IMG/VR virus record: IMGVR_UViG_2693429676_000008
From: a virus
Lineage: Duplodnaviria; Heunggongvirae; Uroviricota; Caudoviricetes
DNA length: 5,357 nucleotides
Reading direction: 5' to 3' (one strand)
Part shown: positions 1 through 5,357 of the stretch, piece by piece
Layout of the letters: every line of letters starts with the position of its first letter
How positions within the stretch are numbered: the first letter of the stretch is position 1
Notes under the pieces: model-generated
What the model saw: only the letters and a program-made list of their open reading frames with translations
The model's database searches: none
What the model was told of the DNA's origin: nothing
Program-made: the position numbers and the translations under genes

Positions 1-2
1 AA

Positions 3-341
3 GATGAGTTAAGCAATATCGTTTTATTTCCGGTAAAAGAGGATGACCCTCGTAATCAGGTTAATTTTCTTTATGAGCCATCGGAAAGACCATATTGCCA
101 TCACGCCTCTGTCCGGGTTGACGAAAAAGAGCGTCAGGTCCGCTGTAAAATCTGCGGTGCGGTTGTGGAGCCGTTTGACTGGATGCTCTCTGTGGCAAAA
201 AGAGAAACCAGACTGGCAGATGATGTAAGGCTATTGCGCCAGGAGGAACAGGAAAGGCGGAGAAATATAGAAAAGCTGATACAGATTGAGCGTAACGCGA
301 AAGCGCGGATACGCAGGGCGACAAAATCCAGAACTGAATAA
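3..341 (+). CDS. 3'-terminal part (about 112 codons) of a protein-coding gene that starts upstream of the window; hypothetical protein with a Cys-His-His...CxxC segment followed by a basic, coiled-coil-like tail
   Basis: Frame 3 is open from the window edge to TAA at 339-341; the ORF track misses it because the start codon lies outside the window. Translation ...YCHHASVRVDEKERQVRCKICGAVVEPFDWMLSVAKRETRLADDVRLLRQEEQERRRNIEKLIQIERNAKARIRRATKSRTE* is protein-like, whereas the competing antisense ORF 61-438 is low-complexity. No family recognised. Confidence 0.45.
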   Translation, partial: DELSNIVLFPVKEDDPRNQVNFLYEPSERPYCHHASVRVDEKERQVRCKICGAVVEPFDWMLSVAKRETRLADDVRLLRQEEQERRRNIEKLIQIERNAKARIRRATKSRTE

Positions 342-488
342 TTAAATTTAGCACTGTTAAAAATTTAATCCTTAACCGGAGGGATTTCTGCACCCTCAAA
401 TCATCAGGAGACCACCCGAAAGGGCGGGGAGCAGTCACACATCTGTTTCCGATAGCCCCGTTCTAATGCTACACTCTTTGATATTTTT

Positions 489-1175
489 ATGACCCCAATA
501 AACATATTTATGACAGTTGCTGATTTCAAACGGCCCAAATTGGAGCTCCCAAACGGGGCAAACAAACTACTACTGCACTCTTGCTGTGCTCCATGTTCCG
601 GTGAGGTGATGGAGGCGCTTCAGGCCTCGGGAATCGACTACACCATCTTTTTCTACAACCCGAACATTCATCCTCAGAAAGAGTATTTAATTCGTAAGGA
701 TGAGAATATTCGCTTTGCTGAACAACACGGCGTGCCGTTTATTGATGCTGATTACGACACAGACAACTGGTTTGAACGAGCCAAAGGAATGGAATGGGAG
801 CCCGAACGAGGGATCCGTTGCACCATGTGTTTTGACATGCGTTTTGAGCGGACAGCGCTGTACGCCGCTGAAAATGGTTTCAGTGTGATCAGCAGTTCAC
901 TGGGCATTTCACGCTGGAAAAATATGCAGCAGGTTAACGACTGTGGGCGGCGAGCCGTCGCGCATTATCCGGGCATGGTGTACTGGGATTATAACTGGCG
1001 CAAGCAGGGCGGCTCGTCCCGTATGATTGAAATCAGCAAGCGCGAAAAATTCTATCAGCAGGAATATTGTGGCTGTGTGTATTCTCTGCGCGATACCAAT
1101 CTACACCGCAAATCTCAGGGACGCCCTCTTATCAAAATTGGTCAACTCCACTACGGTAAAGAAGAGAAGGAGTGA
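489..1175 (+). CDS. queH: QueH-like (DUF208 family) putative cobalamin-independent epoxyqueuosine reductase homologue
   Basis: 228-codon ORF with the N-terminal HSCCAPCS motif, a central RCTMC motif and a C-terminal YCGCVYS motif, the cysteine pattern I associate with the QueH/DUF208 Fe-S family. Start is uncertain (ATG 489 or in-frame ATG 510; neither has a strong Shine-Dalgarno). Assignment is from motif memory, not a search. Confidence 0.75.
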
Positions 1176-1196
1176 TTTTATGGGGCACCTTTCTGA

Positions 1197-1226
1197 TTGA
1201 TTTCATATTGGCGAGGTAAGTAGAAT
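1197..1226 (+). promoter_or_regulatory. Candidate sigma70 promoter for the hok mRNA (-35 TTGATT 1197-1202, 18-nt spacer, -10 TAGAAT 1221-1226)
   Basis: Good hexamers with acceptable spacing, placing the transcript start near 1233, exactly where the hok-mRNA-like 5' sequence GGGUGCUUGAGGCU begins. Confidence 0.4.
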
Positions 1227-1289
1227 GACTGCGGGTGCTTGAGGCTATCTGCTTCAGGCATGAACACCAAAAGGCAGATAGAGAAAAGC

Positions 1290-1354
1290 CCCAGTTAACA
1301 TTACGCGTCCGGCAAGACGCTTAACATTAATCTGAGGCCAATTTCATGCTTTGC
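1290..1354 (-). ncRNA. sok: Putative Sok-like antisense RNA (approximate boundaries) complementary to the hok mRNA leader and mok translation-initiation region
   Basis: Expected by analogy with hok/sok loci. Candidate minus-strand promoter: -35 TTGCCT (1389-1384), 17-nt spacer, weak -10 TAACCT (1366-1361), start near 1354. The 3' end is not defined by a clear terminator, so coordinates are approximate. Confidence 0.3.
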
Positions 1355-1558
1355 ACATGTAGGTTAGCCTCTTACATGCCGAAAGGCAAGGAGAAGCAGG
1401 CTATGAAGCAGCAAAAGGCGATGTTAATCGCCCTGATCGTCATCTGTTTAACCGTCATTGTGACGGCACTGGTAACGAGGAAAGACCTCTGTGAGGTACG
1501 AATCCGAACCGGCCAGACGGAGGTCGCTGTCTTCGTAGACTACGAATCCAGGAAGTAA
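1346..1558 (+). CDS. mok: mok-like reading frame (in-frame N-terminal extension of hok; modulator of killing)
   Basis: ATG 1346 preceded by GAGG (1334-1337). The N-terminal extension MLCTCRLASYMPKGKEKQAM has the same pattern as chromosomal MokC as I remember it (ML.TCR....K.KEK.AM), then continues in frame into hok. Confidence 0.5.
   Translation: MLCTCRLASYMPKGKEKQAMKQQKAMLIALIVICLTVIVTALVTRKDLCEVRIRTGQTEVAVFVDYESRK
1403..1558 (+). CDS. hok: Hok/Gef family type I toxin (51 aa, single transmembrane helix), closest to the HokC/HokD subfamily
   Basis: Translation MKQQKAMLIALIVICLTVIVTALVTRKDLCEVRIRTGQTEVAVFVDYESRK matches the Hok/Gef family almost residue for residue against remembered HokD/HokC. 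Preceded by the RBS AAGGAGAAG. The surrounding mRNA has the conserved hok leader (GCUUGAGGCU..UAGCCUCUUAC..GCAAGGAGAAG) and 3' elements. Confidence 0.85.
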   Translation: MKQQKAMLIALIVICLTVIVTALVTRKDLCEVRIRTGQTEVAVFVDYESRK

Positions 1559-1610
1559 GAGTGACCGGGCGGGGAGCTGATCCCATCCCCGCCCACCTCT
1601 GATGTGTCAG

Positions 1611-1627
1611 GCATCCTCAACGCACCC
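1611..1627 (+). other. fbi-like (fold-back inhibition) element in the hok mRNA 3' region, complementary to the mRNA 5' end
   Basis: CCUCAA-C-GCACCC (1615-1627) is the reverse complement, with a 1-nt bulge, of the predicted 5' end GGGUGC UUGAGG (1233-1244). A 9-bp GC-rich hairpin (1567-1575 with 1586-1594) lies between the hok stop and this element. Confidence 0.4.
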
Positions 1628-1633
1628 GCACTT

Positions 1634-1678
1634 AACCCGCCCATCGCTGTGATCTCTCAGCGTTTCGGCGGGTTTTTT
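1634..1678 (+). terminator. Rho-independent terminator of the hok transcript
   Basis: Stem CCCGCC (1636-1641) pairs with GGCGGG (1667-1672), with an inner CGCUG/CAGCG helix, followed by T6 (1673-1678). Confidence 0.6.
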
Positions 1679-1698
1679 GTTGTTTATTTCCGGTGAAT

Positions 1699-1726
1699 TT
1701 GATTCGCGCACCTTCGCAGATAGAAT
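1699..1726 (+). promoter_or_regulatory. Candidate sigma70 promoter (-35 TTGATT 1699-1704, 16-nt spacer, -10 TAGAAT 1721-1726) for the downstream small ORF
   Basis: Hexamers identical to those of the hok promoter, located just after the hok terminator and about 80 bp upstream of the ORF starting at 1808. Confidence 0.3.
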
Positions 1727-1807
1727 CGACTCACTTAAGTAGCGCGCAGGGAGAAGAGGGATGGACCCCGAACAGGGGAGAGCTATTTATCTGGAAGGAT
1801 TCTGAAG

Positions 1808-2095
1808 ATGAAAATCGAAGAATTGCGTGAAATTTTTAGTGAAAATGGCCTCTATGCTGTGCGCGTTGAGAATGGAGCGATTGTCAGCCATTGCCGCATT
1901 AGATGTTTGCAATCTCAACAAAGGAAGAGCGGTGCTGTGTTATTTTATTTTTGTAATGGACTTCTGACGGACGGTTTTATTTTGCGTGAGGACGAATTTG
2001 TCACATCATTACGGGTTTTGAAAGAGATTGGTTTTAAGGCTGGTTTTCTGCTTTTGCTGAAGAATAAACTCATCTACAATCTTGAGCAGGATTGA
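1808..2095 (+). CDS. Hypothetical small protein (95 aa), AT-rich moron-like ORF
   Basis: ATG 1808 preceded by GGAAGGA. Codon usage is visibly AT-rich compared with flanking genes. Sits where Qin-type prophages carry a small gene after hokD, but I do not recognise the sequence. Confidence 0.45.
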   Translation: MKIEELREIFSENGLYAVRVENGAIVSHCRIRCLQSQQRKSGAVLFYFCNGLLTDGFILREDEFVTSLRVLKEIGFKAGFLLLLKNKLIYNLEQD

Positions 2096-2133
2096 ACTCC
2101 TGCTGTGTAACACCGTGCCACCGGAGAAAGCCG

Positions 2134-2288
2134 ATGGCACATATACAACTGGTCAAACAAACCTCTTCCGGATTACTTCTCCCGGCGACGCCGGAGAGTT
2201 GCGATTTTCTGCATCAAATCAAAATAGGTGAGTGGATACACGCAGACTTTAAGCGTGTGTGTAACTACGCATTCCACAAGCGTTTTTT
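2134..2288 (+). pseudogene. 5' remnant (first about 51 codons) of a ybcN-like nin-region gene; sequence diverges after 2288 and is interrupted by IS1 at 2310
   Basis: 153 of 155 nt identical to the start of the ybcN-like gene at 3413-3567 (MAHIQL[V/I]KQTSSGLLLPATPESCDFLHQIKIGEWIHADFKRVCNYAFHKRF). The reading frame then runs LIVYFIR straight into the IS1 terminal inverted repeat. Confidence 0.6.
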
Positions 2289-2309
2289 GATAGTCTATTT
2301 CATTAGGTA

Positions 2310-2332
2310 GGTAATGACTCCAACTTATTGAT
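2310..2332. repeat. IS1 terminal inverted repeat (insB-proximal end)
   Basis: GGTAATGACTCCAACTTATTGAT read directly on the + strand. Confidence 0.9.
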
Positions 2333-2828
2333 AGTGTTTTATGTTCAGATAATGCCCGATGACTTTGTCATGCAGCTCCACCGATTTTGAGAACGACAGC
2401 GACTTCCGTCCCAGCCGTGCCAGGTGCTGCCTCAGATTCAGGTTATGCCGCTCAATTCGCTGCGTATATCGCTTGCTGATTACGTGCAGCTTTCCCTTCA
2501 GGCGGGATTCATACAGCGGCCAGCCATCCGTCATCCATATCACCACGTCAAAGGGTGACAGCAGGCTCATAAGACGCCCCAGCGTCGCCATAGTGCGTTC
2601 ACCGAATACGTGCGCAACAACCGTCTTCCGGAGACTGTCATACGCGTAAAACAGCCAGCGCTGGCGCGATTTAGCCCCGACATAGCCCCACTGTTCGTCC
2701 ATTTCCGCGCAGACGATGACGTCACTGCCCGGCTGTATGCGCGAGGTTACCGACTGCGGCCTGAGTTTTTTAAGTGACGTAAAATCGTGTTGAGGCCAAC
2801 GCCCATAATGCGTGCAGTTGCCCGGCAT
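2325..2828 (-). CDS. insB: IS1 InsB (C-terminal catalytic part of the InsAB' transposase, expressed by -1 frameshift)
   Basis: 167-aa translation [56 protein letters not shown]... matches IS1 InsB and overlaps insA at the frameshift window. Confidence 0.9.
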
Positions 2829-3022
2829 CCAACGCCATTCATGGCCATATCAATGATTTTCTGGTGCGTACCGGGTTGAGAAGCGGTGTAAGTGAACTGC
2901 AGTTGCCATGTTTTACGGCAGTGAGAGCAGAGATAGCGCTGATGTCCGGCAGTGCTTTTGCCGTTACGCACCACCCCGTCAGTAGCTGAACAGGAGGGAC
3001 AGCTGATAGAAACAGAAGCCAC
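2747..3022 (-). CDS. insA: IS1 InsA (transposition inhibitor and N-terminal part of the InsAB' transposase)
   Basis: 91-aa translation [91 protein letters not shown] matches IS1 InsA. Confidence 0.9.
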
Positions 3023-3054
3023 TGGAGCACCTCAAAAACACCATCATACACTAA

Positions 3055-3077
3055 ATCAGTAAGTTGGCAGCATCACC
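3055..3077. repeat. IS1 terminal inverted repeat (insA-proximal end)
   Basis: ATCAGTAAGTTGGCAGCATCACC on the + strand, the reverse complement of GGTGATGCTGCCAACTTACTGAT. Confidence 0.9.
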
Positions 3078-3128
3078 TTTTGTCTCTATGTTGATATAAC
3101 CGTTTGTACTTATAAACCTGGAGGCATC

Positions 3129-3341
3129 GTGGAAAAAATAAAGAAACTATTTAGTAGTAAATACGCAGTCATACGTCGTGATGACCTGTCAGTTATAGTC
3201 GAAATGGATTACTTCCCTGAAACCAAAAAATCAATGATGTATCGTAATGGTCGAAAGGCAATTTTTTTACCGATGAGGGTAAGTGACATTATGGGAAATG
3301 ATAAACTGCTGGATGAATTGCGAGTCAGAGCATCCTGTTAG
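3129..3341 (+). CDS. Hypothetical small protein (70 aa), AT-rich moron-like ORF with GTG start
   Basis: GTG 3129 preceded by GGAGG (3120-3124). AT-rich coding sequence immediately after the IS1 end. No family recognised. Confidence 0.4.
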   Translation: MEKIKKLFSSKYAVIRRDDLSVIVEMDYFPETKKSMMYRNGRKAIFLPMRVSDIMGNDKLLDELRVRASC

Positions 3342-3356
3342 TATTGGCATTAATTC

Positions 3357-3365
3357 TGGTATACT
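3357..3365 (+). promoter_or_regulatory. Candidate extended -10 promoter element (TGgTATACT) upstream of the ybcN-ybcO-Q gene string
   Basis: TGnTATACT lies between the stop of the small ORF (3341) and the ybcN-like start (3413). No properly spaced -35, which extended -10 promoters can tolerate. Confidence 0.25.
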
Positions 3366-3412
3366 ACATAACGGGCTGAACACCCATTCTACTGCGCCAG
3401 CGGAGAACTACG

Positions 3413-3916
3413 ATGGCGCATATACAACTGATCAAACAAACCTCTTCCGGATTACTTCTCCCGGCGACGCCGGAGAGTTGCGATTTTCTGCATCAAATCA
3501 AAATAGGTGAGTGGATACACGCAGACTTTAAGCGTGTGTGTAACTACGCATTCCACAAGCGTTTTTTCAAACTCCTGCAACTGGGATTCGATTACTGGAC
3601 TCCGGTCGGTGGGGCGATCACGCCTCGCGAACGAGAACTGCTGTCTGGTTTCGTTGATTACCTGTGCGAATCAGTAGGTCGGGAACATACGCCAGCTCTG
3701 AGCGAAGCCGCAGAGCAATATCTGAATACAGTTGCGACACGCAGAACCAGTGATACGGCATTGCTAAAGTCGTTTGAGGCTTTCCGCGAGTGGGTAGCCA
3801 TTCAGGCCGGATTTTACACCGAGCATTTTTATCCGGACGGTAGCCGTGGGTGTCGGGCGAAATCTATCGCGTTTGCGAATATGGACGAAACCGAGTTTCA
3901 GCAGGTTTATAAATAG
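3413..3916 (+). CDS. ybcN: ybcN-like (DUF1367-type) nin-region protein, C-terminally truncated by an internal tandem duplication that creates a TAG stop at the duplication junction
   Basis: ATG 3413 preceded by GGAGAA. The 167-aa product ends ...FANMDETEFQQVYK*. The same peptide recurs in the downstream duplicate and continues SVLNVLWNWILFRKFSSPEQVENVAAQLLEFA*, so the ancestral gene was about 199 codons. Family and name are from memory and from position immediately upstream of ybcO. Confidence 0.65.
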   Translation: MAHIQLIKQTSSGLLLPATPESCDFLHQIKIGEWIHADFKRVCNYAFHKRFFKLLQLGFDYWTPVGGAITPRERELLSGFVDYLCESVGREHTPALSEAAEQYLNTVATRRTSDTALLKSFEAFREWVAIQAGFYTEHFYPDGSRGCRAKSIAFANMDETEFQQVYK

Positions 3917-4117
3917 AGCAATATCTGAATACAGTTGCGACACGCAGAACCCGGGATACGGCATTGCTAAAGTCGTTTGAGGCTTTTCGCGAGTGGGTAA
4001 CCATTCAGGCTGGATTTTACACCGAACATTTTTATCCGGACGGTAGCCGCGGGCGTCGGGCAAAATCCATCGCTTTTGCGAATATGGACGAAACCGAGTT
4101 TCAGCAGGTTTATAAAT
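3712..4117. repeat. Tandem direct duplication, 2 x 203 bp (3712-3914 and 3915-4117), about 95% identical (11 mismatches counted by eye)
   Basis: Direct alignment of the two copies in the sequence. The unit is not a multiple of 3 and the junction reads AAA|TAG. Confidence 0.85.
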
Positions 4118-4215
4118 CTGTTCTGAATGTGCTGTGGAACTGGATTCTGTTCCGTAAATTTTCCTCTCCGGAACAAGTCGAAAATGTGGCCGCGCAGCTG
4201 CTGGAGTTTGCGTAA
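3913..4215 (+). pseudogene. Displaced 3' portion of the ybcN-like gene (second duplicate copy plus the unique C-terminal codons), lacking a proper start
   Basis: Frame 1 is open from 3913 to TAA 4213-4215 and encodes ...LKSFEAFREWVTIQAGFYTEHFYPDGSRGRRAKSIAFANMDETEFQQVYKSVLNVLWNWILFRKFSSPEQVENVAAQLLEFA. The only possible initiators are TTG 3964 or an internal ATG, with no RBS. Confidence 0.5.
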
Positions 4216-4505
4216 TGGTGGATTTACGTAAAGCGGCGCGGGGGCAGATGTGCACCGTCAGAATTCCTGGCTACTGCAATCACGATCCGGAAACGTCTGT
4301 GCTGGCGCATTACCGACTGGCGGGAACGTGCGGAACAGCGATAAAGCCACACGATATGCAGGCAGCGATTGCCTGTAGCTCGTGCCACGATTTAATCGAC
4401 GGGCGGGTAAAAACCAGCGATTACACCAAAGAAGAATTACGCCTGATGCATGCAGAAGGTGTTTTTCGCACACAAGAAATCTGGAGAAAGGAGGGATATT
4501 TATGA
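4215..4505 (+). CDS. ybcO: YbcO-like putative nuclease (DUF1364 family), lambdoid nin-region protein
   Basis: 96-aa product MVDLRKAARGQMCTVRIPGYCNHDPETSVLAHYRL...ACSSCHD... closely follows remembered E. coli DLP12 YbcO (M.DLRKAARG..C.VRIPG.CN..PETSVLAH). The start ATG overlaps the upstream TAA (TAATG). Confidence 0.8.
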   Translation: MVDLRKAARGQMCTVRIPGYCNHDPETSVLAHYRLAGTCGTAIKPHDMQAAIACSSCHDLIDGRVKTSDYTKEELRLMHAEGVFRTQEIWRKEGYL

Positions 4506-5056
4506 TTTACCCAACGAATACAGGAAAAAGCGGAGAACACCTTCGTCTCACCACGCTGGAAAGTGTCTGGATTCAGGGAAAACTACGTATGTGGGGGCGC
4601 TGGTCGTATATTGGTGGCGGTAAGACGGGGAATATGTTTAACCTGATGTTGACCTCTAAAAAGCTGACAAAAACGGCAATTAACGAGGCGCTCCGGAGGA
4701 TGAAAAAAGCAGGTCTGAACAAGTCTGAACTTGAGGCTTTTTTGCGGGATATGATTAACGGTAAGCAAAAGAGCTGGCTGGCGCATTGTACTGATGCAGA
4801 GGCGTTATGTATTGATCGGGTCATAAGTGAGGTGCTGGCAGAGCATCCAGGATTGATTAGCGTCCTTCGGCAACGGTATGAGGGGCGGGGGATGACCAAA
4901 CGCAAAATGGCTGAACTGCTGAATGATGCACACCCGAAATGGAGTTTAAGAACCTGTGAAAGACGCATTGAGCATTGGCTAAAGGTGGCAGAATTTATTT
5001 TGTACAAACCAATGGTTATGGCTTTTGGTATAGAGAAAAAAGTTATTGCTTTTTGA
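4502..5056 (+). CDS. Late-gene antiterminator Q, QuuD-type (Phage_antitermQ-like)
   Basis: ATG 4502 is preceded by GGAGGGA and overlaps the ybcO stop (ATGA). Shares the L.RWG.W...TSK and C.D..A..I pattern with remembered DLP12 QuuD. Followed by a promoter/terminator region and a tRNA, as downstream of Q in lambdoid and Stx phages. The longer ORF from 4382 is an unsupported upstream extension. Confidence 0.7.
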   Translation: MIYPTNTGKSGEHLRLTTLESVWIQGKLRMWGRWSYIGGGKTGNMFNLMLTSKKLTKTAINEALRRMKKAGLNKSELEAFLRDMINGKQKSWLAHCTDAEALCIDRVISEVLAEHPGLISVLRQRYEGRGMTKRKMAELLNDAHPKWSLRTCERRIEHWLKVAEFILYKPMVMAFGIEKKVIAF

Positions 5057-5100
5057 CGTAAAAACTGCTTCAATTCTTGTACGCTTCGCAAAGCTGTACC
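5053..5100 (+). promoter_or_regulatory. Candidate late promoter (pR'-like) and Q-utilisation region
   Basis: TTGACG (5053-5058) overlaps the Q stop codon and a terminator lies about 75 bp downstream, the geometry of a short 6S-like transcript. No convincing -10 hexamer could be pinned down. Confidence 0.25.
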
Positions 5101-5133
5101 GCGAGGCGAATAGCAGACATGGACATTTGAAAG

Positions 5134-5157
5134 AGCCCGCTTTATGCGGGTTTTTTT
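5134..5157 (+). terminator. Rho-independent terminator (tR'-like) downstream of Q
   Basis: Stem GCCCGC (5135-5140) pairs with GCGGG (5146-5150) around loop TTTAT, followed by T7 (5151-5157). Confidence 0.65.
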
Positions 5158-5207
5158 ATACCTGAAAAACGGCACAGGACGTTAAACGTGCTGGTGGTCA
5201 GATGAGT

Positions 5208-5236
5208 TTGCAGATGTGATGACATATGGTTATTAT
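5208..5236 (+). promoter_or_regulatory. Candidate sigma70 promoter for the tRNA gene (-35 TTGCAG 5208-5213, 17-nt spacer, -10 TATTAT 5231-5236)
   Basis: Well-spaced hexamers ending about 9 nt upstream of the predicted tRNA 5' end. Confidence 0.35.
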
Positions 5237-5245
5237 TCTGCCTCC

Positions 5246-5319
5246 GGCCCTTTAGCTCAGTTGGTCAGAGCGAGCGACTCATAATCGCCAGGTCGCTGGT
5301 TCAAGTCCAGCAAGGGTGA
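5246..5319 (+). tRNA. tRNA with anticodon CAT, ileX/ileZ-like (probably tRNA-Ile2 read as AUA after lysidine modification; elongator tRNA-Met not excluded)
   Basis: Cloverleaf assembled by hand: acceptor GGCCCTT / AAGGGTG, D-arm GCTC-AGTTGGTCA-GAGC, anticodon arm AGCGA-CTCATAA-TCGCC, T-arm GCTGG-TTCAAGT-CCAGC, discriminator A, no encoded CCA. The D, anticodon and T arms are nearly identical to remembered E. coli ileX. Mismatches at acceptor pair 1-72 (G-G) and anticodon-stem pair 27-43 (A-C). Confidence 0.75.
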
Positions 5320-5357
5320 AGTAGTCAACAAAAACTGGCCACCGAGTTAGAGTTTTT

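Follow-up and report, generated by a model that had tools for sequence, protein, structure and literature searches.

Escherichia coli has a full queuosine (Q) pathway, in which Tgt and QueA yield epoxyqueuosine (oQ)-tRNA (PMC9508795). In some bacteria, QueH replaces QueG for the final conversion of oQ to Q (PMC5372724), and QueH has been listed as a cobamide-independent alternative to epoxyqueuosine reductase (PMC6461909). With regard to viruses, a survey published in 2019 did not find homologues of QueA, QueG or QueH in the viruses analyzed (PMC6884629), and our own literature search, combining QueH, epoxyqueuosine or DUF208 with phage or prophage, returned no description of a phage- or prophage-borne QueH. 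Here we describe a queH gene in a window of 5,357 nucleotides (the whole stretch of viral DNA that was analyzed, IMGVR_UViG_2693429676_000008; positions are counted from its first letter). A reading made from the DNA alone, hereafter the sequence-only reading, had proposed an undescribed accessory function for this gene. In this respect the proposal was half right: the molecule is known and already annotated as QueH in RefSeq, and it is the biology of its carriage by prophages that is undescribed.

In the list of ORFs from the window, the gene appears as an ATG-to-TGA frame of 228 aa on the + strand, at positions 489-1175. Its product gave a full-length match to the QueH family in Pfam (PF02677; E = 1.9e-65, 220.6 bits against a cut-off of 23.5), covering model positions 1-174 of 175. 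The QueH of Thermotoga maritima (PDB 7LC5) aligned with it at E = 5e-22 and about 30-35% identity. An NCBIfam search of the queH protein gave no match at E ≤ 0.01. Amongst phage protein families, PHROG 3217 corresponds to QueH; it bears the label "unknown function" and its profile starts at residue 41, after the CCAPC motif.

The CCAPC-type and YCGC cysteine motifs, from which the sequence-only reading had recognized a QueH-like protein, are present as HSCCAPCS at aa 30-37 (C32, C33 and C36 in the 228-aa numbering; 576-599, + strand) and YCGC at aa 193-196 (C194 and C196; 1065-1076, + strand). Between them lies RCTMC at aa 110-114 (C111 and C114; 816-830, + strand). When compared with T. maritima QueH, C32/C33, C111/C114 and C194/C196 align with C9/C10, C87/C90 and C169/C171, respectively, and C36 aligns with D13. 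Two of the cysteine pairs, HxCC(AP) and RCxxC, are annotated in databases as [4Fe-4S] ligands, which we take them to be in the window protein. An exhaustive profile-free search yielded 4,755 cluster representatives at E ≤ 0.001. In an alignment of 82 full-length representatives of the family (50% clustering), the window protein has the majority residue at all of the strongly conserved columns listed i.e., HxCCAPC, NPNI, RCxxC...R, S-R-x-K and Q-x-Y-C-G-C. Cysteine occupies each of the three HSCCAPCS positions in 69 of the 72 representatives with a residue there; Asp13 of T. maritima is an exception to this consensus, so that it is the T. maritima protein that is atypical at position 13. A further alignment (A1), comprising 40 sequences down to 35% identity with the window protein as its first row, contained 18 invariant columns, among them all seven motif cysteines. 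R110, C111 and C114 were invariant or nearly so, and Q191, Y193, C194, G195 and C196 were all present, with Q, C, G and C being invariant in A1.

An AF2 model built on A1 had a pLDDT of 95.4 and a pTM of 0.91. When this model was compared with the PDB by Foldseek, ranks 1-5 were T. maritima QueH entries (target TM 0.90-0.92, rmsd 1.2-2.0 Å), the best superposition having a target TM of 0.92 and an rmsd of 1.2 Å. The next matches were remote PP-loop enzymes, e.g., TtuA, with E around 1e-4. The sequence-only reading had named a profile-HMM search, an alignment of the cysteine ligands and a structural comparison with Thermotoga QueH as ways to check its assignment, and all three upheld it: the profile match is full length, every conserved cysteine of QueH/DUF208 is kept, and the fold is the same. 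Judged by sequence and model, the prophage gene is an orthodox, intact QueH, and its product is very probably an active oQ reductase.

The true start of queH is most likely ATG 510. We take this start because RefSeq/PGAP places it there, orthologues are 214-222 aa in length, the divergent copy L006 has ATT instead of ATG 489, and the longer frame would be disrupted in copy L073, into which 1 nt is inserted between positions 489 and 510. The CDS would then run from 510 to 1175 on the + strand (221 aa plus stop), with the Pfam match, the PGAP start and 86 intact copies in its favor; the in-frame upstream extension from ATG 489 (489-509, + strand) is probably a non-coding part of the 5' leader. 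The frame reported at 489-1175 therefore stands, but its length is probably 221 and not 228 aa. Likewise, the gap of 147 nt reported upstream of the gene is correct when counted from the end of the upstream ORF (341) to ATG 489, and becomes 168 nt when counted to ATG 510. No obvious Shine-Dalgarno sequence was seen before ATG 510. At 48.6%, the GC content of queH does not stand out from that of its flanks, hence it lacks the shift in composition by which morons are classically recognized.

The block of shared sequence begins at window position 439 in 67 of the 86 related loci. This common left end indicates that approximately 70 nt of leader (439-509, + strand) move with queH across mosaic prophages. 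The leader contains an extended -10-like element, TGcTACACT, at 467-475, and ATGCTACAC is kept in it even in the divergent L006, whose flanks differ. A small constitutive promoter at 467-475 driving queH is possible. A scan for promoters and terminators around queH detected no canonical sigma-70 promoter and no intrinsic terminator, the 467-475 element being unscored. Neither a preQ1 nor a cobalamin riboswitch was detected upstream of queH at Rfam gathering thresholds, and a permissive search of 320-540 also yielded no riboswitch; the folding of the leader is not unusually stable (z = -1.6). Just 5' of the mosaic junction at 439 there is a GNRA hairpin, CCACCC-GAAA-GGGCGG (411-428), which has CCGCCC in other loci, giving a perfect stem, and is not followed by a T-run. 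Roles in processing or stability, or as a boxB-like site, are conceivable for this hairpin. An imperfect inverted repeat of 24 nt (79% complementary), which links the start region of queH (506-529) with a segment near its 3' end (1027-1050), is probably due to chance.

At a threshold of at least 90% nucleotide identity, queH was found in 995 of 5,426 complete E. coli genomes, i.e., about 18% or roughly one in five, with 985 of these 995 matches spanning at least 80% of the gene. Among the matches listed, all were annotated "epoxyqueuosine reductase QueH" in RefSeq, and the exact window protein is publicly named QueH in Shigella sonnei. As the sequence-only reading had stated, E. coli uses QueG: queG was present in all 5,426 complete genomes, including every one of the 995 carriers of queH. 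QueH is therefore always a second oQ reductase in this species and never a replacement, and the usual pattern of QueH occurring in place of QueG, which is typical of the enzyme rather than defining, was not seen in E. coli.

The proposed setting of the gene, in a lambdoid prophage beside hok/sok, was borne out by the annotation of the locus and by an Rfam match. A survey of the position of homologues in other prophages had also been suggested, and we compared six annotated loci i.e., five E. coli prophages and the isolated phage HannyBb (PP925841). These were a prophage located beside ybhA, near the mod and gal operons; the Rac-like prophages of APEC O1 and strain A10; prophages with dicB and ydfC in an O157:H7 strain and an ST131 strain; and HannyBb itself, in which queH (33011-33697) is annotated as hypothetical. 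The gene was found at an equivalent relative position in all six. In the five prophages, it is preceded by the replication genes and by a DUF977 or small hypothetical gene, and in HannyBb the preceding genes are annotated as O-like, Ren-like and a short methyltransferase ORF; in every case it lies upstream of nin-like genes and the Q antiterminator. As befits a moron, queH is thus an accessory gene between conserved phage modules that is variably present, with 82% of genomes lacking it. HannyBb is the only isolated phage that we counted as a carrier. Other protein matches from phage collections were rejected as phage QueH, as they were mostly unannotated small faecal contigs or bacterial-looking records of approximately 280-380 kb. 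The label of PHROG 3217, together with the "hypothetical" annotation in HannyBb, indicates that phage annotation pipelines miss QueH.

The Rac prophage of E. coli K-12 (NC_000913.3 1,421,983-1,425,239) has the rzpR pseudogene and then trkG directly after ydaV-ydaW. In the Rac prophage of APEC O1 (L003), whose gene order matches that of the cryptic K-12 Rac, the intervening region comprises DUF1627, DUF977, an intact queH, hok, doc, nin-like genes, Q, tRNAs and lysis genes. The lack of queH in K-12 can thus be attributed to deletion of the segment between ydaV and the lysis genes from its Rac.

Outside the E. coli/Shigella cluster, the closest proteins were 75-90% identical to the window protein and derived from Enterobacter, Erwinia, Providencia, Proteus, Photorhabdus, Pantoea and other genera; those named in their source were all called QueH. 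The window protein was 84-90% identical to chromosomal QueH proteins of other Enterobacterales in non-phage neighborhoods, and every such locus that was opened had ordinary chromosomal surroundings without phage genes. In Providencia, the chromosomal order is arsC-dapE-...-tmcA-queH-...-purC, and in Erwinia it is purL-queH-two-component system-glnB-hmp-glyA; the Photorhabdus locus is likewise chromosomal and devoid of phage genes. The gene adjoins dcm-vsr in an assembly labeled Pseudomonas cerasi, and in two further loci it comes after genes for GNAT acetyltransferases and for a LysR-family regulator, the latter gene being transcribed divergently. An identity of 84-90% to chromosomal QueH argues for a captured housekeeping queH, and not a diverged fold or paralogue. 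By all sequence indications, its capture from an enterobacterial chromosome was recent.

All 86 copies of queH (80 IMG/VR loci and the six annotated loci) were intact, representing 24 nucleotide alleles and seven protein alleles. Between alleles, the Nei-Gojobori dN/dS was 0.02-0.05, with 12-46 synonymous versus 1-12 non-synonymous differences per pair. For the same prophage pairs that gave 0.02-0.05 for queH, the corresponding values were 0.09-0.10 for ydaV, 0.09-0.21 for DUF977, 0.34-0.40 for DUF1627 and 0.46 for ydaT. The dS of queH (0.09-0.45) was also lower than that of flanking genes (about 0.4-1.6). Taken together, the lower dN/dS and the lower dS indicate that queH is the most constrained gene locally and that the module has spread over divergent prophage backbones. 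The selection behind the low dN/dS of queH may have acted in the phage and not in the host.

Immediately downstream, the neighboring locus has the components of a hok/sok type I toxin-antitoxin module: a Hok ORF, an overlapping mok and a sok/hok RNA region. The hok promoter that the sequence-only reading had placed 20 bp after queH is present as a sigma-70-like site for the hok mRNA (TTGATT-18-TAGAAT; 1197-1226, + strand), but the distance needs correction, as the -35 hexamer begins 21 nt after the stop codon. The 5' region of the hok mRNA with the sok antisense target (1233-1408, + strand) matched Rfam RF01794 at 117 bits, against a gathering threshold of 59 (E = 4.6e-27), and the start of this match, 1233, lies approximately where transcription from the promoter-like site at 1197-1226 would be expected to start. 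Also on the + strand, mok (1346-1558) overlaps hok (1403-1558; 51 aa), which was identified by Pfam HOK_GEF (E = 4e-23), NCBIfam Hok and PHROG 251. The slot just 3' of queH is a cargo hot spot. Among 84 loci, hok/sok directly adjoins queH in 68, and one further locus has an IS3-family element between queH and hok (69 of 84 with hok/sok in total); a Dcm-type methyltransferase and an NgoMIV-family endonuclease, i.e., a type II restriction-modification system, occupy the slot in 14 loci, and a DUF1971 gene does so in one. In APEC O1, an additional Doc-family toxin gene is located further downstream.

Several other features of the window were recorded. An IS1 element (2309-3076; InsA and InsB frames, - strand) follows a 5' fragment of a DUF1367 gene (2112-2295). 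A second DUF1367 5' end (3391-3574), 184 nt in length and 94% identical to 2112-2295, belongs to the following DUF1367 gene, which starts at 3413. A single intact DUF1367 gene, located right after a hypothetical gene and with no IS1 annotated, is present in the closest E. coli genome. Within the DUF1367 gene there is a tandem duplication of 203 nt (3712-3914 and 3915-4117, 95% identical), and since this length is not divisible by three, the reading frame is broken: the ORF ends at 3916 (167 aa), with the C-terminal part forming a separate ORF at 3964-4215. The DUF1367 gene is probably inactivated in this strain. Towards the right end of the window, a tRNA gene with a CAT anticodon (5246-5319) was called Met by ARAGORN and is annotated as tRNA-Ile in a near-identical prophage, in which Arg, Thr and Gly tRNAs come after it and no queuosine tRNA (Asp, Asn, His, Tyr) is present.

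Of the functions considered, the one that we favor, with a probability of about 0.6, is that of a functional captured QueH that gives the lysogen a B12-free last step of queuosine synthesis. The sequence-only reading had listed B12-independent queuosine maturation amongst several options, and comparisons of sequence and structure make it the most economical of them. According to this model, a lambdoid phage would have captured queH from an enterobacterial chromosome, after which the module (approximately 70 nt of leader plus the gene) would have moved at a fixed place, between the replication genes and the variable cargo slot, in Rac-, Qin- and lambda-like prophages. All E. coli hosts have a cobalamin-dependent QueG of their own and would supply the oQ-tRNA substrate. 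The iron-sulfur QueH would reduce oQ to Q at position 34 of tRNA-Asp, -Asn, -His and -Tyr, thereby providing the last step with an additional route that needs no B12 and by which lysogens could finish Q when cobalamin is scarce. E. coli is not known to synthesize cobalamin de novo, and accumulates oQ without B12; it is for this reason that a benefit would be expected when cobalamin is scarce. We infer enzyme activity, expression in lysogens from the candidate promoter at 467-475 and a B12-related benefit. The odds that B12-independence in the lysogen is the benefit for which queH has been selected are, in our estimation, roughly even.

Since queH is oriented like the early-right operon, it may be expressed only in lytic growth. 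The same enzyme might then serve the phage, with QueH produced from the early-right transcript converting host oQ to Q and tuning the decoding of NAU/NAC, as a lytic auxiliary gene. This would fit with the co-orientation of queH with the replication genes and Q, with no terminator predicted between them, as well as with its carriage by HannyBb, an isolated, viable phage. It would also fit with findings in Shewanella, in which phage infection raises queG expression and Q and lowers oQ (bioRxiv 10.64898/2026.03.05.709803), meaning that the oQ-to-Q step responds to infection. However, queH is intact and strongly constrained in defective-looking Rac-type prophages, the phage tRNA genes 3' of Q (Ile/Met-CAT, Arg, Thr, Gly) include none for a Q-tRNA, and most related lambdoid prophages do without queH (82% of genomes). 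Moreover, we know of no difference in decoding between oQ and Q, which counts against a tuning of host tRNA in the lytic cycle. On balance, we consider such a role unlikely.

The identity of 84-90% to non-phage chromosomal QueH, and the consensus residues at the strongly conserved columns of the family, also speak against the suggestion in the sequence-only reading that the QueH fold has been repurposed, whether for defence, counter-defence or 7-deazaguanine modification in DNA or another substrate. This suggestion draws on the fact that queH borders the cargo slot, with its hok/sok module or type II restriction-modification genes, and on the use of other queuosine-pathway folds in phage DNA modification (PMC6884629). 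PADLOC, however, gave no match for the queH product, and the gene after queH varies, which argues against a fixed partner. Within 20 kb on either side of queH in prophage L001, and in the portions of HannyBb examined, none of TGT/DpdA, QueC, QueD and QueE was annotated; with no TGT/DpdA or preQ0 gene there, a deazaguanine would have no route into DNA. The window itself was correctly described as having no other queuosine gene, its remaining ORFs matching DUF1367, YbcO, DUF1133/Q and Hok only. We therefore regard a repurposed fold as very improbable. A functionless passenger, linked to the hok/sok addiction module or recently acquired, might be suspected from the presence of hok/sok directly 3' of queH in 68 of 84 loci and from the greater likeness of queH alleles in dS, relative to flanking genes, which suggests recent spread. 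Such a status is contradicted by the dN/dS of 0.02-0.05, the absence of a single broken copy in 86 and the coverage of at least 80% in 985 of 995 matches; furthermore, queH is kept also where a restriction-modification system or DUF1971 replaces hok. We find this explanation scarcely credible.

Returning to a QueH that acts in the lysogen, an intact, strongly constrained and predicted B12-independent enzyme for the last step is encoded on a prophage in approximately 18% of complete E. coli genomes; the APEC O1, ST131 and O157:H7 strains compared here are among the carriers. Because K-12 lost queH through the deletion in Rac, standard work on E. coli queuosine describes a B12-dependent last step. 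Should QueH work in lysogens, natural isolates limited for cobalamin would depart from the K-12 textbook picture in the oQ/Q status of their tRNA, and queH would illustrate how a phage auxiliary gene can target a tRNA modification. More tentatively, and with the odds somewhat against it, this may be the first enzyme from the queuosine-specific tRNA branch to be described as virus-borne, expressed from its own promoter in lysogens and rendering about one-fifth of E. coli cobalamin-independent in this step, with an altered oQ/Q balance that measurably affects translation, gut fitness or the outcome of infection.

With respect to known systems, prophage QueH would catalyze the same reaction as E. 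coli QueG, oQ34-tRNA to Q34-tRNA (PMC5372724), and 995 genomes have both enzymes. QueG, however, has an unrelated fold, needs cobalamin and is encoded by a core gene, whereas queH is accessory and prophage-borne (18%). The QueH of T. maritima (7LC5, 7LC7, 9DEU; DUF208/IPR003828/PF02677) shares its family, fold and CC/CxxC/CGC cysteines with the window protein, which differs in having Cys36 where T. maritima has Asp13 (the D13N mutant is PDB 9DCO) and in possessing a basic C-terminal tail of approximately 25 residues that is common to the enterobacterial orthologues. Chromosomal QueH proteins of Enterobacterales are closer still, with 84-90% identity over the full length, equal length and an equal tail, but the prophage gene has its own leader of 70 nt, which is absent from the Providencia and Photorhabdus genes. 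Finally, the clusters of Hutinet et al. (2019; PMC6884629), consisting of DpdA with FolE/QueD/QueE/QueC, are likewise phage-borne genes of the queuosine pathway. Those 7-deazaguanine clusters combine the preQ0 branch with a DNA transglycosylase and act on DNA, whereas queH encodes a lone, late-step tRNA enzyme.

Follow-up and report, generated by a model that had tools for sequence, protein, structure and literature searches.

Does the interval 1197-1680 (plus strand) of the window, by which we mean the whole stretch of 5,357 nucleotides analysed here, hold a complete hok/mok/sok locus, and what could such a locus do for the element that carries it? Among type I toxin-antitoxin systems, hok/sok is the textbook case, and a preliminary description made from the sequence had proposed a complete locus of this kind, with complementary mRNA ends. 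With high confidence, we identify the interval as a complete and intact type I toxin-antitoxin module belonging to the hokW-sokW group, situated in the early-right (nin) region of a Shigella/E. coli lambdoid prophage. The full locus and its tac/fbi end pairing are borne out by the Rfam family RF01794, the Pfam family HOK_GEF, the fold of the whole transcript and a set of 30 relatives, and every element named in the preliminary description proved to be present, exactly where it had been placed or a few bases away. The locus is real but ordinary: it is a near-copy of the published and widespread hokW-sokW locus of Shiga-toxin phages, and is in this sense already known.

The toxin gene, hok (1403-1558, plus strand), encodes 51 amino acids and is preceded by a GGAG Shine-Dalgarno (SD) sequence at 1390-1393. 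As had been described, it is nested in an in-frame, mok-like reading frame of 70 codons (1346-1558, plus strand), which ends at the same stop codon. The mok ATG at 1346 stands 57 nucleotides upstream of hok, a spacing shared with phage 933W and with the R1-type plasmid locus, and has its own SD sequence, GAGG (1334-1337, plus strand), 8 nucleotides before it. The toxin matches the Pfam family HOK_GEF (PF01848) over the entire profile (positions 1-42 of 42) with 81.1 bits for a cut-off of 22; its NCBIfam Hok matches are all sub-threshold, the Hok subfamily model NF007279 scoring 55 bits, below its cut-off of 73.

Is this toxin a new variant? It had been assigned to the HokC/HokD subfamily with a divergent C-terminus, VFVDYESRK. 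The subfamily assignment stands, but the C-terminus is that of HokW (VFVDYESEK) with E50R, and this is the sole change between the two proteins, which are identical at 50 of 51 residues. The ending is not a new divergence, because HokW differs from it by E50R only and the exact protein is already in RefSeq (WP_014532198.1, named HokD); it is also found in Shigella flexneri.

Upstream of the reading frames, a sigma-70-like promoter with a -35 TTGATT (1197-1202), an 18-nucleotide spacer and a -10 TAGAAT (1221-1226, plus strand) scores 9 of 12 in a consensus scan, and its -10 hexamer is conserved in 933W. Transcription is predicted to start at about 1233, where the RF01794 model also begins, and the predicted full-length hok mRNA, which we folded, spans 1233-1680 (plus strand), or about 448 nucleotides. 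A covariance-model search, one of the checks proposed for this locus, returned a full-length match to RF01794 at 1233-1408 on the plus strand (model positions 1-157 of 157), with 117 bits for a gathering score of 59 and an E-value of 4.6e-27. The family is 'sok' by name; what its model recognises here is taken to be the hok leader, because the match is to the hok-sense strand, with the 3' end of the model falling on the hok AUG. We therefore infer the Sok gene itself from an antisense promoter and terminator.

Inside the RF01794 match lie the three conserved leader blocks that had been pointed out earlier, GCUUGAGGCU (1237-1246), UAGCCUCUUAC (1365-1375) and GCAAGGAGAAG (1386-1396), all on the plus strand. 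The regulatory elements of a hok mRNA can be placed on the same strand. The translational activator element, tac (GGGUGCUUGAGG, 1233-1244), forms the 5' end; it is followed by ucb, the anti-SD box (AAGCCCCAG, 1286-1294), whose core AAGCCCC is invariant among 30 loci, and by the dcb box (AGCCUCUUAC, 1366-1375, with AGCCUC at 1366-1371). Past the stop codon come a GC-rich hairpin of 9 base pairs (1567-1594; 1567-1575 with 1586-1594), whose pairs are kept in 30 loci, a 3' UTR segment (1602-1614) whose partner in the full-length fold is the region of the mok start (1346-1358), and the fold-back inhibitory element, fbi (CCUCAACGCACCC, 1615-1627). An intrinsic terminator (1634-1680) closes the transcript, with a compound hairpin at 1634-1674 and U6 at 1675-1680; it folds directly with -24.2 kcal/mol (z = -6.0). 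The GC-rich hairpin and the terminator of the preliminary description were thus both recovered by folding. No terminator was listed at the locus by the consensus terminator scan, because the loop limit of that scan is 8 nucleotides. The terminator-side 3' end is lineage-specific, since most relatives stop aligning at about 1640.

Do the two ends of this mRNA pair with each other? The whole transcript (1233-1680) has a minimum free energy (MFE) of -191.2 kcal/mol, compared with -139.6 +/- 6.1 for shuffled sequences (z = -8.4), none of the 100 shuffles being as good. In this fold, tac and fbi form a duplex of 12 base pairs with a bulged G1621, in which 1233-1238 pair with 1622-1627 and 1239-1244 with 1615-1620, with pair probabilities of 0.97-1.0. 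The complementarity of 1615-1627 to 1233-1244, noticed beforehand together with a suggestion that it be checked by folding, thus corresponds to a stable predicted pairing with a probability of about 1.0. Taken alone, the duplex is only modestly unusual: when the 3' region, rich in G+C, was dinucleotide-shuffled, 37 of 2000 shuffles gave an equal or better duplex (1.9%, or about 0.02).

The main support for the predicted tac/fbi pairing is comparative, and much stronger than that given by the duplex alone. A scan of one genome per species identified 47 related loci, in Escherichia, Shigella, Kluyvera, Citrobacter, Pantoea, Photorhabdus and Erwinia, among which we used the 30 non-identical ones with a recognisable 5' end. 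In these relatives, the complement of the 5' 12-mer sits 45-56 nucleotides past the stop codon, and the tac/fbi duplex is kept in 30 of 30, each showing at least 11 of the 12 pairs in its own whole-transcript MFE structure. The duplex also presents compensatory changes across the 30 relatives: position 4 is U-A in 17 and C-G in 11, and position 12 is G-C in 19 and A-U in 11.

In the scheme established for plasmid R1, a tac/fbi stem closes the full-length RNA while ucb sequesters the mok SD; the opened RNA becomes translatable and able to bind Sok, and a metastable 5' structure holds tac while transcription runs (PMC9841398). Is the present transcript able to switch in the same way? In the closed form predicted for the full-length RNA, ucb is paired to the region of the mok SD (1288-1290 with 1336-1338, and 1292-1294 with 1332-1334), and dcb pairs with the stop-codon region (1555-1566). 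In the trimmed RNA, tac positions 1233-1240 would pair with ucb, a tac/ucb stem that is the structure of the RF01794 model. When forced, this open conformer costs +13.2 kcal/mol with fbi and +0.9 to +3.5 kcal/mol without it. For an RNA ending at 1594-1596, the base of the GC-rich hairpin, the cost is +1.6 kcal/mol; by analogy with R1, exonucleolytic trimming from the 3' side probably stops at this hairpin (PMC9841398). In the open conformer, the mok SD pairs with dcb at 1368-1371, as described for R1 (PMC9841398), and the mok AUG is held in a hairpin whose 7-nucleotide loop (1349-1355) faces the 5' end of Sok. The same calculation on the validated 933W locus gives +12.8 kcal/mol falling to 0-2.6. 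We also considered an open stem between GAGGCU in tac and AGCCUC in dcb, with penalties of 5-7 kcal/mol, and rejected it; the published stem is tac/ucb (PMC9841398).

For the trimmed RNAs that we folded, the open conformer was never the MFE structure and the probability of tac/ucb did not exceed 0.08. For the closed-to-open switch, the energies thus indicate plausibility, not proof. What ties up tac in partial transcripts is a local 5' hairpin (1235-1261, plus strand; 1235-1245 with 1251-1261), which is the MFE structure of 1233-1345 and of the trimmed RNAs. By analogy with R1, this hairpin is a candidate for the metastable structure adopted during transcription.

On the opposite strand, a Sok antisense RNA of 71 nucleotides is predicted from 1354 to 1284 (minus strand), its coordinates being transferred from the 933W sokW annotation by alignment. 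It folds into a single-stranded 5' tail of 15 nucleotides, a long hairpin and a 3' UUUU (-28.6 kcal/mol, z = -4.7). Its promoter (1361-1389, minus strand) would comprise a -35 TTGCCT (plus-strand 1384-1389), a 17-nucleotide spacer and a -10 TAACCT (plus-strand 1361-1366); both hexamers are identical to those of 933W, and one spacer base differs. At the sequence level, we thus predict a Sok antisense gene across the mok start, with a promoter and a terminator of its own. By consensus the promoter would be a weak one: with 7 of 12 matches it was not listed by the consensus promoter scan, and we placed it by homology to the SokW -10. Mutation of this SokW -10 element (plus strand AGGTTAG to CCGGCTC; primers YO-421/422) abolished antitoxin activity and unmasked HokW toxicity (PMC8621323). 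The mutated heptamer, AGGTTAG, is found here at 1361-1367.

The target of the Sok 5' tail (1338-1354, plus strand) covers the mok start codon. Across 8 closely related hokD/hokW-type loci, these 17 nucleotides form the most variable segment, with 0.355 differences per column, compared with 0.03 in the Sok hairpin region and 0.066 (about 0.07) in the hok coding sequence. A hypervariable Sok recognition region is the pattern expected if co-resident copies were selected not to cross-react. This concentration of variation in the Sok tail among co-resident prophage copies offers a small testable lead; S. flexneri has three or four hok loci that reside together.

How would the elements act together? 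The present analysis shows the sequence elements, the closed fold with the covariation in it, and the change in energy when fbi is removed; around these observations a mechanism can be proposed. A constitutive promoter would yield a stable hok mRNA of about 448 nucleotides, in which, at full length, the 5' tac would be clamped to fbi near the 3' end. In this closed state, ucb would cover the mok ribosome-binding site, so that neither mok nor the translationally coupled hok would be made and Sok would be unable to bind. Slow 3' trimming to the GC-rich hairpin would remove fbi; tac would then pair with ucb and the mok SD would enter the dcb hairpin, leaving an RNA that is both translatable and a target for Sok. 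The short-lived Sok, 71 nucleotides long and encoded on the opposite strand across the mok start, would pair with the trimmed mRNA, which would be destroyed. Once the supply of Sok ended, through loss of the element or induction of the prophage, Hok would be made, enter the inner membrane and kill or lyse the cell.

The module is flanked on its left by a QueH-family gene (489-1175, plus strand). On its right come, in order, an open reading frame of 95 amino acids with no family match, an IS1 (2310-3077), a DUF1367 gene in pieces, a YbcO-family gene, a DUF1133/Q-like antiterminator gene and a tRNA with anticodon CAT. Such flanks (QueH, DUF1367, YbcO, Q-like antiterminator and tRNA) confirm the prophage setting that had been supposed. 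Over bases 1-2288, the window matches prophage sequences from 'E. coli' FDAARGOS_943 and Shigella flexneri SFBU1023 with 99.5-99.7% identity. Downstream of the hok locus, where the IS1 lies, the DUF1367 gene also presents duplications or joints. On this side the host prophage seems to have suffered damage from IS1 and from rearrangements and may be defective, and selection on the hok module may therefore be relaxed.

Should the locus then be regarded as a remnant, intact in sequence but physiologically silent, with weak transcription at most and a toxin that is never delivered? The IS1 and the DUF1367 duplications or joints around it speak for such a remnant, as does the open conformer, never the predicted MFE structure. 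The locus would then be like the E. coli chromosomal hok loci that failed to mediate killing, as far as those tests are related in the preprint that cites them. We nevertheless hold a silent remnant to be unlikely. All the regulatory elements are intact and the stretch from promoter to terminator is uninterrupted, whereas the K-12 loci were struck by insertion sequences or rearrangements (PMC12214031). Moreover, hokW-sokW, which is nearly identical, works in its native prophage (PMC8621323), and the low hok coding diversity among close relatives (0.066 per column) is consistent with constraint. Retaining the reading of an intact hokW-sokW module, we see in this locus a clean example in which each regulatory element can be mapped at base resolution. 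Such a map helps annotation, because RefSeq marks only the toxin reading frame here.

What would be the function of this module: prophage maintenance, help in lysis or phage exclusion? For mRNA processing, Sok expression, toxicity and biological role alike, we infer its behaviour from the R1 and Sp5 systems. In the Sp5 prophage, the toxicity of HokW, the antitoxin activity of SokW and the dependence on RNase III and Hfq were shown experimentally (PMC8621323). After mitomycin C, SokW vanishes and HokW builds up in the inner membrane, preceding endolysin by about 1 h; deletion of the locus delayed growth arrest and halved phage release and yield (PMC8621323). The role shown for Sp5 hokW-sokW is faster lysis and phage release after induction, not prophage stabilisation or phage exclusion (PMC8621323). 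The prophage-stabilising and exclusion roles proposed at the outset can thus only be suggested for the present locus, because the work on Sp5 showed an effect on lysis instead. Chromosomal hok loci, for their part, gave no post-segregational killing in tests by others, as far as these are cited in bioRxiv 10.1101/2025.08.07.668861.

The same module may therefore serve mainly to hasten host lysis and phage release on induction rather than addiction or exclusion, which we regard as possible, if somewhat doubtful. The Sp5 results on SokW loss, on the early appearance of HokW and on the yield after deletion (PMC8621323) argue for it, and the early-right position of the locus, upstream of the Q antiterminator and the lysis genes, would suit such a role. 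However, the 933W locus sits elsewhere in its phage genome and, if the present prophage is defective, helping phage release would bring no pay-off.

A main role in abortive-infection defence, in which the transcription shut-off imposed by an infecting phage would deplete Sok and free Hok, seems to us improbable, and more so than either of the preceding readings. Its favourable precedent is the hok/sok locus of R1, which was reported to exclude T4. Against it, hok was not enriched close to defence systems in a survey (bioRxiv 10.1101/2025.08.07.668861). Whatever its main role, the locus is best described as an intact hokW-sokW module, to which a further layer of control may be added.

The heptamer CUACGAA around Tyr47 of the toxin (1540-1546, plus strand; codon TAC 1541-1543) has the very sequence of the argQ anticodon loop, argQ being a tRNA-Arg(ACG). 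This tRNA is the natural substrate of TadA. The Tyr47 codon is likely to be a site of A-to-I editing by TadA, at A1542 and changing Y47 to C, because CUACGAA is the exact tRNA-Arg anticodon loop; such editing has been reported for hokC/D/E. A TAC codon followed by G is found at codon 47 here and at the aligned Tyr in 19 of the 19 loci checked, and Cys30 is genome-encoded (TGT 1490-1492). Editing to Cys is reported for the homologous Tyr (Y46) of hokC, hokD and hokE, hokB being edited at Y29, and the disulfide formed by the edited-in Cys is required for HokB toxicity (PMC5630033, PMC12214031).

Following the local protocol of PMC5630033 (+/-25 nucleotides), the heptamer folds into a 7-nucleotide loop with a probability of about 0.8, but the hairpin has a probability of about 0 in whole-transcript folds, where the 3' arm of the hairpin serves instead to mask the hok SD. 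A1542 is unpaired in the whole-transcript folds, and CUACGAA of 933W also occupies a 7-nucleotide loop in the local fold. We tentatively propose, as an idea with nearly as much for it as against it, that hokW-type mRNAs carry a perfect mimic of the tRNA-Arg(ACG) anticodon loop at Tyr47 and undergo efficient TadA editing to Cys47, which would complete a Cys30-Cys47 disulfide for full toxicity. If this is true, killing by a prophage Hok would be gated by RNA editing, a third layer beyond mRNA folding and Sok. The editing hairpin competes with the long-range helix in which the hok SD is hidden, and editing could in this way be linked to the form of the RNA that is open to translation. The probable editing by TadA, at a site that copies the tRNA loop perfectly, is another small testable lead.

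How does the locus compare with known systems? Matching loci are found in 79 phage records, all at 95% identity or less, including 933W, VT2-Sakai/Sp5 and many Stx phages, with annotations that vary between mokW/hokW/sokW, 'host killer protein' and 'RelF'. A related locus is present in 4713 of 5426 complete E. coli genomes, at a median of two places per genome; the exact allele occurs in only two of the 5426. A survey lists 44,248 Hok homologues, enriched in prophages (bioRxiv 10.1101/2025.08.07.668861). As a discovery the locus carries little weight, hokW-sokW being already characterised and related loci being prophage-enriched and present in most E. coli genomes.

Judged by sequence, its nearest studied relative is the hokW-sokW locus of 933W/Sp5, with 92% DNA identity over 1210-1637. 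The tac, ucb, dcb and fbi elements are identical in 933W, as is CUACGAA at Tyr47, and mokW is annotated in frame in the same way as mok here. The differences are about 8 substitutions clustered where the Sok 5' tail and the mok start lie, a hok promoter with another -35 region, insertions of 2 and 5 nucleotides around the GC-rich hairpin, and a different sequence past fbi, terminator included. The position in the phage genome also differs, being the nin region here and near the right end in 933W.

The hok/sok locus of R1 presents its elements in the same order as here (tac, ucb, SDmok, mok, dcb, SDhok, hok, GC-rich hairpin, fbi and terminator), with mok likewise in frame, its ATG 57 nucleotides upstream, and 5'/3' pairing in the MFE structure. 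The Sok promoter occupies the same place, with TTGCGC-17-TATCCT in R1 and TTGCCT-17-TAACCT here. However, the R1 toxin is only about 44% identical (PMC8621323), the R1 mRNA is 398 nucleotides long rather than about 448, and its tac/fbi duplex lacks a bulge such as that of G1621. Unlike the present locus, R1 hok/sok is plasmid-borne and has a demonstrated role in post-segregational killing.

Finally, hokD (relF, Qin prophage) and hokC (gef) of E. coli K-12 encode toxins of the same subfamily, HokD-type proteins being 90% and HokC-type proteins 78-80% identical to the Hok described here. The K-12 copies are reported to be inactivated by rearrangement or insertion sequences (PMC12214031), whereas the present locus is complete. 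The K-12 hokD and hokC genes share TAC followed by G at the C-terminal Tyr. HokD- and HokC-type loci carry UUACGAA in a predicted 9-nucleotide loop, in contrast to CUACGAA in the 7-nucleotide loop of the present locus.

The part of the hok locus that varies most among close relatives, by far, is the stretch targeted by the 5' tail of the predicted antisense RNA Sok (1338-1354), which includes the start of mok. When the locus of the window was compared with the related loci L001, L005, L006, L009 and L012-L014 of our comparative scan, this stretch displayed 0.355 differences per column, versus 0.03-0.07 elsewhere in the locus. Such a concentration of changes in the Sok-tail target suggests selection against cross-reaction among Sok/hok pairs resident in the same cell; at least three hok copies occur in S. 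flexneri SFBU1023 alone.

On alignment evidence, the 3' boundary of the hok module is just past fbi, the 3' element that pairs with the mRNA 5' end, because nearly all other relatives, phages included, cease to align around position 1640; the terminator thus comes from the local context. The sequence following fbi, terminator included (1641-1700), is matched at 99% or more in only two of 5,426 complete E. coli genomes. Directly past the terminator lies a second promoter-like site (1699-1726, TTGATT-16-TAGAAT), both hexamers of which are identical to those of the hok promoter. It stands upstream of a 95-aa ORF (1808-2095) for which we found no match in Pfam or NCBIfam. On its upstream side, the hok locus is adjoined by a gene of the QueH (epoxyqueuosine reductase) family (489-1175, Pfam 220 bits), in the prophage early region.

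Is the Hok message of this locus a substrate for RNA editing? TadA editing was reported in hokC, hokD and hokE at the position equivalent to Tyr47 (PMC5630033). Here, the Tyr47 codon is TAC followed by G, within a CUACGAA heptamer (1540-1546) that is the same as that of the tRNA-Arg(ACG) anticodon loop. In local folds this heptamer is held in a 7-nt loop, both in the window and in hokW of the Stx2 phage 933W, the nearest studied relative; the hairpin is not predicted in folds of the whole transcript. A1542 is a likely site of A-to-I editing by TadA, which would produce Y47C.

Further downstream, a minus-strand IS1 (2310-3077; 768 bp, with 99.7% identity to the IS1 of FDAARGOS_943, a genome annotated as E. 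coli) disrupts a DUF1367 gene in its 5' part. A segment of 21 nucleotides (2289-2309) directly precedes the IS1. The 266 nucleotides that follow it (3078-3343), containing a 70-aa ORF (3129-3341), match a different prophage region of S. flexneri. This arrangement looks like an IS1-mediated joint of two lambdoid prophages. The start of the DUF1367 gene is present in two diverged copies, one to each side of the insert, forming a direct repeat of 184 nucleotides with 94% identity (2112-2295 and 3391-3574). Within the DUF1367 gene, a head-to-tail duplication of 203 nucleotides with 95% identity (3712-3914 and 3915-4117) terminates the first reading frame at 3916, leaving 167 aa versus a profile of about 198 positions. 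Since its copies differ by 5%, it resembles a joint left by unequal recombination of two alleles more than a recent duplication event.

About 70 nucleotides past a Q-like antiterminator gene, we found a strong terminator-like hairpin (5083-5159, GCCCGCUUUAUGCGGGUUUUUUU), with weak, sub-threshold matches to IsrK (19.9 bits) and the Trp leader (23.1 bits). It probably corresponds to a short late-promoter transcript and its terminator, where the Q protein would act. The window also carries a prophage-borne tRNA with a CAT anticodon (5246-5319; Rfam tRNA, 59 bits). ARAGORN assigns it to Met. Its equivalent in FDAARGOS_943 is annotated as tRNA-Ile, the first of a four-tRNA cluster upstream of the lysis genes.

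Follow-up and report, generated by a model that had tools for sequence, protein, structure and literature searches.

The window analyzed here, a 5,357-nt stretch of viral DNA (Caudoviricetes; IMG/VR record IMGVR_UViG_2693429676_000008), closes with a tRNA gene in which two stem pairs are mismatched and no CCA is encoded. This raises the questions of whether the tRNA is functional or decaying and whether it marks the start of a late-region cargo locus. The initial annotation posed the first question and proposed that the second be answered in the affirmative. The evidence presented below argues very strongly for another reading, namely that the gene is an ileZ-type tRNA-Ile2 pseudogene, truncated by the insertion sequence IS911 and, in genomes with the identical junction, accompanied by a deletion, in an IS-ridden and degraded lambdoid prophage of the Shigella type.

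A tRNA-Ile2 Gene Downstream of a Q-Like Antiterminator

A gene for a Q-like late antiterminator of 184 amino acids lies upstream of the tRNA on the plus strand (4502–5056) and was recognized by the Pfam model DUF1133 (356.7 bits) and weakly by Phage_antitermQ (29.4 bits). Its matches in phages carry the name 'antitermination protein Q', and the exact protein was found in S. sonnei-type and E. coli prophages. Within the interval between this gene and the tRNA, RNA folding identified a plus-strand hairpin followed by a T-run (5128–5158) that resembles an intrinsic terminator of the tR' type, with a folding energy of -18.2 kcal/mol (z = -6.35) that none of 200 shuffled sequences equaled. A simple terminator scan of positions 4950–5357 listed no terminator, but direct folding does show this hairpin and T-run. 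The gap between the Q-like gene and the terminator is where a short transcript from pR' to tR' would be expected, and positions 5083–5156 have a sub-threshold likeness (19.9 bits, E = 0.49) to IsrK, an sRNA of Salmonella prophages, that is probably due to chance. Scores for Plastid-ycf2, Trp_leader, and isrK in the window were all below their Rfam thresholds and were taken as chance.

A sigma-70-type promoter-like site follows on the plus strand (5207–5236), comprising TTTGCA, an 18-nt spacer, and TATTAT (9 of 12 matches). Alignment showed that both hexamers are the same as those of the annotated tRNA promoter 'pT' of phage 933W while the spacer is divergent. Conserved hexamers separated by a divergent spacer are the pattern expected for a real promoter, and the site is therefore a predicted equivalent of pT for the tRNA array, consistent with the earlier suggestion that the tRNA has its own promoter.

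Screening of the whole window with ARAGORN returned a single tRNA (5246–5319, plus strand, anticodon CAT). The Rfam tRNA model (RF00005) scored the same interval at 59.3 bits (E = 2.3e-11), which places the cloverleaf past the curated threshold of 29 bits and far above chance. Both predictors thus confirm the tRNA gene that had been proposed from the sequence. ARAGORN labels the gene 'Met', which is a reflection of the anticodon alone. In PMC2500205, TilS is described as separating tRNA-Ile2 from tRNA-Met by C4-G69 and C5-G68, and the window tRNA combines a CAU anticodon with both of these pairs and not with the U4-A69 and A5-U68 of tRNA-Met. Intact copies of the gene are annotated as tRNA-Ile by RefSeq. 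Judged by the determinants in its sequence, the window tRNA is an ileZ-type tRNA-Ile2(CAU) of the lysidine-tRNA class.

Comparison with known systems supports this assignment. Over 88 nt that take in the promoter, the gene shares 93.2% identity with ileZ of 933W and of many Stx phages (VT2-Sakai and others); these comparisons, as they concern ileZ, argN, argO, and pT, rest on the GenBank annotation AF125520.1, since a literature search gave no relevant paper. The window copy shares with the Stx-phage genes its place after Q and the terminators, an identical anticodon arm with A27·C43, and the same -35 and -10 hexamers, which upholds the view that an ileX/ileZ-type tRNA(CAU) occupies the position of ileZ after Q and tR'. 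It differs from 933W ileZ in an extra U in the D-loop and a G instead of an A in the T-loop, both of which characterize the window lineage, and in being cut at position 70 by IS911. With the host genes ileX and ileY, which encode the AUA-reading lysidine tRNA, it shares the CAU anticodon, an identical anticodon loop, the T arm, the D stem, C4-G69, C5-G68, and a non-Watson-Crick 27:43 pair. Host ileX has G27·U43, C6-G67, A26, U44, a full acceptor stem, and an encoded CCA, whereas the window tRNA has A27·C43, U6-A67, G26, and A44 and its positions 71–76 have been replaced by IS911.

The 3' End of the tRNA Gene Is Supplied by IS911

When the called tRNA is read literally, its acceptor strands are GGCCCTT and AAGGGTG, such that G1 and G72 are unpaired, G2·U71 is a wobble, and five Watson-Crick pairs follow. 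Position 73 is an A with no CCA after it, and pairs 1-72 and 27-43 are both marked as non-standard by RF00005. To place this 3' end in the context of related sequences, we searched 5,426 complete E. coli genomes with the final 558 bases of the window. Of these genomes, seven were 100% identical to the window over positions 4800–5316, and each match stopped at query position 517, which corresponds to window position 5316. Five S. sonnei-type loci likewise showed 100% identity over 3915–5316 and ended exactly at 5316. The identity of the window to intact copies therefore ends at tRNA position 70, and the D, anticodon, and T arms upstream of this point are 100% native when compared to those copies.

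The 41 bases that remain in the window (5317–5357) comprise the terminal inverted repeat of IS911, a member of the IS3 family, at its IRR end and in minus orientation, with the transposase genes located on the minus strand beyond the window. These bases match IS3-family/IS911 ends in thousands of records, with 41 of 41 positions identical in several E. coli plasmids and 39 of 41 identical to the annotated S. sonnei IS911 end. The annotated full-length IS911 of a Shigella sonnei plasmid starts TGAAGTGGTCAACAAAAACTGGCCACCG and ends CAGTGTGCCACTTCA. The repeat in the window, TGAAGT(A/G)GTCAACAAAAACTGGCCACC, is like that of known IS911 copies in Shigella and E. coli prophages, as is its setting in a prophage rich in IS elements, among them IS1 and further IS3-family copies.

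At the junction, the window reads GGG|TGAAGT where intact copies read GGGCCACCA. Three-way alignment gives ...CCAGCAAGGG-CC-A-CCA for 933W ileZ as well as for the intact E. coli copy, and ...CCAGCAAGGG|TGAAGTAGTC for the window. Based on this alignment, the gene proper ends at 5316 and the apparent U71, G72, and A73 belong to IS911, of which they form the opening TGA (5317–5319). The tRNA gene on the plus strand is accordingly delimited as 5246–5316, a truncated ileZ-type tRNA-Ile2(CAU) gene with positions 1–70 only, on the basis of ARAGORN, Rfam, and identity to intact copies. It does not itself encode a complete 7-bp acceptor stem, as positions 71–73 are IS911 sequence, and the 3' CCA that is encoded in the host and intact phage copies is missing.

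The IS911 end at position 70/71 accounts for the G1·G72 mismatch, the G2·U71 wobble, and the missing CCA, none of which result from point decay. In intact copies, the acceptor stem is fully paired, with G1-C72 and G2-C71, and CCA is encoded. The intact copy scores 70.5 bits against the Rfam tRNA model compared to 59.3 bits for the window, with differences at positions 71–72 only, and the fold of the window tRNA is 5.6 kcal/mol weaker, with the 1-72 pair lost. Point-mutational decay of the acceptor stem was considered and is ruled out, in that the change is a block replacement from 5317 onward by the IS911 end rather than a set of scattered substitutions. The G-G mismatch and the lack of CCA that were pointed out earlier are thus literally present in the DNA but are not traits of the tRNA. 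Both tRNA predictors and a careful human reader will call a tRNA even when an IS provides its final bases, so that the junction is misread as 'mismatches' and 'no CCA'; the point at which identity to homologs stops is a quick check that settles annotations of such IS-capped tRNAs.

Pair 27:43 Is Almost Never Watson-Crick in the Family

The second mismatch is of a different kind. The anticodon-stem strands of the window tRNA (AGCGA/TCGCC) place A27 opposite C43, and both the intact copies and 933W ileZ have the same A27·C43, indicating that it is the native state. We compiled 120 tRNA-Ile2-like genes from viral contigs (loci L017–L136) using a fixed-sequence pattern in which positions 26, 27, 43, and 44 were left free. 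Pair 27:43 was A·C in 83 of these genes, G·U in 18, G·A in seven, C·U in seven, U·C in three, U·U in one, and A-U in one. Only one of the 120 therefore has a Watson-Crick pair and 119 do not, although the sample is limited by the pattern and consists mostly of near-identical Stx-phage copies, and the counts are not independent events. Several distinct lineages with different non-Watson-Crick combinations were nonetheless represented within it. Host ileX has G27·U43 and is 100% identical in 5,424 of the 5,426 E. coli genomes; the ileX query sequence was confirmed by these genome matches.

Ikeuchi et al. (PMC2500205) identify C27-G43 as the key positive determinant for TmcA and G27·U43 as negative. 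The window tRNA, with A27·C43, is among those in which this pair is not C-G. A non-C-G pair at 27:43 is a functional feature of the tRNA-Ile2 class that stops acetylation by TmcA as if the tRNA were tRNA-Met, and by analogy A·C would be expected to block TmcA in the same way as G·U. The near-absence of Watson-Crick 27:43 pairs in phage and host tRNA-Ile2 agrees with the TmcA-avoidance role described in PMC2500205. Decay as an explanation for A27·C43 is ruled out by its presence in intact and Stx-phage copies, where it is the norm for the family. The A-C mismatch noted at the outset is thus real, but it does not hold as a sign of decay, given that it is native in the intact and 933W copies and in 83 of the 120 viral relatives.

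Deletion of the Remaining tRNA Array in Genomes with the Identical IS911 Junction

The identical 34-nt junction was identified in the IMG/VR contig L004, in L010 (UGZB01000001.1), and in L013 (CP061367.1). A search with the near-junction pattern GTCCAGCAAGGGTGAAGTAGTCAACAAAAACTGG yielded a single match among viral contigs, which was L004, a sister copy of the window, and no matches in the genome contig and metagenome contig collections. L010 and L013 are chromosome-length records (4.96 and 4.88 Mb, respectively) that encode the exact Q-like protein of the window, and window positions 4075–5357 are 100% identical to both. Sequence beyond position 5357 was therefore read from these two genomes, which are identical to the window over its last 1.28 kb.

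In L010 and L013, the element at the junction has a length of 1,249 bp and 98.9% identity to the IS911 annotated in S. sonnei. It has a terminal repeat starting TGAAGT, the approximately 1.25-kb length of the element, and transposase genes of the IS3 type, and the products of the IS911 genes at the junction-bearing loci matched Pfam HTH_Tnp_1 and rve. Its far flank reads CACTTCA|TTGTCGG, and the sequence that follows, TTGTCGGTCAGG..., aligns at 99.5% identity to the intact locus L014 from approximately position 11192. When compared to L014, 376 bp are missing from L010 and L013, comprising positions 71–77 of tRNA-Ile, tRNA-Arg(UCU), tRNA-Thr(UGU), and tRNA-Gly(UCC), as well as 136 bp. The flanks of the IS911 copy, GGG and TTG, form no repeat. 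The locus is thus unlike a simple IS911 insertion, since the 3–4 bp target duplication is absent and the flanks show a 376-bp deletion. The far junction that a simple insertion would leave (the IS911 IRL end plus 2–5 nt plus CCACCAACCACCAC) had no matches in the viral and genome contig collections, which is explained by the 376-bp deletion observed in L010 and L013. Loss of 376 bp without a target duplication points to either an IS-mediated adjacent deletion or recombination between two IS911 copies.

ARAGORN identified four tRNAs in every intact relative but just the truncated one in L010 and L013. The array of the intact relatives is Ile-Arg(UCU)-Thr(UGU)-Gly(UCC) followed by lysis genes, as opposed to the Stx phages, where argN and argO and then stx follow ileZ; the ileZ-argN-argO arrangement that had been anticipated is therefore not that of this family. 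Downstream of IS911 in L010 and L013 are approximately 545 bp and then holin, lysozyme, and Rz-like lysis genes, which are followed by terminase and head genes. Neither stx nor another cargo or moron gene was found past the junction in these two genomes, and no further tRNA was found there before holin. The inspection of downstream sequence for argN/argO-like tRNAs and cargo genes that had been recommended was thus carried out in L010 and L013 and revealed none. Likewise, no gene was called between the tRNA array and holin in the intact relatives (L014). The window accordingly has an ileZ homolog after Q with its own predicted promoter, as in the Stx-phage cluster, but runs into IS911 and not into argN, argO, and stx or other cargo. 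The end of the window, taken earlier to be the start of a late cargo locus, lies 41 bases into IS911, and the genomes that carry the junction have a deleted array and a standard lysis cassette.

S. sonnei-type loci have a glyT-like tRNA-Gly(UCC) as the fourth member of the array, where E. coli CFSAN029787 has a 'tRNA-Val(UAC)'. Comparison of the latter (L002, 6683–6754) with its counterpart (L007, 10981–11055) reveals that both its anticodon loop and its 3' end are altered, and it may represent a tRNA-Gly(UCC) copy that has switched its anticodon or is decaying.

The sister contig L004 additionally lacks window positions 5120–5294 (175 bp), which include the terminator, the promoter, and tRNA positions 1–49. 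No microhomology was detected at the break (L004 positions 1–120). This erosion suggests that the tRNA remnant has not been kept by selection. More generally, the loci of this prophage family, which includes L015 (CP014099, S. sonnei FDAARGOS_90), are full of IS1 and IS3-family elements. CP061367.1 also harbors an intact paralogous tRNA array (L012) in a prophage other than that of L013.

Alternative Explanations and Function

Three alternative accounts of the structure were weighed against truncation by IS911. Under one of them, a short-read draft was joined chimerically at a repeat, so that the junction would be an assembly artefact. Two paralogous alleles do stand in a suspicious 203-bp series in the window, which stops 41 bases into a multicopy IS, and L004 also ends inside the IS; however, the same junction is found in L004, an independent IMG/VR contig, and inside the 4.88-Mb L013 and 4.96-Mb L010, in both cases with a complete 1,249-bp IS911 whose far flank is defined, and we regard an artefact as highly improbable. 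A comparably low probability attaches to the account in which an intact but point-mutated tRNA heads a cargo locus (ileZ-argN-argO, then toxin or moron genes) just past the window. Its position and its approximately 93% identity to Stx-phage ileZ fit that account, and stx does follow the array in Stx phages, but the block replacement from 5317, the lack of tRNAs and cargo before holin in the junction-bearing genomes, and the lack of a gene between array and holin in intact L014 all argue against it. Prophage ends often carry partial tRNA genes, which would be compatible with an attachment-site remnant, that is, a partial tRNA duplicated by site-specific integration. Yet the site is in the middle of the prophage, with Q on one side and the lysis genes on the other, the portion kept is the 5' one with its promoter whereas attachment-site duplications keep the 3' part, and the break coincides to the base with the IS911 terminus, making this origin exceedingly improbable. 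The possibility raised earlier that the gene would prove to be an isolated tRNA fragment, such as an integration-site remnant, is therefore essentially correct as to the fragment, but its cause is an IS and not an attachment site.

Truncation by IS911 leaves the question of whether the chimeric gene could still yield a working tRNA-Ile2 through 5' cleavage by RNase P, trimming after A73, addition of CCA by the CCA-adding enzyme, lysidinylation by TilS, and charging by IleRS. Several features would permit this. The promoter-like site is intact, the D, anticodon, and T arms are native, C4-G69 and C5-G68 survive, the IS end regenerates A73, which is the discriminator of tRNA-Ile, and a G2·U71 pair, and the Rfam score is still well over the tRNA threshold. 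Moreover, CCA-less phage tRNAs can mature in E. coli via RNase BN/Z and the CCA-adding enzyme. On the other hand, the 1-72 pair and CCA, both of which aid RNase P and 3'-end processing in E. coli, are absent here, and to our knowledge all native E. coli tRNA genes encode CCA. In addition, the intact copy is better by 11 bits and 5.6 kcal/mol, neither a terminator nor a processing site lies downstream such that the transcript would run into IS911 antisense, most of the remnant is deleted in the sister lineage (L004), and both the intact L012 array in CP061367.1 and the near-universal ileX are at hand. We consider a working tRNA unlikely on this balance. Less likely still is that the IS-capped remnant is not inert, in which case pT would drive a transcript that begins with a tRNA-like module and continues as antisense RNA to the 3' portion of the IS911 transposase gene. 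RNase P or TilS might recognize the module, given that C4-G69, C5-G68, A73, and G2·U71 survive, and the transcript might give rise either to a CCA-repaired functional tRNA-Ile2 with a 1-72 mismatch or to a stable antisense RNA that dampens IS911 transposition.

The missing positions 71–76, the lack of a downstream processing context, the IS-disrupted prophage, and the erosion in L004 together make a pseudogene the best supported reading, and from these we infer that the truncated copy has lost its function. The intact array at L012 and the near-universal host ileX suggest that the damaged copy is not needed. With respect to the initial question, the gene is probably decaying and is not intact, although the cause is an IS911 insertion and not point mutation.

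The order of events may be reconstructed as follows. An ancestral tRNA-Ile2(CAU) would have been the first gene of a small array between the Q gene and terminator and the lysis genes of a lambdoid prophage, and the array was presumably transcribed from its own promoter. IS911 would then have come to adjoin tRNA position 70, so that its terminal TGA stands in for positions 71–73 and its end creates, apparently by chance, A73 and a seeming G2·U71 wobble. In the genomes with the identical junction, IS911 has also replaced the 3' end of the tRNA, the three downstream tRNAs, and 136 bp more. Any remnant transcript from the promoter would be expected to proceed into IS911 in antisense, with no normal 3' end and a weakened acceptor stem. 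Nothing in this locus is new in kind, as it comprises a known phage tRNA family, a known IS, and a known sort of degraded prophage. The biological weight of the truncation is correspondingly small, considering that disruption of prophage genes by IS is routine in Shigella-type genomes and that ileZ-type tRNAs of phages have long been known.

Apparent Mosaic Structure of the Window

Judging from the affiliation of its parts, the window appears to combine two paralogous prophage types in a mosaic joined at IS1. Positions 1–2288 are of the L013 type and are followed by a complete 768-bp IS1 (2310–3077; transposase on the minus strand, Pfam DDE_Tnp_IS1) and then by sequence of the L007 type. To the left of IS1 is a fragment of a DUF1367 gene of the L013 prophage type (2117–2288), while the sequence from 3078 onward is of the L007 type (Rac-site, S. 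sonnei). A 203-bp imperfect tandem duplication (3712–3914 and 3915–4117; 192 of 203 positions identical) is located in a DUF1367 gene. The two copies differ at 11 sites, and at every one of them the first has the L013-type and the second the L007-type allele. The duplication cuts the DUF1367 open reading frame to 167 amino acids, compared to 199 amino acids in relatives, and it resembles the outcome of unequal recombination or of an assembly bubble laid out in series. This mixing of paralogues makes the long-range contiguity of the window uncertain. The tRNA/IS911 junction is untouched by this caveat because chromosome-length records verify it independently.

Two further features were identified in the left part of the window. 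A hok/sok type I toxin-antitoxin locus spans positions 1233–1558, where Rfam detected sok at 1233–1408 (117 bits; threshold 59) and a 70-amino-acid hok-type open reading frame (1346–1558), the counterpart of which is annotated as Hok/Gef in relatives, overlaps it. Positions 489–1175 comprise a gene for the epoxyqueuosine reductase QueH (PF02677, 220.6 bits), a tRNA-modification enzyme encoded in the same prophage region as the tRNA array.
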